NCBI GenBank assembly: GCA_050633305.1
Contig: JBOEGF010000010.1
Coordinates: 64,001 to 128,000, forward strand
Source of the DNA: Nannocystales bacterium
Lineage (GTDB): Bacteria; Myxococcota_A; Polyangia; Nannocystales; Nannocystaceae
DNA: 64,000 nt
Direction: 5' to 3'
Of this stretch, positions 1 to 64,000 are shown in pieces; position 1 is the first letter of the stretch, and each line of letters starts with the position of its first letter. The position numbers were made by a program, and so were the translations under genes. The notes below the pieces were generated by a model that was not told the origin of the DNA, did no database searches, and worked only from the letters and a program-made list of their open reading frames with translations.

Positions 1-81
1 GGGTTCCTGTGCGTGTCGTTCGACGCACCCTATCCGGCGTATCCTGATCTCGGCGTGTGCGTGCCGGACGTGGAGCGGTAG
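1..81 (+). CDS. 3' end of a gene truncated by the window edge (Cys-containing C-terminus ...GFLCVSFDAPYPAYPDLGVCVPDVER*)
   Basis: Frame 1 is open from base 1 to TAG at 79-81; resembles C-termini of Cys-rich myxobacterial exported proteins. Confidence 0.5.
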   Translation, partial: GFLCVSFDAPYPAYPDLGVCVPDVER

Positions 82-226
82 TGGGTGACCTTCGCTGGCT
101 CAACGGCGACCGCCAGTGGCAGGACTTGTGATGGACCTTGATGTGATGCTCTCTTACGTTTTGGCGTGTGCGTGTCACCGATGTGAGGGGCGCTCCCGGG
201 TCTGAGCTGGGTGATACCTTCGGGCC

Positions 227-1048
227 GTGAGCAAGCCTCGTCGTCACGGAGAGCCCCGCGACTCGGACACCCCTCGTCAGGAACCGCTGTACGACGAGTC
301 CGTCGCGAGCCCCTCGCATGCCGAGCACGCCCGGTCTCTCGTGCAGCGGGTCGACATGGGCGTGTTGTCCACGCACCACGCCGAGCTCGACGGGCACCCC
401 TACGGCTCGATGGTGATCTACGGGCTGCACGAGGGGGCGCCGATTCTGCTCATCAGTGGCCTCGCGGAGCACACGAAGAACCTGGAGGCATCGCCACGGT
501 GTTCGTTGCTCGTGCACGAACGCGGCCCAAAGAACCCGTTGGCGCTGTCCCGGGTGACGCTGGTCGGCGAGGGATCCAAGGTGGTCGGACCCGAGCGTGA
601 AGCTGTCGCGGCATCGTTTCTAGCTCGACACCCGGATGCGTCCTACTACGCGGACTTCACCGACTTCGCGTACTGGCGCATCGATGTGACCGGAGTGCGT
701 TTCATCGGAGGCTTTGGACGGATGTCGTGGGTTGAGCCCGAGCCGTGGGCGAACGCCCAGCCGGACCCCTTGCTGGATGGGGCGAAGGGCATCATCGAAC
801 ACATGAACGCGGACCACGCGGATGCCCTGCGTTTGTACTCCGAGGCGTTCAGCCGCTCAGGGCCGGTCCCCGAAGCGGTGATGACCGGTGTGGACCGGTA
901 CGGTTTCGAAATGTCCGTGACGACCGAGCAGGGCGCACGTCCGGTTCGCATCGCGTTCGATGAGCCCGCGACGGATTCGACCGCGGTGCGCGAAGCGATG
1001 GTCTCGCTGGTCAAGCGCGCGCGGGAACAACTGGGCCGCGAACGCTGA
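227..1048 (+). CDS. HugZ-like pyridoxamine 5'-phosphate oxidase family (split-barrel) protein with C-terminal DUF2470 domain
   Basis: GVLST...GHPYGS...ISGLAEHTKNL...RVTLVG, FIGGFGRMSWV and IIEHMNADHADAL...GVDRYGF motifs. Confidence 0.85.
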   Translation: MSKPRRHGEPRDSDTPRQEPLYDESVASPSHAEHARSLVQRVDMGVLSTHHAELDGHPYGSMVIYGLHEGAPILLISGLAEHTKNLEASPRCSLLVHERGPKNPLALSRVTLVGEGSKVVGPEREAVAASFLARHPDASYYADFTDFAYWRIDVTGVRFIGGFGRMSWVEPEPWANAQPDPLLDGAKGIIEHMNADHADALRLYSEAFSRSGPVPEAVMTGVDRYGFEMSVTTEQGARPVRIAFDEPATDSTAVREAMVSLVKRAREQLGRER

Positions 1049-2390
1049 GCTCGGCGGGCTGTCTCGCGGTCGAGGTCCACGGCTGAAGCAGCGCAGCCGC
1101 GGCCGGGGCGACACAGTATTCGAGCGCTCGCTGCGCCACCTCCAGCCGCTGCTCCGCGGTCAGGCGACCAACCACCCGCAGCACCGCCGGCTCGAGGCTG
1201 TCGGAGATCGAGACTGCACGGGGGACGGCGTCTTGGGCATGCGCGAACGCTTTGGCCACTGCGGCGCGCAGCGAGTCGTCGCCGCGACGGAGCATCCAAG
1301 CGAGTGCGGACCATGCGAGCTCGGCATGCCGAAGCTCTTGCTCGGCGATCTCGGAAAGGACCGCTGCGACCGAAGCATCGGTGGCATGGGAAGCTGCAAT
1401 GTCGAGCTGCATGGCGGAGATGGTCTCCGCGATGCAGCCCTCGGTCGCAAGCGACACGGCCGAGGCGATCGGGTCGGACGCATCGTCGAGGGCTCCTTCG
1501 ATGGGCAGCGCACTGGGGCCCAGATTCACGCCCCCGTAGGCGCGGGCCAGGCCAAAGAACGCACGCGCGTGCTCGACCTCCTCACTCATCGCTGCCTGGG
1601 CGCCTGCGATGAGTGAGGACGGCGCACCGACACTCATGAGCTGGAGGACGAAACGAGAGAACGAGGCTATGGACGCCGCCTCGTGGCATCCCTCTGCTGC
1701 CCAGGCTTCGCAGAGGACTGCCCGGGTCGAGGCTGAGAGTCCCGCAACGTTTGGCGAGCACGACCGCCACCAATCGTCACGTCGCACGACTTCGGGAAGT
1801 CGCGCGGCACCGCGGACGAGGAACGGACGGCCCGGGCACGACTGGCCAGGTTGAACGACCACCCATGCACAGCAGGTTGTCTCGCCAAGGAGAAAGGGTT
1901 CACACGCGGTCCGCTCCGCGAATCCGTCGCAAACCAGGCAGTCCCAGGCCGCGTCGAGGTAGTCGTCCTCCGTCTGCGTGTCACAGGCAGCGTCCGCGAC
2001 TCCGTCCACACAGATCGGGATGAGGACCTCGTAGGGCCCAAGCTCAGCCTCACAATCCGGTGCTCCCTCCACGGGCTCGCAGTCGGTCTCAAACTCGCCT
2101 ACGTCCGGGATTGCACCGATGTCGACGAAGGCATCTCCGATGTCGAACCGTGGGCCTTCACCGAGACCCCCGGTGTTGGGCATCGTGGGGTCACCGGAGG
2201 TGCTTATGGCCGTCGTGACTGGGGAGGTGCTCGGTGCCGTTGTCGCATCGCTCGACGTTGCGCCGGCGCTCGTCGTGCCAGTCGTCTCTGAGCCTTCGGT
2301 GTCGACGACGGGGCCACACCCGCCACCACCCATCGCCAACCCGAGTGCGACCGCCGCTCGAAGCCTCCCCGAGATTTCCACCCAATCCAT
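1011..2390 (-). CDS. Lipoprotein with Ser/Thr linker, Cys-rich segment and ferritin-like diiron domain
   Basis: Lipobox GGGC; CPGRPFLV; ligand-like motifs HEAAS, EEVEH, EGCIAET, QELRH. Confidence 0.75.
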   Translation of the reverse strand: MDWVEISGRLRAAVALGLAMGGGGCGPVVDTEGSETTGTTSAGATSSDATTAPSTSPVTTAISTSGDPTMPNTGGLGEGPRFDIGDAFVDIGAIPDVGEFETDCEPVEGAPDCEAELGPYEVLIPICVDGVADAACDTQTEDDYLDAAWDCLVCDGFAERTACEPFLLGETTCCAWVVVQPGQSCPGRPFLVRGAARLPEVVRRDDWWRSCSPNVAGLSASTRAVLCEAWAAEGCHEAASIASFSRFVLQLMSVGAPSSLIAGAQAAMSEEVEHARAFFGLARAYGGVNLGPSALPIEGALDDASDPIASAVSLATEGCIAETISAMQLDIAASHATDASVAAVLSEIAEQELRHAELAWSALAWMLRRGDDSLRAAVAKAFAHAQDAVPRAVSISDSLEPAVLRVVGRLTAEQRLEVAQRALEYCVAPAAAALLQPWTSTARQPAELSVRGPVVPARA

Positions 2391-2564
2391 CTGGTGCGAT
2401 TATCCCTCATTTTCTCGCCGATGGTGGGGGGCCGGCGATCCATTCTCCGTCTACGTCGTCGACCTGCGGGTTTACCTCCAGGAGTGACCACATCCCGTCT
2501 CTCCCCTCCCGAGAGGCCACAACGCTGTGGGGACGCCCACTCGGTGTGTGATGCGGGCGACTTC

Positions 2565-3812
2565 CTACGGGGACTCCAAGCGGTGCAGCTCCGAGCGGAG
2601 TTCCAGCCCGTCATCGCCTTGCGTGTTGCAATGCAGGACGACGAGGGCACCCTGGGCATCGAACGCATGGCTCACGCCTGCGTTGCAGCCCGGGGTCGTG
2701 TGCGTCCACTGTTGCTCCTCGTCTTCGATGTTCACGTACGCCGCGACACCACAGTCCGTCGCAGGGTCGAAGCTCTCGGCGCAGTTGGAGCGCTCGCTGC
2801 CCACGTAGCCGGTGGGCGAGTAGGCGCTGCCGAACACCAGCTCCGGGTCGACGAGGACCGTCGAAAGGATGCTGGCATCGGCGGAGACGGTGACCACCGC
2901 ACGGTCATCGATGTCCACGACCGCGAGCGCATTTCCATCCTCGCCGAGTCGGAGATCATTGATTCCGTCGGTGCCCCCACTTGCGGGGAGGCGAAGCTCG
3001 GCGAGGGTCTGGAGGTCGTCGTCGACCCACACCAGCCATGCCTCGGCTTGAGAACTCTCGGGGGACGTCCCCCAGCTTCCGCCGAGCAAGAACCCATGTT
3101 GCTCGGATACGAGGACGGAGTCGAACAGCGTACCGCGGCCCTCGGAGTTGGTCCACGTCCGGGTGGCCACGATGGCGCCGAGACTGTCGAGATGGACGGC
3201 CCAGCCGTACACGGCATTGGGGTTGTCCTCGGCGAGTTCTAGGCCTACTGCGACGGCGCCCCCATTGCCCGTCGCGGCGACACTTCGCGGTCTGGATGGG
3301 AGCGTTGTGGTCCACAGTGGCTCTCCATCGGCGGAAAACTTGGAGACCGCATTGTCCGAGACCGGGATGTCCGAGTAGTCGACGAGCGAGATGAACACCG
3401 AACCGTCGGGCCCCGTATCAAGGCCGGTGAGGTCACGCTCTTCGAGCTCGCCGAGTTCGTTTTGCGAAAACGGAAGCGAGCGTTCCCACTGAAGTCCGCC
3501 GTCCTCGGCGAAGGCTCCAACCCACATCGCGTCGTAGAGGGTCAGGTCCCCGAATGTCCCCTGATAACCGGAGACTCCTGCGGCGACGACGGAGCCATCC
3601 TCGCGAACGTCGAGGTGCTGAATGGACCCGCCCTCGAGTACGCCAAGAGACTCGCTATCCGCGGTGGGGATCGAGCCTTCACCCGATTCGCCCGATTCAC
3701 CCTCGGAGCCTCCCGTTGGTTCGTCTCCGAGAGACTTCGAGCCGGGGTCACAGGCAGGACCCGTGGCGATGGATGACAGGCCGACGATGAACGTTACGTG
3801 CTTCAAGTTCAT
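2565..3812 (-). CDS. Lipoprotein, predicted beta-propeller; output gene of ECF cassette 1
   Basis: Start re-called at ATG 3812 (MNLKHVTFIVGLSSIATGPAC); acidic linker; repeated 'DG..LW' blade motifs. Confidence 0.7.
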   Translation of the reverse strand: MNLKHVTFIVGLSSIATGPACDPGSKSLGDEPTGGSEGESGESGEGSIPTADSESLGVLEGGSIQHLDVREDGSVVAAGVSGYQGTFGDLTLYDAMWVGAFAEDGGLQWERSLPFSQNELGELEERDLTGLDTGPDGSVFISLVDYSDIPVSDNAVSKFSADGEPLWTTTLPSRPRSVAATGNGGAVAVGLELAEDNPNAVYGWAVHLDSLGAIVATRTWTNSEGRGTLFDSVLVSEQHGFLLGGSWGTSPESSQAEAWLVWVDDDLQTLAELRLPASGGTDGINDLRLGEDGNALAVVDIDDRAVVTVSADASILSTVLVDPELVFGSAYSPTGYVGSERSNCAESFDPATDCGVAAYVNIEDEEQQWTHTTPGCNAGVSHAFDAQGALVVLHCNTQGDDGLELRSELHRLESP

Positions 3813-3824
3813 GGTTATGTCGGT

Positions 3825-3856
3825 TGAGTGCACGGCGACCCGAGAATCCGTCACGG
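3825..3856 (-). promoter_or_regulatory. Candidate ECF promoter, cassette 1 target copy: CCGTGACGGA-N13-GTGCACTCA
   Basis: Both boxes identical to the copy at 5139-5170 with the same spacer length; lies 12 nt before ATG 3812. Confidence 0.7.
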
Positions 3857-4591
3857 GTCCTGCGAAACTTTGTTGTCGCCAACGAGCCCGCAGCGTTGCC
3901 GCACTTTCGCGGTGAGTGCTCCACGGGGATGGGCTTGCACGAACGCGGTTGCTCGCCGGGTGTCGGTGGCCTCGACCATGCATGCCGCACTCGCGGCGAT
4001 GGCCTCGCGCTCGGTTGTGAGTTGCGGCGCGTGGAATCCGGTTCGATGAAAGTCGCAGAGCGCGAGCGCCTCCTTGGGCTTGCCGCGGTCCAGCGCGGAC
4101 TCTGCCTTGGCGATGAGGTCGGCTTCCGCACGCAAGGCGTCCGCTGTTGTCGACGGTGACGGCGTGGTGGTCTCGTGAGCGGCGGGCGCCGTGCGACGCG
4201 GTCGGGGTCTTGTTCGGGGCGCGACTTCGACCGGCGGACGTGCGGGGTTCGTCGGCTGTCCTCGGTCGACAGGAAGCGAGGGCGCGGGCGTCTGCTCGGA
4301 GGGGGGACCGAGCTCGGGGTGGTACGGCTGTTCAATCGGGGGGGGGACGCCCGGGTCAGACTCGGCTGGTGACCGGCTGGCGATCCACGTTCCGCCTGCG
4401 GTGACGACGGTTGCGACGACCAGCGCGACTTTTCCGAGCATCGGAGCCGCGGGCACACCTGTGGGGACGGGCGGTGCATCGACGTGCGCCAAGAGGCTCT
4501 CGAGTCCCCGCGACTCGGCATCGCCGCCAGGCGTCGCGGCAGGGAGACCATCGTCGATGAGCTTTCGAAGCTCGGGGTCAAGCGGCTCCAT
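3851..4591 (-). CDS. Putative anti-sigma factor: cytoplasmic N-terminus, one TM helix, Pro-rich linker, C-terminal TPR-like domain
   Basis: Overlaps the sigma gene 3' end; TM KVALVVATVVTAGGTWI; ALRAEADLIAKAESALDRG...ALALC helical repeat. Confidence 0.7.
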   Translation of the reverse strand: MEPLDPELRKLIDDGLPAATPGGDAESRGLESLLAHVDAPPVPTGVPAAPMLGKVALVVATVVTAGGTWIASRSPAESDPGVPPPIEQPYHPELGPPSEQTPAPSLPVDRGQPTNPARPPVEVAPRTRPRPRRTAPAAHETTTPSPSTTADALRAEADLIAKAESALDRGKPKEALALCDFHRTGFHAPQLTTEREAIAASAACMVEATDTRRATAFVQAHPRGALTAKVRQRCGLVGDNKVSQDP

Positions 4592-5168
4592 GGGTCCCTC
4601 CTTCGGCTTTCTGTAGCGCCTCGAGCGATGCCTTCATGCGACTCCGAGCCAGGCGAAGCCGGGAGTACACGGTGTTGAGTTTGGTGCCCATGACCTGGGC
4701 GATCTCGGGGGCCTGCAGCTGTGCGACTTCCGCGAGTACGAAGACCTCCCGCTGCTCCTCCGGGAGCTGACCGAGCAGCCGGTCGAGCCGGGCCAGGGCG
4801 GCCCGTCCGTGGACTGTCGATTCGATGGTGGGGGCCCGGGCCGGGGCCTCGGGTGGAAGTGGGTCGGTTTGTCCGCGTCGCACCCGAGTCCGGTGGCGTC
4901 GCGCAACGCGGAGCGCAATTCCGTGGAGCCAGGTCTGGACGCTCGACTCGTTTCGAAAGTCCGCACGACGACGATGCAGGACCAGGAAGATCTCCTGAAC
5001 GACATCCTCAACATGGCTCGGGGGGACGCCCAGCCGGCCGACCAAGGCCCATGTGGAACGAAAATGTGTTCGGTACGCATCGACGACCCATGCGGATGCA
5101 GGGTCCCGGCGCTGGCGTGGCTGAGCCCCCACACCTGCTGAGTGCACCCGGGCCTTCTTTTCCGTCAC
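4578..5168 (-). CDS. ECF-type RNA polymerase sigma-70 factor (cassette 1); true start may be GTG at 5132
   Basis: Region 2 EDVVQEIFL...TWLHGIALRVA; region 4 LPEEQREVFVL...EIAQVMG..LNTVYSRLRLAR. Confidence 0.92.
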   Translation of the reverse strand: MTEKKARVHSAGVGAQPRQRRDPASAWVVDAYRTHFRSTWALVGRLGVPPSHVEDVVQEIFLVLHRRRADFRNESSVQTWLHGIALRVARRHRTRVRRGQTDPLPPEAPARAPTIESTVHGRAALARLDRLLGQLPEEQREVFVLAEVAQLQAPEIAQVMGTKLNTVYSRLRLARSRMKASLEALQKAEGGTHGAA

Positions 5169-5170
5169 GG
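5139..5170 (-). promoter_or_regulatory. Candidate ECF autoregulatory promoter, cassette 1: CCGTGACGGA-N13-GTGCACTCA
   Basis: Matches 3825-3856; 6 nt upstream of the in-frame GTG at 5132. Confidence 0.7.
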
Positions 5171-6136
5171 CAGCCGCCGCTCGATCCCCAACATGCCCGC
5201 ACCGCCGAGTCGGGGGCTTTCAAGCAGGTTCTGGCGGTCGCCGATCCGAAACGCCGGGCGGGCGAGACCCACGGCAAGCAGGGCATCGAGGCAGAGGCGC
5301 CACTGCGGGTTCCACGCCCACCGAAGTCCTGCAAGCGCGTGGGCGCCAACCCAGACCGCTCGCGGGCGACGGGGGGCGGGAATTCCGACCCCTGCGCCAA
5401 ACACCGCACCGACAGCAGGTCCCGCACAGAGCGCGGCTGTGACGGATCCTCGTCCGGGCTCGTAACAACCCTGGACGTTGGCGGCCACTGCGGAGAAGCG
5501 CCCCCCGACGGTTGTGCCTGGATACAGGAGGCGGCGAGGCGTTTCGTAATGGCCAGCGACTCGTACGGCCCATCGGTCGCCCCTGAGAACGTACCGAGCG
5601 CCCAGGCGCGCGCTGACCGCTGGGACGTGGATGGCGGCGACTCCCGCGTCGACACCCACCCAGTGCGTGAACGGGGGACGGAGACGCGTTGATTCGTCCG
5701 TTGGCTGCGAGAAGACGGGGGCGGGGGCGGTTCGAGGTTGTTCCGCCTCGGGTGCGGGCTCGCGGGCGGGCGGAGGCTCGGGTGTTGGAACGAGGGGGAC
5801 GGCCGGCTCTGGCCGGGTGGATGGTGGCTCTGCGGGCTCGGGTTGCGCGTCGCGTGCCACAGCGATCACCACCATTGCGGCAGCCATCAAGTCCTCGCAT
5901 GACCCTGCCGTGAGGAGGCGTGGGTCGTCTCCGTCGATGCGGACCTCCGCCTGCCAACCGTTGGGTGTTGGCTCGACCTGCACCTCGCTCGTTCCCTGCG
6001 AAGCGTCGGACTCGAGCTCGGTCTCCAGGTACCCGGCAGCATCCGCCTGGGATGGACAGTCCGCAGGGGCATGCCAGCGAAGACCTCGCGCCTCCGGAGC
6101 GGAGAGAAGCAGCAGCGTGACAGACGCGGCGAGCAC
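5165..6136 (-). CDS. Exported protein, N-terminal WxAPxxCP domain, Pro/Glu linker and predicted C-terminal beta-barrel; first gene of ECF cassette 1
   Basis: Signal peptide; WHAPADCP...GSCEDL; alternating amphipathic strands in the C-terminal half. Confidence 0.65.
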   Translation of the reverse strand: MLAASVTLLLLSAPEARGLRWHAPADCPSQADAAGYLETELESDASQGTSEVQVEPTPNGWQAEVRIDGDDPRLLTAGSCEDLMAAAMVVIAVARDAQPEPAEPPSTRPEPAVPLVPTPEPPPAREPAPEAEQPRTAPAPVFSQPTDESTRLRPPFTHWVGVDAGVAAIHVPAVSARLGARYVLRGDRWAVRVAGHYETPRRLLYPGTTVGGRFSAVAANVQGCYEPGRGSVTAALCAGPAVGAVFGAGVGIPAPRRPRAVWVGAHALAGLRWAWNPQWRLCLDALLAVGLARPAFRIGDRQNLLESPRLGGAGMLGIERRLP

Positions 6137-6203
6137 GTGCCGCGAAGAGTGCCAGAAACCCGGGAGTGTCGGAGATGTCCGGGTGCGCTATCCATACGCG
6201 TCC

Positions 6204-6560
6204 ATGGGAATCGTCCTCTGGCTCGCGGTTCTCGCGAGCGCTGGCTGGCTGCTGTGGCTGTGGCTGTCCCGGGCGCGCCGAGTTGCGGTGGCAGGACGTC
6301 AGGCTCAGCGCCACATCGAGTTGGAGCGCGAGCGGCCTGGCGCGCTGCCGTCGGCATCGATCGAAGTCTCGTCGGCAGCAACCATCGAGCCAATCGTCGA
6401 GCGCGCCCCGTGTGCGGCGTGCGGAGGAGCGATGCACGTCGACGTGCACGAGGTCGAGGACTACGGTGGGGGCCGCCTTCGCCGAGTCGAGGCGCGGTGC
6501 GGCAGCTGCAGCCGGCCGGTCACGACTTGGTTTCGAGTTCGGGTGTCGCTGCCGAATTGA
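6204..6560 (+). CDS. Small membrane-anchored zinc-ribbon protein
   Basis: ATG 6204; N-terminal TM (IVLWLAVLASAGWLLWLWL); CAAC...CGSC. Confidence 0.7.
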   Translation: MGIVLWLAVLASAGWLLWLWLSRARRVAVAGRQAQRHIELERERPGALPSASIEVSSAATIEPIVERAPCAACGGAMHVDVHEVEDYGGGRLRRVEARCGSCSRPVTTWFRVRVSLPN

Positions 6561-6578
6561 GCGGAGCGTTCGGCACGC

Positions 6579-8156
6579 TCACTTCATCTGCTTGGCCACC
6601 CGACACGCAGGCTTGGCACCGAGCTCGCATGCCCGGTGCGCATCGGCGCGGCCGCCGGACTTATCGCCGCCGTGCCACCGCGCGCCCGCCCGCTCCAAAA
6701 GCGCCTCCGCATGGTCGGGTTGTTCTGCGAGAAAGCGATCCCACATCTTCACAATCTCTGCGAACCGCTGCTCCCTTGCGAGTGCTTGGTCGAGCTTTCG
6801 GTGCAGGGCGAGGTCCTTCGGCGCATTCGCGACACGCTCTTGCAGGGCAGCAAGGTTGGTTCCCGACAGCCCGTATTTGGTCTGAGGATCACCCGCACCC
6901 GGAGAGATCGCATTGGCCAGCGCACGCAGCCTCCGGTCCATCGTGTCGTCTCCTTTCTTCCCCGCTTCGCGCGCGTCGTACCGCAGGCGTTCGAGAATGA
7001 AGCGGGTCGGTTTGTCGATGTCCGGGTTGAGCGGGTCGAGCCGTCGCGCGAGCAGAATATCCTCCGCGGCGGCCTCGAAGTCTTCGCGTTGCTTGTGGAC
7101 CCAGTGCCGCCCGACGATGCATGCCCGAGCCTGAGGGTCGACGTTGAGACCCGCCTCGAAGTGGGGCATCGCGTCACCGTGTCGGTTGAGCCTGACGAGG
7201 AGGTCGCCATAGAAGCAGGAGATACGGGGGAGAGGACCCCGAGAAACCGCCGCCGCGCAGGCTTGGAGGGATGCATCCTTCCCGTCACGTTGCCAGCCGC
7301 TTCGGCACTCGTCGAACTCGACGTAGGCAGGGACGAGGGCGAGAGCAGGATTGGTCTTGACCTCGGCGGGCATGAACTTCGCGGCGTCGAGCATCTCGGC
7401 CTTGGAGCCTCCCCAACGCGGCGCGTGGTCCAGCACCCACGCGGCGCGAGGCGCAAAGCATGTTGGACACTCCTTCAGAGACTGGTCGTAGAGACGACGC
7501 AACTCTTCCCGGGGTGCTCCGGTGCCGCGCAGCAGATGCTGTTTGGCGGTCATGAGCGAGACGGCGTTCGGGCGGAGCTGGAGCGCAGCGTCATAGTCGG
7601 CGATCGCCTCGGCGGCTCCGGACGCGAGGGCATCAAACTGCTCCCGGGTTGTCTTGTCTGCGGTCTTGCTTCCCCGTTTCGACCACGCGGCTTTCGCCTT
7701 CCAAGCCCCGCGGGCGGCGAGGGCTCCGAAGGACTTCGGAGTGGCCGCGACCCAGGCATCGAGCAGCGGGCCGAGCGTGGGGTCCGCGATCGCGAACGAA
7801 TTCATGGCTTGTTCGGGCCACGCTTCCTTGGAGAGGTCGTCCTCAAAGGCCGACTGCATGTGCTCGAACGCGGTGTTCAGGTCCGGGAATCGCTGCGCGC
7901 GGAGCAAGGCGAGCAAGACCGTGCTGTCCGGGCGGGAGAGGGGACGGCCGAAGGGATCGGTGCCGGCCGAGCCAACGAACGGGACGCCTTTGGGGATCGC
8001 TGGATCCGTGGGGCGCTTGGGTGAGAGGTCGGGTGCGCTACGCCGCTCCGTGGACTGCGGCAATCCCCGAGACGCGGCCAGGGGGACATCTTCGTTGAAC
8101 AGATCACAACCGAGCAGCGCGAACGCTGCGACTGAAACGGCAACCATCCTGGTCAT
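6579..8156 (-). CDS. DUF4034-like TPR lipoprotein
   Basis: Start re-called at 8156 (lipobox LLGC); LDAWVAATPKS...AWSKRG and APRWGGS motifs; TPR helices. Confidence 0.75.
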   Translation of the reverse strand: MTRMVAVSVAAFALLGCDLFNEDVPLAASRGLPQSTERRSAPDLSPKRPTDPAIPKGVPFVGSAGTDPFGRPLSRPDSTVLLALLRAQRFPDLNTAFEHMQSAFEDDLSKEAWPEQAMNSFAIADPTLGPLLDAWVAATPKSFGALAARGAWKAKAAWSKRGSKTADKTTREQFDALASGAAEAIADYDAALQLRPNAVSLMTAKQHLLRGTGAPREELRRLYDQSLKECPTCFAPRAAWVLDHAPRWGGSKAEMLDAAKFMPAEVKTNPALALVPAYVEFDECRSGWQRDGKDASLQACAAAVSRGPLPRISCFYGDLLVRLNRHGDAMPHFEAGLNVDPQARACIVGRHWVHKQREDFEAAAEDILLARRLDPLNPDIDKPTRFILERLRYDAREAGKKGDDTMDRRLRALANAISPGAGDPQTKYGLSGTNLAALQERVANAPKDLALHRKLDQALAREQRFAEIVKMWDRFLAEQPDHAEALLERAGARWHGGDKSGGRADAHRACELGAKPACRVAKQMK

Positions 8157-8381
8157 CGAGGAGATGATGACAGCTTCCTTCGGACACACCGACGGCGAAG
8201 GTTTGCGTTGGCCAGGCCGGGGGCTGCGGTTGTCCACGGTCCTGCCATCGAGCCGTGCGTCCACGCGCATCCATACACCGCGTATCCCTCGACGATGGCT
8301 CGTTCCAAGGACCGGCCCCAGCACCGAATCGAGATCGGGAGTAACAGCGCGCCCGGCAGGTGCGAACATGGCCGGAAGCCC

Positions 8382-9605
8382 ATGACTGACGCACTCGCAC
8401 AGCCGCTCACCTTGACGCAGGACGTCACACTGCCCAACCGAATTGGAAAGGGCGCGATGAGCGAGAACCTGTGTGAAACGGATGGTGCTCCCACCGAGGG
8501 ACTGCTCAAGCTGTACGAGCGCTGGGGCCGAGGCGGCGCAGGCATGTTGCTGACGGGCAACGTCATCGTGAAACCCAATGGGCGGACCGAACCCCACAAC
8601 GTGGTGATCGAAGGCGACCGGCATTTGCCCATGCTGAAGCGGTGGGCCGACGCCGCGCAGGCCCAGGGCTCCAAACTCTTCATGCAGATCAACCACGCGG
8701 GTCGGCAGACCATGCGCGCCGTAACCTGGGAGCCTGTTGCCCCGTCGGCTGTCGCGGTCAAACGTCCGGGGGTCTTCAGTGTGCCACGTCCGCTCGAAGA
8801 CGCGGAGATCGAGGACCTCATCCAGCGCTACGCGTTTGTGGCCTCGCAAGCCTACGAAGCCGGATTTGCGGGCGTGCAGATTCATGGTGCGCACGGGTAC
8901 TTGGTCAGCCAGTTCCTCTCCCCCCTGACCAACCTGCGAACCGATCGGTGGGGTGGGTCGCTGGACAACCGAATGCGCTTCCCCGTCGAGATCGCCAAAG
9001 CGATGCGCAAGGCTACGAGCCCCACGTTTGCGATCTCGGCCAAGCTCAACTCCGCCGACTTTCAACGTGGAGGGTTCTCTCCCGAAGACTCGGTCCTCGT
9101 GGCCCAAGCGCTCGAAGCCGAGGGGCTCGACTTGCTCGAGATCTCCGGTGGAAGCTACGAGAAGCCCGCGATGATGGGCGCCGCCCGAGAGAGCACGCGC
9201 AAACGCGAGGCGTACTTTGTCGAGTACGCAGAGACGATGCGTCAGACGGTCAAGATGCCGCTCATGGTGACCGGTGGGTTCCGCACTCGCGCGGGCATGC
9301 TCGAGGCACGCTCAACCGGCGCCGTGGATGTCATCGGCATTGCGCGCCCGTTCGCGGTCGACCCCGACTTGGCCCAGAAGATCTTGGATGGGGACGAGAC
9401 CCGCCTGGACCACGGCGACACCAAGGTCGGCGTCCGTCTGTTCGATGACCTGATGCAGCTGTGGTGGTACCAGGAGCAGATGAAGCGGATGTCGCAAGGG
9501 CATGAACCGGCGGCGCAGATCGGGAAGCTCGGCACGTTGGTGCGGAACTTGGGCGGGGTGTCGAGGCACGTGATCGCGCGACGGTTCTCGTCCTCGCCAT
9601 CCTGA
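8382..9605 (+). CDS. NADH:flavin oxidoreductase / old yellow enzyme family
   Basis: LPNRIGKGAMSE, QINHAGRQ, GVQIHGAHGYLVSQFLSPLTNLRTDRWGGSLDNRMRF, EISGGSYE. Confidence 0.93.
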   Translation: MTDALAQPLTLTQDVTLPNRIGKGAMSENLCETDGAPTEGLLKLYERWGRGGAGMLLTGNVIVKPNGRTEPHNVVIEGDRHLPMLKRWADAAQAQGSKLFMQINHAGRQTMRAVTWEPVAPSAVAVKRPGVFSVPRPLEDAEIEDLIQRYAFVASQAYEAGFAGVQIHGAHGYLVSQFLSPLTNLRTDRWGGSLDNRMRFPVEIAKAMRKATSPTFAISAKLNSADFQRGGFSPEDSVLVAQALEAEGLDLLEISGGSYEKPAMMGAARESTRKREAYFVEYAETMRQTVKMPLMVTGGFRTRAGMLEARSTGAVDVIGIARPFAVDPDLAQKILDGDETRLDHGDTKVGVRLFDDLMQLWWYQEQMKRMSQGHEPAAQIGKLGTLVRNLGGVSRHVIARRFSSSPS

Positions 9606-9857
9606 GTGTCGCGGCCCGGTGTCGGTTCGGGCGGTGCGATGGAGGTCGCCTTCGCACTCGGTCCGACACTCGACGCGACCGAGGTGAACGGCGCCTCCGA
9701 TTCGACTGTAGCGGCGCCAACGGGATGTTCGTTCCGGGCGGCCGAACGTTCGATCTTCGGGAGAAGGAGCCGACAGCGGCGAGTTGCCCTGCTACGATTT
9801 CACCTCGGTTCGCGCGAACGGTCTTGTTTCGTTGCTTAGATCGCGGGGGCTGGTTTC

Positions 9858-9881
9858 GGGTTGGGTTGGGTTGAGTTGAGT
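9858..9881 (+). repeat. Pentamer tandem repeat (GGGTT)3(GAGTT)GAGT upstream of the PilZ gene
   Basis: Read directly from the sequence. Confidence 0.6.
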
Positions 9882-9925
9882 AGCCACGGGAGTGCAGTTC
9901 CCCAAATGCGAGGCGATAGGCGATC

Positions 9926-10333
9926 ATGGAAACCCAAACAAACTCCACCCGACTTCAAGCTCTGATCCCCATTGTCGACCGGCGTGAACACGCGCGTGTC
10001 TGCAGCAATATCCGCTGCGTCGTCAAGACGCGTGGCGGCGTCGGTGAGTACGGAGTGGGAGACCTTTCGATCTCGGGAGCACTGCTCACCGACGGACCGC
10101 GACTGCGAAACCGGTGCCCGTTGATCGTGCTGCTCCGCGTGCCGCTGTACCCGGAGGTGCGAATCCCCGCGCGAGTCATTCGGACCGGCGTCGACGAAGA
10201 CGGACGTCCCACGGCCGGCATCGAGTTCGTGCACAGCAGCGACGTGACCCAAGACCACATCCAGGCGGCGTTGCTCTCCGAGTTGGAGCGAAGCCGCAAC
10301 GACGGTCGCATCGCTGATGTGCTGCAGGCTTGA
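9926..10333 (+). CDS. Single-domain PilZ (c-di-GMP receptor) protein
   Basis: RREHAR (RxxxR) and DLSISG (DxSxxG) motifs; ARVIR...GIEF. Confidence 0.8.
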   Translation: METQTNSTRLQALIPIVDRREHARVCSNIRCVVKTRGGVGEYGVGDLSISGALLTDGPRLRNRCPLIVLLRVPLYPEVRIPARVIRTGVDEDGRPTAGIEFVHSSDVTQDHIQAALLSELERSRNDGRIADVLQA

Positions 10334-10339
10334 GCCGAC

Positions 10340-11332
10340 TCAGCCATTGAGCAGCGAGGTTCGCGTCTTCGGGTAGCGCGGGCCCGAGAACGCACCCGCG
10401 GGGGCAAGCTTGTCCAGCTCCGCCAACTCGTCTGCGCTCAGCTTCACCTCGCCGGCGCGCCGGTTCTCGTCCAGCCGATGAATCTTGCGCGTACCAGGGA
10501 TCGCCAGCACGTGCTCTCCTCGGGAGAGGACCCACGCCAGCGCCAGCTGTGCAGTCGTGCACCCATGAGACTCGGCGAAGGTCTCGAGGCGAGCCAACAA
10601 CGCCACGTTCGCATCGAGGTTCTCACCCTGAAAGCGCTCGCTCGATCGGCGGAAGTCGTCCGCCGCGAGTGCGTCGGCGCTCTTGATCGCGCCGGCCAAG
10701 AATCCACGCCCCAGGGGGCTGTACGCGACGAACGCGATACCGAGCTCGGCGCAGGCGGGCAGCGTGGTCTTCTCGAGGTCTCTGGACCACAGCGAGAGCT
10801 CACTTTGCAGCGCGGCGATCGGGTGCACGGCGTAGGCGCGACGCAGGGTCTCCGGAGCTGCCTCCGACAAGCCAAGAAAACGAACCTTGCCTTCTCGGAC
10901 CAGGTCTCCCATGGCTCCGACAGTGTCTTCGATCGGCACCTGTGGGTCGACTCGATGCTGGTAGTAGAGGTCGATCGTGTCCACGCCGAGACGGGCCAAG
11001 CTCGCCTCGCAAGCTTGTTTCACATATTCGGGGCGACCGCTCACGCCATCGAACGAGCCGTCCTCTCCACGCTGAAATGCGAACTTGGTGGCCAGGAAGG
11101 CCTGGTCACGACGTCCCGCCAAGGCCTTGCCGAGCAACCGCTCATTGGCGCCGACCCCGTACATGTCCGCGGTGTCGAGGTGGGTCACGCCGTTGTCGAG
11201 TGCGTGGTGAATGACGCGGATCGACTCCGCTTCGTCCGAGGGCCCGTAGAACTCGCTCATTCCCATGCAACCCAGGCCGATGGGGGGCAGCGAGGGGCCG
11301 TGGACTCCGAGGGCGCGTTGCATCGTGCTCAT
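10340..11332 (-). CDS. Aldo/keto reductase
   Basis: [55 protein letters not shown]. Confidence 0.95.
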
Positions 11333-11506
11333 GGCAGAGGGGTAGTCCTTGGCCGCCGGGGGCCGCCACCTCGAAAACACGTGACGTCTTGCCCGATTCT
11401 GCGATCGTGGCAGGCGCTTGCCCGATCCTGCGATCCCCCGGCCCAATCGTGCGCTTTGAGCAGGGAGCATGGACGGCCGGCATCCATCTCGTCATGCTCG
11501 GGACCG

Positions 11507-12385
11507 ATGCGCACCCTTCGTCAGCTTCGCCGGCTTGTCCTGGCCCGGGCCGAAGGCGAGGGCCACACCGTGACCGCCCTTCCTGGACTTCGGCTCTTTC
11601 GTACGACGAGCCCGGTTTGTGCGAAGCGGGTCGAGGCTCGGATGGTGACCTTGGCTGTGATCCTCGAGGGCCGCAAGGTCGTGGGATTTGGCGACCAAGA
11701 GTTGGCCTACGAGCCGGGCCACTACCTCCTGATCACCGGGGAGAGGCGCTACAAGGCCTCGATCGAAGGAGTGAGCGCCGAGCGCCCGTACTACTCGGTG
11801 TCGCTGGAGTTCTCGCCCGAGCAGGTCGCAAAGGCTCTGCTCGCGCTGACGGACGCCGGTGTTCGTTTCCAGGACGATGAGGCTGATAGCCCGGCCGTCA
11901 CGGCGCGACTCGAAGCACCGATCCTCGATGCTCTGGTGCGCCTGGTCGAGCATCTCGATGACCCCGTCGCGCTCAAGGTGCTCGCGGCCGGAACGGTGCA
12001 GGAGCTGCTGACACACCTGCTCCGGAGTCCGTCGGGGGCGACGTTGCGTCGCGCAGCTGCAGTCGACGATGGCCGGATCCTGCGAGCCCGGGTGTACCTT
12101 CAGGAACACGTTGGCACCCGTGTGAGCGTGGATGACGTCGCGCGGCATGTCGCGATGAGCTCGTCACACTTCGCACATCGCTTTCGCGAAGTCGTTCGTG
12201 TGAGCCCCATGCAGTACCTCAAGCATCTGCGGCTGGAGCGGGCTCGCCTGCTGATGCTGGGTGAGGGGCTGGGCGCGGCCGAGGCTGGCGTGAGCGTGGG
12301 CTATGCCTCACCGTCCCATTTCACACGCGACTTCAAGGGACACTTCGGTGCACCACCGGCGACGTATCTCAGCCGCTTCCGATAG
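11507..12385 (+). CDS. AraC family transcriptional regulator, divergent from the aldo/keto reductase
   Basis: AraC_N-like N-terminus; C-terminal VARHVAMSSSHF...SPMQYLK.LRLERAR...VGYASPSHFTRDFK.HFG. Confidence 0.92.
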   Translation: MRTLRQLRRLVLARAEGEGHTVTALPGLRLFRTTSPVCAKRVEARMVTLAVILEGRKVVGFGDQELAYEPGHYLLITGERRYKASIEGVSAERPYYSVSLEFSPEQVAKALLALTDAGVRFQDDEADSPAVTARLEAPILDALVRLVEHLDDPVALKVLAAGTVQELLTHLLRSPSGATLRRAAAVDDGRILRARVYLQEHVGTRVSVDDVARHVAMSSSHFAHRFREVVRVSPMQYLKHLRLERARLLMLGEGLGAAEAGVSVGYASPSHFTRDFKGHFGAPPATYLSRFR

Positions 12386-12429
12386 CTGGGGCGGGCGCTG
12401 CCCGCCGTCGGCGGTGGTAGGTTCGCGCC

Positions 12430-13221
12430 ATGCTTCCCCTCGAGGCGCGGTCGTGGATCTCGAGCCAGGATCGAGACGTTGCGAAAACCGCAGCGCTCCA
12501 TTCGACCCAGGGCGAGGTGTGGCGCGTGACGCTGGACGATGGGCGGTGTCTGGTGCTCAAGCGTGCGTCGCGGGCAGCGATCGACCGGGAGTGCTGGGGT
12601 CTCGACGTCGCGCGTGGGATCGGTTCGAGTCCGAGGGTTCTGGCACGGCCTGCGCCGGAGCTCGTGGTGCTGAGCTGGCATGACGGTACGTCTCGCGTGG
12701 ACGGAGAGGTCATGCGCAGCGCGGGAGTCTGGCTGCGAACGCTGCACGCGTGCGAAGGGGCGTTCGAAGACCCGCTTCCGGTGTGGGATGCGATCGGCCG
12801 CCGACGCGACGCCTGGCTCGACCGGGCCAAGGACCAGCTGCCCGGGCAGACGAGGAACAAACTCCGCGCTGCGATCGACCCCGCTGTGTTCTCGGGGCTG
12901 AAGCGGTCGGCCTGCCACCGCGACTACACGCCGACGAACTGGCTCTGGGACGGTGCGCTCACCGTGATCGACTTCGGCCAGGCGCGTCCCGACGTTGCGC
13001 TGTGGGACCTCGTCAAGCTCGAGGCGGAGACGTTCCACGAGTCCCCCCTGCTTCGCGCGGCGTTCTTCGAAGGCTACGGCCCGCTGGACACACGGGACGA
13101 AGAGCGGCTTCGACAACTCGTGCTCCTGCATGCCCTGCAGACCGCGGCGTGGGGGGATGCCCATCATGACGCGGCGTTCTCGAGCTTGGGACGCCAGATC
13201 CTCGACCGGCGCCTGAGCTGA
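12430..13221 (+). CDS. Aminoglycoside phosphotransferase / choline kinase-like protein
   Basis: VLK, CHRDYTPTNWL (HxDxxxxN) and VIDFG motifs. Confidence 0.8.
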   Translation: MLPLEARSWISSQDRDVAKTAALHSTQGEVWRVTLDDGRCLVLKRASRAAIDRECWGLDVARGIGSSPRVLARPAPELVVLSWHDGTSRVDGEVMRSAGVWLRTLHACEGAFEDPLPVWDAIGRRRDAWLDRAKDQLPGQTRNKLRAAIDPAVFSGLKRSACHRDYTPTNWLWDGALTVIDFGQARPDVALWDLVKLEAETFHESPLLRAAFFEGYGPLDTRDEERLRQLVLLHALQTAAWGDAHHDAAFSSLGRQILDRRLS

Positions 13222-13276
13222 GGAGGGAGCGGTCGCGCTCGTCCGCGCTCGTTCTTTGGGGGCCTTCGGTTCTTCC

Positions 13277-15124
13277 CTAAGAATCTGCAACAACACGACG
13301 ACGACGACGTCGGAGCACCGCCGCAAGGGCGAGCAGCGAGAGCCAGCCCGCGTCGGACGGTGAACCGGTTCGGCAACCATTGTTCGGGAGAACAGCAATT
13401 CCCGCACCATCGGTATCTGTTCCCGCGCTCCCATCGCTAGATTCGCCGCGCGTGTCGGTTGTCTGCGGTGGGCTGGGCTCGTCTCCAGTTGTGCCCTCGC
13501 TCGGGTCACCGCTCGTGGTGTCCCGAGATCCGCTTTCCGAGCCCGTTGGGCTCGTCGCCGTGTCTCCGGTTTCACCGCCGCTCGACGAGCCACCGCTGCC
13601 TTGTTCCACTTGGTACTCGAGGTTGTCGCTGCACCCCACGTTGCCCGCCGCGTCCTCGGCACACAATCGGTAGACGACGGTTCCCGAGACCCCACGACCC
13701 GGAAGCTCGACTCGAAAAACGTCCCCGCCCATGAAGGTGGCGTCCACGGTGAGCGCCGCTTCATCGGGGTTGAGCTCGGCATAGGCTCGCTCGAGCCGAG
13801 GCCCCATGTCGCTGAGCGCTCCATCGCTCACCGCGAAGTGGGTGACGGCGACCGCACCCGACCCGACCGGTTCGGTGGGGGGTGCTTCGGTGACGATGAT
13901 GTTCGGCGCCGCGGTGTCGACCTGGACAGCACTGGAGCCGAAGTGCACCCGGTTGAGGAACGACCCGGACTCGCCCTGCCCGGTTGCGATATCGAGACGG
14001 TCGTCCCCGTTGAGGTCCCCCATCTCTGCCCACAGGCTGCTGTCGGTCGGCCCGTCGAAGGCGTCTGGCTGATACGTGAACATCCCGCTGCCGTCATTGA
14101 CCAGCAGCCGCTCGGGGGTCCCCAGTGCGACCACGACCGCATCCATGTCGCCGTCGTGGTCCACATCGGCGCACACGATCCCGTTGTCATCCGAGCCTGG
14201 GTTGCCACTGACCTGCGCGACGGTGACATCGGTGAAGCCTCCGCTGCCGTCGTTGACCCACAATCGCTCCGTGTAGTTGGGCCCCTGGTTGTCGATCCAG
14301 ACGTCGAGGTCACCATCGCCATCGACGTCGCAGATGCCTGGCCCGTAGTGGAGGCCGCCCGACGACGAAAAATCGCTGTCGGTGAATGTCCCGGAACCGT
14401 CGTTGATCCAGATCCGATTGTCGCCGAAATGCGCGTTGGTCATCAGATCCAGGTCGAAGTCACGGTCGACGTCGAAGAGGTCAATGTCATTGAGGTCGGG
14501 ACCGGCGTCGAAGGGGATCGCGTCGGCCAGCACTTCAAACGTCCCATCTCCGTCGTTGAGATAGACGACGACTTCGCCGGAGGAGCCGGTGTCGGCGATC
14601 AGGATGTCGAGATCTCCGTCGTCGTCGAGGTCGCCCATCCGCGTTGAGCCCACGCCGAATGGCTGGACAGGCAGACGGTCTGCGGCTTCATCTGTGAAGA
14701 CTCCCGACCCATCGTTGATGAACAGCGCCGCGTTGCCGGTCCCGTTGACGGGTGCGTAGAGGTCGAGGTCGCCGTCGCCGTCGATGTCTCCGATGCCCAT
14801 CTGATGCACGCTCGCGGCATACCCTCCAACCGCTGCTGCGGAGACGTCGGTGAACCCACCGCTTCCATCGTTTTCGTAGATGACGAGCGGTTGTGAGCCG
14901 CTGCCGTTGGGGAATGCGATGTCGAGGTCGCCGTCCCCGTCGAGGTCGGCGACGCGGAGGTAGCGGGTGTAGCAACCGCCGCCCGCACAAGGTTGCGTGC
15001 CGAAGATGCCCTCTTGGTGGGTGAAGAGAGGTGGTGAGCCGGCGGAGGCGACCGAGGAGGTACCCCAAAGAGCGACTGCGCCCATGACCGTCAAGAACCG
15101 AGCTCGCGCCGAGGTGTCATCCAT
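13277..15124 (-). CDS. FG-GAP/VCBS repeat surface protein with MYXO-CTERM sorting signal
   Basis: About 7 DxDGDGDLD repeats with NDGSG; C-terminus NGCRTG...WLSLLALAAVLRRRRRR; start re-called at 15124. Confidence 0.88.
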   Translation of the reverse strand: MDDTSARARFLTVMGAVALWGTSSVASAGSPPLFTHQEGIFGTQPCAGGGCYTRYLRVADLDGDGDLDIAFPNGSGSQPLVIYENDGSGGFTDVSAAAVGGYAASVHQMGIGDIDGDGDLDLYAPVNGTGNAALFINDGSGVFTDEAADRLPVQPFGVGSTRMGDLDDDGDLDILIADTGSSGEVVVYLNDGDGTFEVLADAIPFDAGPDLNDIDLFDVDRDFDLDLMTNAHFGDNRIWINDGSGTFTDSDFSSSGGLHYGPGICDVDGDGDLDVWIDNQGPNYTERLWVNDGSGGFTDVTVAQVSGNPGSDDNGIVCADVDHDGDMDAVVVALGTPERLLVNDGSGMFTYQPDAFDGPTDSSLWAEMGDLNGDDRLDIATGQGESGSFLNRVHFGSSAVQVDTAAPNIIVTEAPPTEPVGSGAVAVTHFAVSDGALSDMGPRLERAYAELNPDEAALTVDATFMGGDVFRVELPGRGVSGTVVYRLCAEDAAGNVGCSDNLEYQVEQGSGGSSSGGETGDTATSPTGSESGSRDTTSGDPSEGTTGDEPSPPQTTDTRGESSDGSAGTDTDGAGIAVLPNNGCRTGSPSDAGWLSLLALAAVLRRRRRRVVADS

Positions 15125-15596
15125 CCTTCGTAGATGGCGGTGGCCTGCCGATCCTTCACGGCCGCTTGGCGCCGAGTTCGGGCGCGGCGGAGCGCTCACA
15201 TTGGCGGCTTCCTGCTGCAGTGGCGCATCTCCTCGCAGCTGGAAAGGTGACTGCAACTCGCGGGTCCGGCGGGGACCAAGGTTGCGGTTCAAGCCGACCT
15301 TGAGTTGGTGGGCCGATCGCCCTGAACCTACCCCTCGTCTGCTCATCGTCGCTCACCGACCCAAGCTTCCGTCGGCGGGTCAGTACCCCGCGGCGCGGGT
15401 CGTTTGGGCTGGTCCTGCGCGCAGGCCGAAGTCTTCGCGGGGCGGGGTCGGCTCGCATCGGAGCAGCAACGGGAGTCGAATCCTCGGCCCGGGAATTCGC
15501 GGTCGCGATCTTTTTTCCGGCCTGGTGTCGATCAGAGGGGCGCCCGTTCGTCATGTCGGCGGAGACGCCCGCAACGAGCGGGCCACGACGTCCTTC

Positions 15597-16313
15597 ATGT
15601 TCATTCTGCAGACCATTCCGCCCAACTTTGGGCTCCGCAACCCTTCCTCGTTCTCCTTGAAGGCTGAGACCTTGCTCCGGCTCGGAGGCTTCACCTACGA
15701 ACGCGTCGACGCGCGGCCGGACAAGGCGCCCAAGCGCAAGCTACCTGTTCTCAAGGACGGGGACGTCGTTGTCCCGGATAGCGCCCATATTCAGGCATAC
15801 CTGGAGGCGCATCACGGCGCGAGGTGGGACGCCGGTCTGTCTGCTGCTCAGCTTGCCGAGGCCGCTGCCTTTCGTGCACTTGTCGAGGACCAGCTCTACT
15901 TCGTGATGAGCTATGCACTGTGGGTCGAGCACGGGGACGAGTTCCGCGAAGGCGCCTTCCAGGCCGTCCCCGGTGTCATTCGCCGTCTGGTTTTCAACGG
16001 TCTCCGGAGAAAGGTCGTGCGCGGCCTGGATGCGCAAGGCCTCGGTCGGCATTCTCGAGCGGAGATCTTCGCATTCGGCGTGGACAGCCTTCGTGCCTTG
16101 GAGGCCCGGCTGGCAGGCGTGGAATTCTTCTTCGGCGCGAACCCGACGTCGATCGACGCGTCGGTGTACGGGATGCTGCACAGCCTCCTCCGCGGACCGT
16201 TCGAGAATCCGTTGTCTTCGTTCGCTCGGAACAGCGCGGTATTGCCCGGGTATGAGGCGCGCGTGGATGCGTCGGTGTTTGGGCCATCCGACGCCGAGCT
16301 CGCAGCTGAGTAG
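15597..16313 (+). CDS. Glutathione S-transferase family protein (metaxin/FAX-like)
   Basis: NPSSFSLKAETLLRL, APKRKLPVL...DS, FFFGANPTSIDA. Confidence 0.85.
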   Translation: MFILQTIPPNFGLRNPSSFSLKAETLLRLGGFTYERVDARPDKAPKRKLPVLKDGDVVVPDSAHIQAYLEAHHGARWDAGLSAAQLAEAAAFRALVEDQLYFVMSYALWVEHGDEFREGAFQAVPGVIRRLVFNGLRRKVVRGLDAQGLGRHSRAEIFAFGVDSLRALEARLAGVEFFFGANPTSIDASVYGMLHSLLRGPFENPLSSFARNSAVLPGYEARVDASVFGPSDAELAAE

Positions 16314-16536
16314 TCTCAGACCACCCCGATGAGGTCGTCGAGGCTGTTGGCGAACGGCTCGGGCGCGGCCCGCAAGGGCCTTCGGCCACCCGAGCTGCTT
16401 CGGACCCGCCCAGACGACGAGACCCGGCCACGTGGTCCTTCTCCCTCGTCCGGCTTGGTGTCCGGCCTCTTCGCGGTGTTCTCTGCGGTTGGTTTGCATG
16501 TCGCCGGAGACGCCCATCGTCGATGAGGCTGATCGT

Positions 16537-16555
16537 TCTGTAAGTGTCTGTAAGT
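16537..16555. promoter_or_regulatory. Direct repeat TCTGTAAGT x2 with 10-bp period; candidate response-regulator binding site
   Basis: Exact 9-mer repeat in an AT-rich intergenic patch upstream of the ABC operon. Confidence 0.4.
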
Positions 16556-16697
16556 AAACACGAATGGTGCGGTTCTTCGCCCCGTACGACGTGAAGGACG
16601 CACACGGGCGACGGCCATGCCCTCCCTGCAGTTTCGGCGGGTTGCGGAGAAACTAGGCGCCCCTGGAGTGGGTCTCAGGGCCGCAATGCCTGGTGCC

Positions 16698-17579
16698 ATG
16701 CTCAAGATCCGCGACCTGCACAAGACGTACTCCGGGGGCGTCAGGGCCCTGCAGGGCATCGAGCTGGACATCGAGCCCGGCATGTTCGGGCTTCTGGGCC
16801 CCAACGGCGCGGGCAAGTCGACGCTGATGCGGACGATCGCGACGTTGCAGGAGCCCGATCGAGGCTCCATCCATCTGGGCGATATCGACGTGCTCGCCAA
16901 CAAGGACGCCGTCCGCCGCGTGCTGGGCTACCTGCCACAGGACTTCGGCGTGTACCCCAGCGTGGACGCGGTCACGCTGCTCACCCACTTCGCGATGCTC
17001 AAGGGCATCACCGCCCCAAAAGACCGCAAGGCCGTGGTGGAAGCGTTGCTCAACCGGGTCAACCTCTGGCAACACCGCAAGAAGAAGCTGGGTGGATACT
17101 CCGGCGGGATGCGGCAGCGGTTTGGCATCGCACAGGCGCTGCTCGGTGACCCCCGGTTGATCATCGTCGACGAGCCGACCGCCGGCCTCGACCCGGAGGA
17201 GCGTACCCGTTTCCTGAACCTGCTCTCGGAGATCGGCGAGCAGGTCGTCGTCCTCCTGAGCACCCACATCGTCGAGGACGTCGCCGATCTGTGCAGCAAC
17301 ATGGCGATCATCGCGGGGGGCAAGGTGCTGCAGACCGGAGCACCCCACGGGGCCATCGATGCCCTGGCGGGCAAGACGTGGCGCAAGGTCATCGACAAGT
17401 CCGAACTCGAAGAACACCAGCGCGACCACACGGTGATCTCGACCCGGCTCGTGGGCGGCCGAACGGTGATTCACGTGTTTGCCGAGGTCGACCCGGGCGA
17501 AGGCTTCGACCCCGTCTCCCCCGACCTCGAAGACGTCTACTTCACCACGCTGCACGACGCGCGTTCCGAGGCGGCCTAA
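16698..17579 (+). CDS. ABC transporter ATP-binding protein (ABC-2 type)
   Basis: Walker A GPNGAGKST, signature YSGGMRQR, Walker B IIVDEP, H-loop STH. Confidence 0.95.
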   Translation: MLKIRDLHKTYSGGVRALQGIELDIEPGMFGLLGPNGAGKSTLMRTIATLQEPDRGSIHLGDIDVLANKDAVRRVLGYLPQDFGVYPSVDAVTLLTHFAMLKGITAPKDRKAVVEALLNRVNLWQHRKKKLGGYSGGMRQRFGIAQALLGDPRLIIVDEPTAGLDPEERTRFLNLLSEIGEQVVVLLSTHIVEDVADLCSNMAIIAGGKVLQTGAPHGAIDALAGKTWRKVIDKSELEEHQRDHTVISTRLVGGRTVIHVFAEVDPGEGFDPVSPDLEDVYFTTLHDARSEAA

Positions 17580-17580
17580 C

Positions 17581-20500
17581 ATGACCGGTCTCTCTGCGAT
17601 TCTCGAGTTCACGCGGTTTGAGCTGAAACTCCGGTTCCGGCAACCCGCGGTCTATTTGTTCTCCCTGTTGTTCGCGGCGCTGTCGTTTGGCGCGATGACG
17701 ACGGACGCGGTCCAGATCGGCGGGGGCGGCGGTCAGACGATGATCAACGCCCCATTTGTGGTCGCCCAGATGTTGGCGATCATGAGCGTGTTCGGCATCC
17801 TCCTCGTCACTGCATTCGCAGCCGGAGCCGTGGTTCGCGACTTCGACGACGGCTCGTACGAACTCTTCTACACGAAGCCGATCCACCGCCGGGACTACCT
17901 CTTGGGTCGATTCATGGGTGGCTTGCTGACGGCGATGTTCGTCATGTCGGCATGCTCGTTCGGGATGATGGTGGGCTCGGTCATGCCTTGGCTGGACGCG
18001 GAGCGGCTTGGCGCATTCTCGGCCGCCACGTTCATTCAGCCGCTGGTCGTGTTCGTGTTCCCGACCTTGTTCGTCCTTGGGGCGATCTTCTTCGCGGTGG
18101 CCACGTTCACGAGGCGGATGTTGTGGGCCTATGTCTCGGTCGCCGGGCTCATGGTGCTCTTCGCCGTGTCGGAGGCATTCGTGGGTGACCTCGACAACGA
18201 CACGATCGCCGCGCTAGTCGACCCGTTCGGCATGTCGGCGTTCACGCTCGAAACTCGTTATTGGACCCCGGATGAGCGGAACACATCGCTTGTGCCCTTT
18301 GCCGGGACGATCTTGCTGAACCGCATCGTGTGGTCGACGCTGGGCGCCGTTGTGTTGGCGTTCACCGTGTATCGCTTCCGTCTCGTCGCCCCAAGAGTTG
18401 GCTCGAAGCGCAAGAAAGGGGAGGTGACCCCGTCGCGTACGGATATCGCCATTCCGAAGGTCTCTGTCGACTATGCGTTGGGGAGCCAGCTTCGGCAGTG
18501 GGCGTTCTCCACTCGAATCGAGCTTCGCGGGGTGCTCACCAGCACCGCGTTCCTGGTTCTATGTGTCTTCGCCGTGCTGAACGTTTTCGGTGGTGCGTAC
18601 GGGACGACCAACCAGATGTACGGCACGCCGGTGCTGCCGGTCACCAACCTCATGGTCCGGGTGATCGACGGCGCCATGGGGCTGTTCTTGCTCATCATCA
18701 TCACCTTCTACGCAGGCGAGCTGATCTGGCGGGAGCGAAAGAGCGGGATGTCCCGAGTGATCGACGCGATGCCCTCGGCCAACTGGGTGTTCCTGTTGTC
18801 CAAGCTCTCAGCCCTGCTCGCGGCGGTGGCCGTGGTCTGCGCTGTCTCCGTGCTGACGGCGATTCTGGTTCAGGTGTTCGGTGGGTTCACCGACATCGAA
18901 CTCAGTCTCTACATCAAAGGGGTGTTCGGCGTGCAGTGGTCCCAATGGGCTTTGCTCGCGATCCTGGCGTTCTTCTTCCAGGTCATCACGAACCATCGAT
19001 TTGCCGGGTACGGGTTGGTCGCGCTGCACTTCATCCTGCAGATCGCTCTGCCGATGCTGGACTTCGAGCATCGCTTGTATCGCTTCGGAAGCACGCCTGA
19101 CGGCACGTACTCGGACATGAACGGGTTCGGCCACTGGGTCGACCCGATGCTCTGGTTCCGGGGCTATTGGGGCTTCGCAGCTCTCGGCCTGGTCCTGTTG
19201 GCCAACCTGATGTGGGTTCGTGGGTCCGATCCCCGTTTCAAGCTGCGGCTCCGCGAGGTTCGGCATCGCCTCTCGCCGGTCTACCTCGGACTGTTCGCGT
19301 TCGCGGCGGCTGGGTTCATCGCCAGCGGGACGTACGTCTACTACAACACCAACGTCCTCAACACGTACAAGCCCTCCAAGTGGTCCGAGGACCACATCGT
19401 GGAGTACGAGAAGAAGTACAAGCAGTACGAAGATCTCGCCCAACCGCGGATCACGGGGACCAAGCTGGATGCCGCGATCTACCCGCAGGAGCGACGTGTC
19501 GAGCTCAAGGGCACGCTCACGCTCGAGAACCGAAGTGACGAGTCGATCGAGACGTTGCATGTCTTGCTCGACTCGGACACGCAGTGGCCGCTGATCAGCC
19601 TCGACGACTTCCACACGCTGGAGACCAACGACGTCGAGATCGGTTACCGCATCTACCGTCTCACCTCTCCGTTGGAGCCTGGCGGCTCCATGGAGGTGCA
19701 GTTCGAGTCTCGCTATGAGGAGCCCGGGTTCAAGAACAGTGGGACCAACACGGACATCGTGGAGAACGGCACGTTCTTCCACAACGACCGGTACATGCCG
19801 CACTTCGGCTACAACCCGGACCTCGAGATGTCGGATGCGGACGAGCGCCGCAAGCGAGGCCTACCCGAGAAGGCGCGCATGCTTCCGGTCGACGACATGG
19901 GAGGCCGCGCCAACACCTACGTTTCGCGCGAAGCAGATTGGATCGACTTCGAGGCCACGGTCAGCACGAGTCTCGATCAGATCGCACTGGCGCCGGGCTA
20001 CCTGACCAAGGAGTGGACACAGGGCGACCGTCGCTTCTTCCACTACGAGATGGATGCGCCGATCCTCAACCTCTACGGATTCCTCTCGGCTCGTTACACC
20101 GTCGCTCGCGACCAGTGGAATGACGTCGCCATCGAGGTCTATCACCACGCGCCGCACGACTACAACGTGCAGCGGATGATTGAGGCCGTGAAGAAGTCGC
20201 TCGACTACTACACGGCCAACTTCTCGCCCTACCAGCATCGGCAGGTCCGCATCGTCGAGTTCCCTCGCTACGCCAGCTACGCGCAGTCGCTTCCCAACAC
20301 GATCCCGTACAGCGAGTCGATTGGCTTCATCGCGGACCTTCGCGACGAGGACAGCATCGACTACGTCTTCTACGTGACCGCCCACGAGATCGCGCACCAG
20401 TGGTGGGCACACCAGGTCATCGGCGGCAACGTGCAGGGCAGCACCGTGATGTCCGAGACGCTTTCGCAGTACTCGGCACTGATGGTCATGGAGAAGGAGT

Positions 20501-21141
20501 ACGGCCGGGCCAAGATGGCGAAGTTCTTGCGGCACGAACTCGACCGTTACCTGCAGGGGCGGGCCACCGAGCGCAAGAAAGAGCTGCCGCTGATGTTGGT
20601 CGAGAACCAGCCTTACATCCACTACAACAAGGGCAGCTTGGTCATGTACACGCTGCGCGAGTACATCGGCGAGGAGGCGCTCAACCGGGCGCTCGCCGGG
20701 TACATCAAGAAGGTCGGTTTCCAGCGAGCGCCGTTTACCAACAGCATCGAGTTCGTCGAGGCCATCCGGGCCGAGACGCCGAAGAAGTACGCGTACCTCA
20801 TCGAGGACCTGTTCGAGACCATCACGCTCTACGACAACCGTATGGAGTCCGCGACCGCCACTGAAGATGGTGCGACGTGGACGGTCGAACTCGAGGTGAT
20901 GAGCAAGAAGTTTCGGGCGTCGGAGAGTGGTCAGGAGACCGAGACGGAGCTGAACGACTGGATCGAAATCGGGCTCATGGACGAGGATGGCGAGTTCCTG
21001 TATCGCGAGAAACACCAGCTCAGCGAGGAGAAGACGACGCTGAGCATCTCGGTGGACGAGAAGCCTGCCAAAGCCGGCATCGATCCCATCGTGATGCTGG
21101 TCGACCGCAACCCGGACGACAACATCAAGAGGGTGAAGTAG
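17581..21141 (+). CDS. ABC-2 type permease fused to M1-family zinc aminopeptidase domain
   Basis: About 12-13 TM segments, then a soluble domain with HEIAHQWW-x-SETLSQY and YNKG; starts 1 nt after the ATPase stop. Confidence 0.9.
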   Translation: MTGLSAILEFTRFELKLRFRQPAVYLFSLLFAALSFGAMTTDAVQIGGGGGQTMINAPFVVAQMLAIMSVFGILLVTAFAAGAVVRDFDDGSYELFYTKPIHRRDYLLGRFMGGLLTAMFVMSACSFGMMVGSVMPWLDAERLGAFSAATFIQPLVVFVFPTLFVLGAIFFAVATFTRRMLWAYVSVAGLMVLFAVSEAFVGDLDNDTIAALVDPFGMSAFTLETRYWTPDERNTSLVPFAGTILLNRIVWSTLGAVVLAFTVYRFRLVAPRVGSKRKKGEVTPSRTDIAIPKVSVDYALGSQLRQWAFSTRIELRGVLTSTAFLVLCVFAVLNVFGGAYGTTNQMYGTPVLPVTNLMVRVIDGAMGLFLLIIITFYAGELIWRERKSGMSRVIDAMPSANWVFLLSKLSALLAAVAVVCAVSVLTAILVQVFGGFTDIELSLYIKGVFGVQWSQWALLAILAFFFQVITNHRFAGYGLVALHFILQIALPMLDFEHRLYRFGSTPDGTYSDMNGFGHWVDPMLWFRGYWGFAALGLVLLANLMWVRGSDPRFKLRLREVRHRLSPVYLGLFAFAAAGFIASGTYVYYNTNVLNTYKPSKWSEDHIVEYEKKYKQYEDLAQPRITGTKLDAAIYPQERRVELKGTLTLENRSDESIETLHVLLDSDTQWPLISLDDFHTLETNDVEIGYRIYRLTSPLEPGGSMEVQFESRYEEPGFKNSGTNTDIVENGTFFHNDRYMPHFGYNPDLEMSDADERRKRGLPEKARMLPVDDMGGRANTYVSREADWIDFEATVSTSLDQIALAPGYLTKEWTQGDRRFFHYEMDAPILNLYGFLSARYTVARDQWNDVAIEVYHHAPHDYNVQRMIEAVKKSLDYYTANFSPYQHRQVRIVEFPRYASYAQSLPNTIPYSESIGFIADLRDEDSIDYVFYVTAHEIAHQWWAHQVIGGNVQGSTVMSETLSQYSALMVMEKEYGRAKMAKFLRHELDRYLQGRATERKKELPLMLVENQPYIHYNKGSLVMYTLREYIGEEALNRALAGYIKKVGFQRAPFTNSIEFVEAIRAETPKKYAYLIEDLFETITLYDNRMESATATEDGATWTVELEVMSKKFRASESGQETETELNDWIEIGLMDEDGEFLYREKHQLSEEKTTLSISVDEKPAKAGIDPIVMLVDRNPDDNIKRVK

Positions 21142-21216
21142 CGCTCGGAGTACCGGCCACCGTCTCAGCGGTGGTCGGTCTCGCCGACCCGTCCGGCCCA
21201 AACGACGGGGCGGGGG

Positions 21217-22605
21217 TCAGCTGAATAGATTCTCGAGGGCGCCGCCCTTGGAGAACTCGGTCGAGCCAAACGTCTCGACATCGTGCCCCAGGCCCTGTGC
21301 GGCGGAGACGAGCAGACGGTTGTGGTAGGTGCCGGACGGATAGGACACCACGCGCCCAGTCTCCAACGCTCCCCCGGCCTGGCCCGCCAATAGAAAAGGA
21401 GTGTCTTCGACGGTGTGCGCCCAGCCGTTGGAGTTGTCGGTGCTCCACATCATCAGGCTGTGGTACAGCAGCGAGCGTCCGTCGGGAGTGGGGATGGCTT
21501 CGAGGCGCTCCACCAAGGACGCCACCTGGCTTGCGGTCCAACCCAACAGCTGGCTGTACTCGGCCTGTCGTTCGGCGTCGTCGAAACCGTAGTGTGAGTA
21601 CGCGTGATAGTGCTCGGTGAGCCCGAGGAAGGTGGGGGCGAATGCGAGGGTTCCGCGTCCGAAACAGAACGATGCGGAACGGCTCAGGTCGCAGGCCAAG
21701 GCCGCGACGAGCAGTTGCATCATGGCGTCGGTCAGCTCTGGGATCAGCGAGTTGTCTTCGGGGTCGAGCGTGAACGAACCTGGGTCGACGCAGCTCGGGT
21801 CGGTTGAAATTGTGGCGTCGATGCGGAGCTCGGCAGAACGAATTGCATCGAGGTGGGCATCGAACCGGGGCCGGTCGTGTGTCGGGATGGCGGGCAGGAT
21901 GGCGTCGAGTTCACCACCGAGGTGGTCCAAGACGCTCCCTCGCATGATCCTGCGGCGGGCCAGCTCCGCCATGGCTTCGGCGTCGTCTCCGAGGAACGGG
22001 GCGAAGTAGCGGGCGTATGCAGCACTCGGGTCATACTCCGTGGGGATCGCTTGAAGTGGTCCGCTGAACGAGAGCGTTCCGCCTCGCACCGCCGGGCTGA
22101 TCCCCAGCGGAACGACACTGAACGGTGTGGGGGCCGTCGTCGCATGAAGGTAGTCCAGGGACATGCCTCCCGATGCGTTGTAGTTCTGCAGTGGGTCTGC
22201 CCCGGTGAGCATCGTGGTGAGGCCCATCATGTGGTTGTTCCCGCCCCGGTTGGCGTGGTTGTCGAGTCCCTCGACGAACACCAAGTGCTCGGCGAGTGGG
22301 CGCAGCGCTTCGGTTGCGTCGGGCCAGGGGCCAGCAATCTCCGACAGGTCGTAGGATTGGTCTCGGACCCGGCCGGGAAAGAAGAAGCCGTTCGACTGGT
22401 CGGGGTTGGCCTCGTAGTACCAGTGGCCCCTCGGCACGACTCGCCACCCAGCGGGGTGGTACACGCCGATGAAACGTGAGGGGATCGATTCGTCGCCTCC
22501 CGCGTGGCTTTGCCGGATTCCCAGGCGGAACACGGGGGCCCCCGCAATCGCGGAAAACCCGAGGAGCTTGAGAAGCCGTCGGCGGCTGGGGTTGAGGTTG
22601 CTCAT
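21217..22605 (-). CDS. DUF1552 family Tat-exported protein
   Basis: Tat signal SRRRLLK; GSVLD, HLDAIRSAE, ALACDLSR, HAYSH, LLAGQAGG. Confidence 0.85.
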   Translation of the reverse strand: MSNLNPSRRRLLKLLGFSAIAGAPVFRLGIRQSHAGGDESIPSRFIGVYHPAGWRVVPRGHWYYEANPDQSNGFFFPGRVRDQSYDLSEIAGPWPDATEALRPLAEHLVFVEGLDNHANRGGNNHMMGLTTMLTGADPLQNYNASGGMSLDYLHATTAPTPFSVVPLGISPAVRGGTLSFSGPLQAIPTEYDPSAAYARYFAPFLGDDAEAMAELARRRIMRGSVLDHLGGELDAILPAIPTHDRPRFDAHLDAIRSAELRIDATISTDPSCVDPGSFTLDPEDNSLIPELTDAMMQLLVAALACDLSRSASFCFGRGTLAFAPTFLGLTEHYHAYSHYGFDDAERQAEYSQLLGWTASQVASLVERLEAIPTPDGRSLLYHSLMMWSTDNSNGWAHTVEDTPFLLAGQAGGALETGRVVSYPSGTYHNRLLVSAAQGLGHDVETFGSTEFSKGGALENLFS

Positions 22606-24290
22606 CGTTCGATCGGGGGTTGAAGAATCGCGTCGGACGTGGCGACAGCGAGGACCAACGCGTCCAGCTGCAGGTCGGCGTCGGCGAACGCGTTGGACAC
22701 ATCCTCGAGCAGGGCGTCATCGAGCTCGTCGGTCTCTCTGAGAAGGGCGAACCGCAGCGTCTGTTGGGCGACGCAGCGTTGGACCGCCTCAGTTTGCGAC
22801 AAGGCGAGTCCAAGCTCGAACACGCCTTCCACTTCGACGTCGTTGCCCGCCCCTGCAAGCGAACCCGATACATCCACCGGAGCGCCGTTCTCCAGTTCAC
22901 GTGCCCGACCGACCCAGTCGTAGCCCTCGAAAGGGAGGCCCAGCGGGTCGATGAGGTTGTGGCAGCTGGCGCAGGCGGGGTCCTCACGGTGAATCGCAAG
23001 GCGCTCCCGCATGGTCGAATCTTCGTCGACGGTGTCGGGGATCGCTGAGATGTCCATCGGCGGGGCGCCGAGGTCGGTACACAACAGCCGCTCTCGGACT
23101 GCGACACCACGCTCGACAGGGTGTGTCGACCTGTTCGCCGCGTGGGTCCAGGTGAACACCGGGTGCGAGAGCAGACCGGGGTACTCGCCGAGATAGTTGG
23201 CCTCCATCGCCTCGTCGGAGAAGGAAAGTGGGTCGGTCAGCAGAGACTCCAGGGTCCCGCCGTCGCCGTACAGCCGGAACGTCGTATCGACGAAGTCGGT
23301 GAGCATGACGGACCTCGACAAGCCGATGTCCGATTCGTATTCGAACCCCTTGAAGAAGAACTCGAAGCGAGTGAGGTCGAGGAGTTCGATGTAGAAGAGC
23401 CCGAGGTTGGCTTTCGCGCGGTCATCCGAGAGGAGTCTCGTGGCCTGGGCCCGCAGGACGTCGGGTTCGAGAATCGAGGCGTCGGCGGCCCGCTCGATGA
23501 GTTCAGCGTCGGGTCCGGCGCCCCACAAGAAGAACGAAAGCCGCTCTGCCACCGCCCAGGGCCGCTGTTCGCCGGACTCGGGGAGGATGTATAAGGTCCT
23601 CGGCGAGAGCATCATCGCCATCAGGACTGCGGCGTAGGCCGCCTCCTCATCCGACTGGGGGAGGACGTCGTCGTAGACCGCGAGCAGTTGTTGCACCTGC
23701 TCGTTCGAAACGGGCCGACGGAAGAGCCGAGTCCCGAGGAGTTCCACGGCCGCTTCGAGACAAGCTCGCTCTGAGAGTTCTTCGCAGTCGACCAGGCCAT
23801 CCGGGGAGGTTGTCCCCTGGAACGCCATTCGGTTCGCGAATCGCTCGATCGCTTCGAGTTGCGACTCCAACACGCCGGCCCCAACGACCAAGCCCGCAAC
23901 CTCGTTGCTGAAAACCTGCAGCGGTTCGTCGGGTTGCAGCGGCAGGAAGTACGAGTTGAAGTCGTCGTCGAGTTCGAATGCGGCGTAAAACGTGCGGCTG
24001 AGCTCGCGATTGGTCAGTCGGCGCGTCGGGTAAAGCGGGAACGCGTCCATCTCGTCGCCGCCTGTCGAATCGTCCTCGCCAGTGGCGTCGCTCGTCGAGC
24101 CCTCGGCGCTTTCGCCCGGTCCGCTGTTCGTGGGATTGTTCGAGGCCGCGCCGGATGCGTCTGTTCCGGACTCAGTGCCAGCGGCATCGCCAGCTGGAGG
24201 CCCGGTGTAGCAGGCGGCGAGAAGACCCAGCGCGAGGCCAGCGGGGCGCCAACAGTGCGCCGAACGGAAGAGTGAGGGAGGCGTGACCAC
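22602..24290 (-). CDS. DUF1592/DUF1588/DUF1595-type c-haem lipoprotein
   Basis: Lipobox LAAC; RRLTNRE, LSFFLW..GPD, PVERGVAVRERLLC, CASCH..IDPLG; start approximate (GTG 24290). Confidence 0.85.
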   Translation of the reverse strand: MVTPPSLFRSAHCWRPAGLALGLLAACYTGPPAGDAAGTESGTDASGAASNNPTNSGPGESAEGSTSDATGEDDSTGGDEMDAFPLYPTRRLTNRELSRTFYAAFELDDDFNSYFLPLQPDEPLQVFSNEVAGLVVGAGVLESQLEAIERFANRMAFQGTTSPDGLVDCEELSERACLEAAVELLGTRLFRRPVSNEQVQQLLAVYDDVLPQSDEEAAYAAVLMAMMLSPRTLYILPESGEQRPWAVAERLSFFLWGAGPDAELIERAADASILEPDVLRAQATRLLSDDRAKANLGLFYIELLDLTRFEFFFKGFEYESDIGLSRSVMLTDFVDTTFRLYGDGGTLESLLTDPLSFSDEAMEANYLGEYPGLLSHPVFTWTHAANRSTHPVERGVAVRERLLCTDLGAPPMDISAIPDTVDEDSTMRERLAIHREDPACASCHNLIDPLGLPFEGYDWVGRARELENGAPVDVSGSLAGAGNDVEVEGVFELGLALSQTEAVQRCVAQQTLRFALLRETDELDDALLEDVSNAFADADLQLDALVLAVATSDAILQPPIER

Positions 24291-24341
24291 AAGGGGTTGC
24301 TTTCGGGTCCGCGGCGGCACCACGAGACGGGTGCAATGGCA

Positions 24342-24378
24342 CCAGAAGTAGAAGAGGAACTTCTGGCATTGAGGTTCA
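24342..24378 (-). promoter_or_regulatory. Candidate ECF promoter TGAACC-N16-CTCTTCT overlapped by inverted repeat CCAGAAGT-N9-ACTTCTGG
   Basis: AT-rich patch between the ECF sigma and DUF1592 genes; AAC core typical of ECF -35 boxes. Confidence 0.45.
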
Positions 24379-24457
24379 TTTTTCAGTGACTTGGTGTTCT
24401 TTTTGTCGGCCTCCATACGAAGTCAGGTCTGAACGCCCTCAGCGACTCCGGGGCTGA

Positions 24458-25099
24458 TCACGGCAAGTCATCGTGCGAAGGCCCTACACGACTGATCTTT
24501 CGGATCCAGGCGTCGAACCCGGTGGGTTCGTCACCGACCACGATCGGCTCTGCGGCGGAGCGCTCGAGCGCCTGCCGTAGCAACGCACGGCTGCTAAAGA
24601 GCCGGCTCTTCACCGTTCCCTCGGGCACGCCCAGCCGCGCCGCCATCTGCAAGATGGGGACTTCCTGCCAGTAGTAGAGGTCGAGGAGGTTGCGGTGCTC
24701 CTCCGGCAGGGTGCGCAGCGCGTCCATCAGTTGCTGAAACTGTTGCTGCTTTGCGAGGGCCTGTGAGGGGGACGCGTGAGGCGCGGGGGAGCTTGAAGGC
24801 GCGATGCCACGGGCCGAATACCTGCGCAGCTCAGAGAGAAGGTGTCTGGCGATCGTCAGGACATAGGCGCGAAAACGGTCACCTGATCGAATACGGTCAC
24901 GGGTCGCAACGACCCGGCTGAGTGTCTCCTGGACGAAGTCGTCCGGATCGTTGGGCGTGCGGCGTGAGAACCGCCGCAAAGCCGGGAGTTGGCGGGAGAG
25001 CAGCGCGTCCCCGGCATCTTGATCTCCGGCCCTCCATTCACGAAGCAGGTCTTCGTCCGTTTGGCCGGCCCGGGCCCCTGCTCTCTTCTCATCGACCAC
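24458..25099 (-). CDS. ECF-type sigma-70 factor with short C-terminal extension
   Basis: DEDLLREWRAGD..A, DDFVQET, FRAYVLTIAR, LGVPEGTVKSRL. Confidence 0.9.
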   Translation of the reverse strand: MVDEKRAGARAGQTDEDLLREWRAGDQDAGDALLSRQLPALRRFSRRTPNDPDDFVQETLSRVVATRDRIRSGDRFRAYVLTIARHLLSELRRYSARGIAPSSSPAPHASPSQALAKQQQFQQLMDALRTLPEEHRNLLDLYYWQEVPILQMAARLGVPEGTVKSRLFSSRALLRQALERSAAEPIVVGDEPTGFDAWIRKISRVGPSHDDLP

Positions 25100-25356
25100 C
25101 CCGACTTGCCTGTAGTCGATGTGGCACAGGGGGTCAAACCGTAGGCTGCCGGGTTTTTCGTGTCGTGGCCCGGGGCTGTCCCGTCCCCGGGTTGGGGGGA
25201 ACAGGCCCCTTCAGACGTGGCGAGGCTCGTCATGGACCATGTCCCTAGTGGTCATGTGTCGACCCGCAGGGCGATCGTGGCCGGCCCCGACCTCCCGGAC
25301 CCAACACTTCCGGGAGACCGAGACGATGGGGTGGGAAACCCCGCGCGCTTGTGTCG

Positions 25357-26601
25357 CTACTCGAGGTCGTCGATGAACCCGTTGATCGTCTCCCCAAGCT
25401 CGACCGGGATGTCCTCCTGCGCAAAGTGAGCGCCGTTTTGCAACTCGACGAGCTCGATGTTGGGGAACTCCGTGGCCGCAAACTGAGCGTTGCGAATCGG
25501 GTCTCCACCTGCCGAGGGAGCGACTTCGAGGTTGGACAGCACGCCGGGGAAGATATCGATGACGAGCTTCGGCGTGTCGGTGGTCGAGAGGTACTCCTGG
25601 TAACCCCCGACGAAGGCCGTGGCGACGGGGTCGTCGGGGAACGGAAACGCGCGGGGTCCCGAAGGCAGGAACACGTCCACACGGTCTTGGGGCTCCTGCC
25701 ACGGATGCCGGTAGACCTCTTGAATGTCCTCGGGGAGCTCGATGAAGGTCAGTCCATCGAGTGCGTTGAGGAAGACGGCTTGCTCCGCGACCATCATTTC
25801 GCCGACGCCATCGGTACGCAGGGCACCGATGAGCATCGCGAAGTCAGGCGGGAGCGATTCGAGACCTGGGAGGGTGGACCACAGCGTCTCGAACATGGTG
25901 ATCGAGGCGACCTGGTCGGGGTTCTCCGAGGCCCAACGCAACCCGACGGGGCCGCCGAGGTCTTGGACCACCAAGTGCACCCCCTCGAGGCCGAGCTCGT
26001 CGGCAAACGCGTCGAGGAACTCGACCTGCATTGCAGGGGTGTACGGAAGCCCTTCGGGGCGCTCCGAGCGTCCATAGCCGATGAGGTCGATCGCGATCAC
26101 ACGCTTGCCCGTGAGCTCCGGCATCACGTCGCGCCAAAGGAACGCCTGCGTTGGAATCCCATGGACGAGCAACACGGGCTCGCCGTCCGCGGGTCCCGTC
26201 TCGACGTAGTGCATGACAGCGTCGCCCACGTCGACAAACTTGGAGCCGCCGGCCTCGGTGATGAAGTCCTGGTACAGCTGTGGCCAGTCCTCGAGGTCGT
26301 CGACCGGGCCTGGCCCGCCGTCGGTGTCGGTCCCCGGGTCCCCGGAGCTTTCGCTTCCGTCCGTCCCCGTCTCGGTGTCTTCGGATGTCGAGCCCGTCTC
26401 CGAGCTGCTGCCCGTCGTGGTGGAAGGTGTGGTGGTGGCGGTGGAGGCCCCGGTTGAAGGGGATGTGTCGTTCCCTGTAGCCTCGGTTCCAGCGGCTTCG
26501 GTGTCGGCCCCATCGGGGGCAGAATCGTCGTCGCTGCACCCGATCGGGAGTAGGAGTCCAAGTGTCGCGGCGGTGGCGATGAGTGCGGATCTGGTCGGCA
26601 T
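25357..26601 (-). CDS. Lipoprotein alpha/beta hydrolase, haloalkane dehalogenase-like
   Basis: Lipobox PIGC; MHYVETG, HGIPT..FLWR, DLIGYGRS, VQDLGG, MFE, HFAQED. Confidence 0.82.
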   Translation of the reverse strand: MPTRSALIATAATLGLLLPIGCSDDDSAPDGADTEAAGTEATGNDTSPSTGASTATTTPSTTTGSSSETGSTSEDTETGTDGSESSGDPGTDTDGGPGPVDDLEDWPQLYQDFITEAGGSKFVDVGDAVMHYVETGPADGEPVLLVHGIPTQAFLWRDVMPELTGKRVIAIDLIGYGRSERPEGLPYTPAMQVEFLDAFADELGLEGVHLVVQDLGGPVGLRWASENPDQVASITMFETLWSTLPGLESLPPDFAMLIGALRTDGVGEMMVAEQAVFLNALDGLTFIELPEDIQEVYRHPWQEPQDRVDVFLPSGPRAFPFPDDPVATAFVGGYQEYLSTTDTPKLVIDIFPGVLSNLEVAPSAGGDPIRNAQFAATEFPNIELVELQNGAHFAQEDIPVELGETINGFIDDLE

Positions 26602-26776
26602 TGCGATGACTGGAGTCTAGGAGCCGGGGCTCTGGGGACCATCGCGAGCTTCGAGATTCACTATGCACGGATCCGGGATAGTCGGACGCGGATGGCGGCC
26701 GTCGCGTCGTTGCCGACCCCCATCTCACGTCGTGCTCAGCCACGCCTCCATCCGCTCCGCAGGACGAAGCGTTCTT

Positions 26777-28009
26777 TCAGCAGGGAGCTGGGGGATAGTC
26801 GGTGCTGAACGAGAGCGTGAACGGGGTGTTGTTCGCGTCGATCTGGGTACCGTCGCCGTCGAAACAACGGACTCGAGCTCGGTACCCGGTGCCGGGCGCG
26901 GACCAGTTGACGATCTTACAGTTCCGGTCGGTGCTGCCGTAGTCGCTCACCATGGGGACGTACTCGGCCCAGCTCGCCGGGGGCCATCCGGTGTCCGAGA
27001 GCGACACGTTGATGTCGAGACCGACGCTGGCGGTGGAGAACGTCCCGGGCGAGTCGCAGGAGTATCGCGGAAACGACTTGCTATACGAACTGGAGGCGGT
27101 CCCAGACGAAATCCAGGTGTGTCCTCCTGCGTTACCCAAGAGCATGGTGTCTTCCATGTACGTGAGGGCGAACTGGGATTGGGTGGCGTTGCCGTCGCTG
27201 TCGAAGCACTTCACGCGGGCCGTACCCCAACCCCAGTAGTTTGCGCGGCAGCTGTCGCCGACGTATCCGTTTGCCGTGACGTGAACTGAAGCGTTCCCGA
27301 AGTTCATCCCGGGAAGCGTGACGTCGTACGCTTGTGCGGAAGCATTCCACGTGACCGTGTTGACTCCACCTGTGGAGTTCCAGGAGTACGTCGCCGCCCC
27401 GGAAGCGGGACTGGAGAGGTACGCGCCCGTTTGGTAGATGCTGGTTCCGGAGAGCGACTGAAATGTGACGACGAAGGCGCTGTCGACATACGCGCCATCG
27501 GGGTCGAAGCAGGAGATCTGTGGACCCGTTCCTCCCGCTCCGCCGACTCGTTTACACGCAGCATTGCTGGTGCCGTACGCGACGACTTGAACGTTCATGT
27601 ATGGGGATGGGGTGATGTCGACGAGGTAGCGACCCGTGCCGAGCTTCGACGATGAGATCGTGCCGGTGTGGACGTCGGAAGCGCCGAGGCTGCCCGAGCT
27701 TGTGACCCAAGCCCACCCTGCCTGGTGGGTCGTTGACAGCGAAGGGTCGAGCGGGGCATGCAGCATGAGGTCTGCGTCCGCGGGCGCGCCCGCGGGCTCG
27801 TCGGTCGCTTCTGCCTCCCGGCCAAACCCTCCGACTCCGTCGGGGTCGAGTGCGGACCCTTCGTGGTCCAGCAGCGCCAGTTCCTCGAGCTGTTCCTGGT
27901 TGTCGCTGGGATCTTGTCCGTCACACGCCGCGAGGAGCGTGAGGGCCAAGGCGGCGAGGCCCGCGAGCATTCGGGGGTGCATTCGGTTGATTGGGTGTTC
28001 GTGACGCAT
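26777..28009 (-). CDS. Lipoprotein with three tandem beta-rich repeats of about 95 aa
   Basis: Lipobox LAAC; three copies of V..(Y/N)G...C......CFD.DG......F... Confidence 0.75.
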   Translation of the reverse strand: MRHEHPINRMHPRMLAGLAALALTLLAACDGQDPSDNQEQLEELALLDHEGSALDPDGVGGFGREAEATDEPAGAPADADLMLHAPLDPSLSTTHQAGWAWVTSSGSLGASDVHTGTISSSKLGTGRYLVDITPSPYMNVQVVAYGTSNAACKRVGGAGGTGPQISCFDPDGAYVDSAFVVTFQSLSGTSIYQTGAYLSSPASGAATYSWNSTGGVNTVTWNASAQAYDVTLPGMNFGNASVHVTANGYVGDSCRANYWGWGTARVKCFDSDGNATQSQFALTYMEDTMLLGNAGGHTWISSGTASSSYSKSFPRYSCDSPGTFSTASVGLDINVSLSDTGWPPASWAEYVPMVSDYGSTDRNCKIVNWSAPGTGYRARVRCFDGDGTQIDANNTPFTLSFSTDYPPAPC

Positions 28010-28740
28010 TGCGTTGTCTCGTTTCGTTGGAAGCCGAGCGACACGGCCAACTCCGCGTGGCCCGGCCGCGGCGAGCTAGTCGCACCCCAACGCAAAACGT
28101 TCCGAAGAATTGTTGCCGCGAAGCCGCAATCCCTCGCGGTGACGAGAACGTCGACGTCCCGGCCAAGCCTGTTGTCAGCGTCGGGGCGGACGGCCGGCTC
28201 GGATCTCCGTCGCCCCGAGGACCGGAAGCGTCCGAGCCGTGGCGAGGTCGGCCGAAAGCGGGCGACCAACGCTCGGCGAAGGAGCTCGCTGGGCCGACGA
28301 GTTTGCGCGGCCTCGCGCAACCACGGCGCGAGGCCGCCGGTTCTCACGCCATCGCGGCTGTCTTGGATGTTTCCCCAATCCCAGTCGTCGACGAACCCTC
28401 CGGGCGAGGCGTGCTCGAAGGCCTCGGTTTCGGAGGGCAGGTTTGGAGTGGGGGGCGAGTAGGGGGGAAGAGTTCCATGAGGCTCGGTCCTTTCACCGAG
28501 CCGGGTCGACGCGACGGGGCGGCGTGGCTCGATGGGCAGGTCGTCCGACGCCGGGCGAAGAACGTCCCAACAAACTCCGGCAAGAGGACCCGCAGCGGCG
28601 CTCGTCGTGACAGGCACGTCTCTCAGTCGAGCCCGTCGCCTTCCTGGGCTACGAATGGTGCAAGGAGACGATGGGGTCGTGGACGGTGGACCACGGACCG
28701 TGCTTGATGGCGACCCCGTCGGCGCGGTACCCCTCATGCC

Positions 28741-30492
28741 ATGAACTCGCGCGTGGCTTTGTGTGCTCTGTGTTTCGTCGTCGCCTGCGACTCGGCGAAG
28801 GAGGAGGATTCGTCCAAGAAAGACGCTGGTGCGTCCGACAAGGCGGAGGCGAAAACGGACAAGGACGAGAAGCCTTCGGAGGACGTGAAGCCATCCACGG
28901 AGAAGGACGAGAAACCGTCCGAGGCACCGGACACGGCGGCGTCCAAGGAGTGCCCCAAAGAACTCAAGGGGGCGCAGGAAGGCGACGTCGTGATCACGAA
29001 GGCATGCGGCGCGGTGCCGGTGACGGCGACGTACAAGGTGAACGGGTCCACGCTCACCCTCGAGGCCGGCGCAACGCTTGAGTTTGCTGATGGCGCCGAG
29101 CTTCAGGTCGGGTACTACGAGCCCGCCAAGCTCATCGTGCAGGGCACCGCGTCGGAGCCCGTGATGATGACGAGCAAGGGGGACAAGGCGGCCGGCGTCT
29201 GGAAAGGCGTGCGCTTGTACTCCAAGGCCGCCCGCTCCAGTGTGACCGGGTTGGTGCTCGAGTACGCGGGCGAGGACAAGCACGGCGCGCTCAAGGTCGA
29301 CGCGCCCGATGTCCGCGTCGAGAAATCCAAGTTTCAGCATCTCAAGGGCGCAGGCATCGTCACCGACCGGGAGGCGTCCTTCGCTGCATTCACGGACAAC
29401 AGCTTCACCGATGTCGGCAAAGTCGCGATTCGGCTCCCGGCCAACGTCGTCGGAGGCCTAGGCATCGGCAACACCTACGACGAAGCTGCACGCATCGTAG
29501 TGCCGGGCGGGTCCATCAAGGACGACGCCCACTGGATGGCTCAGGGCGTCGCGGTTCAGATTGGCGGAGAGGTCAAAGTCAACGGGGAAGATGGGGCTCG
29601 TGCGAAGTTGAGCCTTGACCCTGGGACGCGGCTCGAGTTCGGTGGGTCCGGTCGCATCGTCACCGGCTACTACGGCGAGGCCACGCTCGAGGCTCGGGGA
29701 AGCAAGGACAAGCCGATCGTGTTCACATCCTCCGACCGCGAGGAAGCGGGTTCATGGCGGGGGGTGTTCATCTCCGGCAAGGGCGAGGGGGACTTCGAGC
29801 ACGTCGAGTTCAACCACGGCGGCAAGGACGAGCGAGAAGGCGTCCTGAAGGCAGACGGTGCCGCCCGACTCTCCGTCGAACAGTGCACGTTCAACAAGAA
29901 CACCACCGGAGTGGTGCTGCGCGGTGCTGAGGTCAAGCTGACGAAGTTCGCCAACAACACGTTCACCGCGACGCCTGGCTCGGTTCGGGTGAACGCGGCT
30001 GTGATGGGGGGCGTTGGGGACGGCAACACCTACGACGCGGGTTCAGTGGTTGTGGTCGAGAACGGGCGCGTGAACGCGGATGCCACGTGGGCCCTCCAAC
30101 CGGGCGCGCAGGTGCAGATGGACGGCAACCTTCAGGTCTCTGGCGGAAAGCTCGAGCTGCCCGCTGGCTACACCCTCGCGTTCAAGGATGGAGCGTCGAT
30201 GACGGTGGGGTACTACGACACCGGCTCGCTCATCGCCCAAGGGACGGCGGACAAGCCCATCACGTTTAGCGGGCAGCGTGACGAGGCCGGCGCGTGGAAG
30301 GGGCTGAGCTTCCACAGCAAGGCCAGCGCTAACGATGTGAAGAACCTGGTCCTGCGGAACACTGCCGCTCCCGCGCTCAAGATCGACAAGAGCGCCAGCG
30401 GAACGGTCGATGGCGTCAAGTGTGAGACCTGTGCGGGGGAGGTCGTGAAGAAGGCCGACGGCTCGAGCTTCGAGGTCAAGAACGCCCAGTAG
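28741..30492 (+). CDS. Lipoprotein with three internal repeats, predicted right-handed beta-helix
   Basis: Lipobox VVAC; Lys/Asp linker; three GYY...L...G(T/S)...P......AG.W.G repeats. Confidence 0.75.
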   Translation: MNSRVALCALCFVVACDSAKEEDSSKKDAGASDKAEAKTDKDEKPSEDVKPSTEKDEKPSEAPDTAASKECPKELKGAQEGDVVITKACGAVPVTATYKVNGSTLTLEAGATLEFADGAELQVGYYEPAKLIVQGTASEPVMMTSKGDKAAGVWKGVRLYSKAARSSVTGLVLEYAGEDKHGALKVDAPDVRVEKSKFQHLKGAGIVTDREASFAAFTDNSFTDVGKVAIRLPANVVGGLGIGNTYDEAARIVVPGGSIKDDAHWMAQGVAVQIGGEVKVNGEDGARAKLSLDPGTRLEFGGSGRIVTGYYGEATLEARGSKDKPIVFTSSDREEAGSWRGVFISGKGEGDFEHVEFNHGGKDEREGVLKADGAARLSVEQCTFNKNTTGVVLRGAEVKLTKFANNTFTATPGSVRVNAAVMGGVGDGNTYDAGSVVVVENGRVNADATWALQPGAQVQMDGNLQVSGGKLELPAGYTLAFKDGASMTVGYYDTGSLIAQGTADKPITFSGQRDEAGAWKGLSFHSKASANDVKNLVLRNTAAPALKIDKSASGTVDGVKCETCAGEVVKKADGSSFEVKNAQ

Positions 30493-31372
30493 CGGGCGCT
30501 CGAAGAACGCTTGAGAGCCTGTCCATCAGCGGCGTGACATAGGTTGTTCGGCGCTGGATGAGGTGGATGGGCAGCGACGCACGCAGCTGCGGCGCGTCGA
30601 GCACCTGCAGGGTGCCGAGGCGAAGCTCTTCTCCGACGCTGCTTCGTGGGAGAAGCCCAACACCGAAGTCGGCTTCAATCATTCGTTTCTGCGCGGTGAG
30701 GCTGTCGACCTCCAAAACTTCACTCGAGCCTAGACCTGCAGCAGCCAACTGCCGGAGCAAGAGGTTCCCAAACCCTTGTCCGTCTTCGGAAGCAGGAAAC
30801 CCGACCCACGTTGCGTCCAGGATCGTCTCGAGGCCGGTCTTGTTCGGAGTGGGTCGGGACCCGGATGCGACAACCACAAGCGGTTCGTCGCCGACCTGTT
30901 CGGAGGAGATATCGTCGTGTCGGTCTGCGAAGTAGCGGAGACCGAGCTGAGCGGTGCCGTTTCGGACAAGCTGGCTCACCTGAACGCTCAACGCAGTTCG
31001 CAGCTTCAAGTGCCCGTGACCCGCATCGTCGCGGAACCGCTTGAGTCGCGTGGTGAGGTCAGTGGCGGCGAGCGTACCGACCAGTGCGAGCGTGACGATG
31101 CCGCCCAAAGAGCCAGCGGAAGCGAGCACGGCCGCGCGACCGTCCTGCACCGCGGCGAGGGTCCTCCGGGCGAAGGGGAGGAAAGCGGTGCCCGCGTCGG
31201 TCAGCGTGACTCTCGACGGGAGCCGATCGAACATCGGCTGGCCTAGCGCATGCTCAAGCTGGCCGATCCGGCGACTGACGGCGGGCTGAGTGAGGTGCAG
31301 CTGCGTCGCTGCCGCGGAGAAGCTGTGGGTGTCTGTCACCGCAACGAAGGCTTCGATCTGGCTCAGCTCCAT
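30476..31372 (-). CDS. LysR family transcriptional regulator
   Basis: MELSQIEAFVAV...SFSAAATQLHLTQPAVSRRIGQLE..LG..MFDR...LTDAG. Confidence 0.93.
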   Translation of the reverse strand: MELSQIEAFVAVTDTHSFSAAATQLHLTQPAVSRRIGQLEHALGQPMFDRLPSRVTLTDAGTAFLPFARRTLAAVQDGRAAVLASAGSLGGIVTLALVGTLAATDLTTRLKRFRDDAGHGHLKLRTALSVQVSQLVRNGTAQLGLRYFADRHDDISSEQVGDEPLVVVASGSRPTPNKTGLETILDATWVGFPASEDGQGFGNLLLRQLAAAGLGSSEVLEVDSLTAQKRMIEADFGVGLLPRSSVGEELRLGTLQVLDAPQLRASLPIHLIQRRTTYVTPLMDRLSSVLRAPATGRS

Positions 31373-31388
31373 GTCTTCGATGGGGGGT

Positions 31389-31403
31389 ATAGCGTATTTG
31401 CAT
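31389..31403. promoter_or_regulatory. Candidate LysR box (T-N11-A; ATAGCGTATTTGCAT)
   Basis: AT-rich partial dyad between the divergent LysR gene and its neighbour. Confidence 0.45.
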
Positions 31404-31448
31404 TCGACCCCCGGGCCTCCGAGCCGTAGCGTCGATGCATCCGCAGAC

Positions 31449-32297
31449 ATGGCGACCCAACAAGAAAAGGCGAGAGCGTTCCTGGCGGCCCACCACAGCA
31501 ATGAATGCATGCTCATTCCCAACGCGTGGGACGGCGGCAGCGCTCGGATGCTGGAGGCTGCCGGGTTTCCGGCGATTCTCACCACGAGTGCAGGCATTGC
31601 CTTCTCGATGGGGCGCCCGGACTACTGCGACACGAACGACCCTCGGAAATTGCCCCGAGAGACCATGCTCCAGCGTCTGGCGGAGATTGTGCGCGCGGTG
31701 GATGTCCCGGTGAGCGCAGATCTCGAGGCCGGCTACGGCGAGACGCCGTCTGAGGTGGCGCAGACGATCCGGATGGCGATCGATGTCGGCCTTGTGGGCT
31801 GTAACCTCGAGGATGTTGCGGGCGCGACATCGGAGCTGTTCCCCGTCGATGCCGCCTCGGCGAGGATTCGTGCTGCTCGGGAAGCCGCGGATGGGACCGG
31901 GGTTCCGCTGGTGATCAACGCCCGCACGGATGCGTTCTTGGTCGGCAGCAACGAGCCGCTCGCGGAGAGCATCCGACGTTGCAATCGCTACCGAGCCGCC
32001 GGAGCAGATTGCGTGTTCGTCCCTGGCGTCGTCGACCCCGAGACCATCGGGACGTTGGTCCGGGAGATCGACGCGCCGGTCTCCGTTGTCATGGGGTTGC
32101 TGCCCGACTCGCTGGATCTTGCACGGCTCCATGCGTTGGGCGTGCGGAGGGTGAGCGTCGGCGGGAGTTTGGCTCGGATGGCGTTGGCAAGCATCAGCCG
32201 AGCCGCGGAGGAGCTGAAGTCTCGGGGAACGTTCGGCTACGCCGCGGACCAGATGTCGACCGGTGAGCTGAACCGCCTATTTGGGGCCGCCTCCTAG
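31449..32297 (+). CDS. Isocitrate lyase / PEP mutase family protein
   Basis: PNAWDGGSARMLEAAGF..TTSAGIA, PVSADLEAGYG, NLED, INARTD, AGADCVFVPG. Confidence 0.92.
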   Translation: MATQQEKARAFLAAHHSNECMLIPNAWDGGSARMLEAAGFPAILTTSAGIAFSMGRPDYCDTNDPRKLPRETMLQRLAEIVRAVDVPVSADLEAGYGETPSEVAQTIRMAIDVGLVGCNLEDVAGATSELFPVDAASARIRAAREAADGTGVPLVINARTDAFLVGSNEPLAESIRRCNRYRAAGADCVFVPGVVDPETIGTLVREIDAPVSVVMGLLPDSLDLARLHALGVRRVSVGGSLARMALASISRAAEELKSRGTFGYAADQMSTGELNRLFGAAS

Positions 32298-33832
32298 ATC
32301 TTGAAGCGGTGCTTCGTGGTCTGACTGCGCTGGGCTGCCCCGAACCGCGCCCGCTTGATCGCCTTGACGATGCAGTCGACGCCAGCCTTGGCGTGTGTGC
32401 CTTTGACGTCGACTCGGCTCGCCCGGCCCTGCGTGGCGATAGCGACCGTGACATCGACACTCTCGCCCCGGAACAGCCCGGCCTTCTTGCCACAGGCGCT
32501 CACCTTGCCGTTGAGCTTGCCGAGCGTCTGCGCCACGGCTCGCTTGCTTCTGCGAACGGGGACATCGGCGGCTGGGGCGGGCTCTGCACTGGGTTCCACC
32601 GAGGCCTCGACCGGAGGGGTCTGTGGCTGTTCCGGCGGGTTGGGGACGGCCACGGGGTTGGTCGGTGGATCCGCAGCCGCCGTCGGAGATTCGGCCGCCA
32701 CCGCGTCCTGCACTTCGGGCTCCGCTGCGGGCTCCCGTTCCTTGGAGGGGATGGGGGAGGATGCGGCGAGTGCTGCGGGCTTGGGCGCCAGTGAGGCTTC
32801 GTCACCGCCGCGTGTGGCGACCCAACCCACCGCGAGTGCCCCGAGTGCGACCGCGGCAAACATCGTCCCGATCCGCAGAGGTGTCCATGGGGTTGGGGAA
32901 CCCGCGCCGGCGTCGTCGATCTGCTCGAGCGCATCGATGAACTCGGCAGCGCTCGCGAAGCGCTCGGCGGGGTCCTTCGCCAACGCCTTGAGCACCAGCG
33001 CGTCGACCAGGCTCCCGAATCCCGCTTCGGGGCACTCGGCGCTAGGCGGCTTCGGAGCGTTGTGCACGTGCAGGAACACGGTCGCCATCGCGTTGCCAGC
33101 CTTGAATGGGACGCGGCCGGTCAGCATCCGGTACAAGATGATGCCCACCGAGTAGAGATCGGAGCGGCCGTCGAGCTCCATGCCTTGGCCCTGTTCGGGA
33201 GACATGTAGTCGGCGGTCCCCATGATCGCGCCGGTCTGCGTGAGCTGCTCTTCGGAAGCGCCGTCACGTAGCTTGGCGATTCCGAAGTCGATGATCTTGA
33301 CGAACTCGGGGTTGTTCTCGCGGGGGCAGACGAAGCAGTTGTGCGGCTTCACGTCGCGGTGAATGATGCCGACGTCGTGCGCGGCTCCGAGTCCTTCGAG
33401 GATCTGGATCGTGAGGGCCTTGGCGCGGGACCACGACAGGGGACCTTCGCGCTTGACGATCGCGCTGAGGTCCTCGCCGTCGAGGTACTCCATCACGAAG
33501 AAAGCGAGACCATCGATCTCACCGAAGTCGGTGATGTCGACGATGTGCTTGTGGCGGATCTTCGAGGTGGCTCTCGCCTCCTGAATGAACCGGCTGATGG
33601 TCTTGGGACGACGGGCTCGGTCTGGCGCAAGAAGCTTGATCGCGACGAGCTTATCGATGCCGCTGTGGCGGGCGAGGTAGACCTCACCCATCCCGCCTTC
33701 ACCGATGAGGCGCTGAATCTCGTAGCGTCCAGCCAGGACGGTGCCCGCGGCGAGGGCCGGTTGGTCCTCCTGCACCCGCTCTGGTGCGGTCACGCTGGTG
33801 TCGTCCCGCGTGCTGGACTCACTCGACCCCAC
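32294..33832 (-). CDS. Membrane-anchored Ser/Thr protein kinase (Hanks type) with extracytoplasmic C-terminal domain
   Basis: IGEGGMGEVY, VAIK, HRDVKPHN, IDFGIAK, YMSPEQ, DLYSVG; TM helix then Pro-rich linker; GTG start approximate. Confidence 0.93.
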   Translation of the reverse strand: MGSSESSTRDDTSVTAPERVQEDQPALAAGTVLAGRYEIQRLIGEGGMGEVYLARHSGIDKLVAIKLLAPDRARRPKTISRFIQEARATSKIRHKHIVDITDFGEIDGLAFFVMEYLDGEDLSAIVKREGPLSWSRAKALTIQILEGLGAAHDVGIIHRDVKPHNCFVCPRENNPEFVKIIDFGIAKLRDGASEEQLTQTGAIMGTADYMSPEQGQGMELDGRSDLYSVGIILYRMLTGRVPFKAGNAMATVFLHVHNAPKPPSAECPEAGFGSLVDALVLKALAKDPAERFASAAEFIDALEQIDDAGAGSPTPWTPLRIGTMFAAVALGALAVGWVATRGGDEASLAPKPAALAASSPIPSKEREPAAEPEVQDAVAAESPTAAADPPTNPVAVPNPPEQPQTPPVEASVEPSAEPAPAADVPVRRSKRAVAQTLGKLNGKVSACGKKAGLFRGESVDVTVAIATQGRASRVDVKGTHAKAGVDCIVKAIKRARFGAAQRSQTTKHRFKI

Positions 33833-33926
33833 CGCCCGAGTATAGCCGTCTGCTTGAGAGGACGTGGTACACGGCGCTATCATGCGTCGGGTGCGGGGGA
33901 GGCGAGGGAGCGGAGGATGTCGGTGG

Positions 33927-34775
33927 GTGAGCGCTCTAGCGCTGATCCTGAGCGTGGGTGCGCCGCGCCCGGCTTCGGCCCAACCGCCCGAATCAGCCCC
34001 CAATGCGGTGCCTGCTCCCGATCAGGGGTCCTTGTGGCGCGATGCGCAGGCCAAGCTCGAGACCGCCGACTACTCGGGGGCGATTGACGCGCTGACCGTG
34101 CTGTACGAGCAGGTGGTCCACGATCCCGAGGCTGACGCCCTGCGAAACCGGGTGAGGGTTTCCCTGCAAGAGGCACATGTCGGCGCGTACGGCGTGGACG
34201 GTGACAAGGAACACCTCGTCGTCGCGCTGGATCTCCTCGATCGCTCTCTCGAGAGCCTCCCGGAAAGTGAGGCGCCTCAGCGGGAGAGCCTCACCTCACG
34301 GCGGGCCGAAGTTCAGGCGCTACTCGACGCACACCCCGAACCCGAGCCGGAACCGGAGCCCGAGCCGATCCCGGAGCCTCAGGTGGAACCGGAGCCCGAG
34401 CCGGAACCGGAACCCGAGCCGAAGCCCGAACCCACGGAGCCGGAACCCGTGAGGGACACCGGGCGGCCGCTCATCATCGCCGGGGCGGTACTCGCGGGCG
34501 TCGGTTTGATCGGCAATGGGCTGTTGGTCGGGGGGCTCGTGTCCGCGAACAACGCCGTCGCGACGTTTGAGACGGAGCCAGCGCGACGCAATGACGCACG
34601 GCAGGACATCACACGCGGCAACAGACTCGGAATCGCGGGCGGCGTTGTTGGCGGGGTGTTCACCGTGGCGGGGGCCGTCATGATCACGCTTGGCGTCCGC
34701 AAGCGACAAACCGGTGGGGTTTCGCCGATGATGGATGCGCAAACGATGGGGGTGCAATGGTCCGGTCGGTTCTAG
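33927..34775 (+). CDS. Exported TPR-like protein with (PE)n linker, two Gly-rich hydrophobic helices and C-terminal ...QWSGRF
   Basis: GGAGGA 9 nt before GTG 33927; alternative ATG at 33882. Confidence 0.7.
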
Positions 34776-35860
34776 GAATCGCCACGTTGGTGGCGTTGGC
34801 AGGTTGTCCGATTCCCAGCACGTTGGGCCTCCCGTGCGAGACCAACGCCCACTGCGATGACGGTGAGTTCTGTGTCGAGGAAACGTGCATGCGGGCACCT
34901 CCCGGCGAGACGATGGGGATGATGACGGGGCCTCCGATTCCCCCTACGACCACGACGTCGTCCACGACGGGGGATGACTCCACGTCCTCGACCACCGATT
35001 CTTCAGCCACCTCGTCGGTCGAGTCGTCCTCGAGCTCGACCACGGAGCCTGTGACCAGCAGCGGCTCCACCGGTCCGTCGTGCGGCGTCGACTCGTGTAC
35101 CGACCTCGACATCCTGCTGCTCATCGACACGTCGGACAGCATGTCGCAGTGGCTCGCCCCGTTGGCCAACTCGCTGCCGTCGCTGTTCGCCCTGTTCGAC
35201 GAGGAACTCTCGTCGGTGTGTTCGTTCCACGTGGGCATTGCGAACGCTGACCGGGTTCCCGAGGCGAACACCGCCGAGTGCCAGTATGCCGGGGCGCTCA
35301 TTCAGCGACCGTCCAGCTGCAGCAACGTCGAAGGCGCTCCGGCGTACTACAGCACCGAGATCGATGGCGAGGCTTCGACTGCCTTCGCCGCACTCCAGTG
35401 CACGATCCTGTCCGAGGGGTTCAGCGGAAGCGACGACGAGTACATGCTGGAATCGATGCTCGGCGCGCTCGACCCAACGAACAACGCCGAGGGCGCGTGC
35501 AACGATGGCTTCAGGCGGCCTGATGCGAACCTGGTGATCCTCTACGTCAGCGACGAGGACGATCCAACGCCGATGGACGAGATCGACACCGTCGCCGAGA
35601 CCTTCCTCGAGTACGTCGACCCAAATTTGGTTGCGTTCATCTCGGTCGTGGCGGACCCGACCAATGTCGCAGACGAGTGTGTCTGGGACCCCGATGCTGG
35701 CGATGAGGGAACGGGCGCCGAGACACCGACGGGGCACAACGGATTTCTCGCACTCAGCGAAATTCCGCTCCTGCAGCAGGCCCGGGTCGACATCTGTCAG
35801 ATGCGCGCCTACGAGTTCAGCGATGCTTTCGAGGTCTTCACCTCGATCTGCGAGGGCTGA
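34757..35860 (+). CDS. Lipoprotein with Cys-rich N-terminus and vWA-like domain
   Basis: Lipobox LAGC; C....HC....FC....[14 protein letters not shown] (MIDAS DxSxS); [18 protein letters not shown]. Confidence 0.8.
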
Positions 35861-35867
35861 AGCCGGC

Positions 35868-36587
35868 TCAAAACGTCGGGAGACCTTGCTCGAACGCACG
35901 GTGTTCGAGCGGACCCCAGGCTGCGACGGCCTGAAGCATGCCGCAGCGTTCCTTCTCTGCCTCCCAGTCGCAGCTCGCCAGCTCTGTGCTTAGGGATTCG
36001 ATCGGGACGAGGCTCTTGGTACGAGGGCGTAGCGCGAGGGAGCTGCGTGCCCCTGGGAAGTTCGGCTCGTCGCGTTCGGAGTCATGGCAAACGAAGCAGA
36101 CGGTGATGTTGTCGTGCTCCGGGTTGCGGATTCGGGCGTAGGCTGCGTCTTCCTCGAGCGCCGCGCGAAGGGGGAACTCGATCTCCCCCTTGACGGTCCG
36201 ACCTGGGCTGACCGTCTCGCCGAACTCGATGAGGTCTTTGCCCTCCCCGCCGACCGCCGCGGTGATGATCAGCGCATCTCCCGAGAAGATGAACAGCCGG
36301 GGACTCCGCGCTCCGTCGGCCGGCTGCATGCTGGCCTTGCTCTTCGAAGCCTCGACATGCAGCGGACGATCGAGGGCTTCGAGGAAACAGGCCGCGGTCG
36401 CGGGTTGGGGCAAGCTGTTCGCGAGCGCCACCGCCTCGGCAATGCTCTGTGGACTCCCGGTTGTCCCCGGCCCTGGCTGGCAGCGCCTGAGATCGAGGTC
36501 GCCGAAGATGTCCTGTGCGGTCGACGGGACCGATTCGCAGCCGGTCAGGCCGAGCAGCAGCAAGGCCGTGATGCTCGAAGCACGCAT
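35868..36587 (-). CDS. Lipoprotein with a single c-type haem motif
   Basis: Lipobox LTGC; CFVCH. Confidence 0.65.
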   Translation of the reverse strand: MRASSITALLLLGLTGCESVPSTAQDIFGDLDLRRCQPGPGTTGSPQSIAEAVALANSLPQPATAACFLEALDRPLHVEASKSKASMQPADGARSPRLFIFSGDALIITAAVGGEGKDLIEFGETVSPGRTVKGEIEFPLRAALEEDAAYARIRNPEHDNITVCFVCHDSERDEPNFPGARSSLALRPRTKSLVPIESLSTELASCDWEAEKERCGMLQAVAAWGPLEHRAFEQGLPTF

Positions 36588-36682
36588 TCGCCTCACCTTG
36601 CCCAACTTGCCCGCCGGTTCGCCACGTGGATGCAGGTGAGGAGCTGCACGCATACGTTGCTGCCTTCGGGTACAGTCGCGGC

Positions 36683-37513
36683 GTGATCGACGAGCTTGCG
36701 TTCACGACGTTGGGTGGGACGCAGCGCGCGGTCGTGGACTCGCCCTCTGGAGTTCCTCGGGGTGCCGTCGTTGTCGCGCCCGCCTTGGGCGTTCGCGCGT
36801 CGTACTACCGCAAGCTTTGCGGTGCCCTGAACGGGCTTGGGTTCGCCACCGCGGCCGTGGACCTTCCCGGACAGGGCGAGAGCCCGGTGCGGGCGAACCG
36901 TCGGACCGACTGGGGCTATGACTCGATCATTGAGCACTACGGAGCTGCGCTTCGGGCTTTGCATGCCTCGATGCCCGAGTGCCCCATGTTCGTCGTGGGT
37001 CACTCCATTGGGGGCCAAGTCGCGTTGATGACCGCGGGGATGGAGATCCCGGGTCTTCGCGGCGTGGTGGTTGTGGCGTCCGGATGTCCGTACTGGCGAA
37101 CGTGGGACGGTGCGGAGGCATATCGGATTCGCGCTGCGACGTGGACGTGCGGTGCGATGGCGCGTTCGCTGGGCGTGTTCCCCGGGGATAAGGTCGGCTT
37201 TGGAGGGCGTGAGGCGAAGACGTTGATCGTTCAGTGGGCCCATGCCGCACAGACCGGCAGGTATGCCCACGGTGAGTTCGACGGGGATGCGCTGCTCGCC
37301 AAGCCTGGTCCTCCAACGCTCGGTATTCGCGTGGAGGGCGACACATGGGCGCCCGAGCGCTCCGTCCGGCTGACGTTGGACCGCTTGCGGGCTCGCGAGG
37401 TGTCCTTCGAGCGTTGGAGTTCGGCGCCGCATGGCGGCAACCACAACCGCTGGCCCTCCGAGCCCGGGCACGTGGCCTCGCGCGTTCGCGCGTTCGCCGA
37501 CGGCCTCGGGTGA
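36683..37513 (+). CDS. Predicted alpha/beta hydrolase
   Basis: APALGVRASYY, DLPGQGES, GHSIGGQ, C-terminal HNRW. Confidence 0.85.
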   Translation: MIDELAFTTLGGTQRAVVDSPSGVPRGAVVVAPALGVRASYYRKLCGALNGLGFATAAVDLPGQGESPVRANRRTDWGYDSIIEHYGAALRALHASMPECPMFVVGHSIGGQVALMTAGMEIPGLRGVVVVASGCPYWRTWDGAEAYRIRAATWTCGAMARSLGVFPGDKVGFGGREAKTLIVQWAHAAQTGRYAHGEFDGDALLAKPGPPTLGIRVEGDTWAPERSVRLTLDRLRAREVSFERWSSAPHGGNHNRWPSEPGHVASRVRAFADGLG

Positions 37514-37588
37514 GCCGCCCACCCCGGCTGAGAAAAAAAACGGGGTCGATCGGTGACATCTCCACGAGCGGCCGGTGTTGGAGTAGGC

Positions 37589-38269
37589 ATGAACCGCCGC
37601 TTGCCTGTCCTTGCTTCGCTCCTCGGCTCTCTCGTGCTCCCCGGCTGCCTGGGCAACCCTGACCGCATCGAGACGTTCGACTATGTCGACGTGGTGGAGC
37701 GAGTGGAGATCAGCACTGGAAGTGGGGACATCGAGATTCATGTGGATCCCGGAGCGGTCGAGACCTCGGTCGAGGCTCGGGTCTACGGGGATGCGACCCG
37801 GACCATCGCCTCCTTGGAGGGTGGCGCACTTGTCTTGCGGCACCATTGCCCGAAACGCCTCCGTCAATGCGGCGTGGACTGGATTGTCACGATCCCCGAA
37901 GCCGAGGCGGGGCGGATCTACGACCTGTCATCGGGTTCGGGTGACATCGGTGTGGCGGACGGCGCCGGGGTCTTCGTGGCGCACACGGGATCAGGCGACA
38001 TCGCCTTGCACGACGTGTTCGCGACGGACGTTGAACTCGAGACGGGCAGCGGCGACATCGGTGCGCGACTCGAGGGCGCTCCGGCGTCCGTACTGGCGAA
38101 GACGGGTAGTGGTGACATCGGGTTCGCGCTGCCTTCAGGTGGCTATCAGATCGATATCGACACGGGCTCCGGTGATGTCTCGACGCGTGGGGTGTCCAAC
38201 GATTCCGCCGCGGAGGGAGTGCTGGAGCTGCGGACTGGCAGCGGAGACGTCTCGGTCCGAGGTCGCTGA
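37589..38269 (+). CDS. DUF4097 (adhesin-like beta-strand repeat) lipoprotein
   Basis: Lipobox LPGC; seven (T/S)GSGD(I/V) repeats. Confidence 0.85.
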   Translation: MNRRLPVLASLLGSLVLPGCLGNPDRIETFDYVDVVERVEISTGSGDIEIHVDPGAVETSVEARVYGDATRTIASLEGGALVLRHHCPKRLRQCGVDWIVTIPEAEAGRIYDLSSGSGDIGVADGAGVFVAHTGSGDIALHDVFATDVELETGSGDIGARLEGAPASVLAKTGSGDIGFALPSGGYQIDIDTGSGDVSTRGVSNDSAAEGVLELRTGSGDVSVRGR

Positions 38270-38317
38270 CGCTCGTCGGATTTGACCCCCATCGACGAAC
38301 TCGGTATCCCCGTGGGC

Positions 38318-39946
38318 ATGCGGTGGGGATGGACATGGGTTGGGTTGATGGGCCTCGTTGCGTGTGGCGGTGCGCAGGACACTGATCCGTTCGGCGGCGG
38401 GGACGGCACGAGCACGACCGCCGCGCCGGGGACAACTGCAACGGGCGAAGTGACATCGACGGGGAGCGGCTCGACATCGGCCGACGCCTCGACGGGCGAT
38501 GGGCCCAAGCTGGACCTCGCGATCCCCGACTTCAACCCGCCCGATCCTCCCATGCCCAGCTGCAACGTCGTCGATGACATGGATGCTGTCGGGTCCTGTG
38601 ACGACGAAGCCCCGCCCGATTCGTTCGAGCCCGACGTGCAGTGGACATGGGACGGGGGGACGTCGTCCGTGACACCGTTGGTCGCCAACCTCACCGACGA
38701 CAACGACGACGGTTCCATCGACCTCTGCGACATCCCCGATGTCATCGTGACGACCAACCGCATTCACGTACTGGACGGGGAGACGGGCCAGGAACACTTC
38801 GACATGGGCCCAGTCAGTGGCAGTGTCACTCCGGCGATCGGCGACCTCGATGGCGACGGGGAGCCTGAGATCGTCTCCGCCAACAACTTCTTGATCGGAG
38901 CACTCGCGTTCGTCGCGTTCGATACCGACGGCACGATGCTGTGGACGACCGATGCCATCTGGGAGAACGACCAGGGCGGAGCCGTGGGCATCGCGGACTT
39001 CGACAACGACGGGACTCCGGAGATCTACGCCGACGGCATCATCCTCTCCTCGACCGGGACCGTCTTGTTCCAGGCTCCGCCGCAGGTCGGGTGGTTCATC
39101 GCGCAACGGAACACCGCGACCGTGGCCGCCGATCTCGACGGAGACGACGATCTCGAACTCATCTTGGGGCAAGCCGCCTACCACCACGACGGAACGCTCT
39201 ACTACCGAGACGAGAGCATCCTCCCGGGCTATCCACAGATCGCCAACCTCGACGGCGACCCCGAACCCGAGATCATCATCAACAACGATGGTGGCATCAC
39301 GATTCTCGAACACGACGGCACCATCAAGAACCAGGACATGACACCCACCGGAGAACCCGCCGGGCTCGGCGCATGGTTTCGCCCCTCCACGGTTCACGAC
39401 TTTGATGGCGATGGAGTTTCGGAGTTCGCGGTCAGCTCCGCCGAGAGCTACAGCGTCTTCGAGCCCAACCTGGTCGTGAACTGGTCCGTGGGTGTCCAAG
39501 ATGGCAGCGGCTGGGCCGCAGGGACTGCCTTCGATTTTCTCGGAGACGGCGTCGCGGAGGCGATGTATGCCGACGAGGCGACGCTGTTCATCTACGGTGC
39601 GGATGGGGCGATCGAGCTCCAGGTTCCCCGGTCGTCCCGAACCCTCATCGAGTATCCGGTGGTCGCCGATGTCGACAACGACGGATCCGCGGAGATCGTC
39701 GTGGTGTCCGGGGACAACTGGGACGACAACCAGACCTCCCCCACGGTGCAGGTGATCCGCGACGTCGAGGACCGCTGGATTCAGGCCCGTCGGATCTGGA
39801 ATCAGCACACCTATCACGTCACCAACGTGCGCGAGGACGGCACCATTCCTGCGGTCGAGCCCAGGTCATGGCAGCTTCTCAACACCTACCGGACCAACGC
39901 CCAGATCGAGAACGGGTCGGTCTGCCAGCCTCCACCCGAGGGCTAG
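38318..39946 (+). CDS. FG-GAP/VCBS repeat lipoprotein
   Basis: Lipobox LVAC; DLDGDGEPEI repeats; TAFDFLGDG, EYPVVADVDNDGSAEIVV, RRIWNQHTYHVTNV. Confidence 0.85.
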   Translation: MRWGWTWVGLMGLVACGGAQDTDPFGGGDGTSTTAAPGTTATGEVTSTGSGSTSADASTGDGPKLDLAIPDFNPPDPPMPSCNVVDDMDAVGSCDDEAPPDSFEPDVQWTWDGGTSSVTPLVANLTDDNDDGSIDLCDIPDVIVTTNRIHVLDGETGQEHFDMGPVSGSVTPAIGDLDGDGEPEIVSANNFLIGALAFVAFDTDGTMLWTTDAIWENDQGGAVGIADFDNDGTPEIYADGIILSSTGTVLFQAPPQVGWFIAQRNTATVAADLDGDDDLELILGQAAYHHDGTLYYRDESILPGYPQIANLDGDPEPEIIINNDGGITILEHDGTIKNQDMTPTGEPAGLGAWFRPSTVHDFDGDGVSEFAVSSAESYSVFEPNLVVNWSVGVQDGSGWAAGTAFDFLGDGVAEAMYADEATLFIYGADGAIELQVPRSSRTLIEYPVVADVDNDGSAEIVVVSGDNWDDNQTSPTVQVIRDVEDRWIQARRIWNQHTYHVTNVREDGTIPAVEPRSWQLLNTYRTNAQIENGSVCQPPPEG

Positions 39947-40023
39947 CCGGCTCTTGGAGCCAGGGGATCGGTAAAGAAGGTCCACGCCCGGGAGCGACGA
40001 GGGGCAGCCACCGCTGTCGAGAG

Positions 40024-41364
40024 CTACAGCCGGAAGTACGACCGCGTTCGGGCTACGCCGACAACTCCGCGGGCCCGTGGCTGCATCGAGTATTCGGCGC
40101 CGGGGATCTCTTCGGGTCCACCGGGGCGAACGGTCTCGATGCGGAAGTCGATCGCGGGCGAGGGCTCGAGGCCGCGGAGGTACGCGAGAGAGTATTCGCG
40201 CGCTTCGTCTTCGTTGGCCGCGAGGACGGTGAGTCCTGTGGTGAAGCCCTGTGCGTCGCTGGGCCAGTACTCGGGAGCCTCGCCGCTCTCGGCTCGGGCC
40301 TGAACGGTGAACGTTTCGACCTGAGGTGCGCGGCCGTGGTCGGCCTCGTTGAGCGCGTTGAGCATGTGCGCGGTGATCCAATCCCGCTGCCCAGCCATGC
40401 GCGCGACCTCGCGGGCCTCACCGAGGCGGTCGTTCTGCCACAAGGCCTCAAAAACCTCCTCGCAGACAAGCCCGGCGTAGTTGGGGCTGAGACCCTCACC
40501 GTCGAGTCTATGGAGCATGTCGAGGGCTCCGTAGAGGTTCGCGAGCGACTCGTCGAAATCGGCGCCTTCGGCCGGGTTGAGCGCACGGACCAGCTGCCAC
40601 GAGCCGAGGACGGCAAGCGTCAGGGGACTCTGGGGGTCGACGTCGCGGGCACACTGCATGGACGCAAGCGCCTCCTCATGCCGACCCATCCGGTACTGAG
40701 TGATCGCGAGGTTGTACCAAGCTCCCGCGTGCTCGCCGTCGAGGGTGAGCGCGAGCTCAAATCGGTCGATGGCTTCGTCGTAGCTGTCGAGGTCGCTCAG
40801 GCAGATGCCGTGCTCGACGAGCAGGTCGACGTTGATCGGGTCGCCGTCGAGGTACGAGTCGTAGACGCCCGCGGCTTCTTCGAGCCGGCCGGTCCGACGA
40901 AGCAGTGCTCCGAGAGCCGCGCTGGCTTCGAAGAGCGTGTTGCCCTCGGTCTCGATTGCGGTGGCCTCGCGGTAGCAGGTCTCCGCTCCGTCCTCGTCGC
41001 CGAGTCGTTCGAGCACCGCACCGAGGTTGTAGAACTGAAGAGCTCCGCCCGGGGCAGACTCGATCGCAGCTTGGAACGCATCGCGTGCCTTCTCGAGCTG
41101 TCCCAAGAGGTCATAGACGTTCCCGACTGCAATCTGGACGTCGGGTTCGCGAGGGAACTCGTCGGCTGCTCGCTCGGCGAGGGTACAGGCGTGGTCGAGT
41201 TCACCGACATCACACAGGGCTCTGACCCACATGCAATAGAGCGGAACGAGGTCGTCGACGCACAGCTCCGGCTCCCACGAGCTGCGGAGCATTCGAACTG
41301 CGGATCGAGCGGCGCCCTCGTCGAGGAGCGTCGCGGCAGCGTCGAGCTGGGCACGGAGCTTCAT
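40024..41364 (-). CDS. Tetratricopeptide repeat protein
   Basis: Repeated YNLG/A.....G..EEA helices. Confidence 0.85.
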   Translation of the reverse strand: MKLRAQLDAAATLLDEGAARSAVRMLRSSWEPELCVDDLVPLYCMWVRALCDVGELDHACTLAERAADEFPREPDVQIAVGNVYDLLGQLEKARDAFQAAIESAPGGALQFYNLGAVLERLGDEDGAETCYREATAIETEGNTLFEASAALGALLRRTGRLEEAAGVYDSYLDGDPINVDLLVEHGICLSDLDSYDEAIDRFELALTLDGEHAGAWYNLAITQYRMGRHEEALASMQCARDVDPQSPLTLAVLGSWQLVRALNPAEGADFDESLANLYGALDMLHRLDGEGLSPNYAGLVCEEVFEALWQNDRLGEAREVARMAGQRDWITAHMLNALNEADHGRAPQVETFTVQARAESGEAPEYWPSDAQGFTTGLTVLAANEDEAREYSLAYLRGLEPSPAIDFRIETVRPGGPEEIPGAEYSMQPRARGVVGVARTRSYFRL

Positions 41365-41764
41365 CGTCGATCTGCTTCGATTTGTTGCACGATAGCCGCC
41401 CGCAATCAAACCCCGTTTTCGCGCGGAAGACAGGTCTTCTCGCTTTCGCGCCGGCAACGTGAGGAGGATGACGTCGACGGTCGTTCGAACCGTCGTGTCA
41501 CGGAACCTTCCCGAGCGGCATTCGCTTCGACGCTCGACGTGCGGTCTCGCAGACCGTTGAAAACCGGACGAGCCACCGCTGGTTTTTTTGCTCCTCGGCC
41601 AGACGCGGACACGTGGCTATCCCTCCCCTCGAGCTTCCGGGCGGCTTGTTTGCGCTTGTTCTGGGCGCCTCACGCGCTGGGATGGAGCCATTTGTGCGCC
41701 CGCCAAAACGTGGGCTCGTTGAGCTTGACCGGCTCTGGGCATCCGTCTCAGCATGCTCGACACG

Positions 41765-43471
41765 ATGGCGGTCGAACGGGCGTGGTGGATGGTGGCGCGA
41801 TGCCGCGCGGCTGGACTTGTGTTGATGGCTCTCGCGGCTTGTGATGGCGGCGGCGAAGCGGCCGACTCTGGGAGCGGCGGCAGTTCGACCGCCGGTCTCG
41901 ATGCGTCGACCGGCGCTCCCGTTGTGACCAGTAGCTCCGAGGGGACTGCAGCTCCCACCGCTGGGACATCGGCCTCCGAGGGGTCCACATCCGAACCCGG
42001 GGCGTCGTCTTCGGGCTCCTCGACCGGAGGAGTTGGTTCTGCATACCCAGACCCGGGGGACTGGCCGCCGCAGAGCGGGCCCGGTGGACCCTCGGTCGTT
42101 TTCGAACCCGGCGACTTGTTCCAGAACTGTGCGTTTTTGGACGGCGGACCGGCGGACGCAGACCACCACAACCTAGTCGTGATGTTTGATGGGTATCTGA
42201 TGATGCCCTGGGCTCCCGAGTGGGGGGCGGGCGGGATCACGTTCTTCGACGTCAGTGATCCGTGCAACCCGGCGACCGTTGGAAGCACCACTTCGGGCGA
42301 CATGCGGGAGACTCACGCGATCGGTTTCTCCGAGGTCGGGGGGCGCTGGTACGTCGCAACCGCGCACGTCGAGGAGGGACTGCTGAACACCGGAGGCGGT
42401 GTGATGTTCTGGGATGTGACCAATCCCGCGCAGCCGCTCGTGCTGAGCACCCTCGAGCTGCCCGGCCACCTCTACCCCGACGCGTACGCGAGGGTGGTCC
42501 AGAGCTCGTTCTGGCAGGGCGACTACCTCTACGTCGGAGGTTCGGACAACGGTTTGTACATCGTCGACGCGAGCGATCCGATCAACCCCAGCTTGGCCGC
42601 CCAAGAAGCGTTCGAGCCGACGCTGCGGGTGGGTCAGGTTCAAGTCGTGGGCAACCTCCTCGTCGCGACGGCTGCCGAGGGCCCACGAACCGTCCTTCTA
42701 GATGTCAGCATCCCGAGCGAGCCTCAGCCGATCGCGGGCGGAGACTTCGTGCTCGAAGACAGCGAGGGGGTCGCCCGCGAGGCGTACTTCGCCAACGTGG
42801 GGGATGGCAAGGTTTGGTACGCCGTCAAGAGCGGTGGCGGTGGCTTGCTTGCCTATGACGTCCGCAACCCCGCCAGCCCAACGTACGCAGGCCACTTCGA
42901 CTCGGGTGGCAACGGTGGCTACGTCTTCATCAAGGACGACGTTGCGGTCATGGGCGAGTCGAACTTCGCAGGCCTCTACGACATCTCCGATTTGGACAAC
43001 ATGGAGCTGCTCACGCAGCTCAACCTCGAAGGGGACCTCGACACCGCGACCCCGATCGGCAATGTGATCGTACTCAGCGTGGACGACGAGGCCAACCCCG
43101 GCGAGGCCAGTTCGATTGCGCCATACCTCGCACAGCCCGATGCCGATGCCCCGTACGTCAACTGGTCGGTCCCGGCCGACGGCGCAGAAGGGCTCGCACC
43201 CACAAGCCGCATCGGGGTGACCTTCAACGAGATGGTCGCACCCAAGTCGGCGTGGGAAGGCTCGGTGCGGCTGTACGAGACCGACAACCCCGAGGTCCAC
43301 GTGTCCGGCACGGTCAACGTGCAAGAGGCGGTCGTGAACTTCACCCCCGATGGGGTTCTCACCCCCGGGACGCAGTACACCTTCGAGATCCCCGCCGGCG
43401 GTATCGTCGACTACAACGGCAACGCCGTCGCCGAATCGTTCTCGATGTCCTTCACGGTTGCAGGGGGCTGA
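41765..43471 (+). CDS. Lipoprotein with LVIVD-type propeller and C-terminal Ig-like (Big_5) domain
   Basis: Lipobox LAAC; FFDVSDP, FWDVTNP, IVDASDP, LLDVSIP, AYDVRNP repeats; P.DGA......IGVTFNE...LTPGTQY...GIVDYNGN. Confidence 0.8.
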   Translation: MAVERAWWMVARCRAAGLVLMALAACDGGGEAADSGSGGSSTAGLDASTGAPVVTSSSEGTAAPTAGTSASEGSTSEPGASSSGSSTGGVGSAYPDPGDWPPQSGPGGPSVVFEPGDLFQNCAFLDGGPADADHHNLVVMFDGYLMMPWAPEWGAGGITFFDVSDPCNPATVGSTTSGDMRETHAIGFSEVGGRWYVATAHVEEGLLNTGGGVMFWDVTNPAQPLVLSTLELPGHLYPDAYARVVQSSFWQGDYLYVGGSDNGLYIVDASDPINPSLAAQEAFEPTLRVGQVQVVGNLLVATAAEGPRTVLLDVSIPSEPQPIAGGDFVLEDSEGVAREAYFANVGDGKVWYAVKSGGGGLLAYDVRNPASPTYAGHFDSGGNGGYVFIKDDVAVMGESNFAGLYDISDLDNMELLTQLNLEGDLDTATPIGNVIVLSVDDEANPGEASSIAPYLAQPDADAPYVNWSVPADGAEGLAPTSRIGVTFNEMVAPKSAWEGSVRLYETDNPEVHVSGTVNVQEAVVNFTPDGVLTPGTQYTFEIPAGGIVDYNGNAVAESFSMSFTVAGG

Positions 43472-43474
43472 TTC

Positions 43475-45787
43475 ATGCGGCGCTCGACCATTGCGGCGCT
43501 GCTTCTTCTTGGAGGGTGCGGAGACGACAGTGTCTCCGCGGGGACGGAAGAAGGCGGGTCCACAAGCGAAGCCTCAACCACCACCGGCACGTCGGGGTCC
43601 TCCAGCGGTTCGTCCGCAGGCCCACCGTCCTCGAGCGGGTCGACGACGACCGGAGCCGTGGACAGCAGCTCCACCGGGGAGCCACAACCATTGGTCTCCA
43701 TTCCAGGCGAGGATCGGTATGCGCTCGTCGGCGATACGGTCCTGCTCGACGGCGTGGCGTCGACCGGGGCCGTGCTCTATCAGTGGACGCTGGACGATGG
43801 GTCGAGGCCGGACGAACCGAGCGAGGATCCTACCTTGGAGATCAGCTGGGACGAGCCTGGTCGGTACCGCCCTGTTTTGACCGTGTTCGATGCGGAGGGA
43901 AACAGTCGCTCCGAGGACGTCACGATCACCGTCACCTTCGAGCCCTCCCACGCGCCTGAGCAGAGCAGCACGATCGATATCGATGACGGCGACCGAGGTG
44001 TGGTTGTCAGTCCCGACAGCGACGAGCTGATCACCGTCGAACGCAGCGGCGACAGCTTCGCGTTGGGCGTTCGCACAACGACGTGCGCCGGGCCGCGGAC
44101 CGTCGCGTGGTGGGGCGAGCAGGCGGTTGTCAGTTGTCCTCGAGTTGATCGTGTCGCGGTGCATGCGCTGGACTCCGGAACCTTCTCGAGCGTCGATCTC
44201 CCGTGGGGGAGCCGTCCGTTCGGCGTGGTCGTTGTGGGGGATACCGCCTTCGTATCCCTCCAAGGGTCGGGAGCGGTCGCCCGCATCTCCCTGGACGGGA
44301 CGCCGACGCTTCTCGAAGTCCTTCCCGCGATCGAAGATGCGCGAGGGATCGCTGTGCTCCCCGACGGTCGCCTCGGCGTGACACGGTGGCGGTCTCCGGA
44401 CACCGAAGCGCGAATGGTCGTGTTGGATCCTGTCAGCGGTGAGCGGGATGACGTGGCGCTGCAGTTCGATCCGCAGGTCGCGTCGGACACCGAAGCCGGT
44501 GGCGTTCCAAGCTACCTCGCGCAACTCCTGATCTCGCCCATCGGTGACTTTGCCGCTGTCCCGTCGCTCCAGGCGAACATCAACCACGGTGACTTCGTCA
44601 ACGGAGAGCCGTTCTCGTTTGAGACGACGTTGCGCGGCGTTGTCTCGTACTTCGACGTTGCGGGCGACCTCTCCGAGGACTTTACTCGGCGGCGCCACTT
44701 CGACAACCGCGGCTTGCTGAGCGCCGGTGTGTTCTCCAGCCGTGGCGACTTCCTGTTTCTCGCTTCACGGGGATCACGGGCCGTCGAACGCGTCGATACG
44801 TTCACGGGAGCTCAAGCTGGTGCGATTCTCGAGGTCGGCTTCGCTCCGGAGGGCTTGGCGCTCACTGGTGACGATCGCTACCTCTACGTCGAGGCCTTCA
44901 TGAGCCGCGAAGTCGTGGTCTACGACGTGACGAGTTTTGCGCAGATCCCCGAACCCATCGCCACGATTCCGATCACCGATGGCGAGCCGCTCGACGCCGA
45001 GGTTGCGCTGGGCAAGATCCTCTTCAACGACTCGTTCGACGTCCGACTGTCCAGGGACGGATACTTGGCCTGCGCCCACTGCCACCTCGATGGCGAGTCG
45101 GACCGCCGGACCTGGGACTTCACGGATCGCGGGGAGGGGCTGCGCAACACCATCTCCCTGCTCGGGCATGGGGGCGACGCCCATGGTCCCATGCACTGGT
45201 CCGCGAACTTCGACGAGGTTCACGACTTCGAAAACGACATCCGGGGACCGCAATCCGGGATGGGGCTGATGTCCGATGCCGACTTCGAGTCGGGCACGCG
45301 CAGCCACCCTCTCGGGGACCCGAAAGCGGGCGTATCCGCGTCTTTGGATGCGCTCGCCGCCTACGTCACAACGTTGGATACGTTCCCTCGAAGTCCGTAC
45401 CGCAACGCTGACGGTTCACTCTCCCCCGACGCTGAGGCCGGCAGGTTGATCTTCGAGTCTGCACCCGCGGGCTGCACGAGTTGCCACGCCGGCCCTCGGC
45501 TGACCGACAGCGTCTTCATCGGACCCGGAGTGCCGCTGCTGCATAACGTTGGCACGATCACCGAGGCCTCGGGGCAGCGCCTCGGTGGGCCGTTGACGGG
45601 TATCGACACGCCGACCCTGCACGGCCTTTGGAACAACGGGCCGTTCCTGCATGATGGCTCGGCCGGGACCGTGCTGGAGGTGATCGGCTCTGCTGGGGAT
45701 ACGCATGGCTCGACTGCGGGGCTCTCGGAGATCGAACGGGGGCAGCTTGCGGTGTATTTGTTGAGCCTCGACGGGTCGGCGGGCTGA
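43475..45787 (+). CDS. Lipoprotein: PKD domain, YVTN-like propeller and dihaem cytochrome c peroxidase/MauG-like domain
   Basis: Lipobox LGGC; YQWTLDDG..PGRY..VLTV; CAHCH, RNTISL, HWSANFDE, CTSCH, DTPTL.GLW..GPFLHDGS. Confidence 0.85.
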   Translation: MRRSTIAALLLLGGCGDDSVSAGTEEGGSTSEASTTTGTSGSSSGSSAGPPSSSGSTTTGAVDSSSTGEPQPLVSIPGEDRYALVGDTVLLDGVASTGAVLYQWTLDDGSRPDEPSEDPTLEISWDEPGRYRPVLTVFDAEGNSRSEDVTITVTFEPSHAPEQSSTIDIDDGDRGVVVSPDSDELITVERSGDSFALGVRTTTCAGPRTVAWWGEQAVVSCPRVDRVAVHALDSGTFSSVDLPWGSRPFGVVVVGDTAFVSLQGSGAVARISLDGTPTLLEVLPAIEDARGIAVLPDGRLGVTRWRSPDTEARMVVLDPVSGERDDVALQFDPQVASDTEAGGVPSYLAQLLISPIGDFAAVPSLQANINHGDFVNGEPFSFETTLRGVVSYFDVAGDLSEDFTRRRHFDNRGLLSAGVFSSRGDFLFLASRGSRAVERVDTFTGAQAGAILEVGFAPEGLALTGDDRYLYVEAFMSREVVVYDVTSFAQIPEPIATIPITDGEPLDAEVALGKILFNDSFDVRLSRDGYLACAHCHLDGESDRRTWDFTDRGEGLRNTISLLGHGGDAHGPMHWSANFDEVHDFENDIRGPQSGMGLMSDADFESGTRSHPLGDPKAGVSASLDALAAYVTTLDTFPRSPYRNADGSLSPDAEAGRLIFESAPAGCTSCHAGPRLTDSVFIGPGVPLLHNVGTITEASGQRLGGPLTGIDTPTLHGLWNNGPFLHDGSAGTVLEVIGSAGDTHGSTAGLSEIERGQLAVYLLSLDGSAG

Positions 45788-46060
45788 AGCGCACTGTTGC
45801 GCCACCCTGGGCACGGCTCCTGTCCGCGAGACGTTCGGTCGGTTCTCCGTCCGTCGAAGCGTCGGGGCCGTGGCCCTCAGATACCGAGGACGACGTGCGC
45901 AGGGACCAGATCGAGCGGAACGCGCTCACTGGGTTCGAACGCCCACCTCGTCGATCTGTGACCCGAGTTCGGCTCACTGGCACACAACTCTCGGACTGGG
46001 ACTTCGCACCTCTCTGGGACTCCCTTGCGGGTTTCCCCGCGGATCGGATACCGTAGAAAC

Positions 46061-47452
46061 ATGCGGATGGGATCGACGCTTCGGCGTCAAGTATGGATCG
46101 GCGCGCTTGCACTCGGCGGCTGCGGCGCCGCCGAAGCACCGGAAGACTCCAACGGAGACGGCAGCGGTCTGACGGGACTCTCGTCGACCGCGACCGACGG
46201 TGGCTCCGGCGGCGAATCCGAAACCGCCGGTCAGAGTGAAAGCGACAGTCAGTCCGCCGGTTCGCAGGGGACCGGTCCGGCGGGTACTTCCGGCAACACG
46301 TCCGGAAGCAGCGACACCGACGACGACGATGGGCCGAAGTTCGACCTACCCAACCCCGACGGTGGGAGTGCTTGCGGGGGGTCGAAGGGCGGCGGTGGTG
46401 GTGGTGGTGGTGGCGGGTCCGGCACGTTCTCGTACATCTGGATCGCGAACAGTGGTCAAGGTGCCGTGTCCAAGATCAACACGCAGACGATGGTGGAGGA
46501 GGGGCGCTACCTGACGCGCTCCGATGGCGCAGGCTCGCCCTCGCGGACGTCGGTCAACCTCAACGGCAACATGGCCGTCGCGAACCGGAACGGTGGCATC
46601 ACGGCCTACTGGGCCAACCCCGAGGACTGCGACCCAATGACCAACGGCGTGGCAGGTCTGCAGACATCAGCCAACGGCGGCGACATCTTGCCGTGGGGCC
46701 AGGATGACTGTCTGCGGTGGTCCACGCCGATCAACGCGACCTCCAACCGCCCTGCCGCGTGGGCGCCAGGTGTGTGGAGCGAGAGCGAGTGTCGCTACGT
46801 GGACAACAAATTCTGGACGGCGGCACGCGGCGGGGACGAGGCGGGTACACGCGTGATGCTGTTGGACGGTGAGACCGGGGTGGTCGAGGAGACGATCCAG
46901 ATCCCCGAGTTCACGAGCATCACGTATGGCGGCGCGGTCGATGGTGACGGCAACTTCTGGGGGCACCAAAGCGGCGGCAGTCAGCTGTTTTTCGTCGATC
47001 GAGAGACGATGCAGTACCAGATCTACGCGGGGCCCGGCGACAGCTACGGCATCGCGGTGGATGACAACGGGTTCCCGTGGACGTGCTACCTGGGCGTGCA
47101 CCGGCTCGATCCCGCCACGGGGATTTGGGACCACAACACGACCCTCAACAGCTCGTACGGCGGCTGCATGAGCGACGGCAACGGGACGATGTGGCTGTCA
47201 CACGACCCTCTGTTGGGCATCGACATCAACACGATGCAGCTCGCGCAGAGCATCGACATTCCGCAGGACATTCACGGGGTGAGCATCGACTTCGATGGCT
47301 TCGTGTGGGGCGTGCCAATCAACGGAAGCGTCGCCTACCGCATCGACCCGGTCACGCAGACGATCGACACGTTCGAGGGGCTCGTCACCGCGTACACGTA
47401 CAGCGACATGACGGGCTTCGCCCTGGCCAACGCGGGTTCGCCCAGCAAGTAA
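46061..47452 (+). CDS. Lipoprotein with Vgb-lyase-like beta-propeller
   Basis: Lipobox LGGC; YIWIANS.QG.VSKINT...GRY, SPSRTSV, YGIAVD, YTYSDMTG. Confidence 0.75.
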   Translation: MRMGSTLRRQVWIGALALGGCGAAEAPEDSNGDGSGLTGLSSTATDGGSGGESETAGQSESDSQSAGSQGTGPAGTSGNTSGSSDTDDDDGPKFDLPNPDGGSACGGSKGGGGGGGGGGSGTFSYIWIANSGQGAVSKINTQTMVEEGRYLTRSDGAGSPSRTSVNLNGNMAVANRNGGITAYWANPEDCDPMTNGVAGLQTSANGGDILPWGQDDCLRWSTPINATSNRPAAWAPGVWSESECRYVDNKFWTAARGGDEAGTRVMLLDGETGVVEETIQIPEFTSITYGGAVDGDGNFWGHQSGGSQLFFVDRETMQYQIYAGPGDSYGIAVDDNGFPWTCYLGVHRLDPATGIWDHNTTLNSSYGGCMSDGNGTMWLSHDPLLGIDINTMQLAQSIDIPQDIHGVSIDFDGFVWGVPINGSVAYRIDPVTQTIDTFEGLVTAYTYSDMTGFALANAGSPSK

Positions 47453-47729
47453 GCCAGAGTCGAGGCTCGGCTTTCGAGAGAGGCCGGACCGGAGCGTCGC
47501 GCGTCGCATGTCCGCGTGACCTACCGGTTCGGCTTTTTCGTGGAACCCGCACCTTCGCGTTTGGGCTCGTCGTCGTGAAGGCGAGTTCTACGGTCGGGAC
47601 TCTCGAATGTTCCGGGTCTTGCGAGTCGGGCCGCGCGCGCGGGTCGAGCGCGTGATTGCACCATCGTCTGGGGCTTTTCTGCCAAAAACTCGGAAGCAGG
47701 GCACATCGTGGTGTCCCATACTGCACACC

Positions 47730-48242
47730 ATGCGAGGACACCGGAGTACCCCACGCACGTTGGCCGCCGTACTGGCAGCCGCAGTCGGATTCATCGCGAC
47801 GCCAGCGCTTGCGACAGCTCCTGTCGCCATGGCAGCGCAGCAAGAGACCAAGCAGGTCGCCAGTATCAAGGTCGAGATTCGCCAGGAGAGCGGCGAGGTC
47901 GTCAAAGGTTCGACTCAACTCGAGTGGAACGAAGATGGCACGCTCTCCATCGACCAAGACGGTACGGACCACAAGCTGGCTCTCCGGGTCGAGCGTGAGG
48001 GCAAGAGCAAGAAGCTGAGCATCACGGTGGCGTACAGCCGCGGCGGCGAGGACATCGTCGCGCCCTACGCCTTCGACGCGAAGGTGAAGAAGCGGGAGGT
48101 CGTGCGCATCGAGGGCAATCTGGCGATTGCGGTCACGGTCACCCCGACGAAGGTCGCGGCCGAAAAAGAAGACAAGGGCAAGGACAAGCCCAAGCTGGAT
48201 CTGTCCGGCGACGAGGATGACCCGCTCGCGGGCCTCGATTGA
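47730..48242 (+). CDS. Secreted hypothetical protein
   Basis: Signal peptide ending PALA; strong GC3 codon bias; acidic tail DDPLAGLD. Confidence 0.7.
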   Translation: MRGHRSTPRTLAAVLAAAVGFIATPALATAPVAMAAQQETKQVASIKVEIRQESGEVVKGSTQLEWNEDGTLSIDQDGTDHKLALRVEREGKSKKLSITVAYSRGGEDIVAPYAFDAKVKKREVVRIEGNLAIAVTVTPTKVAAEKEDKGKDKPKLDLSGDEDDPLAGLD

Positions 48243-48323
48243 AGCACGGTCGGAACCCCGCTCCGCCCGCGCAACGTTCGCGCGGCAGGTTGCGTTTGCG
48301 TAGCTGCGACTCATGTTGCGCTC

Positions 48324-48764
48324 ATGGGTCGCGCGAAGTCTGCTTTTGAGCGCGTCTGTCCGCAGTGTGGGCAGCGCAATGGGATCCCGGCCAACCACGT
48401 GGCCGATGTGGGGCGCTGTGGCGCCTGCAAAGCGGACCTCCCTGCCGCGTCCGCACCCATCGATGTCGCGCCGGCGGACTTCGACGCCCTGATCTCCGCA
48501 TCTCGGGTTCCGGTCCTCGTCGACTTCTGGGCGCCGTGGTGTGGGCCGTGTCGGATGGCAGCGCCGGCGGTCAAGCAGGCGGCATCAGCACTCGCGGGCA
48601 AGGCGATCGTGGTGAAGGTCAATACGCAGGACCATCCCGAACTGGCGCAGCGCTACCAAGTGCGCGGCATCCCGATGTTCGCCGCGTTCGAAGGCGGCAC
48701 GATGGCCCGCAAGCACATGGGGGCCGCGCCAGCGGGCGAACTGCAGCGGCTCGCGTTGGGGTAG
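48324..48764 (+). CDS. trxC: Thioredoxin 2 (zinc-finger thioredoxin)
   Basis: N-terminal CPQC...CGAC zinc finger and DFWAPWCGPC active site. Confidence 0.88.
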   Translation: MGRAKSAFERVCPQCGQRNGIPANHVADVGRCGACKADLPAASAPIDVAPADFDALISASRVPVLVDFWAPWCGPCRMAAPAVKQAASALAGKAIVVKVNTQDHPELAQRYQVRGIPMFAAFEGGTMARKHMGAAPAGELQRLALG

Positions 48765-48857
48765 CGGGCTTCTCGAGTACGCGCTCGAGCCATTCACCGT
48801 CGGCATGGGTTGGGGTCGGGTTCGCAACGGCCGTATGGCCTATCGACAGCGACGTTC

Positions 48858-50420
48858 GTGGCTGAGATCCTCGGTTCTCTGCCGCCGTCGATCGACCAAA
48901 GTGCCAGGGTTCCCGGTGATGAGCTGGTGGAGGTCTTGGCGTCCCTTTCTCTGGCGGCCGATTCGGCCAATGGGGTTCCAGAGGAGACGTCGCTGCGCAC
49001 CTGTCTGGTCGCGCACCACATCGCGGCCGCATTGGGGTTGTCCCCGGAGGTTCGCGGCGCGACGTGGTTTGCGGCGTTGTTGCGGTTTCTGGGCTGCACG
49101 GCGTTTGCCCACGAGGAGTACGTGGCGTTCGGCAACGACGACGTGTCCGTGCGGAGCCGATTCAGTGGGATCGACTATGAGCGGGTCCGAGACGTGCTGC
49201 CCGCTGCCTGGAACGCGTTGGGCGAGGGGAACTTCCGGGCAGCCCGGATGGGCCGCATGTTGGTTTCGGCCGGGCGGACACATCAAGCGTTGGCCACGTC
49301 CGCGTGTGCTGTGGGCGAACGTCTGGCGCATCGGCTGAAGCTGCCCGAGGAGAGTCGTCTCGCTTTGGCCCAGCTCCACGAGCGGTGGGATGGCCGCGGA
49401 GCACCGCAGGGGCTGCGGGAGACGGAGCTTGCGGAGGCCACCAGAATCCTTCACGCGGCGTGTGTCATCGAAGCGACACACCGAATGCAGGGGGCGGACG
49501 CGGCCCTGGAGGAGGTCTTCCGGCGGCGGCGTGGGCATCTCGACCCCGACGTCGTCGCTGCCGCGGAGAAGGCCTGGTCGTCCATCGCCGTGGCGCTGGG
49601 TCAGGCATCGGTCTGGGACCTCGCGCTGGGTTGTCGGCCCGCGGATACGCCCGCGCCGAGCTTGGCGGCGGTCTGTGAGGTGTTTGCGGACTTCGTCGAC
49701 CTCAAGCTTCCGCATGCGTTGGGGCACGGGCGCCGGGTGTCGTCACTCGCCTCTGGCGCGGCGAAGGTTCTCGGTCTTGGGGAAGACGTCGTGTCCCGTC
49801 TTGCGATTGCGGGTCTGGTGCACAATCTTGGCCACGTGGGCATCGGCAACCACGTCTGGGAAAGCCGAGTGCCGTGGACGTCCGCCCAGCGTCAGTTGGT
49901 GGAGCGGCATCCCCAGCACGGTGCACAAGCGTTGGGACGCGCCCAGTTGTTTGCAGACGTGCGGCCCTTGGTCGCCCTTCACCATGAGCGTTGCGACGGG
50001 TCGGGATACCCCAACGGCCTGACGCTCCGGGCGTTGCCGGTCGAGGTGCGGGTCCTCGCGGCTGCGGACGTGGCGGTCGCCCTGTCTCAACGTCGCCCTC
50101 ATCGGGGAGGGCTGGGCGAGTCGAAGGTCGCCGAGGTGCTGGAGGCGGAGGCGCTCGCGGGTCGACTCGACGGGCGAGCGGTGGCAGCGGTGCTGGAGGC
50201 GGCTGGTCTGGCCGCTCGCGGCCTCCCGGAGCTGCTCTCGGCACGGGAGGCTCAGGTCCTCGAGTTACTGACGCTCGGAGAGTCGAACAAAGCGATCGCG
50301 CAAGCGCTGGGCATCTCCGCAAAAACGGTCCAACACCACGTCCACAGCGTGTATCAGAAGGCTGGGGTCTCGAGCCGCGCGGCCGCGGCGTTGTGGGCGG
50401 TCGAGCGCGGATACTTCTGA
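48858..50420 (+). CDS. Tandem HD-GYP domain protein with C-terminal LuxR HTH
   Basis: HERWDGRG.P, HHERCDGSGYP, LSAREAQVL...NKAIAQALGISAKTV.HH; start approximate. Confidence 0.88.
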   Translation: MAEILGSLPPSIDQSARVPGDELVEVLASLSLAADSANGVPEETSLRTCLVAHHIAAALGLSPEVRGATWFAALLRFLGCTAFAHEEYVAFGNDDVSVRSRFSGIDYERVRDVLPAAWNALGEGNFRAARMGRMLVSAGRTHQALATSACAVGERLAHRLKLPEESRLALAQLHERWDGRGAPQGLRETELAEATRILHAACVIEATHRMQGADAALEEVFRRRRGHLDPDVVAAAEKAWSSIAVALGQASVWDLALGCRPADTPAPSLAAVCEVFADFVDLKLPHALGHGRRVSSLASGAAKVLGLGEDVVSRLAIAGLVHNLGHVGIGNHVWESRVPWTSAQRQLVERHPQHGAQALGRAQLFADVRPLVALHHERCDGSGYPNGLTLRALPVEVRVLAAADVAVALSQRRPHRGGLGESKVAEVLEAEALAGRLDGRAVAAVLEAAGLAARGLPELLSAREAQVLELLTLGESNKAIAQALGISAKTVQHHVHSVYQKAGVSSRAAAALWAVERGYF

Positions 50421-50427
50421 ACCCTCG

Positions 50428-50445
50428 ATAGGCCATTTGCCCGAT
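50428..50445 (+). promoter_or_regulatory. Palindromic operator ATAGGCCATTTGCCCGAT (ATnGGnCA-N2-TGnCCnAT) upstream of a -10-like TAGGGT
   Basis: 12 of 18 positions symmetric; lies between the LuxR regulator stop and the DUF4331 operon. Confidence 0.55.
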
Positions 50446-50482
50446 GCCCACGGCGCGGCTGGCCTCCTAGGGTGCGCGCACG

Positions 50483-51262
50483 ATGTTCGCCCCGAACTCC
50501 ATCTCGCGAAAGACGCGCTGGGCTGCGCTGGCCGCTGTCGCCGCACTTCCGTTTGTCCCGCCGGCGCTCGCGAGTGATCACAACGAGCCTGCGCCCGAAG
50601 CGGTCTGGCCTTCGGACGCCGCGATCGATGCCGAGTGGGACCTGAGCGATCTGTACGCTTGGTACGACGCGGACACCGACAACCTCAACGTGATCCTACC
50701 GTGGCATCCCAACCAGCTTCCGCTGGGACCCGGGGAGGGCGCTGAGTATTCGGACCAGGTGCTGTACGCCGTCGAGTTTGAGGACAGCGACTTCTTCAGC
50801 ACCAATGAGCGGGAGACGATCTCGTTCCAATACGGGCTCAACGACGCGGGCGAATGGGGGATCTTGCTGGAGGGTCTTCCCGGCCATGAGCGGTTGGTGT
50901 TCGATTGCAGGGTCGCCGAAGGCGCGGTCGAGTATCACTTTGATGCGGAGACGGGCTCGGCCCGGACCGAGGCCGGTGCGGGTGTGTTCTCGGTCGGACT
51001 GGGTGTGTACGACGACCCCTTCGTGTTCGACATCGACGGCTACAACGCTTCGCTGAGTCGAGCCCTCAACGATGAGGTCGGGCTGAAGTTCGATCCGCAG
51101 AACGACACGTTTGAGGGCCTCAACGTCACTGCGGTGGTGCTCTCCATTCCGGTGTCCGCGATCTCGGAGCACTGGGAGGGGTTCGATGTGGAGGATGGGT
51201 TCAAGCTCTGGGCCACCGCGACGGTCACCGACGACTACGGCTCACCCTACGGAGGTGAGTGA
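50483..51262 (+). CDS. DUF4331 family exported protein
   Basis: Signal peptide then ASDHNEP...DLSDLYAW, G..DDPF.FD, DTF.GLNVTAVVLSIP. Confidence 0.78.
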   Translation: MFAPNSISRKTRWAALAAVAALPFVPPALASDHNEPAPEAVWPSDAAIDAEWDLSDLYAWYDADTDNLNVILPWHPNQLPLGPGEGAEYSDQVLYAVEFEDSDFFSTNERETISFQYGLNDAGEWGILLEGLPGHERLVFDCRVAEGAVEYHFDAETGSARTEAGAGVFSVGLGVYDDPFVFDIDGYNASLSRALNDEVGLKFDPQNDTFEGLNVTAVVLSIPVSAISEHWEGFDVEDGFKLWATATVTDDYGSPYGGE

Positions 51263-52092
51263 TGCGACGGACACTTCAGACGATCTTGGTAGTGCTCGCG
51301 TGGACGAGTGGGTGCGGGGAGCCTTCTTCCGACGCCGAATCCCTCGCCGGGGAGGGGGGCGGAAAGCAGGACGGTACCGACGCTGAAGGGGCGTACGTCT
51401 TTGTGGCGAAGGAGCGGTTCACGCTTCGCAAGGACCACGCGGGAGCGCCGCTGCTCGCGACGATCTGGGGACGAATCGACGAGTACAACGAGGATGCTCC
51501 GTACATCGACCGTCACGCGTACAACGATGCGGACGATGCGAGTGGCCTGCCATGGCTCGGCCATGTGGTGGTCCAGTACAAGATGCTCTGGAACGCATGG
51601 GCGCCGTCGCTGGAGGCGATGGGCTTGGATACGTGCGATGAGTTCGGCCTGACCGACGACGAGATCTTCACGCCCGATGGCATCGACTGGGAGGCGTTCG
51701 AGCCGGAGCAGTGTTTTGCACAGCGGGTGTTGTGGCAGGATCCTGAGGAGCAGGAGCGCGAGTTCTACCGTCGCGTGATTGCGATCTCGGTCCCCGACTA
51801 TCTCACGGTCGACATCACGCGGGGCGCAGGGTTCCCCAACGGCAGGGTTCTGCACGAGCAGATCAACTCGATGATGTTCGCGATGGCCTTCCTCGACCAC
51901 GGAGGTCGCTGCACGACGGCGACGACCGGTGATGGGGCCGGCCAGCCCACGCAAGAGTGCGACCTGTACACGTTGTGGAACCGCGACGACTTCCTCAAGC
52001 CGTACAACGAAGCTCCACTGGCGGGGGCGACCGAACTCGGAGAGCCGGCGAAGGCGTTTCCGTTCATGCCCAAGGCGCATCGGGTCCCGTGA
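51262..52092 (+). CDS. Lipoprotein resembling the C-terminal part of DUF4331
   Basis: GGAGGT RBS with TGATG coupling; lipobox TSGC; PDYLTVD....GFPNGR.L and FPFM motifs. Confidence 0.7.
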   Translation: MRRTLQTILVVLAWTSGCGEPSSDAESLAGEGGGKQDGTDAEGAYVFVAKERFTLRKDHAGAPLLATIWGRIDEYNEDAPYIDRHAYNDADDASGLPWLGHVVVQYKMLWNAWAPSLEAMGLDTCDEFGLTDDEIFTPDGIDWEAFEPEQCFAQRVLWQDPEEQEREFYRRVIAISVPDYLTVDITRGAGFPNGRVLHEQINSMMFAMAFLDHGGRCTTATTGDGAGQPTQECDLYTLWNRDDFLKPYNEAPLAGATELGEPAKAFPFMPKAHRVP

Positions 52093-53387
52093 TGCGATGG
52101 CCAGTGCTGCTCTGTGCAGCCGCTGCGCTGAGCTGTGGCGCCCCGGCAACACAAGAAGCCTCCACGAACATCGTCGCGGAGTCGTCGAGTCCTTTGCCAC
52201 CGGCCGAGTCGGCCCACAGCATTGCCGTTCTCCGCCTTCGCCGTGACGCGGAGCGGGCGGGCGTGGTGGCCGAGAAAAATGGACGCTCTGCCATCTCCTT
52301 CTCCCGGGCGGCATCGGCTCACATGGCGCTGGCGAGGCTGACCGCGGAGCCCGAGCACTGGGTCGAGGCGACGCGGCTCCTGGAGCGGGCGGTCGAGTTG
52401 GCACCGGACGACCCTCCGCGCCTGGTCATGGCGCAGCTGCACGCGGCGTTGCACCGCCCGCGGATGGCGATGGCCGAACTCGAGGCGCACGCAGCAAGAA
52501 ATCATCCCGGGGAGACTCCGCGCCGAATCGCGTACCGGCGCGCGCTCCAGGCCCAACTTGCGCACGAGCTGGGAGACTACTCCGCAGCGCAGGAGCACCT
52601 CGAGGCCTCGCTCTCGACCGCGGAGACGGCGACGGGGCTCGCGACCCTGGCTCGGGATCGGTGGTTGCGTGCGGATTACGCGGGCGCGCTCGAGGCCTAC
52701 GAGCGCACGGAGGCTGCGTACGGCCCGCGGAACCTCGAGTCACGAGCCTGGGTGAGACTGCAGGTTGGACTCATCGCACTGGACCGGGGTCGGCTGGACG
52801 AGGCGGAGGCGGCCTACCGGGCCGCCGACGCGCTCTATCCAGGCTACTGGCTGATCGAGGAGCACCTCGCCGAGATTCTTGTCCTGCGTGGGCAGCTGGG
52901 GAAGGCGCGCGCGCAGTACGTGTCGGTCGTCGAACGTGCGCCCACGCCCGAGCTGTTCGGGGCGCTGGAGGAGGTCTGCGAGGCGCTTGGAGACCACGGC
53001 TGCAGAGCAGATGCGGCTGTTCGAGGGGCCGCCGCGACGGCTCGTTGGCGACGCCTCCTGCCGGAGATGGCGGACGGCCACGAAGTCCGCCGAAGTATCG
53101 AGCAGGGCAACGCGCAGGCCCGGACGTTCGCGCTGAGCAACGCTGCTGCCCGCCCCAATGCGGAGGCTTGGATGCTGGTGGCCCAAGCCGAGTTGTCCAG
53201 GCGGGACCCCCTCGCTGCGGTCACCGCATTGAGGCGCGCCCTCGAGACGCCGGTTCGGTCGGCCGAACTCCACGAGACGGCGGCCGCCGTGTACGGGGCT
53301 GCTGGAGATGTTGGACGCGCGGCGGACCATCGACGCGCCGCCGCTCTCCTCGACCCGACCCGACGGACCCGGATTGAGTTCTACTAG
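52092..53387 (+). CDS. TPR lipoprotein of the DUF4331 operon
   Basis: TGATG coupling; lipobox ALSC; RAWV.LQ.G......GRLDEA...Y..A....PGYW...EHLAE. Confidence 0.8.
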   Translation: MRWPVLLCAAAALSCGAPATQEASTNIVAESSSPLPPAESAHSIAVLRLRRDAERAGVVAEKNGRSAISFSRAASAHMALARLTAEPEHWVEATRLLERAVELAPDDPPRLVMAQLHAALHRPRMAMAELEAHAARNHPGETPRRIAYRRALQAQLAHELGDYSAAQEHLEASLSTAETATGLATLARDRWLRADYAGALEAYERTEAAYGPRNLESRAWVRLQVGLIALDRGRLDEAEAAYRAADALYPGYWLIEEHLAEILVLRGQLGKARAQYVSVVERAPTPELFGALEEVCEALGDHGCRADAAVRGAAATARWRRLLPEMADGHEVRRSIEQGNAQARTFALSNAAARPNAEAWMLVAQAELSRRDPLAAVTALRRALETPVRSAELHETAAAVYGAAGDVGRAADHRRAAALLDPTRRTRIEFY

Positions 53388-53980
53388 GGGGCGTAGGTCA
53401 CAGCGAGCTCGGCGAGGCGGTAGCTGTTGATGCCGTGGTTGTGCAGGTGAAAGTGCACGGGCGTTCCCTGGGGGGCGTCGAGCGTCGAGACCCACTGCGC
53501 GTCGAGGAAGTTGGCTTCGGCGGGGATGTCGATCCGCGCTTCGTAGACGATGTCTTCGCCGAACGCGACGCCGACGTGGGCTTGGGCCCCAGGCTCGCCG
53601 GACGCGAGATTCTCGTGGAGCAAGAGGAAGTCGATCGTATCCCCGACGCGGATCGGAGCGAGCGCGGGTTGCGAAAACGCGCCATGCCGACAGAGGTCAC
53701 TCTCGAACTCGAAGAAGCCGTCCTCCAGGCCGAAACCGAACTCGCATGCGACGTCGGAGGGTCGGTCGCCGAAAGGGTCGTTGGCCGCCGAAGTCTTCTC
53801 GAACGCCCCCAGATCGATGAGGGAGGCGGTTCCTTCGAGGTCGAGTGCCGTGCCGGAGGCGTCGGACGTCTCCTGTGCTGCGCCGCTGCTCGATGAGGAT
53901 CCCGAAGCCGTAGGCGGGTTTTCGTCGCAACCCGAAACGAGCAGCCACGTATAGGCTGCCAAAACGGTTCGGATCCGCAT
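53384..53980 (-). CDS. Small lipoprotein with His-rich motif (putative metal binding)
   Basis: ATG 53980; lipobox VSGC; LLHENL...HFHLHNHGINSY. Confidence 0.7.
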   Translation of the reverse strand: MRIRTVLAAYTWLLVSGCDENPPTASGSSSSSGAAQETSDASGTALDLEGTASLIDLGAFEKTSAANDPFGDRPSDVACEFGFGLEDGFFEFESDLCRHGAFSQPALAPIRVGDTIDFLLLHENLASGEPGAQAHVGVAFGEDIVYEARIDIPAEANFLDAQWVSTLDAPQGTPVHFHLHNHGINSYRLAELAVTYAP

Positions 53981-54058
53981 CGCCCCGGATTGTGGCACAG
54001 CACGGTGCGTGCCGCTCGAATGCAGTACAGTTCGCCGAGCGGCTTGGGGGAACTGAAG

Positions 54059-55537
54059 ATGCGAAAAACGTACAGGATTGAACGAACGGGCTTGGTCTTC
54101 GTCGCAGCGCTTTCGATGGGCGTTGCGGGCTGTGGTGACGATGCCGAGCCGGCCGCCGAGGGAGCGGAGACAACGGCTGCTTCGACCACGACCGACGGCG
54201 GATCCTCGGGCGACATCGCAACGACGGAGCCCGAGGACACGAGCGGAAGTACGGGCGAGGTGGTCGATGAAGATGCTCCGACTTGGTACGCCGACGTCGC
54301 GCCTGTGATCTCCGAGCATTGCACTGGTTGTCACACCGACGGAGGTGTCGCGCCGTACTCCTTCACGGACTATGAGAGCACCGCACCGTTGGCGAACGCG
54401 CTCGCGCTGGCCGTCGAGTCCGGAAGCATGCCGCCATGGGGCGCCGCGATCACCGATGAGTGCACCCCGCCGTACGGCTTCAAGGACGACATCACGCTCA
54501 GCACCGAGGAGGTCGAGATGATTCGGGCGTGGTCGGACGGCGGGGCACCCGAGGGAGACCCCGAACTCGCGGCAGAGCTTCCTCCACCGCCCGACACCCA
54601 GCTCGAGCCGGTCGACACCGTGCTGCAGGTGACGCAGGGCGTGACGATCGACGGCACGAGGGATCGCTTCCTGTGTTTCACCCTCGACCCGGGCGTCGAT
54701 GCAGACCGGTACTTCAACGGCATGCAGATCGTTCCCGGCAACGACAAGGTCGTTCACCACGTGCTCGTCTACCTGGACGAGAGCGGGGAGTCCGAGGAGC
54801 TTGCAGGCGAGGACGGCTACTACGAGTGCAGTGGCGGAGCCATCGACGGAACGTTGCTCGGTGCCTGGGCGCCGGGAACCGTCCCGATGCGCACCCCAGA
54901 GGACGTCGGCATGCGCGTGACCGCCGGCTCTCGCATCGTTCTCAACGTCCACTATCACCCCACCGGATTGGGGCCTGAGGTCGACGAAGACACTCGCGTC
55001 GAGCTCGATTGGATGGACGAGCAGCCCACGTGGCGCGGTGAGATGAGCCTCGTTGGGAACTCCAACAACCCCAACGAGTTGATGCCCAACGATGGAGACC
55101 GCGGGGACACTCCCGAGTTCCGCATTCCCGCTGGTGCACAAGGGCACCTCGAAGAAATGGTCTTCGAGATTCCCGATGGGCTGCCCCAGCTTCGGGTCTG
55201 GTCCGTCGGGTCGCACATGCACTACGTCGGCACCGACATGCAGATCCGGTTCCAGGGCGACGACTACGACGACTGCATGCTGCAGACGCCGAACTACAGC
55301 TTCGAGTGGCAGCGGCTGTACAGCTACGACGCCGAGTTCGACCAGATGCCGGTGGCTCGCAGCGGTGACAGGATCTACTTGCGCTGCGAGTACGACAACT
55401 CGATGAACAACCCATACGTGGTCGAAGCGCTCGAGGACCAAGGGCTCGACGCGCCGATCGATGTGGTGCTCGGGGACGAGACGCTCGACGAGATGTGCCT
55501 CGGCGTGTTCGGCATCGCCGTCCCATCCGTGCTCTAG
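54059..55537 (+). CDS. Lipoprotein: c-type cytochrome domain fused to type II copper (PHM/DBH-like) monooxygenase
   Basis: Lipobox VAGC; CTGCH...MPPW; CuH ligands VHH and HYH; CuM ligands HMH and DEMC. Confidence 0.88.
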   Translation: MRKTYRIERTGLVFVAALSMGVAGCGDDAEPAAEGAETTAASTTTDGGSSGDIATTEPEDTSGSTGEVVDEDAPTWYADVAPVISEHCTGCHTDGGVAPYSFTDYESTAPLANALALAVESGSMPPWGAAITDECTPPYGFKDDITLSTEEVEMIRAWSDGGAPEGDPELAAELPPPPDTQLEPVDTVLQVTQGVTIDGTRDRFLCFTLDPGVDADRYFNGMQIVPGNDKVVHHVLVYLDESGESEELAGEDGYYECSGGAIDGTLLGAWAPGTVPMRTPEDVGMRVTAGSRIVLNVHYHPTGLGPEVDEDTRVELDWMDEQPTWRGEMSLVGNSNNPNELMPNDGDRGDTPEFRIPAGAQGHLEEMVFEIPDGLPQLRVWSVGSHMHYVGTDMQIRFQGDDYDDCMLQTPNYSFEWQRLYSYDAEFDQMPVARSGDRIYLRCEYDNSMNNPYVVEALEDQGLDAPIDVVLGDETLDEMCLGVFGIAVPSVL

Positions 55538-55659
55538 GGACCGACGCCTCTGGGCTCATCATCCCTCGGGGACGTCGCGTTCGAGCGATGACCTCGGGGG
55601 TTCGTTGCAATGGGGCTGCGGCGTTGTCGCCGAGGTGGGTGGGGTACTCTCCGCCTGAT

Positions 55660-56052
55660 ATGTACGGTCGTCGTTGGGTGATCCGAGGTTTGGCAACGAG
55701 CGGGGTGCTGATGGGGTTCCCGCGGCTCGCCCGGGCGAACGTTCAGGCGAAGCTACTGGTCCGGCCCATCGATGTTGAACGCGGAGAGGACGGACGCGGT
55801 CGCCTGCTCAAGGCCGCGGCTCCCCACGCGCTCGTTCTCGAGTCAGACGCGGGGTGGCTGGTCCGGGCGGTGGACCCCGTGCTTCACATCGGGGACCTGC
55901 AGTTTTACGACTACGAGCACACCGGGCGGCGGACGCTTCGGTTTATCGTGGACAAAGTCTCTCGGCTGACCCCCGGAGAAGCCGTCTACGTACAGTATGG
56001 CGAAGACGAGCGCTCCCGTATCCGCCTCGTGGAGCTGAAGAAGACGTGGTGA
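55660..56052 (+). CDS. Small putative Tat-exported hypothetical protein
   Basis: MYGRRWVIRGL...ARA signal; GTGA overlap with the next gene. Confidence 0.65.
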   Translation: MYGRRWVIRGLATSGVLMGFPRLARANVQAKLLVRPIDVERGEDGRGRLLKAAAPHALVLESDAGWLVRAVDPVLHIGDLQFYDYEHTGRRTLRFIVDKVSRLTPGEAVYVQYGEDERSRIRLVELKKTW

Positions 56053-58454
56053 AGCGCATTCTGCTGTCGCTGCTGGTGTTGGCTGGATGCGGCGATGACA
56101 CGGTCGCCGCGGAGACCGACTCCAGCGCTGCGGACGGGACGGAGTCCAGCGCGTCGACGGGGACCAGCGATTCGGCCTCGAGCTCCGAGACGGATGCTTC
56201 AGGATGCGGGTCGGTCGACGTCGAGTGCACAGAGCCAGTGTCGCTCGAATGCGAGGGGCCACAAACGTCCGTCGACGTCCAGCCGCCCGAGGTCTCTTGC
56301 CCCGAATGGACGGTGGACGACGATGCTCCGCAGACGTTTCCTCTGGGGACCACCGAGATCACGTTCACGGCGGGGGATGGGCAGGACACCGTCAGCTGCA
56401 TCACGGAGGTGACGGTCACCGACACTGTCGCTCCCGCGCTGTCATGCCCGCGACCGACGACGGTCCTTCGGGGGGAACCGGGCGCCGCGGTCGGGGTTCC
56501 GCTCGTCGATGCGGTGGACTTGTGCGACGCGGCGCCTTCGGTGACGGCATCGCCCATGTCGCTCGATGCAACCGGTGTGGTGGCCTATGCGGCGACCGAT
56601 GCGTCCGGCAACACAGCGTCGTGCGAGACTGAGTACACGCTGGTCGACGCCTTCGCCGTCCAAGGTTTTCGCATCATCGCTGCGCGAGCCGAGGCCGCGG
56701 ACACCGTGGTCACCCTCGCGTGGGAGCTTCCGGAGTCTGCGGCGATCGACGGACTCCGGATCGAGTCGGCGTCTGCGGCCGAAGGTCCATGGAGCGAGGT
56801 CGCGACTCTGGCGGTCGATGAGCAGCTCCACGAGGAGACGCTGTCCGAAGACGCAGCGTTCTTTCGGGTCGTGAGTACGACACCGTTCGGAGACGGTGGA
56901 GCAACACCTCCGCGGCAAGCATTTCGCATCGATGCCGACGGGTACGACATCGACAACGTGGACGTTCCGAACATCCCGTTCGACACGACGCTGTATGGCG
57001 TCGTTCGGCACCCGACCGCGTTGGCGGAGGGCCCGTTCCCGCTGGTGGTCGTGCTACACGGTAACCACGGCAACTGTCGCTCCGACATCGACGACCCATT
57101 CGACTACTGCGTCACGACCCAAAGTCACGCGTGCGGCGACCCCAGCGGGGTCACCACGCCCAACGCGGAGGGATACATCTACTTCTTGGAGACCCTGGCC
57201 GCTCAGGGCTACATCGCGGTCAGCATCAGCGGCAATGCGATGAACTGCCGCGACGACTTCATCTTCGAGCGCGCCGAGCTCATCGCGGAACACCTGCGCC
57301 ACTGGTCCGATTGGAACGGAGCGGATGCAGGGCAGACCGGCACGTCGTTTGTCGGGAGCGTCGACCTTGGTCGGGTGGGGCTCGTTGGACACTCGCGCGG
57401 CGGCGATGCGGCGTCGAATGTTCCGGGATTGCTCGAGGCGAGCCCGATCCCCGGGGTTGAGGTTCGCTCGGTGTTTGCGGTCGCCCCCACGGATTTCCAC
57501 GATGTAGAGGTGCCCGGTGCAGACCTTGCGGTGTTGCTTCCCGGTTGTGACCTCGATGTCGCGCCGTTGTCGGGCATGAACCACTACGACCGCTCGACCG
57601 AGCTCGACGACGACGCTCGACGGGCCCAAGTCTTCCTCCTGGGGGCCAACCACAATTTCTTCAACACGCAGTGGCAGATCTCAGAGTGGGACCTGTTCGG
57701 AAACGGCAACGACCCCTTCTGCACGCCCGACGACGACGCGCTGAAGCTCACCCAAACCCACGTGCTCGAAGCCCTGCTCGGCAGCTGGTTCGAGCAGACG
57801 CTCGTCGAAGTTGGCACGCCCGAGCCTTTCATGCAGGCGACGGAGCCCAGTCCATCGACCTTCGATGTGTGGGCGGAGTCCGATCTCGAGATGCGGTGGT
57901 CGTACTCGGGCGGTCCGCGCGTGCTAGTCGATGACTTCGGGGCTCCCAACGCCCCGCTGCTCAACACGCTGGGTGGGGCCAACATGTTCACCGACTGGTT
58001 CTTGTTTGAGGCGTGCTTCGAGACGAATTGCGACCCGTTCTTCAACCACGTCAAACGTGTGGCGCGGCTGCTGTGGCAGCTCCCGGCCGAGCCCCTGGCT
58101 GTGTTCGGGCTCGACGGGTACGACGCGGGAGCGCAGTCGGCCCTGTCGATGCGTGTGGTCTCACGACGGAGTTCGCTCAACCAAGGTTTGGCGGAGAACG
58201 ACTTCTTCATCCGCCTGCGAGATGGCAGCGGGAACGTGGCCGAGGTGCGGCTCTCGGATGCGAAGACCCTGGCCCACCTCTACCCGCACTCCGCCCCGCT
58301 CGAGGTGCTCGAGACCTTCACTCTGCCGCTCGACTGGTTTGTCGAGGCAGAGCCCGCACTGGACCTCTCGGACCTCGAAGCCCTCGAATTCGACATGACC
58401 GCGACCGGGGCCAGCGGTTCCGTGATCGTCAGTGACATCGAGTTCTTGGGCTAG
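56049..58454 (+). CDS. Lipoprotein with HYR/Ig-like domains, FN3-like domain and alpha/beta hydrolase (GHSRGG)
   Basis: Lipobox LAGC; FPLGTT.ITFTA.D, DTVAP.L.CP, ATDASGN; PLVVVLHGNH, GHSRGG, CDLDV, GANHNFFNT.W. Confidence 0.82.
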   Translation: MKRILLSLLVLAGCGDDTVAAETDSSAADGTESSASTGTSDSASSSETDASGCGSVDVECTEPVSLECEGPQTSVDVQPPEVSCPEWTVDDDAPQTFPLGTTEITFTAGDGQDTVSCITEVTVTDTVAPALSCPRPTTVLRGEPGAAVGVPLVDAVDLCDAAPSVTASPMSLDATGVVAYAATDASGNTASCETEYTLVDAFAVQGFRIIAARAEAADTVVTLAWELPESAAIDGLRIESASAAEGPWSEVATLAVDEQLHEETLSEDAAFFRVVSTTPFGDGGATPPRQAFRIDADGYDIDNVDVPNIPFDTTLYGVVRHPTALAEGPFPLVVVLHGNHGNCRSDIDDPFDYCVTTQSHACGDPSGVTTPNAEGYIYFLETLAAQGYIAVSISGNAMNCRDDFIFERAELIAEHLRHWSDWNGADAGQTGTSFVGSVDLGRVGLVGHSRGGDAASNVPGLLEASPIPGVEVRSVFAVAPTDFHDVEVPGADLAVLLPGCDLDVAPLSGMNHYDRSTELDDDARRAQVFLLGANHNFFNTQWQISEWDLFGNGNDPFCTPDDDALKLTQTHVLEALLGSWFEQTLVEVGTPEPFMQATEPSPSTFDVWAESDLEMRWSYSGGPRVLVDDFGAPNAPLLNTLGGANMFTDWFLFEACFETNCDPFFNHVKRVARLLWQLPAEPLAVFGLDGYDAGAQSALSMRVVSRRSSLNQGLAENDFFIRLRDGSGNVAEVRLSDAKTLAHLYPHSAPLEVLETFTLPLDWFVEAEPALDLSDLEALEFDMTATGASGSVIVSDIEFLG

Positions 58455-58576
58455 AAGCGCCCAGCGACGCATTCTGCGGGCCGTTTCAAACCGATCGGCG
58501 CTCGAGCAGCCCTCAGTTCCGTGAAACGCTCACGTGGGCGGCTCGAGGATCGCGGGCTGATAGGCTTCGGTAGACG

Positions 58577-59692
58577 TTGCTCGCCTTGCTCATAGCGCTG
58601 GCGCTCGCTGAGCCCGTGTCGTCGCCCGCTGCCCCTTCGTCCAAGGAAGCGGGGGAGGTTCCGGACACGGTCTTGATGTTGGAGGTGGGCTCGACACCTG
58701 GCTTCGATGCAAGTGCGTGTGTCGAAGCCACCGAGGCTCATGCGGGGGGTTCAGGGTTGAACTTCCACAGGCGTCCGTTGGAGTCGGACTCGGCGTTGAG
58801 CCAGGCGTTGTCACAGTCCCGGTCCGCGCCGACGCTTGCTGTGTTTTGGTTCGAGGTTCGCCCCGACGTGGTGGCGATCTACCTGTATGCGCCGCAGACC
58901 CACGCCGTATACGTCCGGGAAGTCGAGCGGAGCTCGGACGCGGCCGTGGTCGAGGCGGTGGGGCTGATCACGGCGTCCACGGCTGTCGCGTTGCGGTCCG
59001 GAGAGACGCTCGCAATGCGGAAGATCTCCGAGCAGGAGTGGTCGGAGCTACGAGCGGAACCTGAATCTGAACCTGAACCAAAAACCGCGGAACCCGAACC
59101 GGAGTCCGAACCCGAGCCCGACGTGGTCGAGACGACGCCCGAGGACCCGGCCCGGGCGTTGCCGTTGGAGTTCGGCGCCGCGTACCGTGGCGCAACGTTC
59201 AATACTGAGGCCCCGTGGCAGCATGGTGTGACGGGGCGCGTGGGCGTGCTCGTGGGCTCCGCGGTCATCGTAGAGCTTGGCTACGCTTGGATGGCTCCCG
59301 CGAACGTCGGCGGCGGACTCGACCTGACGCGCCATGAGCCTGAGCTCGCGGCGGGGTGGCGATGGCGCGGGGCTGGGAGGTTCGGGCTGGACGTGCTTGG
59401 CGTCGGTTCCATCGAGTTGAATCGTTGGCGGGCCGGGGCACGGGACGGGACTCGTGTTCGCGGCCGTCTGGGAGGAGCACTACGGGCCTCGCTCGAGGTG
59501 GGGGCAGGTGTGTTCTTCGAAGCGCGACTCGGCGCTCGCGTGGCCCTCAACGCGTTCGATTTCGTGGTGTGCGAGAGCCCGGATGCCGCGTGTACGGGCG
59601 ATGCGCGGGAGGTGGTCGCGTCGGGCTGGCGAGCCGCACCCGAGGCCCTCGTGGGTCTCTCCTACCGGTTTGGCGCCCCGGTGCAGAAATGA
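58577..59692 (+). CDS. Exported protein with Pro/Glu linker and predicted C-terminal beta-barrel; first gene of ECF cassette 2
   Basis: Signal peptide; EPES repeats; alternating strands ending VGLSYRF. Confidence 0.65.
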   Translation: MLALLIALALAEPVSSPAAPSSKEAGEVPDTVLMLEVGSTPGFDASACVEATEAHAGGSGLNFHRRPLESDSALSQALSQSRSAPTLAVFWFEVRPDVVAIYLYAPQTHAVYVREVERSSDAAVVEAVGLITASTAVALRSGETLAMRKISEQEWSELRAEPESEPEPKTAEPEPESEPEPDVVETTPEDPARALPLEFGAAYRGATFNTEAPWQHGVTGRVGVLVGSAVIVELGYAWMAPANVGGGLDLTRHEPELAAGWRWRGAGRFGLDVLGVGSIELNRWRAGARDGTRVRGRLGGALRASLEVGAGVFFEARLGARVALNAFDFVVCESPDAACTGDAREVVASGWRAAPEALVGLSYRFGAPVQK

Positions 59693-59722
59693 TCACCCTG
59701 TTTGCGGGGTCACCAGCTCTAC
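59692..59722 (+). promoter_or_regulatory. Candidate ECF autoregulatory promoter, cassette 2: ATCACCC-N18-CTCTAC
   Basis: Matches 62289-62319 with identical spacing; 9 nt before GTG 59732. Confidence 0.55.
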
Positions 59723-59731
59723 CTGACACGC

Positions 59732-60339
59732 GTGAAGCGCAGCACGGGCTATGGCATACCTGAACAAGGCGTGGGGAAGGACGGATCGGCGAACGAACGC
59801 ACGCTGGCCGAGCGCGCCGCAGCTGGAGATGCCGATGCGCGCCGCGCCCTCCTGCGCCATGTGCTCCCCACACTCCGCGCGGCCACCGTGGCGGTGCTTG
59901 GCGTCGGGGCTGATGCCGAAGACGCCACGCAGCAGGCCGCGATCGATGTGCTTCGAGGGCTCCAGACCTACCGAGCGGAGGCGTCGTTGAGCGCGTGGTG
60001 CAGAACGATCGGCGTTCGTGCGGCTCTTCGGGTGGCTCGCGGACGGAGGCCGGTCGCGGTCGTTGAGCCGGACCAGCTACAGGCGGACGAGCGAGGCTCG
60101 CAGCTGAGCGACGGCATTCCGGGCGAGCTTCGGGCTCATCTGGAGGCGATTCCGCGGCTTCAGGGAGAGGCGCTGATGCTCCGACACGGTATGGGCTACA
60201 CGGTGCCGGAGCTGGCCGAGCTTCTGGAGACGTCGGTCAACACGGTCAAGAGTCGGTTGCTCAAGGGTCGCAAGGCGCTACGAGCTCGTATTCGTCAGCA
60301 GTCGTTGTTGGCGCAGGCTCGCGCGAGCGGGAGGCCGTC

Positions 60340-60343
<4 letters not shown>
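59732..60343 (+). CDS. ECF-type sigma-70 factor (cassette 2)
   Basis: AEDATQQA...YRAEASLSAW; ELAELLETSVNTVKSRLLKGR. Confidence 0.9.
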
Positions 60344-61265
<922 letters not shown>

Positions 61266-61269
<4 letters not shown>

Positions 61270-62282
61270 GCCGGTTCGGGTGCATCGTCGTGGCGCTCCT
61301 CGGCCTCTCGGGGTGTGATGACGAGGTCGTTGGGTTTTCCGAGGTTGCAGACGCCGGCTCCTCGACCCGGGCGACCCTCGGCAGTTCGGAGGGCGATGGC
61401 ACCGCGGCCGACGGCACCGCGACGTCTGACGAGAGTTCGAGCTCCGGGGCTTCCGTTGAAGAGGGCTTGCCCGACTTCGTGGCCTACGGTTTCGAGGACG
61501 GGCTCGCGGTCTCGTTCACGGATGGACAGACCTGGACCGAGATCCCCGAACTCACCGACATGCCCATGCGTGAGGGGCTGGCGCGCGGAGAGGAACGGAT
61601 CGTCTTGGTGGGTGCGGATCGAACTGCGACGACCGAGGATGGCCTCACCTGGGAGGTCAACCCGTTCGACATTCCAACCTATGCCCGAGCCGTTGCCTAC
61701 GGAGCCGGGGGGTTCGCGTCCGTCGGCCTGGACCACCTCACGTGGTCCGAGGACGGCCGGAGTTGGGTCGACACCCGCGGAACCAGCACCGGGCTCGACC
61801 TGGTTGCGGTGGCATACGGTGGGGGTCGGTTCCTGGCGGTCGGCATCGATCGGATCGCGACATCGGAGAACGGTCAGAACTGGACGGTCACCGAGGCGGT
61901 GGGCGAGAAGCTCACCTCGGTCGCTTTTGGTGACGGACGGTTCGTCGCGATCGGGGAACTCGGACGCATCCTCGAGACGCAAGACGGGACCACGATCCTG
62001 CGCGATGAGGCATCGGGGTTGGCGGGCCTGGGCGGCATGCGGTTCTGTGGGGATTCGTTCGTGATCGGCGGTTCTGAGCGCTATTGGCTCAGTCCCGACG
62101 CGGGTGCGTGGACCGAAGTCATGAGCATCGGCGGGGGCGCATTCGCGTGTTCTGGAACGTCCTGGGTCGTGGTCAAAGAGGAAGGGCTGTTTTGGTCGCC
62201 CGAATTGGGCGGTTTCAGCCAGACCTACACTCCGCCGGGTGTGCTCTACGAGGTCGAGTTCACCGGTCTCGATTCACTGTAA
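61266..62282 (+). CDS. Lipoprotein with BNR/Asp-box-like beta-propeller
   Basis: GTGA coupling; lipobox LSGC; repeats VAYG.G.F.AVG....S.DG..W. Confidence 0.78.
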
Positions 62283-62288
62283 AAAACT

Positions 62289-62319
62289 ATCACCCGGATC
62301 TGGAGCCGGCCCTCTCTGC
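62289..62319 (+). promoter_or_regulatory. Candidate ECF promoter, cassette 2 target copy: ATCACCC-N18-CTCTGC
   Basis: Matches 59692-59722; A-tract upstream; 7 nt before ATG 62327. Confidence 0.55.
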
Positions 62320-62326
62320 TCTTTGG

Positions 62327-64000
62327 ATGGTCCGGGCAACAGCAACGACGATCGGTCTCCTTGCAGCGATGGCTGCTGGTGGCTGCTACCAGGGGGGGAG
62401 TGCAGGTGGGGCAGACACCGACACTTCGGACGGCGGCGAAACCGAACCTACGGACACCGAGGGCGAGGACGGCTCCGGTGAATCGGGAGATAGCGGGGAC
62501 GCCTTCGGGTGCGACGACAGTGTCTGGTCGGACTCGCTATCGATGCGGCGCCTCTCCGCCGTGCAGTACCGCAACACCGTCGAGTCGCTGGTGACTTGGG
62601 TTGCGGGGTCGCAGGCGCCCGACGTCCTCGGCGTGGTGACGCCGCTGTTCGACCGCGTGCCTGATGACGTTCCTCAGGCAGTGCACGGACCTCGGGGGGG
62701 GTTCCGGCGCCTCGATCAGAGCGTGCACCAGGCCCACATCGATGGGTCCTACGACGTGGCCCTTGCGGCGGCGACCCGCCTCACCCAAGACCACCTCGAG
62801 GCGTTGGCCGGCGCTTGCGCCGTGGATGGGGACCCCGGGAACGACAGCGCTTGCGTGGATAGCTTCATCCAGCGGTTCGGAGACCGAGCGCTTCGCCGCC
62901 CCCTTTCCGAGGAGGAGCGCGCTTTCTACCGCGATGTGTACGACGCGGACGGGCTCACCCAAGGTGCGGACCCCGAGGCGTTTGCTGACGTGGTCGTCGT
63001 CATGATGACGGCGCCCTCGTTCCTGTACCTGATCGAGCACGGAGAGGATGAGATCGAGGCTGTCGGCGGTGTGTACCACTTGGGCCCCTACGAGCTCGCA
63101 CAGCGGTTGAGCTACCAGTTCTGGCAAGCGCCTCCCGACGATGCGCTTCTCGCAGCGGCCGCGTCGGGCGAGCTCATGACTGACGAGGGCTACGAGGCGC
63201 AGGTCGACCGGGTGTTGGCCGACCCCCGATCCGAGTCCGCGGTTCGCGAGTTCTTCGGCGAGTGGCTCTGGCTCGAGGAGCTCCCTCCGATCGACGCGCG
63301 TGTCGGCACGCCGGTCTTCGACGCCTTCTTGGACGGTTTCGAAGTCACCCCTGACACGACGCAGAACATGGTCGATGAGGTCCTCGACGCCGCGTCGTAC
63401 TACGCCAGCGCAGGCGGGACGTTCGAGGAGTTCTTTCTCAGCGACCGCTCGTTTGCAACGACGCCCGACCTCGCTGAGATCTACGGCGTGCCGGTCTGGG
63501 ATGGCGGCGAGCCCCCGATGTTCCCACAGGCGGAGAGAGGTAGCCTCCTGGCGCGTGCTGCGTTCGTCGCCACCGGGTCGCCCAACACTCGGCCGATCAT
63601 GAAAGGCGTCCGGGTTCGCGAGGCGCTGCTCTGCGACCAACTGGCGCCTCCGCCGGACAACGCCGCTGGCAACCCGCCGGACCTTTCTCCCGACAGCACG
63701 ACCCGCGAGGTGGTGGAGATGCTGACTGAGCAAGCCGGCACGAGTTGCGCAGGGTGTCACCTGACCCAGATCAACCCACTGGGATACGTGACCGAGAGCT
63801 TTGACGCCCTTGGACGCCACCGGTCGCACCAGGTGCTGCTCGACGATGATGGCAACGTCACCGGAACGCGCGAGGTCGACACAACCTCGACCCCGTTGCT
63901 GACCCCTGGTGATGAGCGGCAGGCTTCGTCAGCCGCCGAGCTGGGCGCGATGATGCTGGAGAGCGAGCGGGTGCAGGCGTGTTTCGCCCGCAACTATGTG
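62327..64000 (+). CDS. DUF1592/DUF1588-type c-haem lipoprotein, truncated by the window end (absent from the ORF track)
   Basis: MVRATATTIGLLAAMAAGGCYQG; MRRLSAVQYRNT, RLSYQFW..PPD, RPIMKGVRVREALLC, CAGCH..INPLG. Confidence 0.85.
   Translation, partial: MVRATATTIGLLAAMAAGGCYQGGSAGGADTDTSDGGETEPTDTEGEDGSGESGDSGDAFGCDDSVWSDSLSMRRLSAVQYRNTVESLVTWVAGSQAPDVLGVVTPLFDRVPDDVPQAVHGPRGGFRRLDQSVHQAHIDGSYDVALAAATRLTQDHLEALAGACAVDGDPGNDSACVDSFIQRFGDRALRRPLSEEERAFYRDVYDADGLTQGADPEAFADVVVVMMTAPSFLYLIEHGEDEIEAVGGVYHLGPYELAQRLSYQFWQAPPDDALLAAAASGELMTDEGYEAQVDRVLADPRSESAVREFFGEWLWLEELPPIDARVGTPVFDAFLDGFEVTPDTTQNMVDEVLDAASYYASAGGTFEEFFLSDRSFATTPDLAEIYGVPVWDGGEPPMFPQAERGSLLARAAFVATGSPNTRPIMKGVRVREALLCDQLAPPPDNAAGNPPDLSPDSTTREVVEMLTEQAGTSCAGCHLTQINPLGYVTESFDALGRHRSHQVLLDDDGNVTGTREVDTTSTPLLTPGDERQASSAAELGAMMLESERVQACFARNYV

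Follow-up and report, generated by a model that had tools for sequence, protein, structure and literature searches.

The two four-gene cassettes in the window (the whole stretch of 64,000 nucleotides that was analysed) and their relatives elsewhere in the genome probably encode TonB-independent signalling systems that cross the cell envelope and release an ECF sigma factor by proteolysis, a reading to which we assign a probability of roughly 0.7. We propose that the periplasmic domain of a predicted outer-membrane barrel protein grips a likely inner-membrane anti-sigma by its TPR domain, that loss of this grip would lead to proteolysis and set the ECF sigma free, and that the freed sigma would transcribe its own gene and that of one neighbouring lipoprotein. 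At the level of sequence the proposal draws on gene order, gene fusions, conserved cysteines, a twin DNA motif and a peptide in the lipoproteins. The original prediction had envisaged modular sensory units in which a barrel signals to a TPR anti-sigma, and the barrel model, the conserved order and the modelled complex described below support it.

Cassettes in the window and across genomes

Both loci had been described as having the same gene order on one strand with tightly spaced or overlapping genes, and a check of the open reading frames bore this out for all eight genes. Locus A, on the minus strand, comprises gene 1 (type A; 5165..6136), the sigma gene (4578..5168), gene 3 (3851..4591) and gene 4 (2565..3812, its start chosen by the codon-usage call), with junction gaps of -4, -14 and +38. 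Locus B, on the plus strand, comprises gene 1 (type B; 58577..59692), the sigma gene (59702..60343), gene 3 (60340..61269) and gene 4 (61266..62282), with gaps of +9, -4 and -4. The low identity expected between the loci was also found, the sigmas being 29% identical (E 2e-12) and the gene 3 products 26% (E 2e-7), with E values of 1e-3 for gene 1 and 0.011 for gene 4. The two loci are different subtypes, A and B; a recent duplication giving rise to both is ruled out by the low identity together with the sigma tree. Pfam at E 0.05 returned no family for locus A gene 3, for either gene 1 or for either gene 4.

The two window sigmas matched Sigma70_r2 and r4_2 above the Pfam cut-offs and contain only regions 2 and 4 in about 190 residues, as ECF (group 4 sigma70) factors do. 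A 47-tip clade with support of 0.996 contains the locus A sigma and all 43 type A sigmas, which account for 43 of the 234 sigma domains on the genome's tree, while type B sigmas (5/5) form their own clade (support 0.976). For four members of the 47-tip clade, no barrel gene was called next to the sigma gene.

Among the type A gene 1 homologues of this genome, 43 of 46 precede an ECF sigma gene and a TM-TPR gene, and because the order recurs 43 times we regard it as far beyond chance. The sigma is fused to the TM-TPR protein in 16 of these 43 cassettes; an artefact of ORF calling was rejected, as the sigma and TPR matches are read in a single frame uninterrupted by stops, separated by a hydrophobic stretch. 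The barrel and the TM-TPR protein are separate open reading frames in 43/43. The repetition of the cassette extends to related genera, where 51 of 60 loci of the family have sigma and TM-TPR protein (21 fused), and to distant loci, 11 of 20 of which keep the same order. A barrel lacking a sigma-TPR pair within 6 kb was seen at 7/60 family and 2/20 distant loci. Across families and classes, the linkage persists even where the genes are rearranged or reoriented. Related cassettes of types B and C occur besides type A in the same genome, and the gene 1 family as a whole, which has no Pfam entry, forms 11,591 clusters at 50% identity (E up to 0.001).

That the cassettes do without a TonB-dependent receptor agrees with a search of the genome: none of the 15 TonB plug matches in the genome belongs to a cassette or a window locus, the nearest lying about 4-6 kb off on the other strand. 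The only STN match also lies elsewhere in the genome, and all 13 FecR matches fall outside the type A and B cassettes.

The predicted barrel and its modelled contact with the TPR protein

Gene 1 had been proposed to encode a small OmpA-like barrel, and for locus A it was modelled as such: AlphaFold2 gave eight strands with a pLDDT of 91, and the best Foldseek matches of the model were to the OmpA barrel (E 1.5e-8, target TM 0.75). The protein is predicted to carry, after its signal peptide, a disulfide-bonded periplasmic domain of beta-alpha-beta-beta-beta-alpha arrangement (5849-6085, minus strand), a Pro-rich linker and the eight-stranded outer-membrane barrel (5174-5668, minus strand). Two cysteines are invariant across 42 type A gene 1 paralogues, a hydrophobic stretch precedes the N-domain in 38 of 43 type A proteins, and conservation within the type A barrel is concentrated in the long loops and the lumen. 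Matches in a PDB sequence search with gene 1 were confined to the linker. For the N-domain Foldseek returned nothing at E 0.001; the best fold match, HPF/RaiA (Z 8.6, rmsd 3.0, 83 aligned), is of the degree expected for a widespread arrangement, and likeness to the TolB_N, LptE, CsgG and PqiC folds was found at Z 5.5-6.5. STN was detected neither by Pfam on gene 1 nor among the fold matches listed for the N-domain. Locus B gene 1 has a signal peptide, a Cys-free periplasmic domain longer than that of type A, a Glu/Pro linker and a C-terminal domain that appears barrel-like from its profile match, type B and type A gene 1 aligning in profile-profile comparison with a probability of 98.8 (E 1e-16, linker part of the match). 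Its Atlas leads, all under 0.9, were OMP_b-brl (0.88), TolB_N (0.86) and LpoB (0.84).

By alignment, locus A gene 3 consists of a short cytoplasmic part, one hydrophobic helix (about 4379-4438, minus strand; hydropathy 1.75), a Pro-rich linker and a disulfide-capped TPR-like domain (3884-4150, minus strand). The cytoplasmic part, two short conserved helices, matched no anti-sigma family in Pfam or PDB. The TPR profile weakly matched the TPRs of BamD (4 sequences, best E 9e-5) and no other solved structures. Locus B gene 3 has one TM helix at about 60610-60666 (plus strand) and a TPR domain, with TPR matches below the Pfam threshold (best E 3e-5). We consider gene 3 likely to encode a membrane anti-sigma, inhibition being deduced from the 16 in-frame fusions and the gene order.

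The proposed contact between the gene 1 periplasmic domain and the TPR domain passed the complex test, scoring 0.78 against 0.04 for the best control, with runs agreeing in at least 85% of contacts and partner pLDDT of at least 83. Of solved pairs 116 of 157 attain the score mark used, and of mismatched pairs 2 of 215, though with the alignments used these counts hold only roughly. In the predicted complex a helix of the N-domain lies in the TPR groove, and by column counts the conserved residues are those of the modelled interface. The cysteine pairs in both partner domains fit a periplasmic location. Hydrophobic helices in TPR grooves are a common binding mode, which counts against the proposal. 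Over 104 pairs, a sample of low power, neither a mirror-tree comparison of N-domain and TPR (Mantel r 0.08, p 0.13) nor covariation at the modelled contacts (z 0.38 vs 0.14 +/- 0.16, p 0.09) revealed pair-specific co-evolution; the barrel and sigma trees gave r 0.21 (p 0.014), the sole significant result of six tests.

A variable lipoprotein and a twin promoter-like motif

The original prediction saw a propeller lipoprotein at the end of both loci; the lipoprotein assignment stood at both, and the propeller is weakly indicated for locus A and unsupported for locus B. Locus A gene 4, a predicted lipoprotein with a probable beta-propeller body, gave a weak match to the designed six-bladed propeller SAKe6 (E 1e-5) and has 7 further homologues at 44-73%. 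Locus B gene 4, a predicted lipoprotein with a lipobox and a repeat-like body, gave nothing below E 0.12 against solved structures and 9 jackhmmer matches in the genome. Self-BLAST detected no internal repeat in either. A fixed four-gene propeller cassette was rejected since the genome's own genes 4 give only 3 BLAST pairs among themselves, and judged by sequence the gene 4 position holds lipoproteins that vary instead of one constant propeller. Of the 40 genes 4 from other genomes, 35 were searched with Pfam; 10 matched unrelated families and 25 had no match. The bodies include probable propellers, RCC1, pacifastin-like and Cys-rich modules.

What recurs is a short peptide behind the lipid cysteine, C-D-P-G-S-K-S-L-G-D in locus A, followed by an acidic linker, and C-D-D-E-V-V-G in locus B. 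The pattern C-x(2-9)-[LVI]-G after this cysteine was present in 33 of 40 genes 4 against 123 of 1,626 other lipoprotein candidates.

A bipartite promoter-like motif was found 5' of the sigma gene and of gene 4. Within the window it occurs at locus A alone, where the site before the sigma gene (5139..5168, minus strand; GTGACGGAA-N10-GGGTGCACTCA, 9.4 bits) suggests that the sigma starts at GTG 5132, and has boxes matching those of the site before gene 4 (3825..3854, minus strand; GTGACGGAT-N10-CCGTGCACTCA, 12.5 bits), which lies 12 nt before the ATG and overlaps the gene 3 stop codon. Scores above 12 bits occurred 5' of gene 4 at 18 of 61 held-out loci versus 23 of 594 control windows, and 5' of the sigma gene at 15/42 own and 22/62 other loci. 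The two sites within one cassette resemble each other, with 13.7 of 20 bases alike versus 10.3 when permuted (22 of 39 own cassettes) and 15.0 versus 11.3 at other loci (15 of 50 non-redundant loci; row L099, in which a single site would count twice, was left out). Roughly half of the cassettes show a weak motif or none, and searches of types B and C did not reveal it; in the 5 type B cassettes matched promoter pairs scored no better than cross pairs. A wider regulon was not apparent: 22 of 1,104 other lipoprotein candidates exceeded 12 bits, about the control rate, and candidates bearing the peptide showed no enrichment (1/87). These sequence patterns suggest that the likely targets of each sigma are its own gene and that of one adjacent lipoprotein. 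The motif does not characterise the region 5' of gene 1 (over 12 bits at 2/43 versus 20/798 controls), so the barrel would be made independently of the sigma and stand upstream of it as a sensor.

Proposed mechanism, alternatives and known systems

By analogy with FoxA and FoxR of Pseudomonas, whose contact is reported as protecting the anti-sigma (PMC11637429), binding by the barrel protein may shield the anti-sigma. Release of the sigma would then proceed by RseP-type cleavage, which the membrane-fused sigma forms would need; two RseP homologues are present in the genome. In the most speculative step, the gene 4 peptide behind the lipid cysteine would dock on outer loops that are conserved in the barrel; the barrel would thereby report whether its lipoprotein is present and free, the variable body giving specificity. 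We tentatively extend this to a self-monitoring surface array of dozens of insulated circuits, each barrel being the receptor for its own lipoprotein's anchor peptide. The lipoprotein body would sense, or be lost to, a ligand, a protease or a neighbouring cell; the barrel, vacated or moved, would break its TPR contact and the sigma would restock that lipoprotein. Such an array, if real, would equip predatory bacteria with a modular family of receptors in which the transducer stays constant while the lipoprotein varies.

Alternatively, the system could monitor biogenesis of the envelope instead of an external ligand, the barrel being a dedicated partner for lipoprotein display or export and the BamD-like TPR sensing barrel or lipoprotein that did not assemble in the outer membrane. 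BamD as the only solved match of the TPR profile, the TolB_N-, LptE-, CsgG- and PqiC-like N-domain, the conserved peptide adjoining the lipid anchor and the precedent of RcsF-OMP complexes (PMC4942254) all speak for this, but we consider it unlikely: 43 sigmas with cassette-matched promoters would be redundant for a single general stress, and the modelled contact is through a folded periplasmic domain rather than barrel strands. Quite improbable, in our view, is a mechanical or distance gauge, in which membrane separation or outer-membrane shedding would pull the Pro-rich tethers apart, with the lipoprotein as output only and its peptide as a sorting signal. The lengths of the two linkers do fall within narrow ranges (36-75 and 64-103 residues), the lipoprotein gene has its own promoter-like site, and Dma1 bridges both membranes with an eight-stranded barrel, a gauge having been proposed for Dma proteins (PMC10927553); however, dozens of insulated copies and the strong conservation of the barrel loops are left unexplained, and the peptide's frequency in other lipoprotein candidates is low for a general sorting signal. 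That the barrel is a co-inherited loose neighbour, with sigma and TM-TPR protein sensing a periplasmic cue alone, accords with orphan barrels, barrel-less sigmas and the low-powered co-evolution result, but we hold it very improbable: the linkage outlasts rearrangement across families and classes, and the complex model passes.

Under the preferred reading of TonB-independent trans-envelope signalling, the outer-membrane receptor, anti-sigma and ECF sigma of FecA/FecR/FecI, joined in cell-surface signalling, offer a familiar counterpart. Our literature searches found no description of a barrel-sigma-TPR-lipoprotein module; the closest known systems are TonB-dependent cell-surface signalling, Dma/ECF21 of Bacteroidota, and ECF267. 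TonB-dependent systems likewise have an outer-membrane protein with a periplasmic N-terminal domain, an inner-membrane anti-sigma and an ECF sigma, and in IutY a sigma is reportedly joined to its anti-sigma and released through Prc and RseP (PMC5411451). They differ in having a plugged transporter instead of a predicted eight-stranded barrel, a FecR domain where types A and B have TPRs, and an N-domain of another strand order (STN is absent from the fold matches listed here); unlike them, the cassettes have an outer-membrane gene without the sigma motif and a lipoprotein as output. Dma1 is described as an eight-stranded barrel, a disordered periplasmic tether and a TM helix in a single chain that spans both membranes with an ECF sigma partner, and is reported as restricted to Bacteroidota (PMC10927553); in group ECF21, fusions to the sigma are reported, as are members whose barrel and anti-sigma are encoded by separate genes (PMC7826278). 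Here two chains would be joined via a folded N-domain and a TPR, and, unlike in Dma1/Das1 and ECF21, the barrel gene comes first and a variable lipoprotein with a conserved peptide is linked.

Further parallels are partial. DdvS/DdvA of Myxococcus xanthus is described as an ECF with a TM anti-sigma bearing periplasmic TPRs, RseP-type release having been proposed (PMC11506125); DdvA is reported to have a zinc-bound bundle in the cytoplasm along with a CHAT domain, whereas gene 3 at the window loci (246-309 residues, too short for a TPR-CHAT domain; no CHAT by Pfam) has neither but has a barrel partner. RcsF-OMP of Escherichia coli is reported to relay information jointly by lipoprotein and beta-barrel through the outer membrane (PMC4942254), with phosphorelay output and general OMPs, whereas here the pairing of lipoprotein and barrel is suggested by the peptide motif.

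If correct, the proposal would assign a function to a very large protein family that has no name, and to 43 of the genome's 234 sigma domains. It takes trans-envelope signalling past TonB-dependent transducers and single-chain Dma proteins, and through the predicted interface, cassette-matched promoters and anchor peptide it provides natural switches that may be mutually orthogonal. It would also name an outer-membrane partner for a setting like that of myxobacterial ECF267, described as lacking a TonB-dependent receptor and having a FecR-like anti-sigma to which TPRs are fused, the ECF267 passages proposing kinases and naming no barrel partner (Casas-Pastor et al. 2021); ECF210 and ECF216 appear there as undescribed myxobacterial ECFs. 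The type C anti-sigma gene C8:239003-240250 resembles ECF267 in having FecR plus TPR, whereas the window's two anti-sigmas are without FecR, and the genome holds three further barrel-sigma-FecR sets.

The cassettes and their paralogues

All eight genes predicted at locus A (minus strand, 2565-6136 of the window) and locus B (plus strand, 58577-62282) were found as described, tightly coupled within each locus, and the low visible identity between the two loci was borne out, their likeness being only distant. Pfam named only the two sigma factors among the eight products, the TPRs of locus B gene 3 falling below the cut-off, and the Atlas clusters closest to the two gene 1 proteins are unnamed and for the most part from Myxococcota. 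Adjoining the loci we noted a minus-strand gene next downstream of locus A gene 4 (1011-2390; its product is hydrophobic at the N-terminus, has a Thr/Ser linker and a Cys-rich part, and ends in a helical region with E..H motifs that looks ferritin-like by eye), a small plus-strand gene divergent from locus A gene 1 (6169-6558; one hydrophobic helix, two CxxC pairs), neither with a Pfam match, and a DUF1592/DUF1588/DUF1595 protein gene immediately 3' of locus B (62168-64000, plus strand).

Iterative searches of all six-frame ORFs of the genome (11.0 Mb, 90 contigs, G+C 65.9%) identified 46 type A, 6 type B (the type of locus B) and 5 type C homologues of gene 1, one extra weak match without neighbours being left out of the count. 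Profiles recognized both domains in 42 of the type A proteins; one is full-length with its N-domain missed by the profile, two are barrel-only and one is N-only. The barrel-only pair, which also lacks a sigma neighbour, and the N-only gene, behind which lies a Cys-rich ORF, are loci L053, L054 and L055. Of the 46 type A genes, 43 have a sigma and then a TPR gene behind them, in four cases with inserted genes. In the fused form, found in 16 of these 43, a single reading frame continues from the sigma through a hydrophobic helix and a Pro linker to the TPR. One fused type A cassette lies 5 kb beyond the window end (G000:C10:133144-135401). The paralogues are old, with a mean identity of 24-36% by domain.

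Four of the six type B sets are complete, one having no detectable sigma and one no TPR gene. Type C genes run in the order sigma, TPR gene, barrel (lipoprotein inserted in 3/5), and one type C anti-sigma contains a FecR domain (seven proteins scanned, of 12 chosen). We noted a further cassette type at G000:C10:572167-575082, C18:382174-385074 and C5:152280-155249, each with a longer barrel-like gene (by eye), a sigma and a FecR-containing anti-sigma, and without a TonB-dependent receptor. A tree built from 234 sigma domains placed every one of the 43 type A sigmas in a single 47-tip clade (support 0.996) and all five type B sigmas in a separate one (0.976); the four additional members of the former had no barrel among adjacent called genes. 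The TPR profile also matched many ORFs of 800-1,200 residues, and those glimpsed start like Ser/Thr kinases.

Beyond this genome, the N-domain profile matched 11,591 clusters (50% identity) at E of 0.001 or less, 4,219 of them at 1e-10 or less. With 35-88 candidates scored per genome, 57 of the 60 genomes from the family had matches, the most in any one being 45; the phylum-wide figure was 22 of 151 genomes, and that for another class 17 of 113. Gene order was kept elsewhere, as the original prediction would have it: barrel, sigma and TPR stood in order at 51 of 60 family loci (21 fused; two more at wider spacing), a sample biased to close relatives, orthologues included, since it was picked among the 150 matches that ranked highest out of 811, with our own genus left out. 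No sigma-TPR pair was found within the 6 kb fetched at the other seven. Eleven of 20 distant loci had the same order; in three the barrel came after the TPR gene, in two the sigma was divergent, two had no sigma-TPR pair and two stop at contig ends.

Barrel, N-domain and predicted TPR contact

Gene 1 had been proposed to encode a small OmpA-like barrel with a periplasmic N-domain, and the locus A model and Foldseek agree: the model (pLDDT 91) joins a beta-alpha-beta-beta-beta-alpha domain to eight strands through a linker of low confidence, and the best matches were the OmpA, Ail, NspA, OmpW and OprF barrels. Residues conserved in the barrel occupy the long loops (G-x-L-P, G-x-G, W, R-P-x-F) and the lumen, and include a Cys pair. 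By the topology of OmpA, the long loops probably face outward. The N-domain, whose strand order differs from that of STN domains, gave no significant Foldseek match by itself; it resembles HPF/RaiA (Z 8.6), TolB_N, LptE, CsgG and PqiC (the last four at Z 5.5-6.5) to a middling degree.

The anticipated meeting of this N-domain with the TPR domain of gene 3 is likewise predicted at locus A, where the complex scored 0.78 against 0.04 for the best control, with at least 85% of contacts common between runs and partner pLDDT of at least 83. Among solved pairs 116 of 157 reach the complex-score mark, and among mismatched ones 2 of 215, counts roughly valid for this case. In the model the last N-domain helix occupies the TPR groove and the contacting columns are conserved; pair-specific co-evolution of N-domain and TPR was not detected.

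Promoter-like motif and variable lipoprotein

At the TPR-gene 4 junction we found a motif, GTGACGGA-N11/12-CGGA(C/G)A, some 10-20 bases 5' of the start. Trained on our own junctions, it exceeded 12 bits at 22 of 42 of these, and before gene 4 in 18 of 61 other loci versus 23 of 594 control windows. It also exceeded 12 bits before the sigma gene, a position outside the training, in 15 of 42 own and 22 of 62 other loci, and before gene 1 in just 2 of 43 (controls, 20 of 798). The boxes of the two sites of a cassette are more alike than in permuted pairs, the spacers hardly so; at locus A both sites read GTGACGGA...GTGCACTCA, and none was found at locus B. From their position and spacing, the sites are putative promoters bound by the sigma. 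At locus L018 (G000:C15:171504-175450) two lipoprotein genes lie between barrel and sigma, the first of which has, at 20.2 bits, the highest-scoring promoter-like site of all those not used in training.

In 43 of 47 own cassettes the gene after the TPR gene shares its strand. A lipobox was called heuristically in 22 of these 43 genes versus 1,104 of 8,635 in the background, and the gene 4 bodies are unrelated between cassettes. A peptide behind the lipid cysteine was first spotted in our own genes and afterwards tested on genes from other genomes, where 33 of 40 lipobox genes (62 cassettes) carried C-x(2-9)-[LVI]-G versus 123 of 1,626 in our own background under the same rule, and 18 of 40 the strict G-[DE] form versus 23 of 1,626. 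Gly stands at +7 or +8 in 27 of 34 anchored peptides from other genomes. The peptide is present in one of the type B genes 4; of the other three, two differ and one has no lipobox call. Two lipoproteins with this peptide (G000:C18:4204-5022 and C21:44557-45567) lie upstream of their cassettes, not downstream.

Known systems and proposed mechanism

The cassettes resemble cell-surface signalling in their way of working, but fall outside it for want of a TonB-dependent receptor, as had been proposed, and, in types A and B, of FecR. They are also like Dma/ECF21 (PMC10927553, PMC7826278), but are split and joined via folded domains. The type C and FecR sets agree, by description, with ECF267, for which the excerpted text names no barrel partner (PMC7826278). 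We found no description of a barrel-sigma-TPR module in the literature covered, which includes parts of PMC3696898, PMC11506125 and PMC4942254 and mostly lacks subscription journals.

The module is real and widespread, and the mechanism that we propose for it, at a probability of about 0.7, is coherent. A barrel sensor, made constitutively, would grip the TPR of the putative transmembrane anti-sigma; loss of this grip would lead to proteolysis freeing the sigma, which would then amplify its own gene and have one lipoprotein synthesised. The sign of control is taken over by analogy from FoxA/FoxR (PMC11637429), and proteolytic release from IutY (PMC5411451). The genome has two RseP homologues. 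The boldest step, in which the gene 4 peptide would dock on the barrel, is tentative and somewhat doubtful. Gene 4 bodies at three loci (L122, L152, L165) carry pacifastin-like protease-inhibitor repeats, a hint that proteases could be among the cues for some of the circuits.
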